Below are positions 1 to 56,560 of a DNA stretch of 56,560 nucleotides, piece by piece. The translations under genes and the position numbers were made by a program. The notes under the pieces were generated by a model, which did no database searches, was not told the DNA's origin, and was given only the letters and a program-made list of their open reading frames with translations. Positions within the stretch are counted from its first letter, which is position 1, and each line of letters starts with the position of its first letter. The stretch is taken from positions 1 through 56,560 of the forward strand of contig JBHLRZ010000022.1 in the NCBI GenBank assembly GCA_048882045.1. The letters run 5' to 3'. The DNA comes from Candidatus Thorarchaeota archaeon. GTDB taxonomy: Archaea; Asgardarchaeota; Thorarchaeia; Thorarchaeales; Thorarchaeaceae.

Positions 1-1
1 G

Positions 2-79
2 GGCAAGGAAGTAGACTTCAAGGTATTTAGTCAGTGGACCGGTTGCGGTCACCCATCCCAAGACTTCACGATAATCCAC
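2..79 (-). CDS. possible 5' end of a gene running off the left edge (hypothetical)
   Basis: GTG at 77-79 opens the frame VDYREVLGWVTATGPLTKYLEVYFLA to the window edge; too short to assign. Confidence 0.25.
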   Translation of the reverse strand, partial: MDYREVLGWVTATGPLTKYLEVYFLA

Positions 80-176
80 TCACATTCAAATCTGGCTTTC
101 TCAAAGAGTTTCATCCTCACCCCACAAACAAAAACCCTTAACTCCCAACAATACCCCTCGTCCCGTTTCCAATCCA

Positions 177-660
177 GTGCCATATCTGAACAGCATAGGC
201 GCACCTCAGATCAGGTGCCATATGCTGTTTCACAACCTAGAAAGATCCTACGATTAGGCGACCTTGAAATGAAGTTCCTAGGTCTTGAGATCAGGGTCCT
301 CGTCATAGGGTTTGGGCAAATGCATAGGAGTGCAACTTCCGACCTGGTAAAGCAAGACAGCGTTGGACACACTGCACGTACAGACAGTGATATCAAGTGT
401 GCAAAGGATTCTGCCAAGGAGGTCGGCGACAAAGCTGCATCAGAAAGTGATGCTGCAAGGAACCAAAACCAATTGGTCTGCAAGGAACCACAGCCAATTG
501 GTGAAGGTCTCGTGACATCGTCGATGACTTGAGCTCAAATCGCGATTCGCCCCGCCCATCCTCCACAATCCCTTGGTATCGCAACCCCTGTCTAGTAAGT
601 GCTATCCAACACATTGATTGCTGACCCTGGTTTGGGAAAATCTAACTCCTGCATTTGCCC
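177..660. ncRNA. candidate structured non-coding RNA
   Basis: Dense complementarity: 189-197/221-229, 235-240/278-283, 314-324/650-660, 339-345/420-426, 289-298/623-632; BRE/TATA-like AAAACCCTTAA at about 131-141; no convincing ORF. Confidence 0.4.
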
Positions 661-677
661 CTTTATTTACTGCCGGT

Positions 678-700
678 CTCAAATCACAGCTGACCCACTA
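678..700 (+). repeat. degenerate tRNA 3'-end-like repeat (left array copy A)
   Basis: ctcaaatcacagctgacccacta, 17/23 identical to the copy at 1680-1702. Confidence 0.45.
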
Positions 701-767
701 ATTTCTTTTCAACAGACATATCTACGAAACAGATGAAGAATCACCACTCTCAAGGAGGCGAGTCTAG

Positions 768-1247
768 ATGGATCAAGAAGAAACAATCCAATTCTTCAAG
801 GATGACCATCAGAATTTGATAGATGTGATATCTAAACTGACTGAATTCCAAATGAAAACTGACAAGGTCCAAGGAAGTTGGACTGTGAAGGACATTCTCG
901 CGCACATTTCAGCTTGGAATTGGGAGATTATCAAGCAAGCTGAGCTTGTTCTATCTAGAACAAAACCATGGTACACAGGCAAAACAGAAGCTGAGTTCAA
1001 TGAAGAAGCTGTGAAAACTCGTGAGTCTAAATCAATCGAGGAAATTATTTCAGAGTGGCATGAATCATTTGATGTTCTAATGTCAAAAATGGAGAGTTTC
1101 TCAGAAAAAGAATGGAATTTCGAACTTGATGAAGAATGGCCTGAGGGAGGAAAAGTTTGCGTCTCTTCTATCTTTGGATATCGATACCATAGCGAAGGAC
1201 ACGAGGGTGGACATGCAAAAGCAATCAGGAACTATTTCAAGCTTTGA
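768..1247 (+). CDS. DinB/ClbS-DfsB family four-helix bundle protein
   Basis: WTVKDILAHISAW motif, C-terminal H-E-x-x-H; AGGAGG RBS upstream. Confidence 0.8.
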   Translation: MDQEETIQFFKDDHQNLIDVISKLTEFQMKTDKVQGSWTVKDILAHISAWNWEIIKQAELVLSRTKPWYTGKTEAEFNEEAVKTRESKSIEEIISEWHESFDVLMSKMESFSEKEWNFELDEEWPEGGKVCVSSIFGYRYHSEGHEGGHAKAIRNYFKL

Positions 1248-1269
1248 TAGATTCATTTCAGGAGCAATT

Positions 1270-1292
1270 TTCAAATCTCTCCTTGGCCCACC
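1270..1292 (+). repeat. degenerate tRNA 3'-end-like repeat (left array copy B)
   Basis: ttcaaatctctccttggcccacc: T-loop TTCAAAT plus GGCCC acceptor-like 3' strand. Confidence 0.5.
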
Positions 1293-1341
1293 TAATCACT
1301 TCTGCAAGAATTTATGAAGTTCTACGAAAAAGAATGAACAA

Positions 1342-1668
1342 GTGGTAGATTTGGGTAGAAAGTATCACGCAAAGTGTGACTACTGTGGTGAAACTGAGGG
1401 AGAAGATTGGAGAAAGAGAGAGTTCAAGCTTTATTGTTCCAAGGACTGTCAGAGCGCTGGAGAAATGTGGAATTGGTTATGTGCGCTGATAGTGATGGGT
1501 CCATTGACGCTATCATTGATCTCCGAATTTGGCTTCTTTTCCTTCGCCTTTCCCATAATGTCCATATTCGTTCTATTTGATATAGCACTTTTAATCCTCA
1601 TATATCGAGGAATTCAGGCAAGAGATAGAGTTTCTCGAAGATCAAGAGTAGATCTAGATGAATGGTGA
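1342..1668 (+). CDS. hypothetical membrane protein with N-terminal Zn-binding (TRASH-like) motif
   Basis: CDYC...YCSKDC followed by two hydrophobic helices. Confidence 0.65.
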   Translation: MVDLGRKYHAKCDYCGETEGEDWRKREFKLYCSKDCQSAGEMWNWLCALIVMGPLTLSLISEFGFFSFAFPIMSIFVLFDIALLILIYRGIQARDRVSRRSRVDLDEW

Positions 1669-1672
1669 TCGA

Positions 1673-1702
1673 GTAGGAGTTCAAATCCCACCTGGCCCGC
1701 CA
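1673..1702 (+). repeat. tRNA 3'-end fragment (T-arm, acceptor 3' strand, CCA); att-like
   Basis: gtaggagTTCAAATcccacctggcccgCCA with no tRNA 5' half upstream. Confidence 0.7.
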
Positions 1703-1713
1703 TCCGCTTCTGT

Positions 1714-2331
1714 TCATATGTATCTACGTACTTGTTTCTTGTAATCTCGGTACTCATCTCCAAACTGCTCCTCAAGGAAATCCTCCTCCAATAAAATCCT
1801 AAAATGTTGATTGGCAAGAAAGATTACAAGTGTTACGACTACGAGAACATTAGGAAAAATAAGAGTCCAGCCAATCATCGAAACATGGAAACCAAAATAA
1901 ATAGGATTTCTAGAATGAGCATACCATCCATCCGTCATCAATTGGGTCCTTTCATTGTGTTTTGGGAGGAGTAGTCTGATACTGCTACCAAGATGAAAGA
2001 AAGCAGTTAGGAATATCATCGTACCAAGGAGCGTCAATCCACCACCTATGTTTTCCAGTGTTTCAAGTGTGAATGTGTCTAGAGGGAACGTGTAGAAGAT
2101 ATAATTCAGCACAAGATTTGGAAACCAGACATAGATTATTGTTAGTGCTGAAAGATAGATGAAGCTCAATATGGCCAAAGGAATAGTCAGACACGCCCAG
2201 CGTGGAACATCTGAGGGTGGTCTTCCTCCAAACCCAGAGATTTCACCAGACCGCTTTCTCTTTATTACAATAAGACCTAGGACAGTCATAATAGACCAAA
2301 ATACAGCTAGTGAAATCCTCGCAAACAACAT
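1714..2331 (-). CDS. isoprenylcysteine carboxyl methyltransferase / PEMT family membrane protein
   Basis: GWYAHSRNPIYFG and EEDFLEEQFGDEYRDYKKQVRRYI motifs; ATG at 2331 has a GGAGGAG RBS (ORF track start 2376). Confidence 0.85.
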   Translation of the reverse strand: MLFARISLAVFWSIMTVLGLIVIKRKRSGEISGFGGRPPSDVPRWACLTIPLAILSFIYLSALTIIYVWFPNLVLNYIFYTFPLDTFTLETLENIGGGLTLLGTMIFLTAFFHLGSSIRLLLPKHNERTQLMTDGWYAHSRNPIYFGFHVSMIGWTLIFPNVLVVVTLVIFLANQHFRILLEEDFLEEQFGDEYRDYKKQVRRYI

Positions 2332-2391
2332 TCTCCTCCTTCTCGGTCGATGACTTTGCTTTATACGTTTGGTCATGTCTAATTATGCTGT

Positions 2392-2414
2392 GACAAATCC
2401 CACCCGACTCGCTA
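2392..2414 (+). repeat. degenerate tRNA 3'-end-like repeat (left array copy D)
   Basis: gacaaatcccacccgactcgcta, 17/23 identical to 1680-1702. Confidence 0.55.
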
Positions 2415-2511
2415 TTCTTTTCCAGTCCCGATCAAATTCTAGCGGAAAATAACGAATATCTTGACAAGATTTACAACGATATGCCGCAACCCTATCAAGG
2501 GTCCAAAAAAC

Positions 2512-2985
2512 ATGAGCGTTTCTGTCAAAAAGGGAATTAGTTTTGGTGTAACATCAGGAGTCATTACAACCCTAGGAATGATTGTTGGTGTAAATGCAAG
2601 TACAAGTTCTCGTTTGGCTGTTATTGCAGCAATTGTAGCAATAGCTATTGCTGATGCTTTTTCTGATGCTGTTGCAATGCATGTATCCGAGGAATCCGAG
2701 GGTGTTCATTCACGAAAAGATCTTTGGGAGGCTACCTTGACCACATTTTTGGCAAAATTCATTTTTGCATTGACTTTTGTGATTCCAGTTTGGTTCATGT
2801 CTCTTGAAATAGCAGTAATAATCGATATCATGTGGGGGCTTCTTATTATGACCCTGTTTAACGTCTTCTTGGCTCGTTCGCAGAAAGAAAGTGTGTTGAG
2901 AGTAGTGATTGAACATCTTGCAATTGCTATCGTTGTTGTTTCAATCACTTTCTTCGTAGGATCTTATCTATCTACAATTGTCTGA
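2512..2985 (+). CDS. VIT1/CCC1 family membrane protein
   Basis: SFGVTSGVITTLG, AIADAFSDAVAMHVSEES motifs. Confidence 0.75.
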   Translation: MSVSVKKGISFGVTSGVITTLGMIVGVNASTSSRLAVIAAIVAIAIADAFSDAVAMHVSEESEGVHSRKDLWEATLTTFLAKFIFALTFVIPVWFMSLEIAVIIDIMWGLLIMTLFNVFLARSQKESVLRVVIEHLAIAIVVVSITFFVGSYLSTIV

Positions 2986-3004
2986 AAGTGATAATTGCAT
3001 GACT

Positions 3005-3066
3005 ATCTCAGTCTTCACGTCTGAGATGAACAATAAGAAATGGGGGGCATGAGAACCCCCCAAATT
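3005..3066. terminator. hairpins between convergent genes
   Basis: atctcag/ctgagat and gggggg/cccccc stems. Confidence 0.4.
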
Positions 3067-3093
3067 TGGATGAAGTTTCAGTTGGTTTGTCTT

Positions 3094-3321
3094 CTAGTCT
3101 GCATTGCGCATTGTTGTATAAGCATCAATGATACGCCACAGACCATGGACGACCACGAACGCTAACACACTCCATGTTATCATATTCGCATATGTACTAG
3201 ATGTGATTAGTGAGCCACCAATCTCATAGATGTAAGGTATGAAGGCAAAGATCAGGACAATTTCCAGAATTCCCATGATCAGCTGACCTACAAACCGCGG
3301 TTTCGCTACTCCTTTCTTCAT
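3094..3321 (-). CDS. small hypothetical membrane protein
   Basis: two hydrophobic helices; GGAG RBS. Confidence 0.6.
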   Translation of the reverse strand: MKKGVAKPRFVGQLIMGILEIVLIFAFIPYIYEIGGSLITSSTYANMITWSVLAFVVVHGLWRIIDAYTTMRNAD

Positions 3322-3410
3322 TATGTAAACAATCTCCCTTAGTTTGCACTATCGTCCCACGTTTTGCATTTAACTTATTCTTTGAATCCGGGTCTCTCTA
3401 TTTTACAGTC

Positions 3411-4385
3411 CTACTTTGATATCTTGCCAAGTTTCAAAATTACTTCTTCAGCCTCGGTCATTATTCTGTCCAATAGCTCTTGGACGGTGGGAACGTCATT
3501 GATCAGACCCACGCCCTGACCGCAGGATACCATTCCGAGATCAATGTCCCCTTCCTTGTACATCTTCTCAGACCTGTCTCCAGAGGCAACCTGAATTAGC
3601 TGGAACAAGGCCGCTCCTTGTGACTCAAGATCAAGCAACTGTTGAGCCGCCTTGTTTTTCCATATTCGGTGGGTATTGTTGACAGAACGCAAAGCCAGCG
3701 TAGTGTCAGTTTCCACTGCCTTGACGAAAGCCTGTTTGAGATTGTCATGGATGGGACATTCTTTTGTGGCCATTAGTCTAGTGCCCATGATCGCACCTTC
3801 AGCACCTAGTGCCAACACAGCCGCAACACCTCTGCCATCTGTTATTCCACCTCCAGCAATCACTGGAACATCTAGAGCGTCTACCACGGAGGGAGTCATC
3901 ACCATTGTTCCAATATCTAGAATTCCTGTGGCTCCACCATTCTCATATCCAACAACCGTTACCAAGTCTGCACCAAGAGATGCTCCCTTTTTCGCGTATC
4001 TCACTCCCGCACACTTGTGCATCCAGAGAGCTCCTCCATTCTTGAACCTAGGAATCAAGTCTTCTGGAGCTTTGTGGCCGCTAGTTTCGATAATCTTCGC
4101 ACCTTCTGCTAGCGTGGCGTCCACATAGTCCTCTAGCTTGTCTTGTGGCATCAGTGCAGGGAACAGATTGATATTCACTGCAAATGGCTGATTCGTGAGA
4201 GACTGTGTCTTTTTGATCGCATCACGTAGATCATCTGGGGACTTGTAATTTGCACTTGCTAACACAGCACAGGCTCCAGCGTTGCTAATAGCAGCAACGA
4301 ATTCAGGATTAGTTATCCTCGCCATGGCTCCTCCAATAATCGGATATTTGCAACCCAGCATCTCAGTTACTTTTGTTTTTATCAT
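3411..4385 (-). CDS. nitronate monooxygenase / FabK-like flavoenzyme
   Basis: YPIIGGAMA, PVIAGGGITDGRG, GAEGAIMGTR motifs. Confidence 0.85.
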   Translation of the reverse strand: MIKTKVTEMLGCKYPIIGGAMARITNPEFVAAISNAGACAVLASANYKSPDDLRDAIKKTQSLTNQPFAVNINLFPALMPQDKLEDYVDATLAEGAKIIETSGHKAPEDLIPRFKNGGALWMHKCAGVRYAKKGASLGADLVTVVGYENGGATGILDIGTMVMTPSVVDALDVPVIAGGGITDGRGVAAVLALGAEGAIMGTRLMATKECPIHDNLKQAFVKAVETDTTLALRSVNNTHRIWKNKAAQQLLDLESQGAALFQLIQVASGDRSEKMYKEGDIDLGMVSCGQGVGLINDVPTVQELLDRIMTEAEEVILKLGKISK

Positions 4386-4654
4386 TGGAATCGCACACTC
4401 TTCTTTCGACCTTTGATTAGTTCCTACAGATAAATTGCATCATGAGATGTTTGAAACCATATCTTTCAGTGAACATGCTAAGAAGATTCTCTTTGTCCTC
4501 AGACCTGAACAAATCCTCTCTGTTATCTGCCAGATTTACCATCTGTTCTTCCATACTCCTCGCAAACTCAAATTTCGATATCTTGTCTAAAACTGGTACG
4601 GGATTATAACATCTAATTCGATTATAGAGATGCGAATAGTCCAGGACTTGTCTG

Positions 4655-4936
4655 GTGGTACAATTGGAAGAACATGCATTCTCATTTGAATTGGAAGAAG
4701 CTCTTCCAGTGATATATCTCAATGGAAACACCTCACATCCAGCTCCTGTTCCAACTCTCTATGCCATCCGTTTCCTCTGTAGAGAGCTAGAGTTAGCACT
4801 GAACACTCTGCTTCATAGCCAAGAGCTCCAGGAAATTCTCAGTGAGAGAGAGGGGGAAAAGAACGAGATTTACGACCGTCTTCAGAGAATCATTCTCCGG
4901 TTCAAAGAATTTCTAATGGTAGATGCACGCAGATGA
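4655..4936 (+). CDS. hypothetical protein
   Basis: 93-aa ORF with protein-like helical composition. Confidence 0.45.
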   Translation: MVQLEEHAFSFELEEALPVIYLNGNTSHPAPVPTLYAIRFLCRELELALNTLLHSQELQEILSEREGEKNEIYDRLQRIILRFKEFLMVDARR

Positions 4937-5028
4937 CCGTGAAATGTCACAGAATGACAAATCTCTGCTTCAAAGACTTTAAGACGATTCTCGAACATAT
5001 ATTCTGCGAAATTTTGGGGGTTGAACAA

Positions 5029-6660
5029 TTGAAGCTTGTAGCTAGAGTCACAGGTATATTCTTCATGGCAATTCTAGTCTTATCCATAGGAACTTCAGTT
5101 CTAATTCCTGAGGATTATTCAACCTCGCACTTCCCAAGAAATGACACTACCCTCAGTCAATCTGTGGAAATCGAAATTGGGAATGATAGCGATTTCATTG
5201 ATCAGGGTTGGTCTGGGAATGGTACTGAAATAGATCCATTTGTTTTACAGAATCAAGGATTAGGTGTATCTGGTGACACCGGATTCATTGAAATTCGAAA
5301 TACAAGTTCCCATTTTGTGATAAGGAACTGTCAGCTTCTTCTATTAGACATCATATTCTTTGGCGTTTCGAACGGGAAAATTGAGGGTTCTACCCTAACA
5401 AATTGCTCAATTATCTTCGACAGTAGTCACGATTGCGTTTTGCTTGACAATGATATTTTCTACTCTACATATGGCTATGAAAACCTCTGGCTACTTAGAA
5501 CTACAGGTTGCGAGATAAGAGAGAATCAGTTTTCAGGAGGGTTCATAGGAATCTCACTAGAACAGTCAAACGATACTACTATTGCAGACAACACTTTCAT
5601 CGATCATACATTTGGAGCTGTTTCTGGTGATTTTGGTAATACAACACTGATAAACAACACATTTCAAGGAACAGGCATCAAGATGGAGTTCTGGGACCCC
5701 CGAATAGACGATATGCCTCCCAAATTCATCAACAACTCAGTAAACGGTAAGCCACCAGGCATCTTCTTCAACCTGGTCGATGCTGAGATTGATGGTTCTG
5801 ATTACGGACAAATCATTCTTGCTAGATGCAATGAAACAACAGTGGTTGGCGGATCAATTTCAAATTGTGTTTCAGGTGTCCAACTAATCCAAAGTATTAA
5901 CTGTACAATTGACGGAATTACAATCTCTGACTGCACATGGCAAGGAATCACTGCAGAGTGGTCTCCTCGAATTCGCATAGTTGATTCTCATATCAGCAAT
6001 GGCGACGAATTTGCAATATTCATGTCACAATGTCCTTTCTACTTCATTGATAACTGCACTATAGCCGACAATCTCGGTGGAATCCACCCTCATATCTATT
6101 CAAACAATGGAACTATCAAGAACTGCACAATTACTCGTAACAAACCACCTGAGTCAGAATATTTCCAAACTGTTGCAGGACTCCATCTCTCAAACAATGC
6201 AACTGCCATTGGAAACACAATCACTGAAAACAATGTTGGCATCATCATCTACGGAGCATATTGTCTTGTCATAGACAATGTGATCACTTACAATGGCTAT
6301 GGGATTTACATTACTGATACTTATGATGGATATGGTGAAGCTCCATATGCAAATAGAATCTATGGGAATGATATTGGCTGGAATTATATGAGAAATGCAT
6401 ACGATAATACGTTGAACTACAATCAATGGGATGACGGTGTCAGTATAGGAAATGCTTGGAGTGACTATTATGGAATTGGTTATTATGAAATTGCCCGCGA
6501 TACATATGATCACTTTCCAAGTTTTCTGCCAAAAGGAGGAATCCCCCTTTTCTACATCCATGTCGGAGTAGGAATCCCCACGAGCATTGCTATTATTGTT
6601 GCATTGATCATGGTTTCAAAAAGACGCGTTGGAATTCCCGACCAGCCATCAGAATCTTAG
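5029..6660 (+). CDS. secreted, membrane-anchored right-handed beta-helix (NosD/pectin-lyase-like) protein
   Basis: signal peptide, GWSGNGTEIDPF, repeated N-x-I-x-x-N beta-helix turns, NQWDDGVSIGNAWSDY, C-terminal TM; TTG at 5029 is the likely start. Confidence 0.8.
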   Translation: MKLVARVTGIFFMAILVLSIGTSVLIPEDYSTSHFPRNDTTLSQSVEIEIGNDSDFIDQGWSGNGTEIDPFVLQNQGLGVSGDTGFIEIRNTSSHFVIRNCQLLLLDIIFFGVSNGKIEGSTLTNCSIIFDSSHDCVLLDNDIFYSTYGYENLWLLRTTGCEIRENQFSGGFIGISLEQSNDTTIADNTFIDHTFGAVSGDFGNTTLINNTFQGTGIKMEFWDPRIDDMPPKFINNSVNGKPPGIFFNLVDAEIDGSDYGQIILARCNETTVVGGSISNCVSGVQLIQSINCTIDGITISDCTWQGITAEWSPRIRIVDSHISNGDEFAIFMSQCPFYFIDNCTIADNLGGIHPHIYSNNGTIKNCTITRNKPPESEYFQTVAGLHLSNNATAIGNTITENNVGIIIYGAYCLVIDNVITYNGYGIYITDTYDGYGEAPYANRIYGNDIGWNYMRNAYDNTLNYNQWDDGVSIGNAWSDYYGIGYYEIARDTYDHFPSFLPKGGIPLFYIHVGVGIPTSIAIIVALIMVSKRRVGIPDQPSES

Positions 6661-6662
6661 TC

Positions 6663-6697
6663 CCGTCATATGTCGGCCATCGACTGTCGGTATAAAT
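6663..6697 (+). promoter_or_regulatory. operator-like palindrome plus half-site and TATA box
   Basis: ccgtcatatgtcgg (13/14 to the core of the 7752 palindrome), tgtcggta half-site, tataaat. Confidence 0.55.
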
Positions 6698-6736
6698 GTT
6701 ATGCCATTTTCCACGGCATATTTACTCGTGATAACA

Positions 6737-6949
6737 ATGGCTTGCATAGCAAATCAAGAACAAATCCAGATGGACTTCTTCAAGCCCATCAAAGAGAATG
6801 GAAAGAAGCTCTCCACAACTGTTGAATCCTACGATGAAGAATCGAGGAGATTCCGGAAATATCTTGCACAGCAGGAGGCACTGCGTCAGCTCGAACAGAG
6901 AAAGACACAGGCTTTGGCTGCAGCACTTCGAGTGTCTTTTCTACGGTAA
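6737..6949 (+). CDS. small coiled-coil hypothetical protein
   Basis: ATG 6737 downstream of TATA; charged helical sequence; followed by hairpin and T-run. Confidence 0.55.
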   Translation: MACIANQEQIQMDFFKPIKENGKKLSTTVESYDEESRRFRKYLAQQEALRQLEQRKTQALAAALRVSFLR

Positions 6950-6953
6950 TCTG

Positions 6954-6993
6954 GAGGCGTAGTTGATGAGATTGCGCCTCTTTCCTTTTTTTT
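6954..6993 (+). terminator. hairpin plus oligo-T terminator
   Basis: gaggcgta/tgcgcctc stem followed by tttcctttttttt. Confidence 0.55.
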
Positions 6994-7000
6994 ATGAAAT

Positions 7001-7717
7001 CTAACTTGCACGTACAATAGAATCCTTTCGTTCTGCAGGAATCTGCCTGAACAGCTGAATGTGTGGAATGAGTGCTGTGATTATCTTGTTTTCTGCCTTC
7101 TTGAGATGCTCCAGAAAGGTAGTCCTTGAAATCTCCTCCTTAGATGCGATCGTCTGAAGATCAGAACCTCTTGGAAATCTGAAGTATCCCTGGGCGTAGG
7201 CTGTGAGCAGAGCGTGGATCTGCTTCTCAGTCAGTCCTGAGAAGAGTGCATCCGTTGTAAGCGTCAGGGAACTTGCGATATAGCCATCGAATGGTCTCTT
7301 TCTGATTATCTCTACTTCGAATCCATCATCATTCAACCTTGAGAGCAGCTTCTTTACATTGTCGTGTTTGAAAGCAATCAGTCTCATGTTTTCCCATCCG
7401 TTCTCATACGCTATCGGAGGTATCAGGAGGAGACTTGGATCATTGAGATAATGCTGTACTGTACCTGGTCCTCCACAGGAACACATCTGTGTGATGACGT
7501 GTGTGTTCTCACCGTTGTGAATCTCATCAATTATCTTAACGGCCTTTTTCATGCCATCACGAATTTGGTTATAGTCCTCCTGTTTTTGCATTATTAGTTC
7601 CATTATGTCGTGTGTGTCATTGCACCATTGGAATATCTTGACGGAGGGATGGTCTTCCGTGATCTGACTTAGGGGATTTTCATACCTAGCTCTGAATACA
7701 ACTTCGAATAGTGACAT
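7001..7717 (-). CDS. Bat/HTH-10 family transcriptional regulator
   Basis: LTEKQ..AL..AY.QGYF.FPR...L..IA....ISRTTFLEHLKKAENK signature. Confidence 0.85.
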   Translation of the reverse strand: MSLFEVVFRARYENPLSQITEDHPSVKIFQWCNDTHDIMELIMQKQEDYNQIRDGMKKAVKIIDEIHNGENTHVITQMCSCGGPGTVQHYLNDPSLLLIPPIAYENGWENMRLIAFKHDNVKKLLSRLNDDGFEVEIIRKRPFDGYIASSLTLTTDALFSGLTEKQIHALLTAYAQGYFRFPRGSDLQTIASKEEISRTTFLEHLKKAENKIITALIPHIQLFRQIPAERKDSIVRAS

Positions 7718-7751
7718 AGTATAATCTAAGCACTCACAGATTTATTAACTC

Positions 7752-7769
7752 TACCGACATATGTCGGTA
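7752..7769. promoter_or_regulatory. perfect 18-bp palindromic operator
   Basis: taccgacatatgtcggta between the divergent regulator and LDI-like gene. Confidence 0.65.
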
Positions 7770-7862
7770 TTTTCAACTTACACCACTCTGGAAACTATTT
7801 AAAGTGAATCTCATCTATTCCTGTGATTCTTCAGTTTCATTGAATCCGTGGTGTGACTCCTA

Positions 7863-9506
7863 ATGTCCCATGTCATCAGACAGAATAAATTCGTTATTAC
7901 TTCCATGATAATTTCCATAGTTCTTGCTGGTATGACTTTCGGAAATATGCCTCCTCCCCCAATACCTATGGGAGTGCAGACAATCGATGGAACCACCTTC
8001 AACTTTGCTGATTACCCTGCATTGACTCATGAACAGATTGCCATTATCAACTACTTCAATCGTCTTGTAATAGATCAACCTGTAAACTCCTGGAATGGAT
8101 GGAACGCTGAGAATTTCCTATGGGCTCTCCACTATATTCACGCCTTTGTCAGCTATATTTATGCTGCATTTTGCGAAACCACCTCTGGTTATAGGACTTC
8201 TCAACATCTTGACTTCACCTACACCTTGATTGAGAAAATGAATACAACCTTAGCTGAATACGGAAACCATTCTGTAGAATATTACGAGTGGGAGTCTAAT
8301 ACAGGCTTTACTGATTATTACTATCCCAACGCCACCCATCCTGACGCAGACGATGTATACACAGGAGGGTTCAGAGGGCCGGCAAATATCATGTGGACCG
8401 GTCACTATGCACTCATGATGGCCTTATATGAGAGAAACTTCAATACTGGAGATTTCTCAGACGAGTTGAGCTGGTTTATAGACAGTTGGAAAAACTCTAC
8501 CACGACCGATGGTTTTGGAAACCCTAAAGATGGTGGGATATGGGGTGCAGGCCTAATTCCATGTGAACCGTATATTGTGTTTGCTCAATGCAACAGTATT
8601 CCAATGTATACAACTACACTCTACGACAATATGTATGGAACAGATTTCATGGGGACTGGAATGTGGAACCATGGACTAGAATTCATTGAAGAGAATATGA
8701 CCGACGAATATGGCCTGTATATAGATGGATATTTTGTACAGAACCCTGTAGGTCCTGGACCTAATGCTGAGTACGTTCCAGACATAGTCCCCGGACAAGC
8801 AGAGGACCTTCTGGTAGATGGTCCAAAGCTCAACTCGTATGGATTGTCTTGGGCTTTGATGTTCTTAGAATACATAATACCCGATATTGTCATCCCCAAA
8901 TACCCCATCTTTCTTGACCACTATGGTGTGGATGTGTCAGGGGACAAGATGTACATACTTGGATCATACCACAGTCCAAATCTGTTTGGTGATGTGTTTG
9001 GTGCTCTGGGGACTCTCTTTACTATGGTATTAGCCAATCAGAGAGGTGACTATGCCACAAGGAACCGTTTGACCAACCTCATGCAGAACCTATTCAATAA
9101 GAAGTGGTCTTCCGACGGGAGAGAGATGTACTATGATGCATCAAGTCTTGAACCGTTTCTCTCTCCGAATCTCTCAGGATTCTCAGTCTGGTCAACCTTG
9201 CCAGTTACAGTCCGAGATTTGGCTGACGCTCGTCCATCCGAATTCTGGGATTATCCCTACATCAGCGACGCTGATGATGACAACATCTGGGTTTACCAGG
9301 CTCAATGGGACCCAGATAAATCGGGATTCATTCTAAACATCAAGGTCGATAGTGCGTCTGAGCTGACATTCAGCAATTTCCAGAGCACTCCTACTGCTTA
9401 CTCTTATGGAGTATCAATCGGAGAACTCACTCCAGCTTCTGGTGGTGAATTTACTCTGAACCTCCAACCAGGGTCTTATCAGTTGGTAATAATGGAGGGT
9501 ACGTGA
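7863..9506 (+). CDS. linalool dehydratase/isomerase-like secreted protein
   Basis: NIMWTGHYALMMALYE and CEPYIVFAQCNS...LYDNMYGTDF match LDI motifs (NIMYKGHLNLM; CEP...QCNS...YD..HGTDY); N-terminal signal/anchor. Confidence 0.7.
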   Translation: MSHVIRQNKFVITSMIISIVLAGMTFGNMPPPPIPMGVQTIDGTTFNFADYPALTHEQIAIINYFNRLVIDQPVNSWNGWNAENFLWALHYIHAFVSYIYAAFCETTSGYRTSQHLDFTYTLIEKMNTTLAEYGNHSVEYYEWESNTGFTDYYYPNATHPDADDVYTGGFRGPANIMWTGHYALMMALYERNFNTGDFSDELSWFIDSWKNSTTTDGFGNPKDGGIWGAGLIPCEPYIVFAQCNSIPMYTTTLYDNMYGTDFMGTGMWNHGLEFIEENMTDEYGLYIDGYFVQNPVGPGPNAEYVPDIVPGQAEDLLVDGPKLNSYGLSWALMFLEYIIPDIVIPKYPIFLDHYGVDVSGDKMYILGSYHSPNLFGDVFGALGTLFTMVLANQRGDYATRNRLTNLMQNLFNKKWSSDGREMYYDASSLEPFLSPNLSGFSVWSTLPVTVRDLADARPSEFWDYPYISDADDDNIWVYQAQWDPDKSGFILNIKVDSASELTFSNFQSTPTAYSYGVSIGELTPASGGEFTLNLQPGSYQLVIMEGT

Positions 9507-9507
9507 G

Positions 9508-10071
9508 ATGGCTGAGAAACTGAGAGTGGGGACTCCAATAGACGCATTCATCACTATTTTGTTTGGATTAGTTGGTGCTGGAATCATTGCGCTAGTTCAT
9601 GCAATTCCAATGCCATACACAATGGTTTCACTACTCAAGTTCGGACTTGCTCCTTCTCTAACTATCATTGCGTTTGTTGGGGCAATACGAGGTCCACTTG
9701 CAGGACTGGTCGCTGGGTATCTTGGGATAATCTCCCACGATCTGTTTGTCTATGGTGAGGTTGTAGGAATGACTCTTCCAGCCATGGCTTACGGAATTCT
9801 AGGACTCATAGTCGGACTTGCATCCTACGACTTTTCAAACGGCAGGTCGCTCGGAAAGCTATCAGGAATTTCTGCAATAGGCTTGATCTTTACAGGGGTA
9901 CTACTTGCCATAATAGGCATATTTGTTGAGCAGAATGCCATCTTGGTAGTTCTCGGATTTGTCATGCTCCCTCTACTTACAACAGGTCTTCCCTCAGTCA
10001 TCCTGATTACTCCGATCTTGGCTAGATTGTGGCTGACAACTACTCAGAGAATCCAGTTGCCCTTATCATAA
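9508..10071 (+). CDS. ECF transporter S component-like membrane protein
   Basis: AFVGAIRGPLAGLVAGYLG motif, about 6 TM helices; starts 1 nt after the upstream stop. Confidence 0.7.
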   Translation: MAEKLRVGTPIDAFITILFGLVGAGIIALVHAIPMPYTMVSLLKFGLAPSLTIIAFVGAIRGPLAGLVAGYLGIISHDLFVYGEVVGMTLPAMAYGILGLIVGLASYDFSNGRSLGKLSGISAIGLIFTGVLLAIIGIFVEQNAILVVLGFVMLPLLTTGLPSVILITPILARLWLTTTQRIQLPLS

Positions 10072-10201
10072 TGGGGAAGTCGTGCCAGCTTTCAGATATA
10101 TGACAACGCAAACATACTTTATGAACTTCAGAGGTTTAACCAAGTTCCTTTTGGCCTCCTCTGTCTAAGAATCCAATTTGGAACACGTGTTCTAAAACAA
10201 A

Positions 10202-11422
10202 TCAAGCGCTCTTAGCAACCATTTCTTCATACACTTCTAACAATCGTCTTGCGTACATCCTGATGTCGTATCTCTCTTTGACAGATTTCAAACCATTCTC
10301 TGAAATGTGTGTTCTGAGCTCATCATCTTCCAGAAGTTTTACAATTGCTACAGTAAGAGCCTCGACATCGTTGGGCGGGACAGCAATCCCATCATAGTTG
10401 TTCTGGATTATCTCCTTTGGACCAAAAACGTTAGTTGTAATGACAGGAACACCACAAGCCATTGCTTCGACAATGGAGAGTCCGAATGGTTCCTCTCTTG
10501 AAGGATAGAGAAAAACCCGACTCTTATTGATAAGAATCGGGACATCTTTGCTTTCCACGACTCCTTGGTAGTCCACCATTGATGCTACGTCTTTCACATC
10601 AAACTCACTGAAGAGCCAGTCTTTCAACGAACCCTCTCCGGTCATCATCATTTTCAGGTCAGGAAACCTAGTCTTCAGAAGGACCAGCATATCTGGGAAC
10701 AGGTCCACAGATTTCATTGTTTCAAAACGTCCCATGAACGCCAGATCCCATTCCTTATCCAAATCAGGTATGGGTCTGAAGACGGAGAGGTCGATTCCAC
10801 TATACAACACACGAACTCTCTCACGAAGGCTTGAGTCTAGGTGATTCATGAGAGCTTCTGAAACGTGCTCGCTGACTGCGATTACTAGATCAAAACCAAA
10901 GTCGGCTACTAACTCGTCATAGTCGGTCGTTTCTCTCCCGTCAGGGAGAATAATGGACTTTGGTAGCCCATGAAGTGTCATGACTACAGGAATCTCTAGT
11001 CTGTCTGACAGACGCATCTTTGAAATCACTTTGTTGAAGACTATGTAGATGCTGTGAGCATGAATCACGTCAGGCTGAAGCTCATGAACGATCCTTTCAA
11101 GTTGTTCTGTGAGTATGTCCACATTCTCAGTGATGTCAGTTGGTTTGAACATCTTCTGTGCAGCATCCTCTCTCTCCGCCTCAGGCAACGAGAAGAACTC
11201 CCATTTTCTAGCTTCTAGAAGATTTCCAGGAAGGTGAAATAAAGTATAATTCTCCTTTTGGACAGACTTTGGAGAGTTTCGGTAAGGTGATTGTGTCGCA
11301 ACATATGACTCATGTCCATCTACTGCCATTGTCTTTGATAGATAATGTATGATTGACTCATAACCCCCGAGACCGGCAGGATTAAGGCTGTCACACAGAT
11401 GGAGTATTTTCATCGTACTCAC
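10202..11422 (-). CDS. glycosyltransferase family 4
   Basis: PSREEPFGLSIVEAMACGVPVI; GGYE N-terminal motif. Confidence 0.9.
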   Translation of the reverse strand: MSTMKILHLCDSLNPAGLGGYESIIHYLSKTMAVDGHESYVATQSPYRNSPKSVQKENYTLFHLPGNLLEARKWEFFSLPEAEREDAAQKMFKPTDITENVDILTEQLERIVHELQPDVIHAHSIYIVFNKVISKMRLSDRLEIPVVMTLHGLPKSIILPDGRETTDYDELVADFGFDLVIAVSEHVSEALMNHLDSSLRERVRVLYSGIDLSVFRPIPDLDKEWDLAFMGRFETMKSVDLFPDMLVLLKTRFPDLKMMMTGEGSLKDWLFSEFDVKDVASMVDYQGVVESKDVPILINKSRVFLYPSREEPFGLSIVEAMACGVPVITTNVFGPKEIIQNNYDGIAVPPNDVEALTVAIVKLLEDDELRTHISENGLKSVKERYDIRMYARRLLEVYEEMVAKSA

Positions 11423-11488
11423 ACATCAAGGTGTGACCATCTAATCTATCTAGCTGTTAGTGGAAGTAGAAAGGTGTGAGATTACATA

Positions 11489-12547
11489 GTGACTGGCCCC
11501 GCGTGTATTGACCCTCCTGCAAAGGTACGAGACCGTGATGTCTTTCATGACATTGAAGGTCGAGTGTTTGTTGTCTTGGGATACATCCAGCCTTCAGATC
11601 GGATTCTCGCATTTCTCAAGTATGTTCCTACTCCAGATGGCAAGTGGAGGTCGGGCGATGTCCGGTACAAACGAATCTTCTGGGGTAGTGTTGACTCAAC
11701 AGTTGAAGGCATGAGCATTCTTCCCACAGACTATTTGGTCGAGGACTCACATTTCAGAACAGAACTGATAGAACCTCCACGTGGAATGGTCTCCAAATAC
11801 TTCAAACCTGAACTTAGACTCAGAGAGATTCTGGACGAAGGACCTCAAGATGCACTTGAGGAGCTTGTATCTCAGGCGGCTACCGCACTGAATGATGCTC
11901 TGAGTACTCCTTTTGATGACATTGGTGTGGCTGGAAGTATTCTCTGGAAAGGTCATGAACCAGGACATTCTGATGTCAACATGAACATCTATGGATTTGA
12001 CAACTCATGGAAACTCTATACCAACTATGAATCTGTCAGAGACATGACAGATGGCTCTCGACTGAGGGAACTCCCAGACTGGGAAAATGCCATTTCCAGA
12101 GTGAAGTCAAGGGTGCCCACAATTAAGATAGACGACCTAAAGAACCTCTTCACACGTCGAAAGGCACTCTGTCTTGACTCGATGTGTATCGGAATCACTC
12201 CAATCCTCCGTCCTGAGGAAGCACCAATCCAGCATGGTACGGAGTCGTACATTTCTCTCTCTGCTGAACCAGTCACAATAACAATGGATGTCGAATCAAC
12301 TGACTATGGTATCTTTCATCCTGCTATCTACGAAGGCCGGTCTGAACCCTTAGACATCATTGGTGGAGAACGAGCCAGTAGAATCTTGGTCTATGACGGT
12401 GCGTTTGGAGGACTTCTCAGACCAGATGATAGAGTCGAGGTGACTGGTATCGTACAAAAGGTGGAACGCGGAGATGAAAGTCTGTTCCAAGTAATGGTGG
12501 GTACGAAGATTGGAGCAGGAAGAGAATTCATCCGCCTTGTATCGTAA
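11489..12547 (+). CDS. archaeal nucleotidyltransferase-domain protein (COG1665-like)
   Basis: RDRD...G..FVV.GY, IGVAGSIL, SDVNMNIYG, C-terminal OB-like VEVTG. Confidence 0.7.
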   Translation: MTGPACIDPPAKVRDRDVFHDIEGRVFVVLGYIQPSDRILAFLKYVPTPDGKWRSGDVRYKRIFWGSVDSTVEGMSILPTDYLVEDSHFRTELIEPPRGMVSKYFKPELRLREILDEGPQDALEELVSQAATALNDALSTPFDDIGVAGSILWKGHEPGHSDVNMNIYGFDNSWKLYTNYESVRDMTDGSRLRELPDWENAISRVKSRVPTIKIDDLKNLFTRRKALCLDSMCIGITPILRPEEAPIQHGTESYISLSAEPVTITMDVESTDYGIFHPAIYEGRSEPLDIIGGERASRILVYDGAFGGLLRPDDRVEVTGIVQKVERGDESLFQVMVGTKIGAGREFIRLVS

Positions 12548-12577
12548 GTATCTTAGGTCTCCAAGTATGCCTCCAGA

Positions 12578-13633
12578 GTGATGTCATCAAAGAAACCATT
12601 CCTAAAAGTTCCAGCAAACGAAGGAGAACGAATCAGAAAGGCACTGATTGAACACGATCTTCTTGACACAGACTACAAGATTGTATCTTATGATGAATGC
12701 CTCTATATGCCATTACGCGAGAAGACAGGGATTTCTGACATAGTTGGCCCCATTGACTATGAGGTAGGAGAAAGAGCATTTGAAAGCGCGCTCCAGGGTC
12801 CTAAGACACTGACTGAGGCACTGAAGGAGCGTCTGAGTCCTGAAGAACTGGCCTTCGTTCCTCGTGCGTACGATCTGATAGGTGACATCGCAGTTCTCGA
12901 AATTCCTGATGAACTTTCAAAGCATTCCCACCTGATTGGGAGAATGTTCTATGAGGTCCACAAGAACATCTCTACAGTTCTCGCAAAAGAAGGCGCAATT
13001 TCAGGACCCATTCGTACAAGGGAATACCGGTATCTTGCAGGTGATGAGAAGACAAAGACTATCCACACGGAATATGGCTGTCGACTTGCTGTGGACCTTT
13101 CTAAAGCATACTTCAGCCCACGACTTCTTGAAGAACATCAGAGAATCGCACAACTTGTCAAGGATGATGAGGTGGTTGTGGACATGTTCTGTGGTGTCGG
13201 TCCATTTCCAATTCATATAGCAAAAAGGTGCAAAGCACGTATCGTAGCAATTGATATCAATCCAGACGCAATCAGTCTGCTACAAGAGAGCATGACCCTT
13301 AACAAACTGTTAGGGAGTATCGAGCCAATAGTTGGCGATGCCAGGACCTTTGCTACCAGAAATGAGAAGCCTCTTGCAGATAGAGTGATTATGAATCACC
13401 CTTCGGGAGCATTTGATTTTGTCAAGGATGCTTGCCGTCTCTTGAAACCAAATGGGACCATACACTACTATGACTTCATTGGTGGTGACAGTCCAGAGGA
13501 TGAAATCAGGGACAAGATCAAAGGACTCGTGGACGACTCTGGCAGGTCGGTCAAAGAAATCAGTCTAGTTCGGCGTGTCAGGGATAGTGCTCCGTATGAA
13601 TACCAAATGGTTGCGGATCTGATCATTGAGTAA
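12578..13633 (+). CDS. trm5: tRNA (guanine-37-N1)-methyltransferase Trm5 family
   Basis: YDLIGDIAV, VDLSKAYFSPRL, VVDMFCGVGPF, DRVIMNHP. Confidence 0.85.
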   Translation: MMSSKKPFLKVPANEGERIRKALIEHDLLDTDYKIVSYDECLYMPLREKTGISDIVGPIDYEVGERAFESALQGPKTLTEALKERLSPEELAFVPRAYDLIGDIAVLEIPDELSKHSHLIGRMFYEVHKNISTVLAKEGAISGPIRTREYRYLAGDEKTKTIHTEYGCRLAVDLSKAYFSPRLLEEHQRIAQLVKDDEVVVDMFCGVGPFPIHIAKRCKARIVAIDINPDAISLLQESMTLNKLLGSIEPIVGDARTFATRNEKPLADRVIMNHPSGAFDFVKDACRLLKPNGTIHYYDFIGGDSPEDEIRDKIKGLVDDSGRSVKEISLVRRVRDSAPYEYQMVADLIIE

Positions 13634-14048
13634 AAAAGGTCAATTCACAGGTCATCTCAACGTTGTTATCTTTTAACCTATCAATGAATTTGCGACTCAA
13701 ATCTGATGCAGCTTTGTCAGCGTTTATCATGAGTGTCCGGCCACATTGATACGAACTGGTCCTGGCAACCATACTTGTCGAATCAGAATATGTCAGACGA
13801 GAACCCCCAGTACCAGTCACCTCTTCCACCAACCCGTCTACCATCATTTTCAGAACAATCTTAGTAGTGTTCAACCGCGCCATTTCCTTGATTTCTGTAT
13901 CCAACTCATTTAGAGTCAGATTTGCCCTTACTCCTACAATACAGGTTCCCTGTTTGGTGAGATAGTCTTCAGAAGTAATCTCAACAGTGGATTTGTGCTC
14001 GCCGATGACGTTCTGGTGTCCGTATGCATTGAACCGTACTCTGCGCAT
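13623..14048 (-). CDS. DUF371 family protein
   Basis: AYGHQNV..EHKSTVEIT...LT..GTCIVGV; ADKAASDL. Confidence 0.85.
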   Translation of the reverse strand: MRRVRFNAYGHQNVIGEHKSTVEITSEDYLTKQGTCIVGVRANLTLNELDTEIKEMARLNTTKIVLKMMVDGLVEEVTGTGGSRLTYSDSTSMVARTSSYQCGRTLMINADKAASDLSRKFIDRLKDNNVEMTCELTFFTQ

Positions 14049-14088
14049 GGTTTTTTATGACAGCATATCCCCAATATCATTGATTCGC

Positions 14089-14766
14089 ATGCCCGAGGAT
14101 CGTTTCAAAGCTGATCTAGACAATCTAGTCCGCAGACTAAGAAACAATGGTTACATCAAAAGTGATGAGATGGAACGCGCCATGAGGGCTGTACATCGGG
14201 AAGAGTTTGTTCGCCCCGAAGCCAGAAAACATGCCTACCGCGACTCTCCACTCCCAATAGGTCTCGGGCAGACCATATCTGCACCCCATATGTGCGCTAT
14301 CATGTGTGAGGGTCTGTCTTTGAAACCTGGTCTCAAAGTCTTAGAGATTGGTGCTGGATCTGGTTATCATGCAGCACTATGCGCTGAGCTCGTTGCTCCA
14401 CCAGGCGCGACAAACCCTGGACATGTGTATACCATTGAGATCGTAGATGGACTCATCTCGTTTGCACGCGATAACCTGAAGCGAACAGGGTATGACGACC
14501 GAGTTACACTCATCCACGCTGATGGTGGTATTGGACTCCCTGAACAAGCTCCTTTCGATAGGATACTTGTTGCTGCAGCAGCACCCTCTGTCCCTCAACC
14601 ACTGATTGACCAACTAGCTCCTGGTGGGATTATGTTGATTCCGGTGGGTTCAAGGGGATTCTTCCAAGAGCTCATGATGGTAGAGAAGGATGAGTCTGAA
14701 AAAGTAACACAAAGAAGGTGGGGTGGCGTTGCCTTTGTCCCTTTGACGGGAGAATATGGTCACTAG
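14089..14766 (+). CDS. pcm: protein-L-isoaspartate O-methyltransferase
   Basis: GQTISAPHM, VLEIGAGSGY, APFDRI, VAFVPL. Confidence 0.95.
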   Translation: MPEDRFKADLDNLVRRLRNNGYIKSDEMERAMRAVHREEFVRPEARKHAYRDSPLPIGLGQTISAPHMCAIMCEGLSLKPGLKVLEIGAGSGYHAALCAELVAPPGATNPGHVYTIEIVDGLISFARDNLKRTGYDDRVTLIHADGGIGLPEQAPFDRILVAAAAPSVPQPLIDQLAPGGIMLIPVGSRGFFQELMMVEKDESEKVTQRRWGGVAFVPLTGEYGH

Positions 14767-14767
14767 G

Positions 14768-15466
14768 TCATGTCACCATGTGTAATGGAATCACAGTGAG
14801 TGTTATTTTGTCACCATCATCCAGGTTCAGAGTGTCCCTGATGTTGACCGGAGCAACGACTTCCAGAATCTCCTCACTGTGGTGTGTACGCTGAGCAATG
14901 ACAATTGCGGCCTCTATCTTTTTGTTCACCCTGACTCGATAGCAGATGACATCACCAAATGTTCTTCCCTTGTGACTGAATCCACTGAGAACAAGAGGAG
15001 TAGTGTTCTTCATTCTACTAATCGCTTTCTGAGACTCCTCATCCATAACCTTGACATTCAGAGTTCCCAGATAAGGTTTGAAACCAAGAGCGGATTTGAG
15101 CTTTGATGAGTAAACATCCACATAGTAGGCCCCTTCTCCAATACCGGTAACAATCTGACCTTGGACTACAATCTCATCCTCTGGTGGTGTGAACGCTATC
15201 TCCAGATTAGTCCAGATTTGAAGTAGCTCATCCCTTCCCTTGTCTGTTATCTGTACGAGCATTCCCTCAGCAGTATGAATCCTATTCAGGTAACCCTCAT
15301 CAACACACTGCGTAATTCGTCTGGAAGCAGTCTGTTGGCTGACATTCAATATCTCTCCTAGCTCACGAGTTGTGAGGGTTATCTTACTGTGAATGGCACC
15401 CCTGTTTGCTAGCGAGTAGAGAGTGAACCAAATATCTGGGACTATCAACCAAAGACCTCCTTTCAA
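14768..15466 (-). CDS. ribK: CTP-dependent riboflavin kinase with N-terminal wHTH
   Basis: SQQTASR, GIGEGAYY, LGFKPYLGTLN, RTHH, LEVVAP. Confidence 0.9.
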   Translation of the reverse strand: MKGGLWLIVPDIWFTLYSLANRGAIHSKITLTTRELGEILNVSQQTASRRITQCVDEGYLNRIHTAEGMLVQITDKGRDELLQIWTNLEIAFTPPEDEIVVQGQIVTGIGEGAYYVDVYSSKLKSALGFKPYLGTLNVKVMDEESQKAISRMKNTTPLVLSGFSHKGRTFGDVICYRVRVNKKIEAAIVIAQRTHHSEEILEVVAPVNIRDTLNLDDGDKITLTVIPLHMVT

Positions 15467-16116
15467 TCCTTGAACTTGGCCTCGAGACCATCTAGCTTGT
15501 CAATAAGTCTACTCTGCCCAAATGCTCTAGTTAGGTCTCCTCGCGTTCGTTCGATTATTCCACGCGCCACATCACACTTTCTTCTCAGATCTGGTATTAG
15601 TGCATTTGGATAATCGAATGTCTGTAACTCTTCCAGAATCTCTTCCATGAATTTGAGAAATGTTTCAGCGCGTTCTAAACCATCATTCCGAAGCAGGTCC
15701 AGCGAAGCTCTCCTCAGTTCGCCTATAGTATCTGCCAGACCTGTAAGATATGCTCTAGCAGGAATAGAGAACTCATGTGGTGGTGTAAACTCGCCTTTTT
15801 CCACTAATGAAAGAAGATTGGAAGCCTCTGCAAGTTCCTGATAAGCGACATCAAGGTTCCGGGACTTTGAGATGAAATCACTTCTTGAGATCTCAGACTC
15901 TGTCTGTTCTATAATGTTACCAGCTTCAGCTATCAGAGATCTGGCATTATCGAACTCCCCACGATGTACAAGTTTGATTGCTTCGCTGCACTTCCGGACT
16001 GCACTACGTGCTAAAGGAAGTGTGTGCTCACGGACCTTGTCATCATCGTCAATTTCCTCTCTCAACGGGTTGAGTATCTCTGAAAGCTTCATCTCGTTCT
16101 CCCTCGACTCATTCAT
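15463..16116 (-). CDS. translin/Trax family protein
   Basis: AYQELAEA, YLTGLADTIGELRR, LRRKCDVAR. Confidence 0.85.
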   Translation of the reverse strand: MNESRENEMKLSEILNPLREEIDDDDKVREHTLPLARSAVRKCSEAIKLVHRGEFDNARSLIAEAGNIIEQTESEISRSDFISKSRNLDVAYQELAEASNLLSLVEKGEFTPPHEFSIPARAYLTGLADTIGELRRASLDLLRNDGLERAETFLKFMEEILEELQTFDYPNALIPDLRRKCDVARGIIERTRGDLTRAFGQSRLIDKLDGLEAKFKD

Positions 16117-17075
16117 AGCTTCTTAATTTGTTTGCTGCGTGACAACAGAACTACTCTGCTTTCAACCTGTTCATCAACCATATGGTATCCTGTCAATGCA
16201 GCAATCTTGGCCGAAAATGCTCGAATCTCTCTATGTGATGGAGCATTGGACTTGTCAAGTCGATTCTGGGAGGAACCTAGAAACATGTAGCCCTTCACCT
16301 CGACGAAATCTGGCTCTCCAATTTCAATTAGCTTGGAATATGAATGGGGATCGTGCATGTTATGACCTTTTACCATCGTCAGTCTGTTGACAGTCCTACA
16401 GTCAACGGACTTGAGCAGTTCTTGTGATTCAGTAATCCTTGTCCATCCGTTCTTCATACCAGGTCGACACAGTGATTGATAGGTAGTTTCGTCAGGAGCA
16501 GCAATCGTTACGTACAGGTGCGTTGGTAACGTCATGTTTGATAGCACCTGCGGCTGTGTTCCATTGGTCACTAAAAATGAGGTCATTTCCCTCCTATGCA
16601 CTTCCTCGATAAGTTCACTGAGGTAAGGATATAGAGTTGGTTCCCCTGCAAGGGAGATGGCCACATGCTTTGGATTCCTCGCTTCTTCGTACATAATCTC
16701 TGAAACCCTAGCTCCTGCTTTTGGATTATATCCACCTAATGTCCTGAGATTTGCCATCAGTACTGCATCCATCAGTTCTCCAACTGGAGCAACATCGTCC
16801 TCTGAAACTGAAACTTGATTCCAAGTGGTCCCAATATCTGAAGGAGTGATTCGCCAGCAGAAATCGCAGTTGTGTGTACACTTGTCTACTACCGGCGTCA
16901 TTTGTAGACACCGATGAGACTCAATACCATAGAATCGCTGTTTGTAGCAAGCATCACCATTGAGAAGGGCTTTCTTCTGCCATTGACATGCCTTGTATGC
17001 TCCCCTCTTACCAAGTAAGTGATATCCCTGTTTCTCGAGTTTTTTTCTCAATTCTGTTGGCATGTCCGAACTCAA
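16113..17075 (-). CDS. taw1: 4-demethylwyosine synthase (radical SAM)
   Basis: CYKQRFYGIESHRCLQMTP, CTHNCDFCWR, PKHVAISLAGEPTLYP. Confidence 0.95.
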   Translation of the reverse strand: MSSDMPTELRKKLEKQGYHLLGKRGAYKACQWQKKALLNGDACYKQRFYGIESHRCLQMTPVVDKCTHNCDFCWRITPSDIGTTWNQVSVSEDDVAPVGELMDAVLMANLRTLGGYNPKAGARVSEIMYEEARNPKHVAISLAGEPTLYPYLSELIEEVHRREMTSFLVTNGTQPQVLSNMTLPTHLYVTIAAPDETTYQSLCRPGMKNGWTRITESQELLKSVDCRTVNRLTMVKGHNMHDPHSYSKLIEIGEPDFVEVKGYMFLGSSQNRLDKSNAPSHREIRAFSAKIAALTGYHMVDEQVESRVVLLSRSKQIKKL

Positions 17076-17125
17076 ACTGAATCGTGGCTGACTCTGATGT
17101 ACATCTTATCAGGGTTTGGCAATGT

Positions 17126-18388
17126 CTATTTTTCAATCTTTGATGCCAGCCCTTCAGCCAGCCCCTCTTGAGCACTCCAAGATCCGGTCATAAACTTCTT
17201 TCTCGAGAGTTCACCGAGTCTTTTTCTACTCTCAGAATCCAGTCGACCTGGTGACATCCTCTCAAAAGCACTTCCTGGAAGAGGCATAAAGACATGACCA
17301 TGTGTTTTTACCCCCATCTCCACTAAGGTGTAACAAAGGTCAACACTCTCATGCAGTTCCTCGGTTGTTTCTCCAGGGAGTCCAAATATCATGTCCACAT
17401 GTGGGACAAATCCGCATTCAAGAGCAGTCCTAATTGCATCTAATCCCTCCTCAACTGTGTGATGTCGATTGATTTTCTTTAAAACACGGTCACTACTAGA
17501 CTGAAGTCCAATCTGAAGGGATTCGTTCGCAACGTAATGTTTCATCATCTCAAGTACCCGTTTGCTCACAAACTCTGGTCTGACCTCTGAAGGAAACGAA
17601 CCAAAGAATATCTCCTCTAATCCCTCAACCCTTGACGCGTTTTTCAAAAGTTCTTCGAGCTTCTCAGTTTCAACGGTCCTACCTCGCCCTCCATATGAGA
17701 GTGCATTGGGTGAGAGGAACCAGGTACGATCAAAACCACTATGCTCCACAGCAAGTTCTAGCCATTTAATAACCGATTGTACTGACCTATGTCTGACCTT
17801 GCCTCCAGTCAGAAATGGGGTACAACAAAACTTGCACGAGTAGGGGCATCCTCTTGTCACCTCAACAGGTCCTAAGATGTTCTTTCCTAGTGCAAATGGG
17901 GGATAGTCGTTCAAATCTACAGGCGCAAGATCCCGCGGTCGCGGACAAGCTACCGAGTCTTTTCCAACAACACCCTCTATCTCATGCGGATCTTGGTCGT
18001 TGAGAAGATACCAAAGGAGCTCTGGAAAGGTCCTTTCTCCCTCACCCACAACAACAAAATCAAATCCGTTCTCTAGTAGCTCTCTTGGACGAGCGCTAGC
18101 ATGCGGGCCTCCACCAATGAGAGTTATTGCATTTCCAATCTTCTTACGGAGTTCTTTGACCTCTGTAAATACGCGGTCTGTCTGTGTGCTCATGACTGAA
18201 TGGGCAACGATTGTAGGTCCCTGCTCCACAGACTTCTCAATATCTTTCACGGAGTATTCAATCGGAGCCTCAATCTGTAGATCAATGAGTCTGGAGTCTG
18301 TTTCAACGACACCTGCAAGGGCTGCTACACTATATCTTGATGAAGAATGAGCTCTAAAGATGAGGGTATGTGATGCCAAATGATACAC
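17126..18388 (-). CDS. B12-binding domain radical SAM protein (TIGR04013-like)
   Basis: GGPHAS, GEGE, EVTRGCPYSCKFC, FGSFPSEVRPE. Confidence 0.85.
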   Translation of the reverse strand: MYHLASHTLIFRAHSSSRYSVAALAGVVETDSRLIDLQIEAPIEYSVKDIEKSVEQGPTIVAHSVMSTQTDRVFTEVKELRKKIGNAITLIGGGPHASARPRELLENGFDFVVVGEGERTFPELLWYLLNDQDPHEIEGVVGKDSVACPRPRDLAPVDLNDYPPFALGKNILGPVEVTRGCPYSCKFCCTPFLTGGKVRHRSVQSVIKWLELAVEHSGFDRTWFLSPNALSYGGRGRTVETEKLEELLKNASRVEGLEEIFFGSFPSEVRPEFVSKRVLEMMKHYVANESLQIGLQSSSDRVLKKINRHHTVEEGLDAIRTALECGFVPHVDMIFGLPGETTEELHESVDLCYTLVEMGVKTHGHVFMPLPGSAFERMSPGRLDSESRKRLGELSRKKFMTGSWSAQEGLAEGLASKIEK

Positions 18389-18393
18389 GCGCG

Positions 18394-18984
18394 CTAGTTA
18401 ACAACTCGTTCTGTGACACCGCTCTTCGTCACACTCATGATGCGAATGTCCCCGCCAGATTGAGCATCTCTAGCAATACCTGCTTTGACTGCACTGATGG
18501 CAATGGCTTCTGCATCTTTCACAGTCAGGTCAGGTCTGAACCCGTCCTCTAGAACACCATAAGCTGGTGCGGTGCCTGACCCTGTGGCTGTGAAATCATC
18601 AGGAATCAGAGAACCTCCCATGTCCAGTGAGAAGAGTTGCGGTCCTTCATTGTCATATCCAACAACCACCGTCTGAACATATAGTGGTGCCATACGTCGA
18701 GCGTAGAGTGTATTTGCAAGCATCTTGGACAGAGCCTTCACAGTGATGTCTCTTTTCTCATTCAGCTCATAGAGTTTGATTCTTGCCTGAAGAAGGTTCA
18801 CAAGCATCTGGTAGTCTGAGGTCAGACCTGCAGATGCCAAGATGATATTTTCTGTGAGCTTGAAGGCCTTGACACCCTTTTCACTCAGGATATGTGTTCC
18901 CCAAGTAATCAACGAGTCAGTAGCTATTACTACTCCATCACTGCATTTTATTCCGACAACAGTTGCACCAGTTGGAAGTGACAT
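18394..18984 (-). CDS. psmB: proteasome beta subunit (probably non-catalytic)
   Basis: TGATVVGIKCSDGVVIATD, ATGSG, ARDAQSGGDI; ATG 18984 with AGGAGG RBS. Confidence 0.9.
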   Translation of the reverse strand: MSLPTGATVVGIKCSDGVVIATDSLITWGTHILSEKGVKAFKLTENIILASAGLTSDYQMLVNLLQARIKLYELNEKRDITVKALSKMLANTLYARRMAPLYVQTVVVGYDNEGPQLFSLDMGGSLIPDDFTATGSGTAPAYGVLEDGFRPDLTVKDAEAIAISAVKAGIARDAQSGGDIRIMSVTKSGVTERVVN

Positions 18985-19087
18985 TATCAATAGGCCTCCT
19001 AAAAGGGAGTTAATCTGTGTTGGCCACGTCCGGTCGTTTAATAACGTTTGCGAACTGTCCCTTGCTATCTGGTGGAGCGTTTCTACA

Positions 19088-20143
19088 TTGCGTAAACTGA
19101 ATCCCTTTGCAAATATACCCACGATAATGACAGCAGAGGAGATTATCGAGTTTGCTCATAATAAATCAATTCGCATCAGTATGAAGAGTTCCCTTAGGAT
19201 GAAGAAGATTGAACGTACACGTATACGAGAAATAACAAGGTTACAGGAGTTTTCGAAACAGACAAAGATGAAACTCACTGAGGCCGTTGAGCAATTCCCC
19301 TCTGTCAATCGACTTCATCCCTTCTACATCGAGCTCACGGAAGTGCTCGTAGGAACTGACAAACTGAAGCAGTCTCTTGGTGCAGTATACAACTGTATTC
19401 CTTTTATTGATGACATCACGGACAAACACATTCAGGCAATCAAACTGGCTGATGACTTCAAGCAGATGAAAAAGTCAAGAAGCGCAGCAAAAGGGAGAAT
19501 CTCATCTATACTTAGGGCAACAGCAGAGAACATTGACTTCATAATAGAGGCCAAAATGACCCTGTCCAGACTCCCAGGAATATCACCCAATTCCCCCACA
19601 ATAGTTTGTGCTGGTTTTCCCAATGTTGGTAAATCCACACTGGTAAGAGAGGTTTCGACTGCTGAACCTGAGGTAGCTTACTATCCTTTCACAACACGGA
19701 GAGTAATCATAGGACACCTCAGAGTTGACAACCATAGTGTCCAGATTGTTGATACCCCAGGCATCCTTGACCGTCCTATGGCACGGAGAAACAAGATTGA
19801 ACGGGAAGCCATTGCTGCCTTGAAGTACCTCGCACATGTAATCATCTTCATGATAGATCCCTCGGAAGCATGTGGATGGACCTTTGAGGAGCAGCTCAAC
19901 TTATTGAGTGAGGTGCAGAAGATGTTTGCTGTGAACCCACTTCTAGTTGTGCTCAATAAGGTCGACATAACGCCTCCAGACAAACTCAAGACCGCAAGAG
20001 AGAGACTGCCTAACAGTCATGAGATTGTCGCCATTGAAGGAGCTGGTGTTGACAAGCTCATGAAGGATGCTGTAGAAGAGGTGGACTTGGCTTCACTTCA
20101 GGAGTCTGTTGATGATTACCTATCCTCACTATCAAACAGATAG
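19088..20143 (+). CDS. NOG1 family GTP-binding protein
   Basis: LHPFY, GFPNVGKS, YPFTT, DTPGILDRP, NKVD; start placed at TTG 19088. Confidence 0.9.
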   Translation: MRKLNPFANIPTIMTAEEIIEFAHNKSIRISMKSSLRMKKIERTRIREITRLQEFSKQTKMKLTEAVEQFPSVNRLHPFYIELTEVLVGTDKLKQSLGAVYNCIPFIDDITDKHIQAIKLADDFKQMKKSRSAAKGRISSILRATAENIDFIIEAKMTLSRLPGISPNSPTIVCAGFPNVGKSTLVREVSTAEPEVAYYPFTTRRVIIGHLRVDNHSVQIVDTPGILDRPMARRNKIEREAIAALKYLAHVIIFMIDPSEACGWTFEEQLNLLSEVQKMFAVNPLLVVLNKVDITPPDKLKTARERLPNSHEIVAIEGAGVDKLMKDAVEEVDLASLQESVDDYLSSLSNR

Positions 20144-21193
20144 TCCCATACCTCCGATTGTCAGCACTCCAGTCCCATCAGATTCCTTCTCCAATTCAAT
20201 CTGAACTCCCAAGATCTGCTCTGTTGCCCAGATGTTGGTCGTCAAGTGCGAAGTGATGTCTGAAACTCCAATCTTACTTGTACCTGATGCAATAGCCATA
20301 TACGGGACAAGCATATCGCACAGATGTGAATCAACAGCCATTCCTGATGAAACCTCTTTCACGAGTTTTGAACCTGCTGAACTTCCCACAACCTCAGCAC
20401 TCTTGCCACGTTCTCCCAGCATGTCTGAACCTAATCTGCTCCCGTACTCATCCTCCGCCCACAAAACGATTCCACTGCCAGGACCGAGATGAGGGTCATT
20501 GCCCTTGGGATAAGATTCGCGATTTATGTCTGATTTGATTGCTAGTTCATCAAGAATCGCATCGCTAGCTGACTTTGCCTGTCTGTCTGCAATATGTCCT
20601 GGTAAGCGAACACAATGCGAGATACCACTGACTGATCTAAGGTTTCCAAACTTGATGATGTCCTTGGACTCCACCGCACTAACAGGGACGACCTCACAGG
20701 ACACCATTCCCCCACCTCTTGGGTAGTGTCCTCTTCTCTTTTGTTCAATCTTGACCTTTGGTCCCATTCTTTCAATTGTTGGCACGAAAACGTTTGCCAT
20801 ATAGTCCACTGGAGGACTCCATTTCACGTCAGTTCCACCTCTTAGGTGAAGAGTCACAGAATCTGGTGACAGCACAGCTGGAGGGAGGACTGCTTGAAGA
20901 ACAAGGGAAATCGAACCAGCAGTACCTACATCATATTCGAAAATCCCTGATTGACGTTCACGAGGCACAAACTCGATATTTGTACTCCCGATTTCAAGTC
21001 CTTTTATCGTGGCATCGACAAGTGTTCCAGTCAGCTCGATACCTGCTATATGTTGTTTCTTGAGACCCGGCTTTGGTCTTCCTGCACGGATATTGGTGAT
21101 ACGAATTGGCTTCATTGTCAGGGCTGACAGTGCAACTGCTGTACGCAATATCTGACCACCACCCTCACCGTGCGAACCATCAATCTCAATCAT
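20132..21193 (-). CDS. rtcA: RNA 3'-terminal phosphate cyclase
   Basis: DGSHGEGGGQILR, RPKPGL, RGHYPRGGG, TSHLTTN. Confidence 0.95.
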   Translation of the reverse strand: MIEIDGSHGEGGGQILRTAVALSALTMKPIRITNIRAGRPKPGLKKQHIAGIELTGTLVDATIKGLEIGSTNIEFVPRERQSGIFEYDVGTAGSISLVLQAVLPPAVLSPDSVTLHLRGGTDVKWSPPVDYMANVFVPTIERMGPKVKIEQKRRGHYPRGGGMVSCEVVPVSAVESKDIIKFGNLRSVSGISHCVRLPGHIADRQAKSASDAILDELAIKSDINRESYPKGNDPHLGPGSGIVLWAEDEYGSRLGSDMLGERGKSAEVVGSSAGSKLVKEVSSGMAVDSHLCDMLVPYMAIASGTSKIGVSDITSHLTTNIWATEQILGVQIELEKESDGTGVLTIGGMGLSV

Positions 21194-21294
21194 TGAAATT
21201 TCCCTGTGGGAGAATCAATCACTCTGTTATGAACCTCTTCCTCCCCAGTCCCAAGCCTTATTTGGCTCACAGGTCCCCACAAAGAGCGTTCACG

Positions 21295-21819
21295 ATGAAG
21301 TCACTATTCATAGGGCGATTCCAGCCAATCCACAAGGGTCACATCCACACAATCAAGCAGATTCTGGAGAAGAAAGAAGACATCGTCATCGTCGTTGGCA
21401 GCTCACAGTACTCACATACACCTGATAACCCCTTCACTGGCGGAGAGAGAGTGATGCTCATTCGACGTGCACTGATTGACGAGAATCTCCCTCTTGACCG
21501 TATCACTGTAGTTCCACTCTCAGACATAAACATCCACCCGCTCTGGGTGAGTCACATGCGATCATTTGTGCCCTACTTCGACAAGGCCTATAGTCACAAT
21601 CCACTTGTGAAGAGACTCCTTGAAGAAGGCGGCATCAAGACCGACTCAACAAAGCTCTTGGAGCGTTCGACATACAGCGCAAGCCATATTCGGGATCTCA
21701 TAAGGTGGGGCAACGAAGAATGGGAAACGCTTGTTCCTGTTGGAGTGGTCGAATTGATCAAGAAATACAAACTAGATGACCGAATTCGTGAAGTCGGTGA
21801 AATTCGTACAAAGCGTTGA
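21295..21819 (+). CDS. nadM: nicotinamide-nucleotide adenylyltransferase
   Basis: FIGRFQPIHKGH, NPFTGGER. Confidence 0.9.
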   Translation: MKSLFIGRFQPIHKGHIHTIKQILEKKEDIVIVVGSSQYSHTPDNPFTGGERVMLIRRALIDENLPLDRITVVPLSDINIHPLWVSHMRSFVPYFDKAYSHNPLVKRLLEEGGIKTDSTKLLERSTYSASHIRDLIRWGNEEWETLVPVGVVELIKKYKLDDRIREVGEIRTKR

Positions 21820-21963
21820 AAACATGGTAGTCTTTAAATACAAACCAAGATGAGGATGAGTTGGTGAACGTCAATGCTAGGTGAACACGTTCCGAATCAA
21901 TAGAACACTAATTCTCAGTCCTAGTCAAAACCATGTAAAACAACTCAGACAGAGGATAATATC

Positions 21964-23442
21964 ATGAACAGTCAAAAGAACGATGCCAAAACTGTCATCT
22001 TCGACATAGACAAGGAGAACAACTTTCCTGATTGGTATACAGAAATAGTTCGAGTGGCAGAGCTTGCGGATGTTAGATACGGTGTCAAAGGGTTCACTCC
22101 TTACCCTCCATGGAGCACAATGAGTATGAACCTGATGTTTGACATTCTGGAAGAGGTCCTTCAGAGAAAGGGCCACTTGCCGATGATATTTCCTACGGTC
22201 ATTCCAGAAGCAAACCTTAGGAAAGAAGCCAATCACATTGAAGGCTTCACTCCACAGGTTTTCTGGATCTCTGAGATTGGCGATGGCGAGAAGCTAGAAG
22301 AGCGCTTGGCTCTTAGACCTACCAGTGAAACTGCCCTCTATCCTATGTATTCACTATGGATACGAAGCTGGCGAGATGTACCTCTCAAACGATATCAGCG
22401 TGTTTCTGTCTTCAGGTCTGAGGTTAAGAGTACCCGTCCTTTTCTACGAGGACGGGAATTCCTATGGATTGAGAGTCACAATGTCTTCTCATCACATGAA
22501 GAGGTAAAAGCTCAGGTCTTAGAAGACATTGAAATTACAAAGGAGGTCTGTACTGACAACTTCGGTCTACCTCTGATGGTGTTTCGAAGGACACAGTGGG
22601 ACAAGTTTCCAGGCGGTCTTAACACATACGCCGCAGATACTCTCATGCCTGATGGCAAGGTTATCCAACTGCCTTCTACTCATGACCTCGGCGACAACTT
22701 TGCAAGGGCTTTCGACATCAAATTCCTGAACAAGGACAATGAAACCGTATATGCTTGGCAGACATGCTATGGGCCTGCAATATCCAGAATCTATGGCGCA
22801 ATGATATCGGTCCATGGTGACAACAAGGGTCTCCGACTACCCTTCAAAGTCGCCCCCTATCAGGTAGTCGTTATTCCTATCTTCAAAGGAAAGGATGTTG
22901 ATGTAGTCCTGAAATACTGCAATGACATCGTGAAGAAGTTGAAGAAGGCCGGATTTAGAGTCCATCTAGACGACTGTGATGAAACTCCTGGTTGGAAGTA
23001 CAACTACTGGGAAATGAAAGGAGTGCCAATACGCATCGAAGCTGGTCCCCGTGACATCAAACAGAACAAGGTTGTTCTATTCCGTAGGGACACGATGAAG
23101 CGAGAAGCTGTCGATTTTAAGGACATAAAGAAGAAAGTCGCATCTCTTGGAAAAGAGATTGATGAATATCTTCTCAAGACTGCAGAGTCCAAGTTCGACG
23201 GTCTTGTAGTGGATGCTGAGCGATTCGGTGAGATTGATGATGCCCTCGACAAGGGGAAGATTGCACGAGTACCCTTCTGTTCAATAGAGATGGATGCATA
23301 CTCCTGTGCCGAACAGATAGAGAAGAACACCCGTGGTGAGATTCGTGGCACGCGGATGGACATCGACGAAGAACCCGAAGGTCTTTGTGTAGCTTGTGGA
23401 AAGGTAGCAAAAGAGGTCGTCTACGTCGCACGGTCCTATTAG
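21964..23442 (+). CDS. proS: proline--tRNA ligase (archaeal/eukaryotic type)
   Basis: LALRPTSET, RPFLRGREFLWIE, QTCYG, C-terminal ARSY. Confidence 0.95.
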   Translation: MNSQKNDAKTVIFDIDKENNFPDWYTEIVRVAELADVRYGVKGFTPYPPWSTMSMNLMFDILEEVLQRKGHLPMIFPTVIPEANLRKEANHIEGFTPQVFWISEIGDGEKLEERLALRPTSETALYPMYSLWIRSWRDVPLKRYQRVSVFRSEVKSTRPFLRGREFLWIESHNVFSSHEEVKAQVLEDIEITKEVCTDNFGLPLMVFRRTQWDKFPGGLNTYAADTLMPDGKVIQLPSTHDLGDNFARAFDIKFLNKDNETVYAWQTCYGPAISRIYGAMISVHGDNKGLRLPFKVAPYQVVVIPIFKGKDVDVVLKYCNDIVKKLKKAGFRVHLDDCDETPGWKYNYWEMKGVPIRIEAGPRDIKQNKVVLFRRDTMKREAVDFKDIKKKVASLGKEIDEYLLKTAESKFDGLVVDAERFGEIDDALDKGKIARVPFCSIEMDAYSCAEQIEKNTRGEIRGTRMDIDEEPEGLCVACGKVAKEVVYVARSY

Positions 23443-23451
23443 AGTAACAAA

Positions 23452-23484
23452 CCATGGTTTTCCTAAATGAGTGGAAAACCATGG
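23452..23484. terminator. 12-bp perfect hairpin after proS
   Basis: ccatggttttcc / ggaaaaccatgg. Confidence 0.45.
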
Positions 23485-23508
23485 AACAACCATCATGGAG
23501 TTGAGTGA

Positions 23509-24492
23509 TTGAAGGTACTGGTTCCCTATCCTGATGAACTTGTCAAGATTTTCAAAGACATAATTGGTGATCAGGCTGAAGTTGTTCAGTCAGAACGGTC
23601 GGTCGAGTCGATGCTTGAAAATGGTGGCGATGCTGAAATAGTAGCGTCTGTCATTGTCCCTGGTGAGTACATTCAGAATGCATCGAATCTTCGCATGATT
23701 CAAACATTTGGAGCTGGAATCGATAGAGTAGATATTTATGCTGTAATAAACCGTGGTGATGTCATTGTCTGTAACAATCATGCAAACTCTGCTGAAGTAG
23801 CTGAGTTTGCCATTTCACTACTCTTCGCAGTTGCCAAAAACCTGATTCCAAGTGACCGAGAACTGAGGGCTGGGAATTGGGTCCATAGATGGGGTGGTCC
23901 TGTTCATAATCTTGAGATTCGAGGGAAGAAAGTTCTCATCATTGGACTTGGTCACATTGGCGCTGACATAGCCAAGAAATTGAAGTCCTTTGATGTCACA
24001 ATTACTGCTGCGACTCGTAGCGGAACCTCAAGCAATGAAGGTCTTGTAGACAAGATAGTTAGTATTGGCGAAGTAAACCATCAGGTCGGAAACTCAGACT
24101 TCGTGATCCTATCCCTGCCCCTTACAGACGAGTCTGTGGGTCTTGTTGATAGAGAGTTTCTTTCTCGGATGAAACCGACCTCCATCTTAGTGAACATATC
24201 TCGTGGTCAAATCATCGATGAAAAGGCACTCTATGACGCGTTAAAGGAGAAACAGATCTATGGTGCAGGAATTGATGTATGGTGGAGATATCCCTCAGAA
24301 TGGCGCGGAAGGACAATCCCACCTTCGGACATACCATTCCACGAGCTCGATAATATTGTTGTAACGCCTCACAGAGCTGCCTATTCAAAACCTGTTGAAC
24401 GTGAACTGTTCCTTTTCGCAGCTAAAAACATTCTCAGATTCATTCAAGGTGAAACCCCACACAACATCATCGACCCCAAACGAGGATATTAG
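23509..24492 (+). CDS. D-2-hydroxyacid dehydrogenase
   Basis: IIGLGHIG, LVNISRG, TPHRA. Confidence 0.9.
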   Translation: MKVLVPYPDELVKIFKDIIGDQAEVVQSERSVESMLENGGDAEIVASVIVPGEYIQNASNLRMIQTFGAGIDRVDIYAVINRGDVIVCNNHANSAEVAEFAISLLFAVAKNLIPSDRELRAGNWVHRWGGPVHNLEIRGKKVLIIGLGHIGADIAKKLKSFDVTITAATRSGTSSNEGLVDKIVSIGEVNHQVGNSDFVILSLPLTDESVGLVDREFLSRMKPTSILVNISRGQIIDEKALYDALKEKQIYGAGIDVWWRYPSEWRGRTIPPSDIPFHELDNIVVTPHRAAYSKPVERELFLFAAKNILRFIQGETPHNIIDPKRGY

Positions 24493-24659
24493 CAATCAAG
24501 CGTAAAAAAGTAGGAGAACTTCAACCCTTTCATCGTATCAAATTGTAATAGGGAGCTGTCTTCATGGCGCGTTCAATGTACCTCAGTGAGTCAGAGAGTC
24601 AAGACTTTAAGGACAATATCACTCATCGCAGAAGAAACAATCAATCGGGGAACATCATT

Positions 24660-26849
24660 TTGACCCTAGAGAGTCTGTCTGACATTCCTGGTGTAGGTGA
24701 GAAGGTAAAACAATCGCTGATCGAACACTTCGGTAGCGAGGCTGTAGCATTAAAGGTGATTCATGACTCGCGTGTAGACTTGGTGGCCGCTGTTCCTGGT
24801 ATTGGATCTCGACAGGCGGTGAACCTCGTGAAAGGAGCCTTCGAGCATGAGTTTGGTGCGACATCCAATATGCTTCTACGAAGTGTTGACATTCGCAAAA
24901 TCTACGAAGCAAGCCTCGACATCATCAGAGGCTATGCAAACACTACCTATGCCAAGGACAAACTATTTCTGTACTTCCCACTTCCCCCGGAGAAGACTGA
25001 TGTTATTCTCGAGCGACAAAAGTACTTTGCAGATGCAAGTGACATGGCTAAAGACCTCTCAACAGACCAAAGAGAGCATCTGAAGACCCTGTTGAGTCAG
25101 GTCAGGGGTCTCTACCGTAGAGTCAAACCACGAAGAATTGAGGGTCGCGTTATCATTACAAATGACGACAAGGTCTTTGACGTCCTCATTAAGGAGGGTG
25201 TAGACAGATGGTGTCCAGTCTATGTCCTGTCAGATGGAGAGAGCGGTGCAGACTATGCACAGGGCTATGACCTAGTGATGTACATCTCTCCCCTTGGAGT
25301 ATATGACGAGTCGATAGACCTCTTGGACAATGTAGAAATCCTAGGGAAAGACTGGTCCATCGAAGATGTAGTTCCTGAGAAGACAGTCAGTTTCTATGCC
25401 CGTAACTATCGCGTCATCGATGCATCTTGCCAGTTAGTAGAAGCATTCAATGATATTCCCTCCAATACCTCTGTTTCTACATTCACTTCAGCTCTGGACT
25501 TTGAACGACTGAACAAGGTAGGAGAGATTTTGAAAAACCTTGACGAGGATGGAGACCTCGCTCAAGGCATTGATTCTGAGCTTGACAGATATCGTCATGC
25601 GGTGAAGGTGTATCCAACTGCTGTGGCTGAAACTGAAGCTTGGTTGAATGAAGAGATCACATCACGAATCTCTAAGAGCCAAGTCACCCTCGGTGGCCAA
25701 CAGATAATTAGCATCCTCCAGTCTGCTGACATGGAAGGAGCTGACGGTAGTGCTCTGAGGAACATGTTGCCTGCTGAGATTGTTGAAACGTTCACAACCA
25801 CACTCCAAGAGGCTGAGGACAAACTTGTCCAGATGCTAAATCTCACAGCCAGAGAAGCTGACTGGGTTACTGGTATCATTAGTGAGGAGATATCACTCCC
25901 AGTCAAGATGGTGGTGACTCAGATCAATGATCTAGAAGATCGACTTAGGCGGATATTCGCAGAGAAGCAGTTCCGTCTAATCAAGAAGTTTGCGAACGAA
26001 CTCGATGAACTGAAGACTGTAGTGACACAGGCAGTCCAGACCTTGCTCGAGTTTGATCTCTTCTTGGCAGTAGGACTCTTCTCGACCGATTACAAACTGA
26101 AGACTCCTGATATCAATCGTGAATACTCTGGTGTAGGTGTAAAGGGAGCAACCAATCTATTCCTTACCGAGAGTTACATCAAGGGGAAGCATGGAGAGGT
26201 CCAAGCAATTGATTATGCCATTGGTAAGACCCCCTTCCAACCATCAGGAACCAACGGCGAGAACTGTGCCATTCTATCAGGGGCCAACAGTGGTGGGAAA
26301 ACTACTACGATCCAGACACTTGCCCAGATAGTCACATTGGCCCAGTCAGGATTTCCAGTCCCCGCGGAGAAGGCTTACCTTCCAGTGTTCGAAGAGCTGT
26401 ACTTCTTTTACAAGAGTAGAGGAATGGTTAGCGCTGGTGCGTTTGAAACAACTCTCAAACAGTTTGCGGAGATTGTAGTTTCTGAAAAGTCGAAACTCGC
26501 TCTCTTCGATGAAGTAGAGGCAATCACAGAACCTGGTAGTGCCGCAAACGTGATTGCAGGACTGATTGAGATTCTACAGAGTGATCCAAACACATCTACT
26601 GTAATTTGCAGCCATTTAGCCAAAGAGATCGAAGAAGTCACTGAGGTGCCAGTAAGAATAGATGGTATCGAGGCGCGAGGTCTTGATGAGGAACTCAACC
26701 TTGTAGTGGACCGGACACCAAGGTTTGGTGTCTTGGCACGAAGTACTCCCGAGCTCATTGTCGAACGTCTTTCGAAACTAGCAAAAAGTCCAAAGAAGGA
26801 AGTCTATACAAAGATTCTGGACAATCTTACCAAGGATCGAAACAAATGA
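24660..26849 (+). CDS. archaeal MutS-family ATPase with N-terminal HhH (MutS5-like)
   Basis: IPGVGEK HhH; LSGANSGGKTT Walker A; AGAFE; LFDEVEAITEPG. Confidence 0.85.
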   Translation: MTLESLSDIPGVGEKVKQSLIEHFGSEAVALKVIHDSRVDLVAAVPGIGSRQAVNLVKGAFEHEFGATSNMLLRSVDIRKIYEASLDIIRGYANTTYAKDKLFLYFPLPPEKTDVILERQKYFADASDMAKDLSTDQREHLKTLLSQVRGLYRRVKPRRIEGRVIITNDDKVFDVLIKEGVDRWCPVYVLSDGESGADYAQGYDLVMYISPLGVYDESIDLLDNVEILGKDWSIEDVVPEKTVSFYARNYRVIDASCQLVEAFNDIPSNTSVSTFTSALDFERLNKVGEILKNLDEDGDLAQGIDSELDRYRHAVKVYPTAVAETEAWLNEEITSRISKSQVTLGGQQIISILQSADMEGADGSALRNMLPAEIVETFTTTLQEAEDKLVQMLNLTAREADWVTGIISEEISLPVKMVVTQINDLEDRLRRIFAEKQFRLIKKFANELDELKTVVTQAVQTLLEFDLFLAVGLFSTDYKLKTPDINREYSGVGVKGATNLFLTESYIKGKHGEVQAIDYAIGKTPFQPSGTNGENCAILSGANSGGKTTTIQTLAQIVTLAQSGFPVPAEKAYLPVFEELYFFYKSRGMVSAGAFETTLKQFAEIVVSEKSKLALFDEVEAITEPGSAANVIAGLIEILQSDPNTSTVICSHLAKEIEEVTEVPVRIDGIEARGLDEELNLVVDRTPRFGVLARSTPELIVERLSKLAKSPKKEVYTKILDNLTKDRNK

Positions 26850-27421
26850 GTCAACGTGTGCTGGTCTTCGGGGATGCCCATATCCCATCAAGAAGAGATT
26901 CTATTCCAAAGGAATTCTATACTCACATAGAGAAGACCAGCTATGATCTAGCTCTAATAACTGGAGACCTTACACGAGAACATGACATGTATGCAGCCTT
27001 TCCTCCATTACCTCGTTGTTTCACTGTTATTGGAAACATGGACTATGGGAGTCAGTACAATTTTCACGAACAGATTCAGTTGGATGATTTCAATGTCCTA
27101 CTACTGCATGGTACACAGTTGCGTCCACGTGGGAACATCAAACAACTCCGGGAGATAACTCAAGAAATTGGCGCTGACATAGCGATTCATGGACATACCC
27201 ACATCGCCTCAATTGATATTTACAAAGACAAGCTGTTCTTGAACCCCGGAACCGTTTCCGGAGCCACTGGAGGTTGGGCTGGAAAGACAGATGCCAGTTT
27301 CATCGAGCTCGTAGTGGACAAAAGCTCACTTGAAGTACGGCTTTTCTACACAGACTGGAAGATAGTGAAAGAATCTGAAACACTCTATGAGAAACAAGGC
27401 GGCCTAATGGTTAGAGTCTAG
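26846..27421 (+). CDS. YfcE/Vps29-like metallophosphoesterase
   Basis: GDAHIPSR, TGDL, GNMD, HG, GHTH, NPG. Confidence 0.85.
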   Translation: MSQRVLVFGDAHIPSRRDSIPKEFYTHIEKTSYDLALITGDLTREHDMYAAFPPLPRCFTVIGNMDYGSQYNFHEQIQLDDFNVLLLHGTQLRPRGNIKQLREITQEIGADIAIHGHTHIASIDIYKDKLFLNPGTVSGATGGWAGKTDASFIELVVDKSSLEVRLFYTDWKIVKESETLYEKQGGLMVRV

Positions 27422-27999
27422 TAGTCACCCCACGGGTCCGGACTAAGGAGTCGCATGTAGAGTTGCTCCAATATGATTGAACTCTGTGCCAGAGCTCTCT
27501 GTACAATTTTGCTCCTTTCAACCTTTTTTGAGCCTCCCCCTCTGAGCTTGCCCTTCTTCTGGGTCTTGACCTTCTCAGGAGTCACTTTTCCAATCTCTTC
27601 CTCAGGATAGATGTCTCGTGTGAATTTTAGTCCGGTGAAGAATGAAGACAAAGTTTCCCTGATTACAAGGTCATCAACAGAATCTCCCTTCATCTCTGCA
27701 ACATCATCAAGTGCTCTCTTCCTGAGATGGGTAGATACTATAGCCTGAATCTCTTCTGCAAGATTTCGGTTCATACCACAGGCGATACCGATATTTATCA
27801 TGAGTATCCTAATCCGGTCAAGAATTACTCCTGGGTTGTCCTTTGCGACGTTTTTCCCCCTCATGGAAACAAGCCAATCTTCGTAGGTTTCATTGACACT
27901 ACGCAGGTCCTCCTCAAACTGGACCACTTTTTTCATCTCGCCTGGTGGTATCAACGTACACCAGACGGCCATTGAAACGTGGTTGTCGTCGGATGACAT
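27418..27999 (-). CDS. hypothetical protein
   Basis: 193-aa ORF, overlaps the stop of its convergent neighbour. Confidence 0.7.
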   Translation of the reverse strand: MSSDDNHVSMAVWCTLIPPGEMKKVVQFEEDLRSVNETYEDWLVSMRGKNVAKDNPGVILDRIRILMINIGIACGMNRNLAEEIQAIVSTHLRKRALDDVAEMKGDSVDDLVIRETLSSFFTGLKFTRDIYPEEEIGKVTPEKVKTQKKGKLRGGGSKKVERSKIVQRALAQSSIILEQLYMRLLSPDPWGDY

Positions 28000-28091
28000 G
28001 AATTAGACAATCAATCATCCGTTTTCAGTATTGCGTGCTTAAGCTCTTTCTAATAGGCAAGTGGTCATCACATCTCAGTGTGGTGTACTAA

Positions 28092-28358
28092 TTGCCCAAG
28101 TACAAGGTGACGATTGAGATAATCGATATTCTGGGGACTGGTAAATGTTCAATGGACCAGCAAGTCGGTGACACCTTTGAATATCCTGAGGACAGAGGGA
28201 AAATGTGTCCGAGCTCATTCTACGTTTTGTATCCTTGGATTATGGTGATGTTGTCTGGAGGAAGCCTTTGGGGTTCAGAGGACTTCATGACATCTGGATG
28301 TCCAGACTATCGGCATCAGGTGGTCTACAAGATATCCCGAAAGGTTGTTGAGGAATAG
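28092..28358 (+). CDS. TIGR04076-like protein
   Basis: GKC.....GDTF, MCPSSF..LYP, CPD motifs. Confidence 0.7.
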   Translation: MPKYKVTIEIIDILGTGKCSMDQQVGDTFEYPEDRGKMCPSSFYVLYPWIMVMLSGGSLWGSEDFMTSGCPDYRHQVVYKISRKVVEE

Positions 28359-28374
28359 GGACTTCTCTAGTCAT

Positions 28375-28743
28375 ATGCACGACAAGTATTCCATTGGCAC
28401 TGAGATTGAATTTGGACCACTTGAGATGATTGACATACCCGCAATGATTGAAGAGAGCAAGAAGAAATGGCAGAACTACTCTCTCTGTGAGGTCAATGAT
28501 TGTGTTGTACGACTTGGAGTTATTCACGGGGAGTTCCACTGGCACAAACACGAAAATGAGGACGAGTTCTTTTACGTGATCAAGGGGAAGCTCCACATAG
28601 ACCTAGAAGGTACGACCCTTGATTTGCTACCTGGACAGGGATTCATGGTTCCCAGGAAGGTTCAACATCGCACAAGAGCACCAGAACGCACATCTATCCT
28701 GATGGTAGAGGGTAAAACAGTGACTGCAACCGGCGATGTCTAG
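28375..28743 (+). CDS. cupin domain protein
   Basis: GEFHWHKHENEDEFFYV, VPRKVQHR. Confidence 0.85.
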   Translation: MHDKYSIGTEIEFGPLEMIDIPAMIEESKKKWQNYSLCEVNDCVVRLGVIHGEFHWHKHENEDEFFYVIKGKLHIDLEGTTLDLLPGQGFMVPRKVQHRTRAPERTSILMVEGKTVTATGDV

Positions 28744-28800
28744 TTTCATCAATCACAAGAAATAGTAGGAACTTCAAACAAACAGTCAGCTGGGTATACA

Positions 28801-29004
28801 ATGAGAAAAGAATCGTTAAAACTGATCATCGAAGCTCTGCTGGTTTCAGCGATGTGGATATCCACACTCACACCTATCATTCTGATTGGCTATTCATTCC
28901 CAGTTGTGTACTTGATTCTCTTCGTAGGACTCACCCTCTCTCTGATTGGTGACATCTCATTAGAACTCTACAAACGAAAAAAAGGTCTGCCACTTAGTCC
29001 GTGA
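28801..29004 (+). CDS. small membrane protein
   Basis: two hydrophobic helices. Confidence 0.5.
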   Translation: MRKESLKLIIEALLVSAMWISTLTPIILIGYSFPVVYLILFVGLTLSLIGDISLELYKRKKGLPLSP

Positions 29005-29043
29005 GGATACAAGACTGAGAAGAGCTAGCGCCGCATATTAAAA

Positions 29044-30561
29044 TCACGTGACAATCACATCTGGAAACTTTGTGATTATGATATCGTTGAGATACCTCAT
29101 GCTGGGATTTTTGGCTACGTCTCGGACGTCTTTCAGTATCTTTCGAACATCGTCATACTTACCCTGTCTGTATCGAAGCTTGGCCTTGAGAATCATTGAT
29201 TGGGCGGCAACACCAGGTATGTCATATTCTTGCACATGCCCCTCAAGTTTCTTCATCCAAGGTCCAGACGAATCATGATTCTCATGTAATGATGTATCTG
29301 TAAGCGTGTCAATTTCCATTTCTGTAAGATTCAGTAGGCATATGTTTTGAAATAGTAGAATGATATTCTCAGCATTGGAATCAAGCGCTTTTTTGAAGTT
29401 TATTACAGCGTTTTCAAAGCGTTCCTCTGCTTTATCAAACAGCCCTTCGATTATGTTGTACCAAATCATTTGCATGCTATCGCCGGACTTCAATACATGT
29501 TTTTGAAGAATCTCTATCGCTTTTTCCGCTTCTGTATACCTTCCAAGATTGATCAGAGCCCAGGCCTGTTGTGCTCGAGCATATGGAAGCAAAGTATGTG
29601 GCGCCTCTTCTGGAGTGAACACCTCTCCTGCAAATTTCAAAGCCTTCTCCCCATTTCCACTCAGATTGTAATATAATGAAATCATGGCGTTAATCATGGG
29701 CGCTGATCTGCCAAGTGCCTCTTGATTTGCCTTGTATTCGCATTGATACTCGGCTGCGGCATCATACTCTCCCCTCATCCCCATGATGTGCCCCATTTGA
29801 TGCTGAACAAGACCAATCAGAGACTCAGACCCTAGTTCTTCACCCAGTATCTTTGCAGTAACTGTCATATCTATTGCTTTTTGGAGATCGGTGTGCTTTG
29901 TCAAGCCAGCAAGCTTCATAAGAATAGATGCAACAGTGACTCCATCATTGAACTTCCTAGCTATTGCCAATGCTTGTCTTAGATGGGCTATTTCCTCTCT
30001 TCTTAGATTATCTTTCTCGAATCTTGCTGCTGCTATCCGGAGGAGATATAGTTCAAAATACTGCATCTCGCTGTTCTCTTTCACAGCAGCTGAAATCACA
30101 TCAAGTGACCTGACCTCTGTATCAGCTTCAGTAAAGAAACCAACGGTAATCAGTCTCCATGTAAGGTACAGATGACTAGCTATCCAGTCATTGGGTGCTG
30201 CACTAAGGGCGCTCATAAGGGACTCCTTCATTTCGCCCCACTTTATGCTGGCGCCTCTATCTATCTTGGTAAACAGAAGGAGCGGTCTGGCCAAGTCGGA
30301 CACTTTGCCTGCTACTTCTAATCTATCAATCAGATTGTAGTTCTCAATCTTATAAGCAAACAAGAATGCCAGGTACTCCATCACTGGAGATGAAGACTCA
30401 GAGATGACCCTGTCACAGAGCTTCTCTGTGAAGTCAGAATAGTTCTCTGCCTTGTCCATTACCACCTCAAGGGTGCTCCTTGTCTTCTCATCGACATATG
30501 GAAAACACACTGTTATTGTGCCAACTGGCTTCAAGCCTACCGCTTCCCTTTCAGAGCTCAA
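29044..30561 (-). CDS. TPR-like alpha-solenoid protein, paralogue 1
   Basis: PVGTITVCFPYVDE N-terminus, TPR-like helices; highly similar to the next two ORFs. Confidence 0.8.
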   Translation of the reverse strand: MSSEREAVGLKPVGTITVCFPYVDEKTRSTLEVVMDKAENYSDFTEKLCDRVISESSSPVMEYLAFLFAYKIENYNLIDRLEVAGKVSDLARPLLLFTKIDRGASIKWGEMKESLMSALSAAPNDWIASHLYLTWRLITVGFFTEADTEVRSLDVISAAVKENSEMQYFELYLLRIAAARFEKDNLRREEIAHLRQALAIARKFNDGVTVASILMKLAGLTKHTDLQKAIDMTVTAKILGEELGSESLIGLVQHQMGHIMGMRGEYDAAAEYQCEYKANQEALGRSAPMINAMISLYYNLSGNGEKALKFAGEVFTPEEAPHTLLPYARAQQAWALINLGRYTEAEKAIEILQKHVLKSGDSMQMIWYNIIEGLFDKAEERFENAVINFKKALDSNAENIILLFQNICLLNLTEMEIDTLTDTSLHENHDSSGPWMKKLEGHVQEYDIPGVAAQSMILKAKLRYRQGKYDDVRKILKDVRDVAKNPSMRYLNDIIITKFPDVIVT

Positions 30562-30673
30562 ATTAACTAATGTTAACTCTCCACTTCAATGTTTTGGACG
30601 ATTCTGCCGATGAAACTGCTGTCGTATTAGAGAAGAGTACAGAATAAGGTCTCTGCCGTTCAGAATCTGAAGA

Positions 30674-32173
30674 TCATGTGACAATCACATCTGGGAATTT
30701 CGCTATCATGATATCGTTTAGATACCTCATGCTGGGATTCTTTGCAACATCTTGGACTTCCTTCAGTATCCTTCGAACATCGTCATACCTTCCCTGTCTG
30801 TATCGAAGCTTGGCTTTGAGAATCATTGATTGCGCTGTAATACCAGGATAGTCGTTCTTATGTACGTGTTTCTCAAGTTTCATCATCCAAGGTCCGGACA
30901 AATCTTGATTTTCCTGTAGTGCTGTATCTGTGAGCATATCAATTTCCATTTCGGTAAGATTCAGAAGGCATATGTTTTGTATTACTGGAGTGGGATCTTC
31001 AGCATAGTATTCAAGCACTTTTTGGAAGTTTGTTAAACCGTTTTCGAAGCGCTTCTCTGCTTTATCAAGTAATCCCTCTACTATGTAATACCAGCTCATT
31101 TGTCCGCTATCACCAGACTTCAATGCAAGTGTATGACAGATATCTATCACTTCCCTTGCTTCTTCATACCTTTCAAGATTGATTAGAGCCCAGGCCTGTT
31201 GCGCTCTAGCATATGGAAGCATACGATTTGGCGCTCCTTCTGGAGGGATCGATTTTTCTGAAAAGTCCAGTGCACTCTCTCCATTTCCACTCAGATTGTA
31301 GTACATTGCAATGAATGAGCTTTCAAGGTGGTATGAACTACCAAGTGAGTCTAGATGTTTCTTATACTCGCGTTGATATTCGACCGCGGCATCGAACTCA
31401 CCCCTCATTCCCTTGATATGCCCCATATGATGTTGCACTAAGCCGATCTCTCCTATATATCCCAGCTCTTCACCTAGTTCTCTTGCAGTATTTAGCATGT
31501 CTACAGCCTGCTTGAGATCAGTTTGCTTGGTTGAGCCAGCTAGAATATCCAGAATACGCGCTACATTGACTTTATCATCGAACTTCCTAGCGATTATCAA
31601 TGCTTGTCTTAGTAGAGTTATCACTTCTTTTCTTTTCCCTTCCATCTGAACATTTTTCGCTTCAATCCAGAGGAGATATGATTTGAAATATCGCAACTCA
31701 TCGGTTTCATTCACAGCAGCCCAAATTGTGTCAAGTGGCCAGATCTCCACATCAGTTTCGGAAAAGAGATACTGGGTTTCCATTTTCCATGTGAGGTACA
31801 GATGAGTGGATATCCAGTCATTGGGTGACATATCGAGTGCTTTCACAAGAGCGGCTCTCACCTCATCCCAAATTATGTTTGCACCTCTCTCCACCTTGAG
31901 CTGCAACAAAAGTGGCCTGGCCAGATCAGACACTTTTCCAGCCGCTTCCAGTCTATCGATTGGATTGTAATTTTGAATCCAAAATGCAAACGAGAATGCT
32001 AAGTATTCCAGTAATGGAGATGAAGGTCCAGAGATAATCCTGTCACAGAGTTTCTCTGTGAAGTCAGCATAATTCTCCGCCTCGTTCATTACCAGCTCAA
32101 GTGTATCCCTTGTCTTCTCATCCACATATGGAAAATGCACTGTTATTGTGCCAAGTGGGTCCATTCCCACCAC
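30674..32173 (-). CDS. TPR-like alpha-solenoid protein, paralogue 2
   Basis: PLGTITVHFPYVDE; shares RAQQAWALINL and QNICLLNL. Confidence 0.8.
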   Translation of the reverse strand: MVGMDPLGTITVHFPYVDEKTRDTLELVMNEAENYADFTEKLCDRIISGPSSPLLEYLAFSFAFWIQNYNPIDRLEAAGKVSDLARPLLLQLKVERGANIIWDEVRAALVKALDMSPNDWISTHLYLTWKMETQYLFSETDVEIWPLDTIWAAVNETDELRYFKSYLLWIEAKNVQMEGKRKEVITLLRQALIIARKFDDKVNVARILDILAGSTKQTDLKQAVDMLNTARELGEELGYIGEIGLVQHHMGHIKGMRGEFDAAVEYQREYKKHLDSLGSSYHLESSFIAMYYNLSGNGESALDFSEKSIPPEGAPNRMLPYARAQQAWALINLERYEEAREVIDICHTLALKSGDSGQMSWYYIVEGLLDKAEKRFENGLTNFQKVLEYYAEDPTPVIQNICLLNLTEMEIDMLTDTALQENQDLSGPWMMKLEKHVHKNDYPGITAQSMILKAKLRYRQGRYDDVRRILKEVQDVAKNPSMRYLNDIMIAKFPDVIVT

Positions 32174-32219
32174 TTCCCTTGTGAGAGTTGGAATTCACAC
32201 GCGTCAACTCTCTACTCTG

Positions 32220-32237
32220 AGTTAACATATGTTAACT
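32220..32237. promoter_or_regulatory. perfect 18-bp palindrome upstream of TPR paralogue 2
   Basis: agttaacatatgttaact; related ttaactaatgttaac at 30563-30577. Confidence 0.5.
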
Positions 32238-32321
32238 ATCTACTTCAATGTTTTGGAAGGCCTTGCCATCAACTCAGAAGAACTTGTAGAAAATCTAAAT
32301 CCACCTCTCAGAAACTCAAAA

Positions 32322-33821
32322 TCATGCGACAATCACATCAGGGAATTTTGAGATTATCATGTCGTTGAGATACCTCATGCTTGGAGTTTTTGCGGCATCC
32401 TGTATTTCTTTCAGTATCCTCTTGACGTCGTCGTGTTTTCCTTGTCTGTATCGAAGCTTGGCCTTGAGAATCTTTGATTGTGCTGTAATACCAGGAAAGT
32501 CATGCTCTTGCACATACTCTTCAAGTTTCTTCATCCAAGGTCCAGACGAATCATGATTCTCATATAATGATGTATCTGTAAGCGTGTCAACCTCCATTTC
32601 TACAAGATTCAGAAGGCATATGTTTTGAAACAATGGAACGGGATTGTTCTCCATATAATCAAGCACTTTTTGGAAGTTCATTTGAGCGTTTTCAAAGCGT
32701 TTCTCTGCCTTATCGAGTAACCCTTCGACCATGTAATACCAGTTCAAGTTACTCACATCTCCAGACTTCAATGCATGGGTATGACAGATATCTATCACCT
32801 TCTTTGCTTCATCATACCTTCCAAGATTGATCAAAGCCCAAGCCTGTTGTGCTCGGGTATATGCAAGTTGACGATGTGGTGCATTTTCTGGAGAGATTGA
32901 CCTCTTTACGCTGTCCAGTGCTCTATCTCCATCTCCACTCATGTTATAGTAGAATGCAATGAGAGAGTCTACGCCGTTTGTCGGATGACCAAGTGAAACT
33001 TGATATTTCCTGAATTCGCGGTGATAATCGATTGAGGCATCAAACTCACCCCTCATTCCCATGATTTGTCCCATACTCTGCTGAATCTGCCCGATCTGGA
33101 CGAAATACCCAAGTTCTTCGCTTAGTTCTCTTGTGGTCAATAATATATCAATGGCTTGTTTGATATCACTCTGCCTAATCAAATTGGCTAGAATACCAAG
33201 GGTACAGGCGGCATAAACCCTATCATCGTATTTTCTTGCTATTGCCAGTACTTGTCTAAAATTAGCTATTGCTGCTTTTCTGTCGTTCTCTCTCAGTAGA
33301 GCCATAGCTTCGATCCAGAGAAGATGTGTTTCAAAAAAGCGCAACTCACTGTTATCTTTTACAGCAGCTGCGATTGTATCAAGCGGCCAAATCTCAACAT
33401 CTGCCTCAGAAAAGAAATACTGAGTAGACATTCTCCATGTAAGGTATAGATGACTTGATATCCAGTCATTGGGTGACATATCAAGGGCAGTCTTAAGAGA
33501 GGCTCTCACCTCATCCCAACTGATGTTTGTGCCTCTATTCACTTTGACATGCAGAAAAAGAGGTTTGGCCAGGTCAGACACCTTCCCTGCTGCTTCAAGT
33601 CTATCAATCAGATTGAAATTTTCTACCCAGTATGCGAATGAGATTGCCAAATACTCCAGTAATGGAGATGATTGTTCAGCGATTATCTTATCACAGAGTT
33701 TCTCTGTGAAGTCGCCATAATTCTCTGCCTCCTTCATCACCAATTCAAGCGTATTCCTTGACTTCTCATCCACATAAGGAAAACACATCGTTATTGTGCC
33801 TAGCGGCTCCATATCTACCAC
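32322..33821 (-). CDS. TPR-like alpha-solenoid protein, paralogue 3
   Basis: PLGTITMCFPYVDE; same motifs. Confidence 0.8.
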   Translation of the reverse strand: MVDMEPLGTITMCFPYVDEKSRNTLELVMKEAENYGDFTEKLCDKIIAEQSSPLLEYLAISFAYWVENFNLIDRLEAAGKVSDLAKPLFLHVKVNRGTNISWDEVRASLKTALDMSPNDWISSHLYLTWRMSTQYFFSEADVEIWPLDTIAAAVKDNSELRFFETHLLWIEAMALLRENDRKAAIANFRQVLAIARKYDDRVYAACTLGILANLIRQSDIKQAIDILLTTRELSEELGYFVQIGQIQQSMGQIMGMRGEFDASIDYHREFRKYQVSLGHPTNGVDSLIAFYYNMSGDGDRALDSVKRSISPENAPHRQLAYTRAQQAWALINLGRYDEAKKVIDICHTHALKSGDVSNLNWYYMVEGLLDKAEKRFENAQMNFQKVLDYMENNPVPLFQNICLLNLVEMEVDTLTDTSLYENHDSSGPWMKKLEEYVQEHDFPGITAQSKILKAKLRYRQGKHDDVKRILKEIQDAAKTPSMRYLNDMIISKFPDVIVA

Positions 33822-33870
33822 TTCTTATACGAGAGTTCGAATTCACATACGTTAACTCTCTCACTATTAA

Positions 33871-33907
33871 GAAATTATTAGTTTCATTATTATGAAATTA
33901 TTAGTTT
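33871..33907. repeat. short AT-rich direct repeat in divergent promoter region
   Basis: gaaattattagttt twice. Confidence 0.5.
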
Positions 33908-34021
33908 ATTAGTTCATTGTTTTTTCTTGCTCTTCAATCATGAAACTTGGTGATGCGCTGGAATATCTCAATACATATGAGAGTCGACTTCATATCTGAG
34001 AAAGTCAATATCTTAACTACA

Positions 34022-34888
34022 ATGTCCAAGATTAGACCACTACGGCCCTCTGACAGAGAGGATATTCTTGAAATAGCCCGACACATCTGGGAAGGACATG
34101 ACTATATTCCGTATCTCTTTGATACCTGGCTAAATGATAAACACTCATACACAGCAGCAATTGAGCAAGAAGGTCATGTGGTGGCTCTTGCGAATCTCAG
34201 AGTGATAGAGAATGGAAAAACAGGTTGGATGGAGGGCCTTCGAGTCCATCCTGATCATCGCGGCAGAGGTTTTGCAAGACTTCTGACACAACATGTTATT
34301 CAGATGGCAAAGGGAATTCCAGTTGAAAGGGTCCGTTATACTACTGCAGCAGACAATGAATCATCTCTCCATCTGGGAGAATCAGTAGGGATGAGAAGGA
34401 AGTTTGACCTTGCTGTCCATTGGCAAGACATTGAGGATGAAACCTCTTTGACTACATCACGGAACCCTGTCAGAAAGATGTCTGTGGGGGAGATATATCC
34501 ACACATTCTGAATGCTGAGCTATTCCCTCACAATGTAATAATCTACGATTGGAAAGCTCTAGATGTTACTCGTGAGAGTCTTGAAAGCATTGGAAAGTAT
34601 GCGAGATTTTGGACTCAAACTAGGGAAGACGAGATTGTGTCATTCTCTCTTGGGCTCACTCGTGAGGACCAATCGGGCACTCATTGGAGTTTCTCAATCT
34701 ATGCAAAAGATGGCTCAACATTTCTTGACCAATTAGCACACCAAGTGAAGATGGCATTCGACGCAGGGTGCAAAAGCATCTTTGTTACATATCAGACCGA
34801 TTTTGTTGAAACATTCTACTCTCTTGATTGGGTTCAACCAGTTGAGGGTGAGGCGATGGCGCTCACCTTACTTGAGAGAACTTTCTAA
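34022..34888 (+). CDS. GNAT family N-acetyltransferase
   Basis: IWEGHDY, WMEGLRVHPDHRGRGFA. Confidence 0.85.
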   Translation: MSKIRPLRPSDREDILEIARHIWEGHDYIPYLFDTWLNDKHSYTAAIEQEGHVVALANLRVIENGKTGWMEGLRVHPDHRGRGFARLLTQHVIQMAKGIPVERVRYTTAADNESSLHLGESVGMRRKFDLAVHWQDIEDETSLTTSRNPVRKMSVGEIYPHILNAELFPHNVIIYDWKALDVTRESLESIGKYARFWTQTREDEIVSFSLGLTREDQSGTHWSFSIYAKDGSTFLDQLAHQVKMAFDAGCKSIFVTYQTDFVETFYSLDWVQPVEGEAMALTLLERTF

Positions 34889-34939
34889 CACTGTTTTGGG
34901 ACGATGAAAGATAATCGATATTTAGAAAATAAGAGATTG

Positions 34940-34961
34940 GAAGAAGTAGTGCTGTTGATAG
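34940..34961 (-). repeat. tRNA-Asn 3'-end repeat R5 (degenerate)
   Basis: gaagaagtagtgctgttgatag versus gaagaagtggcgccgctggtag; five transitions. Confidence 0.7.
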
Positions 34962-34962
34962 C

Positions 34963-35613
34963 CTATGAAACTACTCCTGAAAATTCATCTTCAATATGCT
35001 TCAATCTCTTCACATATTCATCACCTTTCCAACTCTCCTTATTGGATGCTGATGATGCTAGCTTTCGCAAAGCGTGAAGAAACGTCAAATTTTCTTTAGC
35101 TGCCATTACATCAATATGATGTCTTTTGGACATAGCATCCCGGCGGAATTTGTAGAATCTCCCTCCTAAAAGGAGAAAGACAGAAACAGATGCAAGCGAA
35201 ATTCCCAATGGAAATGATATCACTTGATCCGAAGGAGAGATTATTTCCATTATAGAGAAAAATATAGCACTTGGTAATAGGCATATCACACCTATGGCGA
35301 AAGGAAGGGCTCCCTTAGAATCATCGATTTTCTCTCTGTTCATCTGCACCTCGATGTAGGAAACGAGTTCCGAATCGCTCAGAGTGTCCATTTCCCAGAC
35401 CTCAAGATAAACCAAGTCCTCTCCTTGTGGATTCTGAATGACATATGGATCGAGCTGCCAGTCTTCTCCAAAATGTTGGCGCTTCACTGTATACTCCGCA
35501 TATTTTGGATTTGCTTCAAGCATTTTTTCAAAGTCGTTGCATCTCTTGTCGATATAGTAAGCAAGTTCGGTCAAATCCGAAACATCCACCTCGACTCTCA
35601 ATCTCTTCTGCAC
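34963..35613 (-). CDS. cassette membrane protein (paralogue of 37493-38116)
   Basis: KRQHFGEDWQLDPY, two TM helices. Confidence 0.75.
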   Translation of the reverse strand: MQKRLRVEVDVSDLTELAYYIDKRCNDFEKMLEANPKYAEYTVKRQHFGEDWQLDPYVIQNPQGEDLVYLEVWEMDTLSDSELVSYIEVQMNREKIDDSKGALPFAIGVICLLPSAIFFSIMEIISPSDQVISFPLGISLASVSVFLLLGGRFYKFRRDAMSKRHHIDVMAAKENLTFLHALRKLASSASNKESWKGDEYVKRLKHIEDEFSGVVS

Positions 35614-35673
35614 CTACTCACACCTTGGTATTGCACTTGAAACCAAATTAGGATTCCTAACAGCTTTATACCT

Positions 35674-35698
35674 AAAAAGAAGTGGCGCCGCTGGTAGG
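35674..35698 (-). repeat. tRNA-Asn 3'-end repeat R4
   Basis: aaaaagaagtggcgccgctggtagg. Confidence 0.9.
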
Positions 35699-35750
35699 AA
35701 ATGTTGATGTGTATTCACAGCACGTCAAATCAAAAGGGGAGTCCCAATAC

Positions 35751-35981
35751 ATGGATGAAATTATGAGATGTCCATCTTGTGGAGATGAAATGGAGCCCGG
35801 ATATCTTGTATCTGATTATCCGATTTATTGGTGTGACCACATTCCAAAATTCATTTGTGTTTGTGGCGAACGTTTCTCCACATTTTCGAGAATGTGATCA
35901 GGAGTATCTGGCTACCGGTTCAAGAAATGCAAACTAATTCGGTATGAGGAAGTCAAACAGACGCCCAACAGACACAAATGA
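35751..35981 (+). pseudogene. zinc-ribbon (DUF6487-like) pseudogene
   Basis: CPSCGDEMEPGYL N-terminus; in-frame TGA at 35895 then SGYRFKKCKLI, where YRCxxC is expected. Confidence 0.55.
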
Positions 35982-36000
35982 TAGGTTACCCCTGGCGAGA

Positions 36001-36022
36001 AAAAAGTGGCGCCGCCGGTAGG
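36001..36022 (-). repeat. tRNA-Asn 3'-end repeat R3
   Basis: aaaaagtggcgccgccggtagg. Confidence 0.9.
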
Positions 36023-36026
36023 AAAA

Positions 36027-36722
36027 TCAGAGATGTTTGCAAATATAGGCTTGAGAATCATCTTCAATTGTAAATCTGCCTTTTCTTTGAAAGAACCTCT
36101 TTAACACCTCTTCATGGTGATTATTCATCTCTGTCGCATACTCATCCTTCAATTCTCTTTGAAAACATCGCAAGATCTTATCAAAATCAGAGAAATCCAG
36201 TTGTCCTTTGACTTCTTTCTTGCTGAAAGTAAAATGGGTTGAGAGAATCTTCTCAAATCTGTTGTAAAAGGAAACTGATTTGACATGTTCCTCAACTAGC
36301 AAATCTACTATCCTTTCATACTCACTATTTGGAGAGCTACAAATCAGAAGAGCTATTCCATCGTCTTCTAGATGTTGAGATATGTTCTTGACTACATTGG
36401 GTAAGTTTCTCAGGTACATATAGCCCACTCCAATTGAAAGAATCAAATCGAACTTCCTCCCCAAATCAAAGTCTTCCAAATCTTCAACAAGAAAAGTAAC
36501 ATTTTCATGTACATTTCTTTGTTGGGCATTTCGGATCGCGTTCACATCAATATCTATTGAAGTCAATTCCTGCACTCTATCTGCAAGCGCAAACGTTATC
36601 CTTCCAGTTCCACATCCTACTTCTAGTATGGATTTGTCTTTGACATCAACCAACTCAGTAATGTCCCTGATGTCTTTCTCAGTTTGTGAATTCATCCCAA
36701 TTTTGATTATGGACACGTCCAT
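36027..36722 (-). CDS. class I SAM-dependent methyltransferase (cassette)
   Basis: ILEVGCGTGR, FDLILS. Confidence 0.85.
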   Translation of the reverse strand: MDVSIIKIGMNSQTEKDIRDITELVDVKDKSILEVGCGTGRITFALADRVQELTSIDIDVNAIRNAQQRNVHENVTFLVEDLEDFDLGRKFDLILSIGVGYMYLRNLPNVVKNISQHLEDDGIALLICSSPNSEYERIVDLLVEEHVKSVSFYNRFEKILSTHFTFSKKEVKGQLDFSDFDKILRCFQRELKDEYATEMNNHHEEVLKRFFQRKGRFTIEDDSQAYICKHL

Positions 36723-36742
36723 TATAACTAATATGAGGTTAC

Positions 36743-36765
36743 AAAAGAAGTGGCGCCGCTGGTAG
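36743..36765 (-). repeat. tRNA-Asn 3'-end repeat R2
   Basis: aaaagaagtggcgccgctggtag. Confidence 0.9.
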
Positions 36766-36836
36766 ATTAGCTGACTTGTTCCTTGAAACAGATGTTCTTA
36801 AATCTCTAATTTCGAAATCAAAAATAGGGAGATGAT

Positions 36837-37388
36837 TTGAAGCGTATAGGTATTCTACTTCTCATTTTCATATTGCAAATCACCATTGTTCCTATAGCTG
36901 CACAAGATATCATTGATGGGAATCAAATTAACATCAATCTAACATTGTCCGATCCTATCGAACATCATGCGTTTTGTTTTGCTGACACTCTTGAAATAGG
37001 GACAACTATCGATTGGACATTTGAAACATCTTCCTCTGAGGTCAGTGTTGACTTCTTCATCATGGATGAAGGCAATTGGACCATTATGGACACAAGTGAT
37101 GAGATGGTTTACCCAATCTTCGGAATATATGAAGCAACTCAAAAATATGACAGTTTAGAAATACCATATAGTTCAACGTGGTACTTTGTATTTAGAAATC
37201 CAATTGGACAAGAGAGTTCAGTCCAAATCACAGGCACTATCGTTAAGACTAACCCTACAAGTATTTCCTCAACAACCCCAACAACTTCTGAAAATTGGAT
37301 TGATTTCAGTATTATTCTTGTTTCCGGCTCCATTATGGCTTTACTTATCGTGGGTTATATAGCATACAAAAAGGTAGGCCAACAATAA
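36837..37388 (+). CDS. secreted single-pass protein with GOLD/emp24-like beta-sandwich (cassette)
   Basis: signal peptide, VDFFIMDE, PYSSTWYFVFRN, S/T linker, C-terminal TM. Confidence 0.7.
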   Translation: MKRIGILLLIFILQITIVPIAAQDIIDGNQININLTLSDPIEHHAFCFADTLEIGTTIDWTFETSSSEVSVDFFIMDEGNWTIMDTSDEMVYPIFGIYEATQKYDSLEIPYSSTWYFVFRNPIGQESSVQITGTIVKTNPTSISSTTPTTSENWIDFSIILVSGSIMALLIVGYIAYKKVGQQ

Positions 37389-37471
37389 CAACGATAATTG
37401 AGAATTTGACAGAGAATCCATTCTCAGAAGTTTCTGTGAATTCCTCAACATAACATAAACGGGCTTGGCTA

Positions 37472-37492
37472 GAAGAAGTGGCGCCGCCGGTA
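37472..37492 (-). repeat. tRNA-Asn 3'-end repeat R1
   Basis: gaagaagtggcgccgccggta; the last 19 nt are identical to the tRNA end and trailer. Confidence 0.9.
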
Positions 37493-38116
37493 TTATGAAA
37501 TAACTCTCCCAAGTGAATCCTCAATATATCGTAGTCTCTTCATGTAATCCTCGCTTTTTTCTACATTGGGAATTGAAACAAGTTTTTGTAACGCAGAGAT
37601 AAATATAGGATTCTCTCGAGCCTCAATCAGATCAATGTGACGCCTTGTCGCTATCATCCTCTTTCGTTTCCTGTAGTAGATAGTACCAAGAATGAAAGTG
37701 ATAAGATCTAAGGCAAGCATAGGACCTACTGCTCTAATGAGATCCAAACTTGAAAAATAGATCATTACCCCCATTGAGTTGATTATTGCCACTGGTATTA
37801 ATGCCAATAAAGCTATGGGGTGCCAAACGGTGCTCTCTGAACTCTCTATGTACTTCATCTCAGCATCAACAAAAGAAAGAAACTCGGAATCACTCAAGGC
37901 ATCAACAATCTCAGGTTCTATAAAGATCAAGTTGGCCTCGTCTTCGTCTTGAACAAAATATGGGTCGAGCTTCCAATCTTCTCCCCAGTGTTGCCTCTTC
38001 AGTCTGTATTCACTAAACTCAGGATTTTCCCTCATCGCACTCTCAAGCTCTTTACACTTCCTATCAGTGAAGTACTCGTCATAGGCCAAACCAGAGAATT
38101 CCTCCTCCTCATTCAT
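37493..38116 (-). CDS. cassette membrane protein (paralogue of 34963-35613)
   Basis: KRQHWGEDWKLDPY, two TM helices. Confidence 0.75.
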   Translation of the reverse strand: MNEEEEFSGLAYDEYFTDRKCKELESAMRENPEFSEYRLKRQHWGEDWKLDPYFVQDEDEANLIFIEPEIVDALSDSEFLSFVDAEMKYIESSESTVWHPIALLALIPVAIINSMGVMIYFSSLDLIRAVGPMLALDLITFILGTIYYRKRKRMIATRRHIDLIEARENPIFISALQKLVSIPNVEKSEDYMKRLRYIEDSLGRVIS

Positions 38117-38198
38117 AATCTTTCACACCTACACTACATTAGTAAGAGTGACCTGAAACCAGATGAGGGTTTCCAATGAACTGATAGATAGAAAGAAG

Positions 38199-38363
38199 TG
38201 GCGCCGCCGGTAGGGTTTTCGGCTCTTGTGGAATTCACAAGAACCCTCGAACCTACGACCATTCGCCGCACACCACGAAGTGTGATGCGCTACAACTGTC
38301 TGGCTCTCAATCGTGAGATTGAAAGGTAACAGGCTGTCGCTCTACCTACTGAGCCACGGCGGC
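38199..38363 (-). tRNA. tRNA-Asn(GUU) with three introns (37/38: 38298-38326; about 43/44: 38262-38291; 59/60: 38216-38245)
   Basis: Removing three hairpin inserts gives a 76-nt cloverleaf GCCGCCG...GTT...TTCGAGC CCTAC CGGCGGC G CCA; strict BHB at 59/60, relaxed at the other two. Confidence 0.88.
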
Positions 38364-38433
38364 AGGTAACGGGGTCGGGTCGAGGATTCTAATATTAACA
38401 TTGCTGTTTGTTCTAGCTTTGTATCACTGATAT

Positions 38434-39261
38434 CTAGCCAGCTCCAAGAAGGTAGGGGAAAATATTGTCGAGTGTCATCATGACGAAGAATCCAATTATA
38501 ATCCCCCAAGTGGCTAGTCGTGCGTTGCCACCAGCGTGACTTTCCGGAACCATCTCGTCGCCCACGACAAACACCATTGCACCTGCTGCGAAGGCCAGTC
38601 CATAAGGGAGGAGACCAATTGCCACTGTGATGACTGACACTCCCAGTAGTCCTCCTATAGGCTCGACAAGACCTGTGGTCAATGCGAGGAGGGCTGCATA
38701 TTTTCTGGAGTAGCCCTCTCTCACGAGAGGAGCCGCCACCGCAAGACCTTCAGGAACGTTCTGCAGACCTATGGCAATCGCAACAGAGAAACCGGTACTG
38801 ATGTTCTCCACACCAAAAGACACTCCCACAGCTAGGCCTTCGGGGAAGTTGTGAATCGTTATGGCAATCACGAGAAGCCAGACTCTCGCAAGTCTGGATG
38901 AAGGTCCTTCATGTCCTTTCTCAAAGTGCTCATGTGGAAGATACTTGTCTGCGACGTGTACGAAGATACCCCCAAGAAGAAATCCCACCCCCACAACGAA
39001 TACAACACCAGATGCTCCAATAGCCCATGCTGGAGCTGCTGCAAGCCATTCAAGAGTATTGAGATGTTCAAACGATGGGACAAGCAGGCTGAATCCAGAT
39101 GCAGCCAACATGACCCCTGCTGCGAAACCAAGCATCACATCCAGGCTTTTCCTACTGAAGTCCTTCCTGATGAAAATTGGAATGGCACCTAGTCCAGTTG
39201 CAGTTCCGGCCAAGAGACTTGCGATGATTCCCATAGAGAACGGATCTGAAAACAACTGCAT
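38434..39261 (-). CDS. ZIP (GufA-type) metal transporter
   Basis: GFAAGVML, IHNFPEGLAVG, LQNVPEG, AFAAGAM. Confidence 0.9.
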   Translation of the reverse strand: MQLFSDPFSMGIIASLLAGTATGLGAIPIFIRKDFSRKSLDVMLGFAAGVMLAASGFSLLVPSFEHLNTLEWLAAAPAWAIGASGVVFVVGVGFLLGGIFVHVADKYLPHEHFEKGHEGPSSRLARVWLLVIAITIHNFPEGLAVGVSFGVENISTGFSVAIAIGLQNVPEGLAVAAPLVREGYSRKYAALLALTTGLVEPIGGLLGVSVITVAIGLLPYGLAFAAGAMVFVVGDEMVPESHAGGNARLATWGIIIGFFVMMTLDNIFPYLLGAG

Positions 39262-39334
39262 TGGATTCTCCTCGAATTGGAGAATCAAACCATTTCCAGT
39301 ATAAGGCAATTACTGTTCAAGAATGAGGCAACTG

Positions 39335-39355
39335 TGATGGACTCGGCGCGGATTT
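39335..39355 (-). repeat. degenerate tRNA-Ile2 3'-end repeat
   Basis: tgatggactcggcgcggattt versus tggtgggcccggcgcgattt. Confidence 0.6.
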
Positions 39356-39452
39356 AATTCGAAATCCTCCTCAGCTCAAAGCAAACCGTCAAAGGGTGTA
39401 AAAAGGGAAAAAGTATTCATCTATATGATAGACAAATTTCGGGGAGATTCAA

Positions 39453-40646
39453 TTGGCTACCATTGATTTAATTGTCGTCGGAGGAGGTCCGGCTGGTGCC
39501 ACTTGCGCCCGTAGAGCAGCACAACTTGGACTTGAAGTATTATTACTTGAAAAAGCAAACCATCCAAGGAGAAAGGCTTGTGGTGGTGGTATAACTGTAA
39601 GAGCGAGAGATGCACTCGATTTTGATATATCAACAGTAATTGAACGTGAAATCTATGGAGTAAGATTACACTCACCGCGTGGATTAGTCATAGAACAGTT
39701 TCGGCCCGAGCTATCAGGTTTCACTGTTCGTAGAGAAGGTTTTGATTTATTACTCCTTCAGAAAGCTAAGGAAGCAGGAGCCGAGGTTATCGAAGGAACT
39801 AAGGTTGTAGATGTCATAGAACGATCAGAATCCGTTCATGTAGTTACAGAAGATGGTACATACATCAGTCGATTGCTTGTTGGTGCTGATGGTACCAATA
39901 GTATTGTTGGAAGGAGATCTGGCATCAAGACTCGTTGGAGAGATGATGAAGTGGGACTTTGTATAGAAGCAGCTGTTCCTGTGGATCCTTCTGAGATATC
40001 TAGGATTGTATATGAGAAATCTCTGATTGAATTCTACTTTGGACGGGTTCTCTATGGGTACGCTTGGGCTTTTCCCAAGAAGACAGAGTTCAGTCTTGGT
40101 ATAGGTGTACGTATGAGCAAGATGCGGAACTTGAAGGATGCATGGAAGAGATTTGTTTCTAGTTTTGAGGAACGACATTCGGTGAAGTGTGACATGCGGG
40201 ATACTGTATCTGCAAGATTACCATTACGAGGAAAGATTATGGACACCTGTTCCAAGAGAGTTATGCTAGCTGGAGATGCTGCAGGTTATGTAGCTCCGCT
40301 TACAGGTGAAGGAATCTTCTACGCTATTGAATCTGGTAAGATTGCTGCCGAAGTCGCAAACGAAGAACTTGCAAAAGGGATGAGTGCAAATGCGTTCTCC
40401 TATGAATTTAGATGTAAGAAAGCATTCAATGAAGACCTTACGATTGCTCATTCACTGGCCAATCATCTCTTCAAATCAAACAAGAATATGGAAATCGCAT
40501 GTCAAGCAGCACATACTGACCGAAAGTTGCTAGAGTATCTCATAGATCTCGTAATGGGTATCAAATCATACAAGGAAACAAGAAACAAGCTTCTCAAGCG
40601 TTTGCTCCAAAAACATCCCCGAAAAGCATTGAGTCTTGTTATCTAG
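39453..40646 (+). CDS. geranylgeranyl reductase family flavoprotein
   Basis: VVGGGPAG, RRKACGGG, GYAWAFPK, GDAAG..APLTGEGI. Confidence 0.85.
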   Translation: MATIDLIVVGGGPAGATCARRAAQLGLEVLLLEKANHPRRKACGGGITVRARDALDFDISTVIEREIYGVRLHSPRGLVIEQFRPELSGFTVRREGFDLLLLQKAKEAGAEVIEGTKVVDVIERSESVHVVTEDGTYISRLLVGADGTNSIVGRRSGIKTRWRDDEVGLCIEAAVPVDPSEISRIVYEKSLIEFYFGRVLYGYAWAFPKKTEFSLGIGVRMSKMRNLKDAWKRFVSSFEERHSVKCDMRDTVSARLPLRGKIMDTCSKRVMLAGDAAGYVAPLTGEGIFYAIESGKIAAEVANEELAKGMSANAFSYEFRCKKAFNEDLTIAHSLANHLFKSNKNMEIACQAAHTDRKLLEYLIDLVMGIKSYKETRNKLLKRLLQKHPRKALSLVI

Positions 40647-40659
40647 ATTAAACCAGACG

Positions 40660-40682
40660 TGGTGGACTCTGCGCGATGTGAA
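40660..40682 (-). repeat. degenerate tRNA-Ile2 3'-end repeat
   Basis: tggtggactctgcgcgatgtgaa versus tggtgggcccggcgcgatttgaa (19/23). Confidence 0.75.
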
Positions 40683-41237
40683 TCAATCGGGTCTTGGGAG
40701 AATCTTATCATAATTGACAGCTGGGAATGGTTCACTTCTCCTTGCCATCCAGACTCCAAGAAGACAAAAGGCAGAAATCAACAATAGAAATCCAATAGAC
40801 AATGGCGTCCAAATGGTAGATTGAATAATCCAAGAAACTTGTGCTTGAATAGTGTCTGACTGGTCTTTGTAGTAAATGTCTGCTTCCAGATTAATAGGAA
40901 CTTCTGCTTGAGTATTCGAAAAGACAATGTACCATGTTGAATTGTAGGGAATTGTGAAATTGAAAGTCTGACCAGCAGATTCCACATTGTGTTCGTAAAG
41001 AAAAACAGTATCATGATTCTTCCAGCTGGTGTAATTGTTTACGTCACAAATGAAGAATTCAATATCTCTACTGACTAAGAAAGATCCCTCTATCCTCCAC
41101 CCTGTGTCTGCATCTCTATAAACTGCAATGAACTGGCCAACACCAAGATCTCTCTCTACGCTAAAAGCTTGAACAAAAACAGGAAACAGAAACAAGACTA
41201 AGAAAGCTATACTGCTTAGTCTTCTCTTATACATCAT
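40683..41237 (-). CDS. secreted single-pass protein with GOLD/emp24-like domain (cassette)
   Basis: signal peptide, IEFFICDV, PYNSTWYIVFSN, C-terminal TM; start reassigned downstream of the tRNA. Confidence 0.7.
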   Translation of the reverse strand: MMYKRRLSSIAFLVLFLFPVFVQAFSVERDLGVGQFIAVYRDADTGWRIEGSFLVSRDIEFFICDVNNYTSWKNHDTVFLYEHNVESAGQTFNFTIPYNSTWYIVFSNTQAEVPINLEADIYYKDQSDTIQAQVSWIIQSTIWTPLSIGFLLLISAFCLLGVWMARRSEPFPAVNYDKILPRPD

Positions 41238-41293
41238 TGCTCCCAAAAGATATACCATTTCATCCAATATCTGATTTTTCTTTTCTGGAAGAA

Positions 41294-41370
41294 TGGTGGG
41301 CCCGGCGCGATTTGAACGCACGACCGACAGGTTATGAGCCTGCTGCTCTACCAAGCTGAGCTACGGGCCC
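41294..41370 (-). tRNA. tRNA with CAU anticodon, probably tRNA-Ile2
   Basis: GGGCCCGTAGCTCAG...CTCATAA...GTTCAAATC...CGGGCCCACCA; the GGGCCC acceptor is Ile-like rather than Met-like. Confidence 0.9.
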
Positions 41371-41419
41371 CAAGCTCGTACCATTGGCTTGAAACTCGTG
41401 ATTGATATTAAGCTTGCGA

Positions 41420-41920
41420 ATGGAATCTAATCTGACTAGTTCAAGTATCAACTCAAGCCTTCCCAACCGCATAGAAGCTGTACAAAATCCCAATGAACGA
41501 GTCCAAAATATTCCGACTTTAAATTCTCTTGCTGGAACATCGATTCGATTCATAGGTGCGGATATGATGATTCTGTTGTTCACTTCGGACTACTGCACTT
41601 GGTGTGGAGTCCTCAAGACAATGCTGGAAGAGGAATGCCGGACTTTAGGAACTGAACAGCAGGTCTATGAAGTGGATGTCGAAAAACAGCATCGCATTGC
41701 TGAAGCGTTCGGAATATTGGCTGTTCCCACGCTGGTGGCTGGTTCTTACATGATATCTGGAGTGCCCACTGTTGATGATCTTCACTCATTCCTTCTGCAG
41801 GCTGTTTCACGTGGAATTCTAAGGCCAGGAAAGAAGATGGTACAGTCAGTTCTCCGTGAAGTCCGCCAAATCAGAGGATCTGAGGGGCGTAATGACCAAA
41901 TGGTCCGTACTGTATCATAA
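41420..41920 (+). CDS. thioredoxin-fold protein
   Basis: YCTWC, GILAVPTL; start uncertain. Confidence 0.75.
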   Translation: MESNLTSSSINSSLPNRIEAVQNPNERVQNIPTLNSLAGTSIRFIGADMMILLFTSDYCTWCGVLKTMLEEECRTLGTEQQVYEVDVEKQHRIAEAFGILAVPTLVAGSYMISGVPTVDDLHSFLLQAVSRGILRPGKKMVQSVLREVRQIRGSEGRNDQMVRTVS

Positions 41921-41978
41921 ACTGAATGCGACCTCTGCACAATCTTAATAACAACTTTCCAAAACTCTCGATGCTACA

Positions 41979-42086
41979 GCCCCAGTAGTGTAGCCCGGCC
42001 CAGCATCTAGGCCTTTCGAGTCTAAGAGGCTTCGAAGGTTCTTCGAGGTCGAGAAAACCCGGGTTCGAATCCCGGCTGGGGCACCA
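41979..42086 (+). tRNA. tRNA-Glu(UUC) with 30-nt intron at 45/46 (42027-42056)
   Basis: GCCCCAG acceptor, TAGGC-CTTTCGA-GTCTA anticodon arm, hairpin intron with relaxed BHB, GGTTCGAATCC, CCA. Confidence 0.9.
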
Positions 42087-42181
42087 CATTCAATTTTGCT
42101 ACCCATCTTTCGGTCATAACTGATAAATCACACCGCACCATAAGAAAATGGGTAATTCGCATTAGAAGCGGAGAGAAAGAT

Positions 42182-43906
42182 ATGACTATGTTGACAGGCG
42201 GTGAAGTCCTTACAAAGTGCCTTCTACAAGAAAACGTCAAGTATGTCTTTGGAGTTCCAGGTGACCAACTCTATCCCCTGCTTGACTCGATTCATACCTC
42301 TGATGGAATAGACTTCGTGACATTTAGACATGAACAAGCTGCAGCACATGCTGCAGACGCTTGGGCTAGAACCACAGGTGACCCTGGGGTATGTTTGGGT
42401 ACAGTAGGGCCTGGAGCCGCTGACTTGGTTCCTGGAGTATATCCGGCATTTGCTGACAGTATCCCAATGATAGTACTCTGTGCACAGAATCAGTCATGGC
42501 GAATCAATCCAGACCATGGAAGTACTCAGGGACTCGATCAGCTAAATCTATTCAAATCCATCACCAAATGGGGTGCCACAGTTTCCCATTGGCAGAGAAT
42601 ACCTCATCTGGTTCACTGGGCTTTCCGTGAGGCACTCTCTGGAAGGCCAGGTCCAGTCTTCCTAGATATCCCCTCAGATGTCCTCTACTTGAAGTGCAAG
42701 GAGGACACTCTAGAGGATGGAATTGTCACTGCTGATAGATATAGAATGACAACACCTCCTGTGGGGGACCCTGGTCTGATTGCAGATGCTGCCAAAATGT
42801 TACTGAGTGCTAAGTTCCCACTCTTACATGCAGGTGGCGGTGTTCTTGCTTCAAATGCTACTGAAGAACTCACAGCCTTGGCTGAACACCTTCAAGCTCC
42901 TGTCACAACTTCAGTCGGAGCAAGAGGGGCAATTCCAGAGGACCATCCACTCTCCCTTACTCCTGCAAGCTTTGGAGCGATAGGTGCTCAATGCGAGTCA
43001 GACTTAGTCCTGTTGGTTGGTGGCCGACTTGGAGACCTCGACTTTTGGGGAAAAACACCAGCGTGGGGTGATTGTGCAGAACAACGTCTAATCCAGATTG
43101 ACATAGCCCCTGAGATGATAGCCCATAACCGCGTTGTTGATCTTGCGATTGTTGGGGATGCTAAAAGAACACTCTCTGAGATTCTAAAACATGTCAAGAG
43201 TAAACCAAAGTCAAAACCTCGGCTAGCGATGACTGATTGTCAACAGGCTCAAGAAAACTGGCTTGAAGATTTCATTGAGCAGGGCAAATCAAACAAAACT
43301 CCAATTCATCCTCTAAGAATGATTCAGGAGGTTCGAAACTTTTTCCCCCGAGATGCAATTTCAATAATGGACGGTGGGAACATAGTTGTCTGGGCAAATT
43401 ACCTAAACAAGATATTCGAACCGAGAACATTCCTCTGGCCGTCTGACTCTGGTCATCTTGGTGTCGGAACAGGTTACGCAATAGGTTCAAAGCTTGCTCA
43501 TCCTAACACGGAGGTCTATGTAATTTCTGGAGATGGAGCGTTCATGTTCAATGCTCAAGAGCTTGAAACAGCCAGACGATTAGGTATTGCATTCACTATT
43601 GCAATTGCAAACGATAGAGCATATGGGATGATAAAAGCTGGTCAAAAGGGACTCTACGAAGAACGTTATGTTGGAGTAGACTTTGTTGATGTACGATATG
43701 ACAAAATCGCAGAGGCTATGGGTTGTTTTGGTCTTAGAGTGAAAAAGCCCGAAGACCTTGCTCCAGCACTCCAAAAGGCAAAGGATTCTGGTCTACCTGC
43801 AGTGCTTGACATAGTTATTGATCCAAACATCAACCTAGTTCCACCTGATTTTGATTCGGTAGCTTCAGTATGGCTTGAGGGCTGTCAGCTCCCAGGTGAT
43901 GAATAG
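42182..43906 (+). CDS. thiamine-pyrophosphate enzyme (acetolactate synthase / 2-hydroxyacyl-CoA lyase family)
   Basis: VFGVPG, RHEQAAAHAADAWAR, GDGAFMF..QELETA...ND. Confidence 0.85.
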   Translation: MTMLTGGEVLTKCLLQENVKYVFGVPGDQLYPLLDSIHTSDGIDFVTFRHEQAAAHAADAWARTTGDPGVCLGTVGPGAADLVPGVYPAFADSIPMIVLCAQNQSWRINPDHGSTQGLDQLNLFKSITKWGATVSHWQRIPHLVHWAFREALSGRPGPVFLDIPSDVLYLKCKEDTLEDGIVTADRYRMTTPPVGDPGLIADAAKMLLSAKFPLLHAGGGVLASNATEELTALAEHLQAPVTTSVGARGAIPEDHPLSLTPASFGAIGAQCESDLVLLVGGRLGDLDFWGKTPAWGDCAEQRLIQIDIAPEMIAHNRVVDLAIVGDAKRTLSEILKHVKSKPKSKPRLAMTDCQQAQENWLEDFIEQGKSNKTPIHPLRMIQEVRNFFPRDAISIMDGGNIVVWANYLNKIFEPRTFLWPSDSGHLGVGTGYAIGSKLAHPNTEVYVISGDGAFMFNAQELETARRLGIAFTIAIANDRAYGMIKAGQKGLYEERYVGVDFVDVRYDKIAEAMGCFGLRVKKPEDLAPALQKAKDSGLPAVLDIVIDPNINLVPPDFDSVASVWLEGCQLPGDE

Positions 43907-44920
43907 ATGAAGGCAGCTGTGTTTGAAGGCATCCTTGATATTCAGGTGAAGGATGTTCCAGAACCAGATCTTGGTCCTACAGACGTTTTGATAGTGCCAA
44001 AGTATGTTGGCATTTGTGGCTCGGATCTCAGCGCATGGGAGTATGGAATGTATGAAGCTGGGTTGATACTAGGACATGAGTTTTCAGGCGATGTCATAGA
44101 AGTTGGTAGAGAAGTCACCGATTTGAAGAAGGGCGATAGAGTCGTACCCAACTCTCTTCTTCCTTGTGGTAAATGCGAATTTTGTAAGAAGCAGAAGTTC
44201 TCAATCTGTGATGATATGCAGATGATAGGCATCTCAATGAATGGCGGATTGGCAGAACGAGTTGCTGTTCCCCAAGACATGCTTCATCGACTACCTGATT
44301 CCATTGACTACAAAAAGGGTGCTCTGATTGAGCCATTGTCGATTGCAGTTCGCGGGTTTGATTTAATTGACTTCAAACCGGGGAGCAGTGTGCTCGTTCT
44401 GGGCACGGGTCCGATTGGAATTTTAAGTGTGTATCTGGCAAAACTGCGAGGAGCTTCGGTAGTATATGCATCTGAGATACGGAATGCACGACTTGAGATG
44501 GCGAGAACAGCAGGAGCAGATGTATCAATCAATCCATCAAAGGAGTCATTGCCACTCAGAATTGAGAGTCTGACTCATGGTGTGGGTGTTGATGTGGTTG
44601 TAGAATGCGCAGGTGCTCCCGGTCCGAGTTCTGAATCTTTTCAACTTGCGAAAAGAGGCGGGACTATTTTGGTTCTTGGAATCAGCGAGGAACCTGTTGA
44701 GGTTGATTTCATGCGAGGCGTATTGAACGAACTCAACCTTCAGTTCAGTTATTTAGGCTATGCTGAATTCCCAGAAGCAATTCGGCTACTTGCAGAGGGT
44801 CTGATAGATCCCACATCAATGATATCTAGAATTATACCTCTGAGCAAGGTGGTTGAAGATGGTTTTGAAGCACTGGCCCGTCCTGATAATCAGGATGTCA
44901 AAGTGCTGGTTGAGATATAA
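43907..44920 (+). CDS. zinc-dependent medium-chain alcohol dehydrogenase
   Basis: GICGSD, GHEFSG, CGKCEFC, GTGPIG. Confidence 0.9.
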   Translation: MKAAVFEGILDIQVKDVPEPDLGPTDVLIVPKYVGICGSDLSAWEYGMYEAGLILGHEFSGDVIEVGREVTDLKKGDRVVPNSLLPCGKCEFCKKQKFSICDDMQMIGISMNGGLAERVAVPQDMLHRLPDSIDYKKGALIEPLSIAVRGFDLIDFKPGSSVLVLGTGPIGILSVYLAKLRGASVVYASEIRNARLEMARTAGADVSINPSKESLPLRIESLTHGVGVDVVVECAGAPGPSSESFQLAKRGGTILVLGISEEPVEVDFMRGVLNELNLQFSYLGYAEFPEAIRLLAEGLIDPTSMISRIIPLSKVVEDGFEALARPDNQDVKVLVEI

Positions 44921-45370
44921 TTGGAGGAATATAATGTGAGCAAGAGACTAGAACTTGGATCTGACGAATATCGAAGTGAGTTTAGGAAACGAATAAACAG
45001 TGATCAGGAATATGCCAAATTGGCAAGCAGTGTTGAGGATTCCTATACATTGGTCCTGCAGGCTGAGCCAGACAAAGGAGTTCCGGACACAAGGATTGTT
45101 GGCTTTGAGATAAAGCAGGGTAAAATGACTGATATTTGGACTGGTGAGAAAGACACCTCTTTCATCCTTAGTGCTCCGTACCGAGTCTGGGTGGATATAC
45201 TCCTAGGCAAAATAGGTGCAAATCGAGCATTCATAACAAGGAAGTTGAGCATCAAAGGCAACATGCCAAGATTGCTAAAGACTGCAAAAGCCACAGACAG
45301 GCTCGTAACCTTGTTACGTGAGGTTCCTACTGAATTTCATGGTGAATACAACAATCAATCGTTTGGATGA
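44921..45370 (+). CDS. SCP2 sterol/lipid-binding domain protein
   Basis: APYRVW..IL.GK.....AF.T.KL.IKGNM pattern. Confidence 0.75.
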   Translation: MEEYNVSKRLELGSDEYRSEFRKRINSDQEYAKLASSVEDSYTLVLQAEPDKGVPDTRIVGFEIKQGKMTDIWTGEKDTSFILSAPYRVWVDILLGKIGANRAFITRKLSIKGNMPRLLKTAKATDRLVTLLREVPTEFHGEYNNQSFG

Positions 45371-45384
45371 CAATACCACTCGAT

Positions 45385-46248
45385 TCAATTCATCGATAGA
45401 AGCATATTGAAGTCTGCAGATTTGAACGAGTGAGTGAGTGCTCCTGATGAGAGGACATCAATCCCGGTTGCCGCGTACTCCTTTGCATTCTCCTCATTAA
45501 TCCCTCCAGAAATCTCTAGAATCACTTTATCACGAAGACCTTCACTTTTGAGTACCTCCACTACCCCTCTGACATCTTTAGGTTTGAAGTTATCAAGAAG
45601 TATTATGTCTGCTCCTGCCCCAATTGCTTCCTGAGCCTCCTGTAGTGTGCGTGCTTCACATGAAATCTTCTTGCTGAAAGAAACACCTTCCCGTGCTGCA
45701 GCGACAGCTTCTCTAACTCCTCCTGCTGCAGTGATATGATTGTTCTTGATCAAAACCATATCATCCAAAGCATAGCGGTGTGTGTCACCACCCCCAACGA
45801 CCACTGCACGCTTCTCGAAGAAGCGGAAGCCAGGCGTGGTCTTTCTTGTGGCGGCCACTTTGATTCTGGGATTGCCTTCTCTGGCCACCCTGACCATTTT
45901 ATAGACCTTGGTGGCGATTCCACTCATCCGCTGTATAATGTTGAGACACACGCGCTCTATAGTGAGAAGAGTCCTTGCTGAACCTTTCAGTCGCATAACT
46001 GGAGTTTGAGGGTCCACCCAATTTCCTTCGAATGCTAACACCTCATATTCAAGACCTGAGAAATCAGCTATTGCAGCAACCTCCTCAATCCCCGCCAGAA
46101 TGGCTTTCTCTTTGGCGTATATAGTTGCAAGTGCCTTGGTGTCTTCAGGCACAGTCAATCTAGTAGTGAGATCTCCTGACCGAACATCCTCGTCAATGAA
46201 CTTCTTCAGTGTCTCAATTACTTCAGGAGGAAGGTTGCCAAACTTCAA
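45385..46248 (-). CDS. nadC: nicotinate-nucleotide diphosphorylase
   Basis: TRKTTPG, HRYALDD.VLIKNNH, LLDNF, EISGGI. Confidence 0.95.
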   Translation of the reverse strand: MKFGNLPPEVIETLKKFIDEDVRSGDLTTRLTVPEDTKALATIYAKEKAILAGIEEVAAIADFSGLEYEVLAFEGNWVDPQTPVMRLKGSARTLLTIERVCLNIIQRMSGIATKVYKMVRVAREGNPRIKVAATRKTTPGFRFFEKRAVVVGGGDTHRYALDDMVLIKNNHITAAGGVREAVAAAREGVSFSKKISCEARTLQEAQEAIGAGADIILLDNFKPKDVRGVVEVLKSEGLRDKVILEISGGINEENAKEYAATGIDVLSSGALTHSFKSADFNMLLSMN

Positions 46249-46884
46249 TCAATCACACGTCCTTGGATGTCTGGGATTCCTAACGATATTTCCCCTTGGT
46301 GTTTCCTCACCGAATATCTCTGCTTGAAACGACATAAACTCAGTCTCAGGATCTCTCCACATATCAAGTGGCAGACCAGCTTTGTTGCAGGTGTGTTCGA
46401 GAAACTCTCTGGTGTTCCACTTCCAATCCACCGGGACCTGAGGAAGGAGTAGACCTCGAAACATTCCTCTGCTTGCAATCAGACCATCCCGACCCACTTT
46501 CACAAGATCCAGAAGTTCTTCCGGTTTAGAATACTCGATTTTCTTCGGTGGTGTCAGTACGCTCAAATCCACAATGATTGAGTCTAGCTCTCTTGGAGAA
46601 ACTGCAGGAAATCGTGGATCGTTCATTGCTGAATCCACAGCAGAGTCAATTATTGCTTCTACTAAGGGAAGTGATGGATAGGGACGACCAATACAGCCTC
46701 TGAGGTTCACTTGATTCCCCGATATGGAATTCAGAGTAACGAAGACCCCTGATTTGTCATGCAGATGCTCTGGAGTGTCTTTAGGAACCTCCATCTTCTG
46801 TTGAGAAGTTACAATGTTGTCAACCGTTTTCCTTGCCAGATTCACGAGAAAGACACCATCATCGTCAGAGAACACATCAGTCAC
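46249..46884 (-). CDS. AMMECR1 family protein (TIGR00296)
   Basis: GVFVTL, LRGCIG, DPRF, GLLLPQV. Confidence 0.9.
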   Translation of the reverse strand: MTDVFSDDDGVFLVNLARKTVDNIVTSQQKMEVPKDTPEHLHDKSGVFVTLNSISGNQVNLRGCIGRPYPSLPLVEAIIDSAVDSAMNDPRFPAVSPRELDSIIVDLSVLTPPKKIEYSKPEELLDLVKVGRDGLIASRGMFRGLLLPQVPVDWKWNTREFLEHTCNKAGLPLDMWRDPETEFMSFQAEIFGEETPRGNIVRNPRHPRTCD

Positions 46885-46939
46885 AACAAATCAATCCCTG
46901 TTTTCTGTCATTGTCTGTGGTTATTTATACTTGCACTGT

Positions 46940-48253
46940 TCAGGTTTTCTGCACTGGTACCGTTCCGACAATTCCTGGTCCTAGAACGAACTCTCCATCT
47001 TTGAACACGACCTCTCCTCCCACAATCGTAGTAATAACACGTGCCAAGACCCTCCGGCCCTCAAAAGGAGTGATCTTTGCCTTTGAAAAGAAATTACTGC
47101 CAGATATGGTCCCCTCTTGTATTCTCGCAAGTACAATATCTGCGTCATAGCCTTTGGTGAGGATCCCTTTTGTATCGAGTCCAAGAATTCTGGCTGGAGC
47201 TGAACAACAGACCCTTAGGAAGTCTATCCATGTCATTCGTTTTTCGAAGACCTCGGTAAGCATCACAGGTAGAACAGTTTCAAGTCCCGGTATACCCGAG
47301 GAGGCTTTCAAAAAAGGTGCTGTCTTCTCCCACTTTTTATGAGGGGCATGATCAGTAGCTATACAATCGATAGCGCAGCTCTGTGTTAGATATTCCCAGA
47401 GCATTCGGTTGTCATGGGGCGATCTCAGAGGGGGAAGCATTTTCGCTGTACCGTCATCGTGAGGGAAATCGCCACCTGTTAGGAACAGATGATGGGGAGT
47501 GACCTCAGCTGTCAATGTGTCCTCAGCCCTATTCTCATGGACTAGTCTGGCTGTTGCTGCGCAACTGATGTGACATACATGCAACCGAGCCTCATACTCG
47601 ATCTTTGCATCGATAAACGCTTGGAGTGAATTTGTTTCACTCTCGCAACTGTGAATGAGAAAGAACTCCTCTAGAGAACTTGGTACTTGGGTCATGTTTG
47701 GTAGTTCTGGATGGAATAGCAACGGAATCTCACTTGCCCGAGCGAGCTTCATGCAGTCCCTGATCCGGTTCTTGTTGTAGATTGATTCTTTGTCCAATGG
47801 GGCATGAGGGTACACCTTCAAACCTAGAATGTCACGGAGCATCTGAACATCAAAGTATTCAATATTATGAGGAATCCCTGCATAGAATCCGACGTTGACA
47901 TATCGTGACTCAAGCGCTCGTCCGATTTTTTCGTCGAGTACCTTCTTATCTAGGACCGGAGGATTCGAGTTTGGCATGTCCACAACAGTGGTAACACCGC
48001 CAGCAGCTGCAGCCATTGTACCAGTTTCATAGTCCTCCTTGTCAGTCTGTTTGAGGTCTCTGAGATGTACATGAATGTCTATCAAACCTGGTAGAATGTA
48101 CAGTCCTCTACAATCTATGACATCTCTACTCTGCGGTTCCTCTCGTTGTTTGTAGATTCCCTCTATTTTTCCTGCGTCAATTCCTACAGAACGAATGGTC
48201 TCTCTCCCGTTCTCAATGAAAATACCATCTTTGAGGACCAAATCTATAGGCAT
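46940..48253 (-). CDS. pyrC: dihydroorotase
   Basis: PGLIDIHVHLR, GGVTTVVDMPN, EVTPHHL, ATDHAPH. Confidence 0.85.
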   Translation of the reverse strand: MPIDLVLKDGIFIENGRETIRSVGIDAGKIEGIYKQREEPQSRDVIDCRGLYILPGLIDIHVHLRDLKQTDKEDYETGTMAAAAGGVTTVVDMPNSNPPVLDKKVLDEKIGRALESRYVNVGFYAGIPHNIEYFDVQMLRDILGLKVYPHAPLDKESIYNKNRIRDCMKLARASEIPLLFHPELPNMTQVPSSLEEFFLIHSCESETNSLQAFIDAKIEYEARLHVCHISCAATARLVHENRAEDTLTAEVTPHHLFLTGGDFPHDDGTAKMLPPLRSPHDNRMLWEYLTQSCAIDCIATDHAPHKKWEKTAPFLKASSGIPGLETVLPVMLTEVFEKRMTWIDFLRVCCSAPARILGLDTKGILTKGYDADIVLARIQEGTISGSNFFSKAKITPFEGRRVLARVITTIVGGEVVFKDGEFVLGPGIVGTVPVQKT

Positions 48254-48302
48254 GAGTCATCAACAACGCCAATGGAAGTAAGTATGTACTGTCACTGAAC
48301 AT

Positions 48303-49121
48303 CTATTCAGATGCATCAGGAACCTTATACTTGTTTGCAACAAACCGAGTGAAGTCAGTTGCACTGATCATTCCAATGAGTCTGTTTTTCTCTCCTACTA
48401 CAGGTAGAGTATTCAGGTTTGCATCGAGCATCTTTGCAGCCGCATCAGAGATTGACTCTTCTGGAGTCGCAAGTGGGGGCTGTTGAAGCATAGCATCTAC
48501 AACTCGAATTTGTCTAACTTGGTTTGCACGATGTTTGTCTGGGACCTCCACAGTGAATTTAGCCATTGCCACCGCAACCATCCTTTCTGTTATTAAACCA
48601 AGCACACGACCGCCATCGGTGACAGGCATACCTGAGAAACCGGCAACTAGCATATCTCCTCTAGCCTTCACAAGACGTGAAACCGGGTTGACCTGAAGGA
48701 TGTCCTCAGTGGTCATGAGATCCTTGACCTTGACATCTTTGAACTTCTTCACAAGCTCTGAAATCTGAACTTTGGTGATGACGCCTTGAAGTTTCCCGTC
48801 CTTATCAACAACTGGACATCCACTCATTCCACGTTCACACATGAGCTGGGCGACATCTGTCACCTCATCGTCTGGATCAACAGTGATCACTGTATCAGTC
48901 ATTGCACTAGTTACATGGAGTCTCTTGATTGAGAGGGCCACTACTTTGCTGACACCTAATCTATCAGCAATATCAGCGTAGGTGAGGATTCCTTTGACCT
49001 CCCCATTGTCAGACACAATCAGTCTCTCTACACCTTTCTTCTCAAGCAATTCGAGCGCATATGACAATCTCTGATCTTTGTCGATAGTCACAGGCTCGAC
49101 CATGATTTGGCTAACTTTCAA
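48303..49121 (-). CDS. CBS domain protein (four CBS)
   Basis: repeated CBS motifs. Confidence 0.85.
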   Translation of the reverse strand: MKVSQIMVEPVTIDKDQRLSYALELLEKKGVERLIVSDNGEVKGILTYADIADRLGVSKVVALSIKRLHVTSAMTDTVITVDPDDEVTDVAQLMCERGMSGCPVVDKDGKLQGVITKVQISELVKKFKDVKVKDLMTTEDILQVNPVSRLVKARGDMLVAGFSGMPVTDGGRVLGLITERMVAVAMAKFTVEVPDKHRANQVRQIRVVDAMLQQPPLATPEESISDAAAKMLDANLNTLPVVGEKNRLIGMISATDFTRFVANKYKVPDASE

Positions 49122-49179
49122 TACAACAGTCTCCTATTCTCAATTTCTAACACAATACTGGTTCTTAGCGCTTGACCAA

Positions 49180-49737
49180 CTAGCTACGGCATGATTCACA
49201 CAGGTATTCGCCGTCTTCCTCAATCAGATCAGTCGAGTACTCTCCGCAGCTATCACACTCGCCTCCGTAAGGGATATCGTCTTCTTCTTCCTCTATCTTT
49301 GCTCCCTCATTTCTTAGGCGCAGGGACTCAACTAGGATATCAATCAATTCCGGAGACCAACGTAGCAAGTCTCTGGATGTGATAATACCTGCAAGTGAAT
49401 CATTCTTTAGGACTGCAACTCGACGAATGTTACTTCTTGCCATCACCCTCATCGCCTCAGTCAATGCTGTGCCGGGTTCTACATGTATTATCGGTGATGA
49501 CATCACTTCACGGGCGGGTGTGGTCTGTGCATCTCTCTTTTCTGTTATAACACGTCTGACAATATCTGATTCTGTTATTATCCCAAGCGGTCGGTCTTCC
49601 TCAGTGATGATTATTGAGCCAATGTCCATCTTGGTCATTGACACAGCAACTTCGAACACTGTTGCATCTGGTGGCATTGTTACTACATTGACAGACATTA
49701 TGTCTCTCACAAACATTGAATGAGAGGGGTCAGACAT
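49180..49737 (-). CDS. CBS pair protein with C-terminal zinc ribbon
   Basis: VRDIMS, GIITESD, CDSCG...CESC. Confidence 0.85.
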   Translation of the reverse strand: MSDPSHSMFVRDIMSVNVVTMPPDATVFEVAVSMTKMDIGSIIITEEDRPLGIITESDIVRRVITEKRDAQTTPAREVMSSPIIHVEPGTALTEAMRVMARSNIRRVAVLKNDSLAGIITSRDLLRWSPELIDILVESLRLRNEGAKIEEEEDDIPYGGECDSCGEYSTDLIEEDGEYLCESCRS

Positions 49738-49870
49738 TTGCGTTACCTCAATTCTATCAGAAGTTGGTCGGACGCTCAGCCTACCGGCAGAGTGTCTTCT
49801 CGAGCTGGACTGGTCACTAGTTCAATTTTAAATGTGTCTGTACTCTCATTCAATCCTAATACTAGATACC

Positions 49871-51886
49871 CTATGATTCTATTTTCCCGCCACCAGCAGG
49901 TAGTATCCTCATCATATCTTCCTGTGGTATCTGACTCACTAGGCTTGCCTTGTCCTTAGGAACGAGGTTTTTCAGCTTTGAAATGAGTTCCTTTACAAGC
50001 TGCCCTTTCTTCACTGTTCCAGGTACAACACGAACATAGTATTCTGTCTGCGCTTCTACTGCGGTAGGTGGACCTGACATTGGAATGGCATGATCCTCCT
50101 CAAGCAACACTCCCACTCCAAGCTCAATAGGCATCCTCCGAATGTAGTTCTTTGTCCCATAGAGCATCACAGCCCCAGCTGGTAGGTATTCTCCTGAAGG
50201 AGGACTGAAGCTTACTTGTTCTGGATTTACCCAGTATGCATCACCACTAGAGAGTCCATCCTGCCATGCCCTCGAGAATGTGACCGCAAACTGGGCAGCT
50301 TCTTTTACAGTCTGCTCAGTAGGTGAATTCTCTGGTACTTTGATTACAGTGTACGGTGCCCCATGCAGAGCGGCGTGTAGAAAGATATCGTTCGGTCCCA
50401 TCTGTTTCTTTGCAAGATTCTCATTGCTCTTTACATCGCGCCCTCCAAGCACTAGAAATCCCTCTGAAGAGATGAACCATCGGAACTTCTCATACCATCT
50501 CTTCTTTCTGGCCTTGACTGGAACACGTTTCGTGTCCGGTTCTGAAACTCGTACTTCAAGCTTCTCCAGTTTCTCCTTTGTCTTCTCAATCTGTTTCTTT
50601 GCACCTTCCACCTTTGATTCCGCCTTCTTCGCCTGTTCGTAGGCCAGTGAGGCGTTGTCCTGAGCTGATAATCTGATGTCCAATGTCACATCTGCATCAT
50701 TCAGTTTCACAATGATCTGAGCTTGGGAGGGAATGATTCTCTGTATCAGCAGTGCCGATGGAATGCATTTCTTCTTGCCTTCCTCAATCCTACTGACTAT
50801 CTCCTCCCATGAATGACCTCCAGACCTTGCTCTCGTGATTGTTTCTAGTACTTCTTGCACATCTGAGAAGAAGGAATAGATGAGTTCGCCATTGTTTCGT
50901 AAGTTTTTTGCTTTTAAAACCAGAATTTCTATACTTTCATTCTGTTTGTCGATAATCCTCTGTAATCTCTTCTGTTCTCGAACCTGACCTTCCTGCTCCT
51001 GTTCGTCCTCAAGTTCGACCTCAGAAACCCCGAAGAACTCATCTACAGCTTGGCTGAATCGTTCAAAGGTTTCTATTGGGAGCTCCTGATACAGTTCAAA
51101 CCGGAACGGTAAGAACGCTATGAACTGTGGTTCCTCGTCATCAACAGGTTCGTCATCTAGAACTATGTTTGGTTCACTTACACCAGTCCTGAGCTTCTTT
51201 ACATAGCTCTGCAGGCCCTCTTCCAGGTCAGTAAGTGTCTGTCCGTCAATCTCTGGTGTCATCACCTTTGGAGAAACATTTGAGAGAGCACAAATCTCTT
51301 CACAGCTCAGCGAGTCCAGATTGAGTCTGCTGGCTAAGGTTCGTACTATGTTCGCATTGGAATCCGCAATTATCTCTGCAATCGCTCCCTCCTTAAGTGT
51401 CAATACATCAGTTCCTCTTGGTGGTGGGAACTCATACAGCGCTTTTGGAACGATATCACGGTCTCGCATTTTCCTGTAACGCATTGCTACAAAGATGAAG
51501 TCCTCTGGATCCAAGAGAAGCAGATTGCCATTTCCAAAGAGCTCCACAACTAGCTTGTAGGAGTTTTCCTCGTCCCCTACTTCAATGACTACAATTCTGT
51601 CAAGCTCATGCTGCTTGACAGACACTATCCTCTTGTCTTTCAAATACTTTCTCAGAACCGTACAGAACTTTGGAGGAACTCTCGGAGCCTTCCGTAGATA
51701 CTCAGTGAGGTGAATCCTTTGGCCTGGTTGAATGAGAAGTTGGGTTGTACCTCCTCCCGGTTGATAGAGTTTGAGGGTGAATAGGGTTCCGTATTGATAG
51801 ATATTCTTGATGAATGCACCATCAGCAACTTCACGTAGCTCTGGTAAAATGAGTCGAATGTCTACGTTGCTCATGGAGTTCTTCAT
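49871..51886 (-). CDS. rqcH: ribosome rescue protein RqcH / Rqc2-NEMF (NFACT) homologue
   Basis: MSNVD, LRKYL, ELFGNGN, WYEKFRWF.SS, VS.SPPSGEYL..G. Confidence 0.9.
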   Translation of the reverse strand: MKNSMSNVDIRLILPELREVADGAFIKNIYQYGTLFTLKLYQPGGGTTQLLIQPGQRIHLTEYLRKAPRVPPKFCTVLRKYLKDKRIVSVKQHELDRIVVIEVGDEENSYKLVVELFGNGNLLLLDPEDFIFVAMRYRKMRDRDIVPKALYEFPPPRGTDVLTLKEGAIAEIIADSNANIVRTLASRLNLDSLSCEEICALSNVSPKVMTPEIDGQTLTDLEEGLQSYVKKLRTGVSEPNIVLDDEPVDDEEPQFIAFLPFRFELYQELPIETFERFSQAVDEFFGVSEVELEDEQEQEGQVREQKRLQRIIDKQNESIEILVLKAKNLRNNGELIYSFFSDVQEVLETITRARSGGHSWEEIVSRIEEGKKKCIPSALLIQRIIPSQAQIIVKLNDADVTLDIRLSAQDNASLAYEQAKKAESKVEGAKKQIEKTKEKLEKLEVRVSEPDTKRVPVKARKKRWYEKFRWFISSEGFLVLGGRDVKSNENLAKKQMGPNDIFLHAALHGAPYTVIKVPENSPTEQTVKEAAQFAVTFSRAWQDGLSSGDAYWVNPEQVSFSPPSGEYLPAGAVMLYGTKNYIRRMPIELGVGVLLEEDHAIPMSGPPTAVEAQTEYYVRVVPGTVKKGQLVKELISKLKNLVPKDKASLVSQIPQEDMMRILPAGGGKIES

Positions 51887-51958
51887 GTCATCTCATCTCG
51901 CAAACAAACCGACATGATTATAACATCGTCGATTGAACCAGCCTCAATCAGGCTGTGA

Positions 51959-52309
51959 TTGAAGATGGATATTACTCCGCTTAAGAACCTCGCCAACCGG
52001 ATGTTTGGACGATGGGCTGGTTCGCCCAATGACCAACAGTACTATGTGAAGATATTCTTAGCCATTGTCAGTGGATTAGTCTGTGGTTTAGGAGGGTTAA
52101 CATTCGCGGGCACCCGCGGAGTACTTTTCGGTTTCCTCATGTATGTCCTTTCACTCTTCATAATCCGTTATCTCTTGGAAATCGAACTGGAAAAACTGGG
52201 TGGAACTCAGAAGATGATTACAAACTCTCTAGTATCTTTTCTGATGCTTTGGATAGTACTCTGGACATTGATCTATGCATTCATGATTCCATCAGCTCTA
52301 CTCCCATGA
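51959..52309 (+). CDS. EMC6-like three-helix membrane protein
   Basis: YYVKIFLAIVSGLVCG...G.L....Y and SF.MLW..LWTL.Y resemble EMC6. Confidence 0.55.
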   Translation: MKMDITPLKNLANRMFGRWAGSPNDQQYYVKIFLAIVSGLVCGLGGLTFAGTRGVLFGFLMYVLSLFIIRYLLEIELEKLGGTQKMITNSLVSFLMLWIVLWTLIYAFMIPSALLP

Positions 52310-52523
52310 ATCTAGTTCCTACAATTCATACTACTCTCATTTGAGAAATTCACAGTTTTTCTTTAATATAGTAATAGAGTAGAGAGAAAACTTGTATCAT
52401 TCTCAATCGTGTTTGAAGAGATTGCGAATAGTACAAACAGGCAAACAATCCTTAAAAACGCTCTTTGAGGAATTTCTCACTGCGCAAGAAACCCATCAAG
52501 AAGGGAATGGTGGCTTCCAGACC

Positions 52524-52994
52524 ATGGACCAGTTAGACAGAGACCTGCTTCACATACTTCAGAAGGACGCAAAGACGCCCTTTACGAAAATCGCAAAGGA
52601 GTTGAATCAACCAGACACCACCATTCATTTCCGAGCCAAGAGGCTCAAAGACAGCAACATAATTACACGTTTCTGCGCCTTGGTAAGTCCTGAAGCTCTT
52701 GGTTACACTACAGCAGCCATCCTCAGAATTGAGATTGGAGGTCATATTGTACCTGACATCAGTAAGGGAAGGGCCCGAACATTTGCTGATGAACTAGCAA
52801 AGGAGGAACATTACCTATGGGTGGCTGTGGAAGACGAACCTATGGTTGTCCACGCACTTATGATGGGTCTAGATGAAGATGATATTCGAATGAAGACAGA
52901 GAGCCTCCGCAAGTCTCCTGATATAGTGAACGTAACCATGACCCCGATCAACTCTATCGCCAAGGGGTGGGAAATCAGCGGAAACCCTGAGTGA
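52524..52994 (+). CDS. Lrp/AsnC family regulator
   Basis: MDQLDRDLL..LQKDAK.PF..IA.EL...TTIH.R..RL. Confidence 0.85.
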   Translation: MDQLDRDLLHILQKDAKTPFTKIAKELNQPDTTIHFRAKRLKDSNIITRFCALVSPEALGYTTAAILRIEIGGHIVPDISKGRARTFADELAKEEHYLWVAVEDEPMVVHALMMGLDEDDIRMKTESLRKSPDIVNVTMTPINSIAKGWEISGNPE

Positions 52995-52995
52995 G

Positions 52996-53739
52996 ATGAA
53001 TCCAATGACTCGTACTAAGACAGGAATCAAGGGGTTCGATGCTCTGATTGACGGAGGCATCATGGAAGGCAATACAGTTTTGATTTCCGGACAGTCTGGA
53101 TCTGGCAAGACAGTCTTTGGTCTACAGTTCCTGTATAATGGTGCCATGAAATATGATGAGCCAGGAATCTTTGTTACTCTTGAAACCCGTCCTAATGATT
53201 TGCGATCCGAAGCACTACAGTTTGGTTGGAACCTCCAAGACCTGGAGGCGAAAGGCGCGTTTACAATCATCGACGCCGCGTCTAGCAAAGCACAACTCCC
53301 AACATCTGAGAAATACGCACTTCGTCGTGGCTTCGACATGACAACCCTGGCTGAGGAAATCTACAGAGCAATCGATGAAACAAATGCAAGACGCCTAGTG
53401 ATTGATTGCATATCTGGACTTGGAATTGGACTCAGTGAACCTTCTCAGATAAGGAACGAGCTCTTCAAAATTTGTGCATTGCTACAAGAACTGAAGGTCA
53501 CTTCACTTCTGATCGGTGAGATTGTGGATCCTGAAACCCATAGCAGGGCCGGAGTAGAGCAGTTTGTCACACAGGGTCTGGTTACACTAAACCTGTCAGA
53601 GGTGAACGGGACACTCAAACGTGACCTTATGATATGGAAGATGAAGCAGACAAAGCACAGTCTCAAAGCACACCCCTTCTCTATAGGCAAGTCTGGTATC
53701 GAGATTGCCACAAGGAAGTCTTCCAAGAAAAGCGCTTAG
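52996..53739 (+). CDS. KaiC/RAD55 family ATPase
   Basis: TGIKGFDALI.GG, GQSGSGKT, RLVIDC, KMKQTKH. Confidence 0.85.
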   Translation: MNPMTRTKTGIKGFDALIDGGIMEGNTVLISGQSGSGKTVFGLQFLYNGAMKYDEPGIFVTLETRPNDLRSEALQFGWNLQDLEAKGAFTIIDAASSKAQLPTSEKYALRRGFDMTTLAEEIYRAIDETNARRLVIDCISGLGIGLSEPSQIRNELFKICALLQELKVTSLLIGEIVDPETHSRAGVEQFVTQGLVTLNLSEVNGTLKRDLMIWKMKQTKHSLKAHPFSIGKSGIEIATRKSSKKSA

Positions 53740-54218
53740 AACACAGCAAGCAGCTGTATTACCAGATATCCAACTAGAAGGAATGGAATCAGTGGTGGTG
53801 TGTCCTCGGTTTTCTTCGATCTCCAGTAGAGATAACCTCCTAACAGCATGATTGTCAGTTCCAAACCCAGTCCAACGATTCCTTCCATTACTGGTTGAGT
53901 CCACGTGCCTAGCTCGATTCCGGGACTGATGAAGGACACAATGAGCAAGACTTTGGCATCTGCTCCTCCAATTGAACCTAGTCTGAACAGAACATATGCA
54001 AGGGGTACACACAGCACAATGGCAGTTACATGTAGGACAGCGAATGTCCAGAAGTGTCCTGTGAAAAGGAGCATCACGACACCCGTCAAAACGCCTTCGA
54101 CGATATACTGGTTCTTGACTCTTCTTTCTCGAAGATCCAGATAGGAATAGGCCAACAGAAGCCATAGGGCGGTTATGAAGGACATAGTGGATGCAAATGA
54201 CAGGTCAAACGCCATCAA
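53736..54218 (-). CDS. prepilin peptidase (A24 family)
   Basis: SYLDLRERRV, GGADAK, PLIPF. Confidence 0.8.
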   Translation of the reverse strand: MMAFDLSFASTMSFITALWLLLAYSYLDLRERRVKNQYIVEGVLTGVVMLLFTGHFWTFAVLHVTAIVLCVPLAYVLFRLGSIGGADAKVLLIVSFISPGIELGTWTQPVMEGIVGLGLELTIMLLGGYLYWRSKKTEDTPPLIPFLLVGYLVIQLLAVF

Positions 54219-54368
54219 TTATCTACTCCTAATTATCAACCTACACACTTCCGTATATAGTCATGTTCTTTGGTCTTGACAGTAACACAGATTAAGCACT
54301 CCTAGGTTCCCGCGGCCTGTGTGTGGTAAATCAGTGCTACACAAATTCACGGTTTAGAAGCTGATAAA

Positions 54369-55256
54369 ATGGAAGATCCGTATCAAGTCATTCATGACAC
54401 TACTTTTCGTCTGCTGAAGAAGGCTGTGACAGAGCTGCCCCCTGACATCAAGGCCGCTCTTGAGAAGGCCAACAAGAATGAAACTGATGAAACAGCAAAG
54501 ACTCAGCTCTTAGCCATTCTTACAAACCTCGAGATAGCAGAAACCGGTGTTCCAATGTGTCAGGACACAGGAATCATGATTTTCTATGTCAAGGTAGGAG
54601 CCAAATTTCCCTACATGGGGGAAATTAAAGAAGCACTCACCAACGCTAGCCGCAAGGCTACAAAGGAAGTCCCGATCAGACCAAATGCAGTCAATCCAAT
54701 TGTTGGTGGGAACTCCGGGGACAACACTGGTGTGAAAATTCCCTGGATAAACTGGGAGATTATAGATGGTGACTTTGTGGAGATCACAGCATTTCCAAAA
54801 GGAGGCGGTAGTGAGAACGTCAGTATCGTTGGAATGCTCAAGCCGGGTGTGGGATTAACCGGTGTGAAGAAACTTGTTGTAGACAATGCGCTTTCATACA
54901 TGGGTAAGGCCTGCGCTCCTAACATCATCGGTGTTGGTATTGGAGGAGGTTCTGACATTGCCATCAAGATTGCAAAACAGCAGCTTCTTCGCCCCATTGA
55001 TGATAAACATCCAGAACCAGAGGTTGCAAAGATTGAGGAAGAGCTCACCGATGCCATCAACACAACAGGGATTGGCCCCATGGGACTTGGAGGGAAGACC
55101 ACTGTGCTTGGAGTGAAGGTTGATTATGCTATGCGCCACCCAGCAAGTCTTCCTGTAGGCGTAGCTGTACAATGCTGGGCTGCAAGACGGAGCACTGCAG
55201 TAATAACAAAAGATCTGAAGGTCACTTACTTGACCCATCCAATGGAGGGCGACTAG
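54369..55256 (+). CDS. Fe-S hydro-lyase (class I fumarate hydratase/tartrate dehydratase) alpha subunit
   Basis: PMCQDTG, PKGGGSEN, GIGPMGLGG, HPASLP, CWAAR. Confidence 0.9.
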   Translation: MEDPYQVIHDTTFRLLKKAVTELPPDIKAALEKANKNETDETAKTQLLAILTNLEIAETGVPMCQDTGIMIFYVKVGAKFPYMGEIKEALTNASRKATKEVPIRPNAVNPIVGGNSGDNTGVKIPWINWEIIDGDFVEITAFPKGGGSENVSIVGMLKPGVGLTGVKKLVVDNALSYMGKACAPNIIGVGIGGGSDIAIKIAKQQLLRPIDDKHPEPEVAKIEEELTDAINTTGIGPMGLGGKTTVLGVKVDYAMRHPASLPVGVAVQCWAARRSTAVITKDLKVTYLTHPMEGD

Positions 55257-55257
55257 G

Positions 55258-55866
55258 ATGGCAGAGTATCACTTGACTACCCCAATCTCGGAGGAAGACG
55301 CCCGAAAGCTGAAGGTCGGAGATGTGGTCTATGTCACAGGCGAGCATGTCTACACTGCCCGTGATGAGGCACATGAGAGAGCTCTCCATATGTTCGAGAA
55401 GGGTGAAAAGCCCCCAGTTGACTTTGAAGGCAGTGTAATCTATCATGTTGGCCCTGTTGCTTGGCAGAAGGATGGACTGTGGAAGATTGTGTCTGCTGGA
55501 CCGACAACCAGTATCAGGATGGAGCTCTTTGAAGACGAATTCCTACGAAAATACAAAGCCCGAATCATCGTCGGAAAGGGTGGCATGGGAAAGAAGACCC
55601 TCGATGCTTTGAAGGAAGTCGGTTCTGTATACTGCAGTTATACTGGTGGGTGCGGCGCTCTAGCGGCTAAAGGTTTGAAGACAGTCACTGCTTACGAATG
55701 GTCCGATCTTGGAATGCCAGAGGCTCTCTGGGTCATCACAGCAGAGGAATTTGGCCCACTCTTGGTGACAATGGACTCGCACGGAAACAGTATGCATGAT
55801 GACATGGACAAGCTTGTAGCAAATAGAATGGCTGATGTCTATGCAAAAATTGGGATTAAAGAATAG
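55258..55866 (+). CDS. Fe-S hydro-lyase (fumarate hydratase) beta subunit
   Basis: TARDEAH, GPTTSIRM, GKGGM, DLGMPEA, DSHG. Confidence 0.9.
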   Translation: MAEYHLTTPISEEDARKLKVGDVVYVTGEHVYTARDEAHERALHMFEKGEKPPVDFEGSVIYHVGPVAWQKDGLWKIVSAGPTTSIRMELFEDEFLRKYKARIIVGKGGMGKKTLDALKEVGSVYCSYTGGCGALAAKGLKTVTAYEWSDLGMPEALWVITAEEFGPLLVTMDSHGNSMHDDMDKLVANRMADVYAKIGIKE

Positions 55867-55868
55867 AC

Positions 55869-56249
55869 TTACAGAAAGAGAACTACGACTAACGAAAGAC
55901 CTGCCAGAATTGATACCACTGAAAACAGACAATAGAAGCAGCTCGCCTCACCCTGGTTCCATATCATTCCAGATTTGAAACCGAGGACCCCGCCAAATGC
56001 AGCTGCTACAAAGATAGCGACCTGTGGTGGCAATACAAAAACAATATTCGGCCAATCGTAGAATGTCACAAGATTGTAAATGGGAGATAACAGAATAATT
56101 GTTGCAATTGGAACTACAATGAGTGAACCGAGAATCAAACTTAGCATGCTAACGTTCGGATTGCGGGCAATATAATTCCCTATGACAATAGCGATAATCA
56201 TAGAGAGCATACAAGCAAGTACAGTTATTGTGATTGTAGTGAATGCCAT
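55869..56249 (-). CDS. hypothetical membrane protein
   Basis: four hydrophobic helices from ATG 56249. Confidence 0.6.
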   Translation of the reverse strand: MAFTTITITVLACMLSMIIAIVIGNYIARNPNVSMLSLILGSLIVVPIATIILLSPIYNLVTFYDWPNIVFVLPPQVAIFVAAAFGGVLGFKSGMIWNQGEASCFYCLFSVVSILAGLSLVVVLFL

Positions 56250-56390
56250 CTGAAACCCCAGCTCTATATCAAATATAATGAGATAAACATTGACCAAGAC
56301 TTTTCTTTGTAGCGCAACAGTAACTCTTAAAGAGAAGGGCCAGCCCCGACGGCTTAACCAAGGAGAAAGCTCTCCACTGGAGGACTCTAG

Positions 56391-56560
56391 TTGGACTACA
56401 AGACAATCATGTGCGACGTGCTTGTTGTTGGTGCTGGTGGTGCCGGTTGCCGTGCGGCAATCGAAGCATCCAAACACAACCTGGACGTTATCATGCTTAG
56501 CAAAGAGTTACTCGGAAAGGCTCACACTGCCATGGCCGAGGGCGGTTACAATGTATCCCT
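56391..56560 (+). CDS. succinate dehydrogenase/fumarate reductase flavoprotein subunit (partial, truncated by the window)
   Basis: TTG after GGAGG; DVLVVGAGGAGCRAAIEA...GKAHTAMAEGG. Confidence 0.85.
   Translation, partial: MDYKTIMCDVLVVGAGGAGCRAAIEASKHNLDVIMLSKELLGKAHTAMAEGGYNVS

Follow-up and report, generated by a model that had tools for sequence, protein, structure and literature searches.

A tRNA-Asn gene of a Thorarchaeota (Asgard) archaeon anchors a hypervariable cassette array (29020-38213), which we tentatively interpret as served by a trans-acting recombinase. Its unit is a single gene, seldom a pair, with a copy of the tRNA tail and its trailer (REP) on either side. To this interpretation as a whole we give slightly less than an even chance. 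Comparison with relatives lends good support to the view that cassettes have been gained, lost, reordered and exchanged between lineages through breakage and joining inside the REPs. The array lies in the window, the whole stretch of 56,560 nucleotides analysed here, which is one whole contig of a metagenome-assembled genome (MAG; 3.6 Mb, 93% complete) of the uncultured organism.

The tRNA-Asn(GTT) gene is interrupted by three introns, because of which ARAGORN and Rfam made no call for it on the window. It was recognised through its four exons, which are 100% identical to the intronless 76-nt tRNA-Asn(GTT) of the congener G018, called as Asn(gtt) by ARAGORN. The introns thus number three in the window and zero in a congener with identical exons, and the one at position 59/60 stops 2 nt short of the edge of the repeat; unusual tRNA introns and the sites of cassette recombination are linked in position at this locus. 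Since many tRNAs of this organism carry several introns, the genome-wide ARAGORN census (37 tRNA calls) is incomplete. The anchor and the repeats are arranged as follows.

38434..39309, minus strand: ZIP transporter gene, conserved proximal flank, outside the array
38199..38363, minus strand: tRNA-Asn(GTT) with three introns, from the exon match to the tRNA-Asn of G018
38363-38327, 38297-38292, 38261-38246 and 38215-38199, minus strand: tRNA-Asn exons
38326-38298 (position 37/38), 38291-38262 (43/44) and 38245-38216 (59/60), minus strand: tRNA-Asn introns
38193..38213, minus strand: REP0, the anchor copy of CTACCGGCGGCGCCACTTCTT, tRNA 3' end with CTTCTT trailer
37473..37493, minus strand: REP1, 20/21
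36745..36765, minus strand: REP2, 20/21, G to A at position 5
36001..36021, minus strand: REP3, 20/21
35677..35697, minus strand: REP4, 20/21
34941..34961, minus strand: REP5, decayed, 14/21 (16/23 with flanks), mismatches all transitions

The REP of 21 nt consists of the last 15 nt of the tRNA-Asn (positions 62-76 including CCA) and the CTTCTT trailer. The 20-mer CCTACCGGCGGCGCCACTTC was found on the minus strand at 38195-38214 (0 mismatches), 37475-37494 (2), 36747-36766 (2), 36003-36022 (1) and 35679-35698 (1), five copies against 0 expected from 100 shuffles, and no further copy was found elsewhere in the 3.6-Mb genome. The direct repeats of the tRNA-Asn 3' end proposed in the earlier note are therefore real, although it had placed them 2-5 nt off. 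Its observation that the most distal copy is the most decayed also holds for the distal copies, as REP5 retains 14/21 positions and further decayed copies lie beyond it, after TPR genes, at about 30642-30662 and 29020-29034. The edges of the REP are sharp, with information content at background level at positions -1 and +22, and the flanks have no other motif in common. REPs keep 19-21/21 identity even where the adjacent genes are down to 36-50% protein identity, and are therefore selected or regenerated. A site extending beyond 21 nt was considered and rejected, the conserved stretch of about 90 nt after the REP being specific to the MP cassettes, and an origin of the REPs as decayed tandem tRNA genes was likewise rejected, as the sequence upstream of every REP is not tRNA-like. 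DNA folding of 91-nt stretches around the four REPs, with each strand taken in turn, gave z-scores from -0.9 to +0.9 in 7/8 folds and no common hairpin, and inspection of the REP sequence revealed no dif-like dyad. As hints of where crossovers fall, two genomes have the G-to-A change at REP position 5 ahead of the methyltransferase cassette, and the REP's 5' bases track the upstream gene; these cases are few and partly contradictory.

The open reading frames confirm that each interval between intact REPs holds a single gene and that orientations are mixed, with 2/5 genes on the opposite strand, as the earlier note had it. The array turned out to be longer than first described, running through a GNAT gene and three TPR genes to about 29020.

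37493..38116, minus strand: cassette 1, MP_A, membrane protein of 207 aa, two predicted hydrophobic helices, no Pfam family
36837..37388, plus strand: cassette 2, 183-aa protein, N-terminal signal-like segment and C-terminal hydrophobic segment, no Pfam match
36027..36722, minus strand: cassette 3, class I SAM-dependent methyltransferase of 231 aa, Pfam Methyltransf_31 (E = 7e-19)
35751..35975, plus strand: cassette 4, DUF6487 Zn-ribbon pseudogene, in-frame TGA at 35895-35897, Cys-to-Phe in the second CxxC
34963..35613, minus strand: cassette 5, MP_B, 216 aa, paralogue of MP_A (36% identity)
33947..34888, plus strand: GNAT acetyltransferase
29020..33857, minus strand: three tandem TPR genes of 499-505 aa (32322-33821, 30674-32173 and 29044-30561), decayed REPs after two of the three
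27418..28743: conserved distal flank (families F4, F12 and F16), directly behind tRNA-Asn in genera lacking the array

The MP_A gene is preceded by a conserved leader of about 80 nt, and its stop codon shares the first base of REP1. The Pfam match bears out the methyltransferase predicted from the letters alone, and the DUF6487 assignment with its in-frame TGA does the same for the Zn-ribbon pseudogene. For cassette 2, predicted as a GOLD-like secreted protein, the signal-like segment is present and the beta-sandwich or GOLD likeness is a weak lead. The methyltransferase cassette also occurs with a REP on either side in G018 and G011, and the Zn-ribbon cassette has homologues in G014, G027, G021, G012 and probably G016. 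The TPR stretch is the distal, old part of the array; its homologue in G018 (90% nucleotide identity) is a cassette with recognisable REPs at both ends. In G092, the GNAT gene and one other gene share a single REP-bounded interval that is followed by a TPR cassette.

We located the corresponding loci of relatives through the ZIP flank. In 16 related loci and the window together, 34/42 REP-to-REP intervals contain a single ORF (60 aa or more), intervals have a median length of 762 bp, and 33/56 cassette genes share the orientation of the REP. Every homology breakpoint that could be mapped between genomes falls at a REP edge, so that the gain, loss and reordering exactly at the repeats, which the earlier note had set as its check, was indeed seen across related genomes. 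Between the window and G018, the MP_A block (87% nucleotide identity) and the methyltransferase block (76%) both span REP to REP and no further, whereas the neighbours differ: a GOLD-like gene in the window and APH in G018, with TPR after the methyltransferase in the window and before it in G018. Two metagenome contigs with 90-92% identity in MP_A have still other neighbours on both sides, and homology stops within 2 nt of the REP edges. At 83-92% nucleotide identity, MP_A is accompanied by four different downstream neighbours (three identified; the fourth diverges right after the REP) and two different upstream neighbours. Methyltransferase, Zn-ribbon, GNAT, TPR, M1 peptidase and cation efflux cassettes are reordered in genera g1, g3 and g7, and in genera g4 and g5 the site is empty, with the distal core genes immediately behind the tRNA-Asn. 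Further support for cassette exchange comes from the methyltransferase, whose identity to the window (G011 86%; G093, of another genus, 81%; G018 67%; G012 65%) ranks the genomes in contradiction to that of core gene F2 (G012 89%, G018 86%, G011 84%, G093 74%). Rearrangements occur at internal REPs as well as beside the tRNA, and some relatives have inverted arrays. The accretion at the tRNA originally envisaged is hence upheld as to cassette behaviour and too narrow as to place; internal insertions and inverted arrays count against simple insertion adjacent to the tRNA.

Fixed gene content in relatives had been named as a sign against cassette mobility. Content varies among genera and species, but within the species eight further assemblies carry an identical array, colinear at 99.8-100% identity, which indicates slow turnover. 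This absence of any sign of present-day activity counts against our favoured model. An assembly artefact was rejected, as eight independent assemblies have one order; contig order in MAGs can mix strains, but reads of more than 21 nt bridge every junction, and assemblies made independently arrive at this order again. In a Pfam scan of 35 cassette proteins, with the 25 best families listed, the cargo consisted of ordinary accessory enzymes, metabolic or of unknown function, and one protein of a relative contained a phage tail-sheath C-terminal domain.

Similar arrays at other tRNAs, also anticipated in the earlier note, exist in this genome. Tail-repeat arrays were found at C9, C12 and C2, where the identity blocks run exactly from T54 in the T-loop to CCA, and C49 has an array of a longer (~42-nt) tRNA 3'-part repeat. 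Integrases that target tRNAs usually leave such a block, reaching from a tRNA loop to CCA. Each array is built from copies of its own tRNA's sequence, and a non-tRNA repeat of about 55-70 nt serves as an anchor sequence as well. An all-against-all BLAST of the genome's arrays detected no common mobilisation gene, the TPR paralogues shared between two arrays being all they have in common.

The genome yielded neither a tyrosine nor a serine recombinase. The orphan tyrosine recombinase suggested earlier as the possible mover did not appear, since PF00589 had no match at E <= 0.01 in the whole 93%-complete genome while 14/14 control genomes matched; PF16795, PF00239 and PF01797 also found no match in it. 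PF00589 matches occur in only 9/28 congeners, all on small contigs that lack REPs, tRNAs and direct repeats of a tRNA tail. The families listed for the 35 scanned cassette proteins include neither an integrase or transposase nor a recombinase/primase/helicase module. A search of viral contigs for the REP or the tRNA-Leu repeat gave two chance matches in GC-rich coding sequence and nothing else. With no catalyst in the array and none detected in the genome, we favour a recombinase in trans. A cassette would be released as a circle with one REP, and conservative site-specific recombination would put it back into the tRNA tail or into any other REP. The enzyme would be encoded outside the array and act only episodically, either residing on plasmids or viruses left unbinned in MAGs or belonging to an unrecognised family, and the same process would operate at several other tRNA genes of the genome. 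The several anchor sequences per genome, which would need several specificities, count against a trans recombinase.

The cassettes might instead move without a dedicated enzyme, by RadA-dependent or short-homology recombination of the host at the 21-bp REPs. Recombination between direct repeats would remove a cassette or turn it into a circle, such circles, or fragments brought in from outside, would re-enter at any REP, and tRNA tails would be used because they are conserved across species. This explanation accords with the failure to detect a recombinase in the genome and most congeners, with many different anchors in one genome including the non-tRNA repeat, with events at internal REPs and occasional inversion of arrays, and with slow turnover. 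On the other hand, homologous recombination would have very little to work with in 21 bp (15 bp if the trailer is left out), and random homologous capture would not produce blocks starting at fixed tRNA landmarks with uniform edges in each array. It also leaves unexplained how a new gene acquires its first REP and why REPs stay near-perfect beside strongly diverged genes. We consider it rather unlikely, though to be taken seriously, and infer that a trans-acting or unrecognised recombinase is the better account.

Mobility could also be denied altogether, the array being ancestral, formed by local duplication and inherited vertically with differential deletion, and the T-rich end of the REP being kept as a transcription terminator of the individual genes. 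Local paralogues do exist (MP_A and MP_B; the three TPR genes), the array is fixed within the species, co-oriented cassettes have the REP 0-50 nt past the stop codon and ending in a pyrimidine tract, and the GNAT-then-TPR order is common to genera g1 and g3. Yet this origin is improbable, given the reversed order of TPR and methyltransferase between G018 and the window, the exchanged neighbours of the closely similar MP_A genes and the conflicting cassette and core rankings; moreover, most cassettes are unrelated single-copy genes, and a terminator would not require 15 invariant tRNA bases. Still less probable, to the point that we give it very little weight, is that the REPs are attL/attR scars left by proviruses or plasmids, ordinary multi-kb elements with an integrase that inserted one after another at tRNA-Asn and were then deleted to single genes. 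Tycheposon islands (10.1101/2020.12.28.424599) are one of the familiar cases of tandem accretion with partial tRNA copies, and the tail-sheath domain would suit such an origin, but about 20 related loci contain neither an integrase nor a fragment of one, identical single-gene units with both REPs occur in different genera, the units have a tidy layout of one intact gene between short spacers, and the cargo is metabolic rather than viral. No relative shows a large integrase-bearing island at this tRNA-Asn, which the earlier note had named as evidence that would speak against its reading.

Beyond this locus, a Thorarchaeota-wide capture system without a cis integrase may exist, in which one-gene cassettes recombine at the 3' tails of many tRNAs, and possibly of other conserved genes, and a host-encoded mover is either a new recombinase family or very-short-homology recombination; this extension is conjectural, and we regard it as somewhat more likely to be wrong than right. 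Among known organisms, Asgard archaea are the nearest relatives of eukaryotes, and the ways in which they gain genes are still being worked out. The locus, its sister arrays elsewhere in the genome and those of other Thorarchaeota reveal a regular, modular storage and exchange of single accessory genes at tRNA tails. Should the enzyme be new, or host recombination on about 20 bp be enough, a gene-capture mechanism would be added beside integrons and integrase-borne islands, and tRNA-tail repeats would, if this is true, provide a simple sequence rule for locating the flexible gene pool in MAGs.

The literature searched contains no description of such tRNA-tail arrays of one-gene cassettes. Among known systems, the tycheposons of Prochlorococcus bring along a tyrosine or serine recombinase and a set of replication genes, measure several kb and have att sites of about 40 nt (10.1101/2020.12.28.424599). 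As in their islands, variable regions lie beside tRNA genes, several anchor tRNAs are used per genome, and older elements are pushed inwards and decay. Unlike tycheposons, the units described here are of about 0.3-2 kb with one cargo gene and a 21-nt repeat, and neither the arrays examined nor the host genome yielded a recombinase. Of the features of tRNA-targeted integrative elements in general, direct repeats of the tRNA 3' part and a regenerated tRNA are present, and an own integrase, intact or fragmentary, was found neither in the window nor in the genome nor among the Pfam-scanned cassette genes of related arrays.

Integrons and CALINs have been reported in Archaea with enrichment in Asgard MAGs, most archaeal cases lacking an integrase on the contig and being thought to be served in trans (PMC9668308). 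The present array resembles them in its mostly single-gene cassettes with diverse accessory cargo that are reordered between genomes, and the integron-like capture first proposed stands in that content and order vary at the repeats. Integron cassettes end in attC sites, imperfect inverted repeats of 55-140 nt that form single-stranded hairpins, and are inserted at attI beside intI, mostly in one orientation, as promoterless genes read from a shared promoter Pc. Here, in contrast, the site is an unstructured copy of a tRNA tail (z-scores near 0), the anchor is a tRNA gene, and the co-oriented genes are the 33/56 given above. As no IntI was found (beside the array it is absent by definition in a CALIN) and no attC-like fold is predicted, the array is not an integron in the strict sense.

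In Caldiarchaeum subterraneum, tRNA gene fragments and intron gain were traced to a single 1.8-kb recombinase-encoding element that leaves a 5' fragment (PMC3293823). Displaced tRNA fragments and introns that vary between close relatives are common to both loci, while at the Thorarchaeota locus one-gene units without a recombinase form an array. Bacterial cis-mobilisable elements (CIMEs), IMEX elements and pdif modules are site-bounded and borrow the integrase of an ICE or the host XerC/D. The cassettes are like these in being small cargo modules flanked by recombination sites without a recombinase gene of their own, and differ in residing in a genome without a detectable tyrosine recombinase, that is, without an Xer-like PF00589 protein. 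If the Thorarchaeota-wide system exists, it would do the work of an integron by a different principle and be a main route of accessory-gene flux in Asgard archaea.

The repeats (REPs) that delimit the array are 21-nt copies of a tRNA-Asn tail, CTACCGGCGGCGCCACTTCTT, which spans tRNA positions 62–76 including the CCA and six trailer bases. A sequence search with the REP 20-mer located five copies in the window, compared with none in 100 shuffles, and no further copy elsewhere in the genome, a 3.63-Mb MAG that is 93% complete and has 44% G+C. The window comprises contig C22 of this MAG in full. A decayed sixth copy lies distal to these five. ARAGORN and Rfam called no tRNA at 38199–38363 of the window. 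Despite this silence, the tRNA-Asn gene is real as judged from its sequence, because its four exons are 100% identical to the intronless 76-nt tRNA-Asn(GTT) of the congener G018, which confirms the tRNA-Asn and the tail repeats of the earlier note.

38199–38363, minus strand: tRNA-Asn gene in four exons
38195–38214, minus strand: exact copy of the REP 20-mer, the anchor at the tRNA (REP0)
37475–37494, minus strand: copy with one or two mismatches
36747–36766, minus strand: copy with one or two mismatches
36003–36022, minus strand: copy with one or two mismatches
35679–35698, minus strand: copy with one or two mismatches
34941–34961, minus strand: decayed REP5, matching at 14 of 21 positions, every change a transition

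The three introns, of 29, 30 and 30 nt, interrupt the tRNA at positions 37/38, 43/44 and 59/60. The last of them, in the T-loop, is also present in many relatives and stops 2 nt short of the REP's 5' edge, a position that hints at a link between tail recombination and intron gain. Two more tRNA genes lie 3–4 kb from the array (41979–42083, plus strand, and 41294–41370, minus strand), one an intron-containing gene called by Rfam only and the other tRNA-Met(CAT); neither is accompanied by visible tail repeats. A ZIP transporter gene flanks the array on the tRNA side.

The units between REPs are modular, mostly with one gene each. Among 42 intervals between successive co-oriented REPs (median 762 bp), 34 contain a single ORF of 60 aa or more, five contain two such ORFs and three contain four, and 33 of 56 cassette genes are co-oriented with the REP. 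The window carries the following cassettes, counted from the tRNA.

First: MP_A, a membrane protein of 207 aa with two hydrophobic helices and without a Pfam family
Second, opposite strand: secreted or anchored protein of 183 aa
Third: SAM methyltransferase, between intact REPs
Fourth, opposite strand: DUF6487 Zn-ribbon gene with an in-frame TGA and one cysteine lost
Fifth: MP_B, 36% identical to MP_A

Gene calls and the in-frame TGA bear out one gene per interval, mixed orientations and a Zn-ribbon pseudogene, as had been proposed from the sequence alone. The supposed GOLD-like protein stands as a secreted or anchored protein, for which the GOLD likeness is a weak lead only. The TGA (35895–35897) recurs in other assemblies of the species, in which the gene is called as 44–48 aa, indicating a pseudogene fixed in the population. 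Between the REP and the start codon, both MP genes have a leader of about 60–90 nt (38117–38192 and 35614–35676, minus strand), which we compared in six loci. The leader, which may act as an operator or as an RNA element, is better conserved than the protein (81% nucleotide identity versus about 29% in the protein between the window and G015). It includes a GGTG motif resembling a Shine-Dalgarno sequence, along with the inverted repeat GAAAC-N10-GTTTC.

The comparison drew on this locus in two metagenome contigs and in about 20 genomes belonging to the family. Array content and order vary between species, and the recombination breakpoints fall inside the 21-bp REP, the edges of which are sharp, with flanks of related loci sharing nothing beyond it. 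Between the window and G018, in which the core gene F2 is 86% identical, the limits of the MP_A block (87% nucleotide identity) coincide exactly with REP0 and REP1, and those of the methyltransferase block (76%) with its two bounding REPs; identity over the TPR block is 90%. An APH kinase cassette occupies the place of the window's GOLD-like cassette in G018, and TPR precedes the methyltransferase there, whereas it follows it in the window. The metagenome contigs, whose MP_A genes are 92% and 90% identical in nucleotides to that of the window, add two further arrangements: MP_A, REP, a 394-bp cassette (66-aa ORF), REP and a cassette known from G015; and another MP-type cassette, REP and MP_A. 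Their homology to the window stops at most 2 nt from a REP in each case. Further orders of methyltransferase, Zn-ribbon, GNAT, TPR, M1-peptidase, cation-efflux and F39-family cassettes were found in other species. The cargo consists of ordinary accessory enzymes (radical SAM, PhzF, UbiD, homoserine dehydrogenase, peptidases, nitroreductase and OsmC), and no integrase or transposase was among the 25 best Pfam families from 35 scanned cassette proteins. Methyltransferase identity to the window is 86% in G011, 81% in G093 (another genus), 67% in G018 and 65% in G012, whereas F2 ranks them G012 (89%), G018 (86%), G011 (84%) and G093 (74%). This conflict would reflect exchange among lineages or else the sorting of ancient alleles.

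Four genomes (G005, G027, G089 and G014) have an inverted REP array upstream of tRNA-Asn, in three of them with the first REP 56–83 nt from the tRNA 5' end, and the arrangement implies, on sequence grounds, a probable inversion of the tRNA gene. The tRNA-Asn of G014 and G089 has a different trailer, TTAACCATAGTTAA, and that of G005 and G014 adjoins genes of families F23, F5 and F17.

The array is longer than the 34940–38363 assigned to it in the earlier note and reaches distal TPR genes, the G018 homologue of which forms a cassette bounded at each end by a recognisable REP.

29044–33821, minus strand: three TPR paralogues, homologues of the G018 TPR cassette
About 30642–30662: decayed REP 3' of a TPR gene, homologous to a G018 REP
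About 29020–29034: decayed REP 3' of a TPR gene, homologous to a G018 REP

A GNAT gene sits between MP_B and the TPR genes, and G092 has a GNAT and a TPR gene in successive REP-bounded intervals. In genera g4 and g5, tRNA-Asn is directly followed by genes of families F12 and/or F4 and then F2 and F3, homologues of which lie at 24564–28358 of the window, so that about 9 kb (29020–38213) constitutes an insertion zone between conserved flanks. Decay of the REP rises with distance from tRNA-Asn, and the claim that the most distal copy is the most decayed holds as a gradient along the array. The tandem TPR paralogues (499–505 aa) share 61–68% mutual identity, and the genome contains about 14 loci of their family, including one inside the repeat array of contig C43. 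Three MAGs from NCBI and five runs from Logan provide eight further assemblies of the species, all colinear with the window and 99.8–100% identical over the array. Contigs identical to the window's are present in runs SRR30758829 and SRR30758834 to SRR30758836. Differences appear only at about 8–17% nucleotide divergence, suggesting slow or episodic turnover.

Tail-repeat arrays are a genome-wide pattern. A k-mer scan found similar arrays at other tRNAs, on four further contigs, mostly with one or two ORFs per interval, and a further direct repeat.

Contig C9: behind tRNA-Leu, five copies of TTCAAATCTCGCCCTCCGCACCA
Contig C12: four copies of (TT)CGAATCTCGCCCGGTCCACCA
Contig C2: two copies
Contig C49: copies of about 42 nt
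Contigs C43 (12161–22422) and C56 (11137–14481): repeat of about 55–70 nt, core GCAGAAAGTCAGGTCCGA..ATCTCGCGTGCCATGACG

The identity block on C9 and C12 runs from T54 of the T-loop to the CCA. The C43/C56 repeat, which has no Rfam match, parts mostly single genes over at least seven successive intervals and is possibly the tail of some gene. Genera g1, g3 and g7 have contigs with two or more exact matches to the Asn-type REP; genus g33 has two matches on separate contigs.

No recombinase is encoded in cis. The absence of an integrase, noticed earlier for the window, extends to the whole genome, which has three TnpB-like genes and no match to tyrosine recombinases (PF00589, PF16795), orphan ones included, serine recombinases (PF00239) or IS200-type Y1 transposases (PF01797). 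No XerA-like gene was thus detected in this 93%-complete genome. PF00589 matches occur in 9 of 28 genomes of the genus, all on small contigs carrying no tRNA, REP or tRNA-tail repeat; in the other 19 a tyrosine recombinase was likewise undetected. The viral contigs searched yielded nothing relevant, and no gene family recurs across the genome's arrays. Because plasmids and viruses are often lost from MAGs, the lack of such a gene in the bin counts only weakly against an enzyme acting in trans.

Our tentative preference, at somewhat below even odds, is for a trans-acting site-specific recombinase, by which a cassette would be excised as a circle and re-inserted at a REP. The uniform, sharp block edges, the intact REPs beside strongly diverged genes and the loop-to-CCA blocks of the sister arrays, the usual footprint of tRNA-targeting integrases, argue for it. 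The main rival, host recombination at short homologies, draws on the failure to find a recombinase and on the many different anchors, and we regard it as rather unlikely. Purely vertical evolution with differential loss fits the data poorly and is improbable; scars of large elements, also a poor fit, are more improbable still.

We found no description of such tRNA-tail arrays in Asgard archaea in the literature searched. The locus differs from tRNA-targeted integrative elements and tycheposons in lacking an element-borne integrase, and from Xer-dependent modules in that no Xer was found. The integron-like capture proposed in the earlier note holds for cassette behaviour, whereas the defining features of an integron or CALIN are missing, with no IntI and no attC-like fold of the REPs. 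Nevertheless, the locus works like integrons and CALINs (archaeal integrons, PMC9668308) and like the tandem accretion at tRNAs in tycheposon islands (10.1101/2020.12.28.424599).
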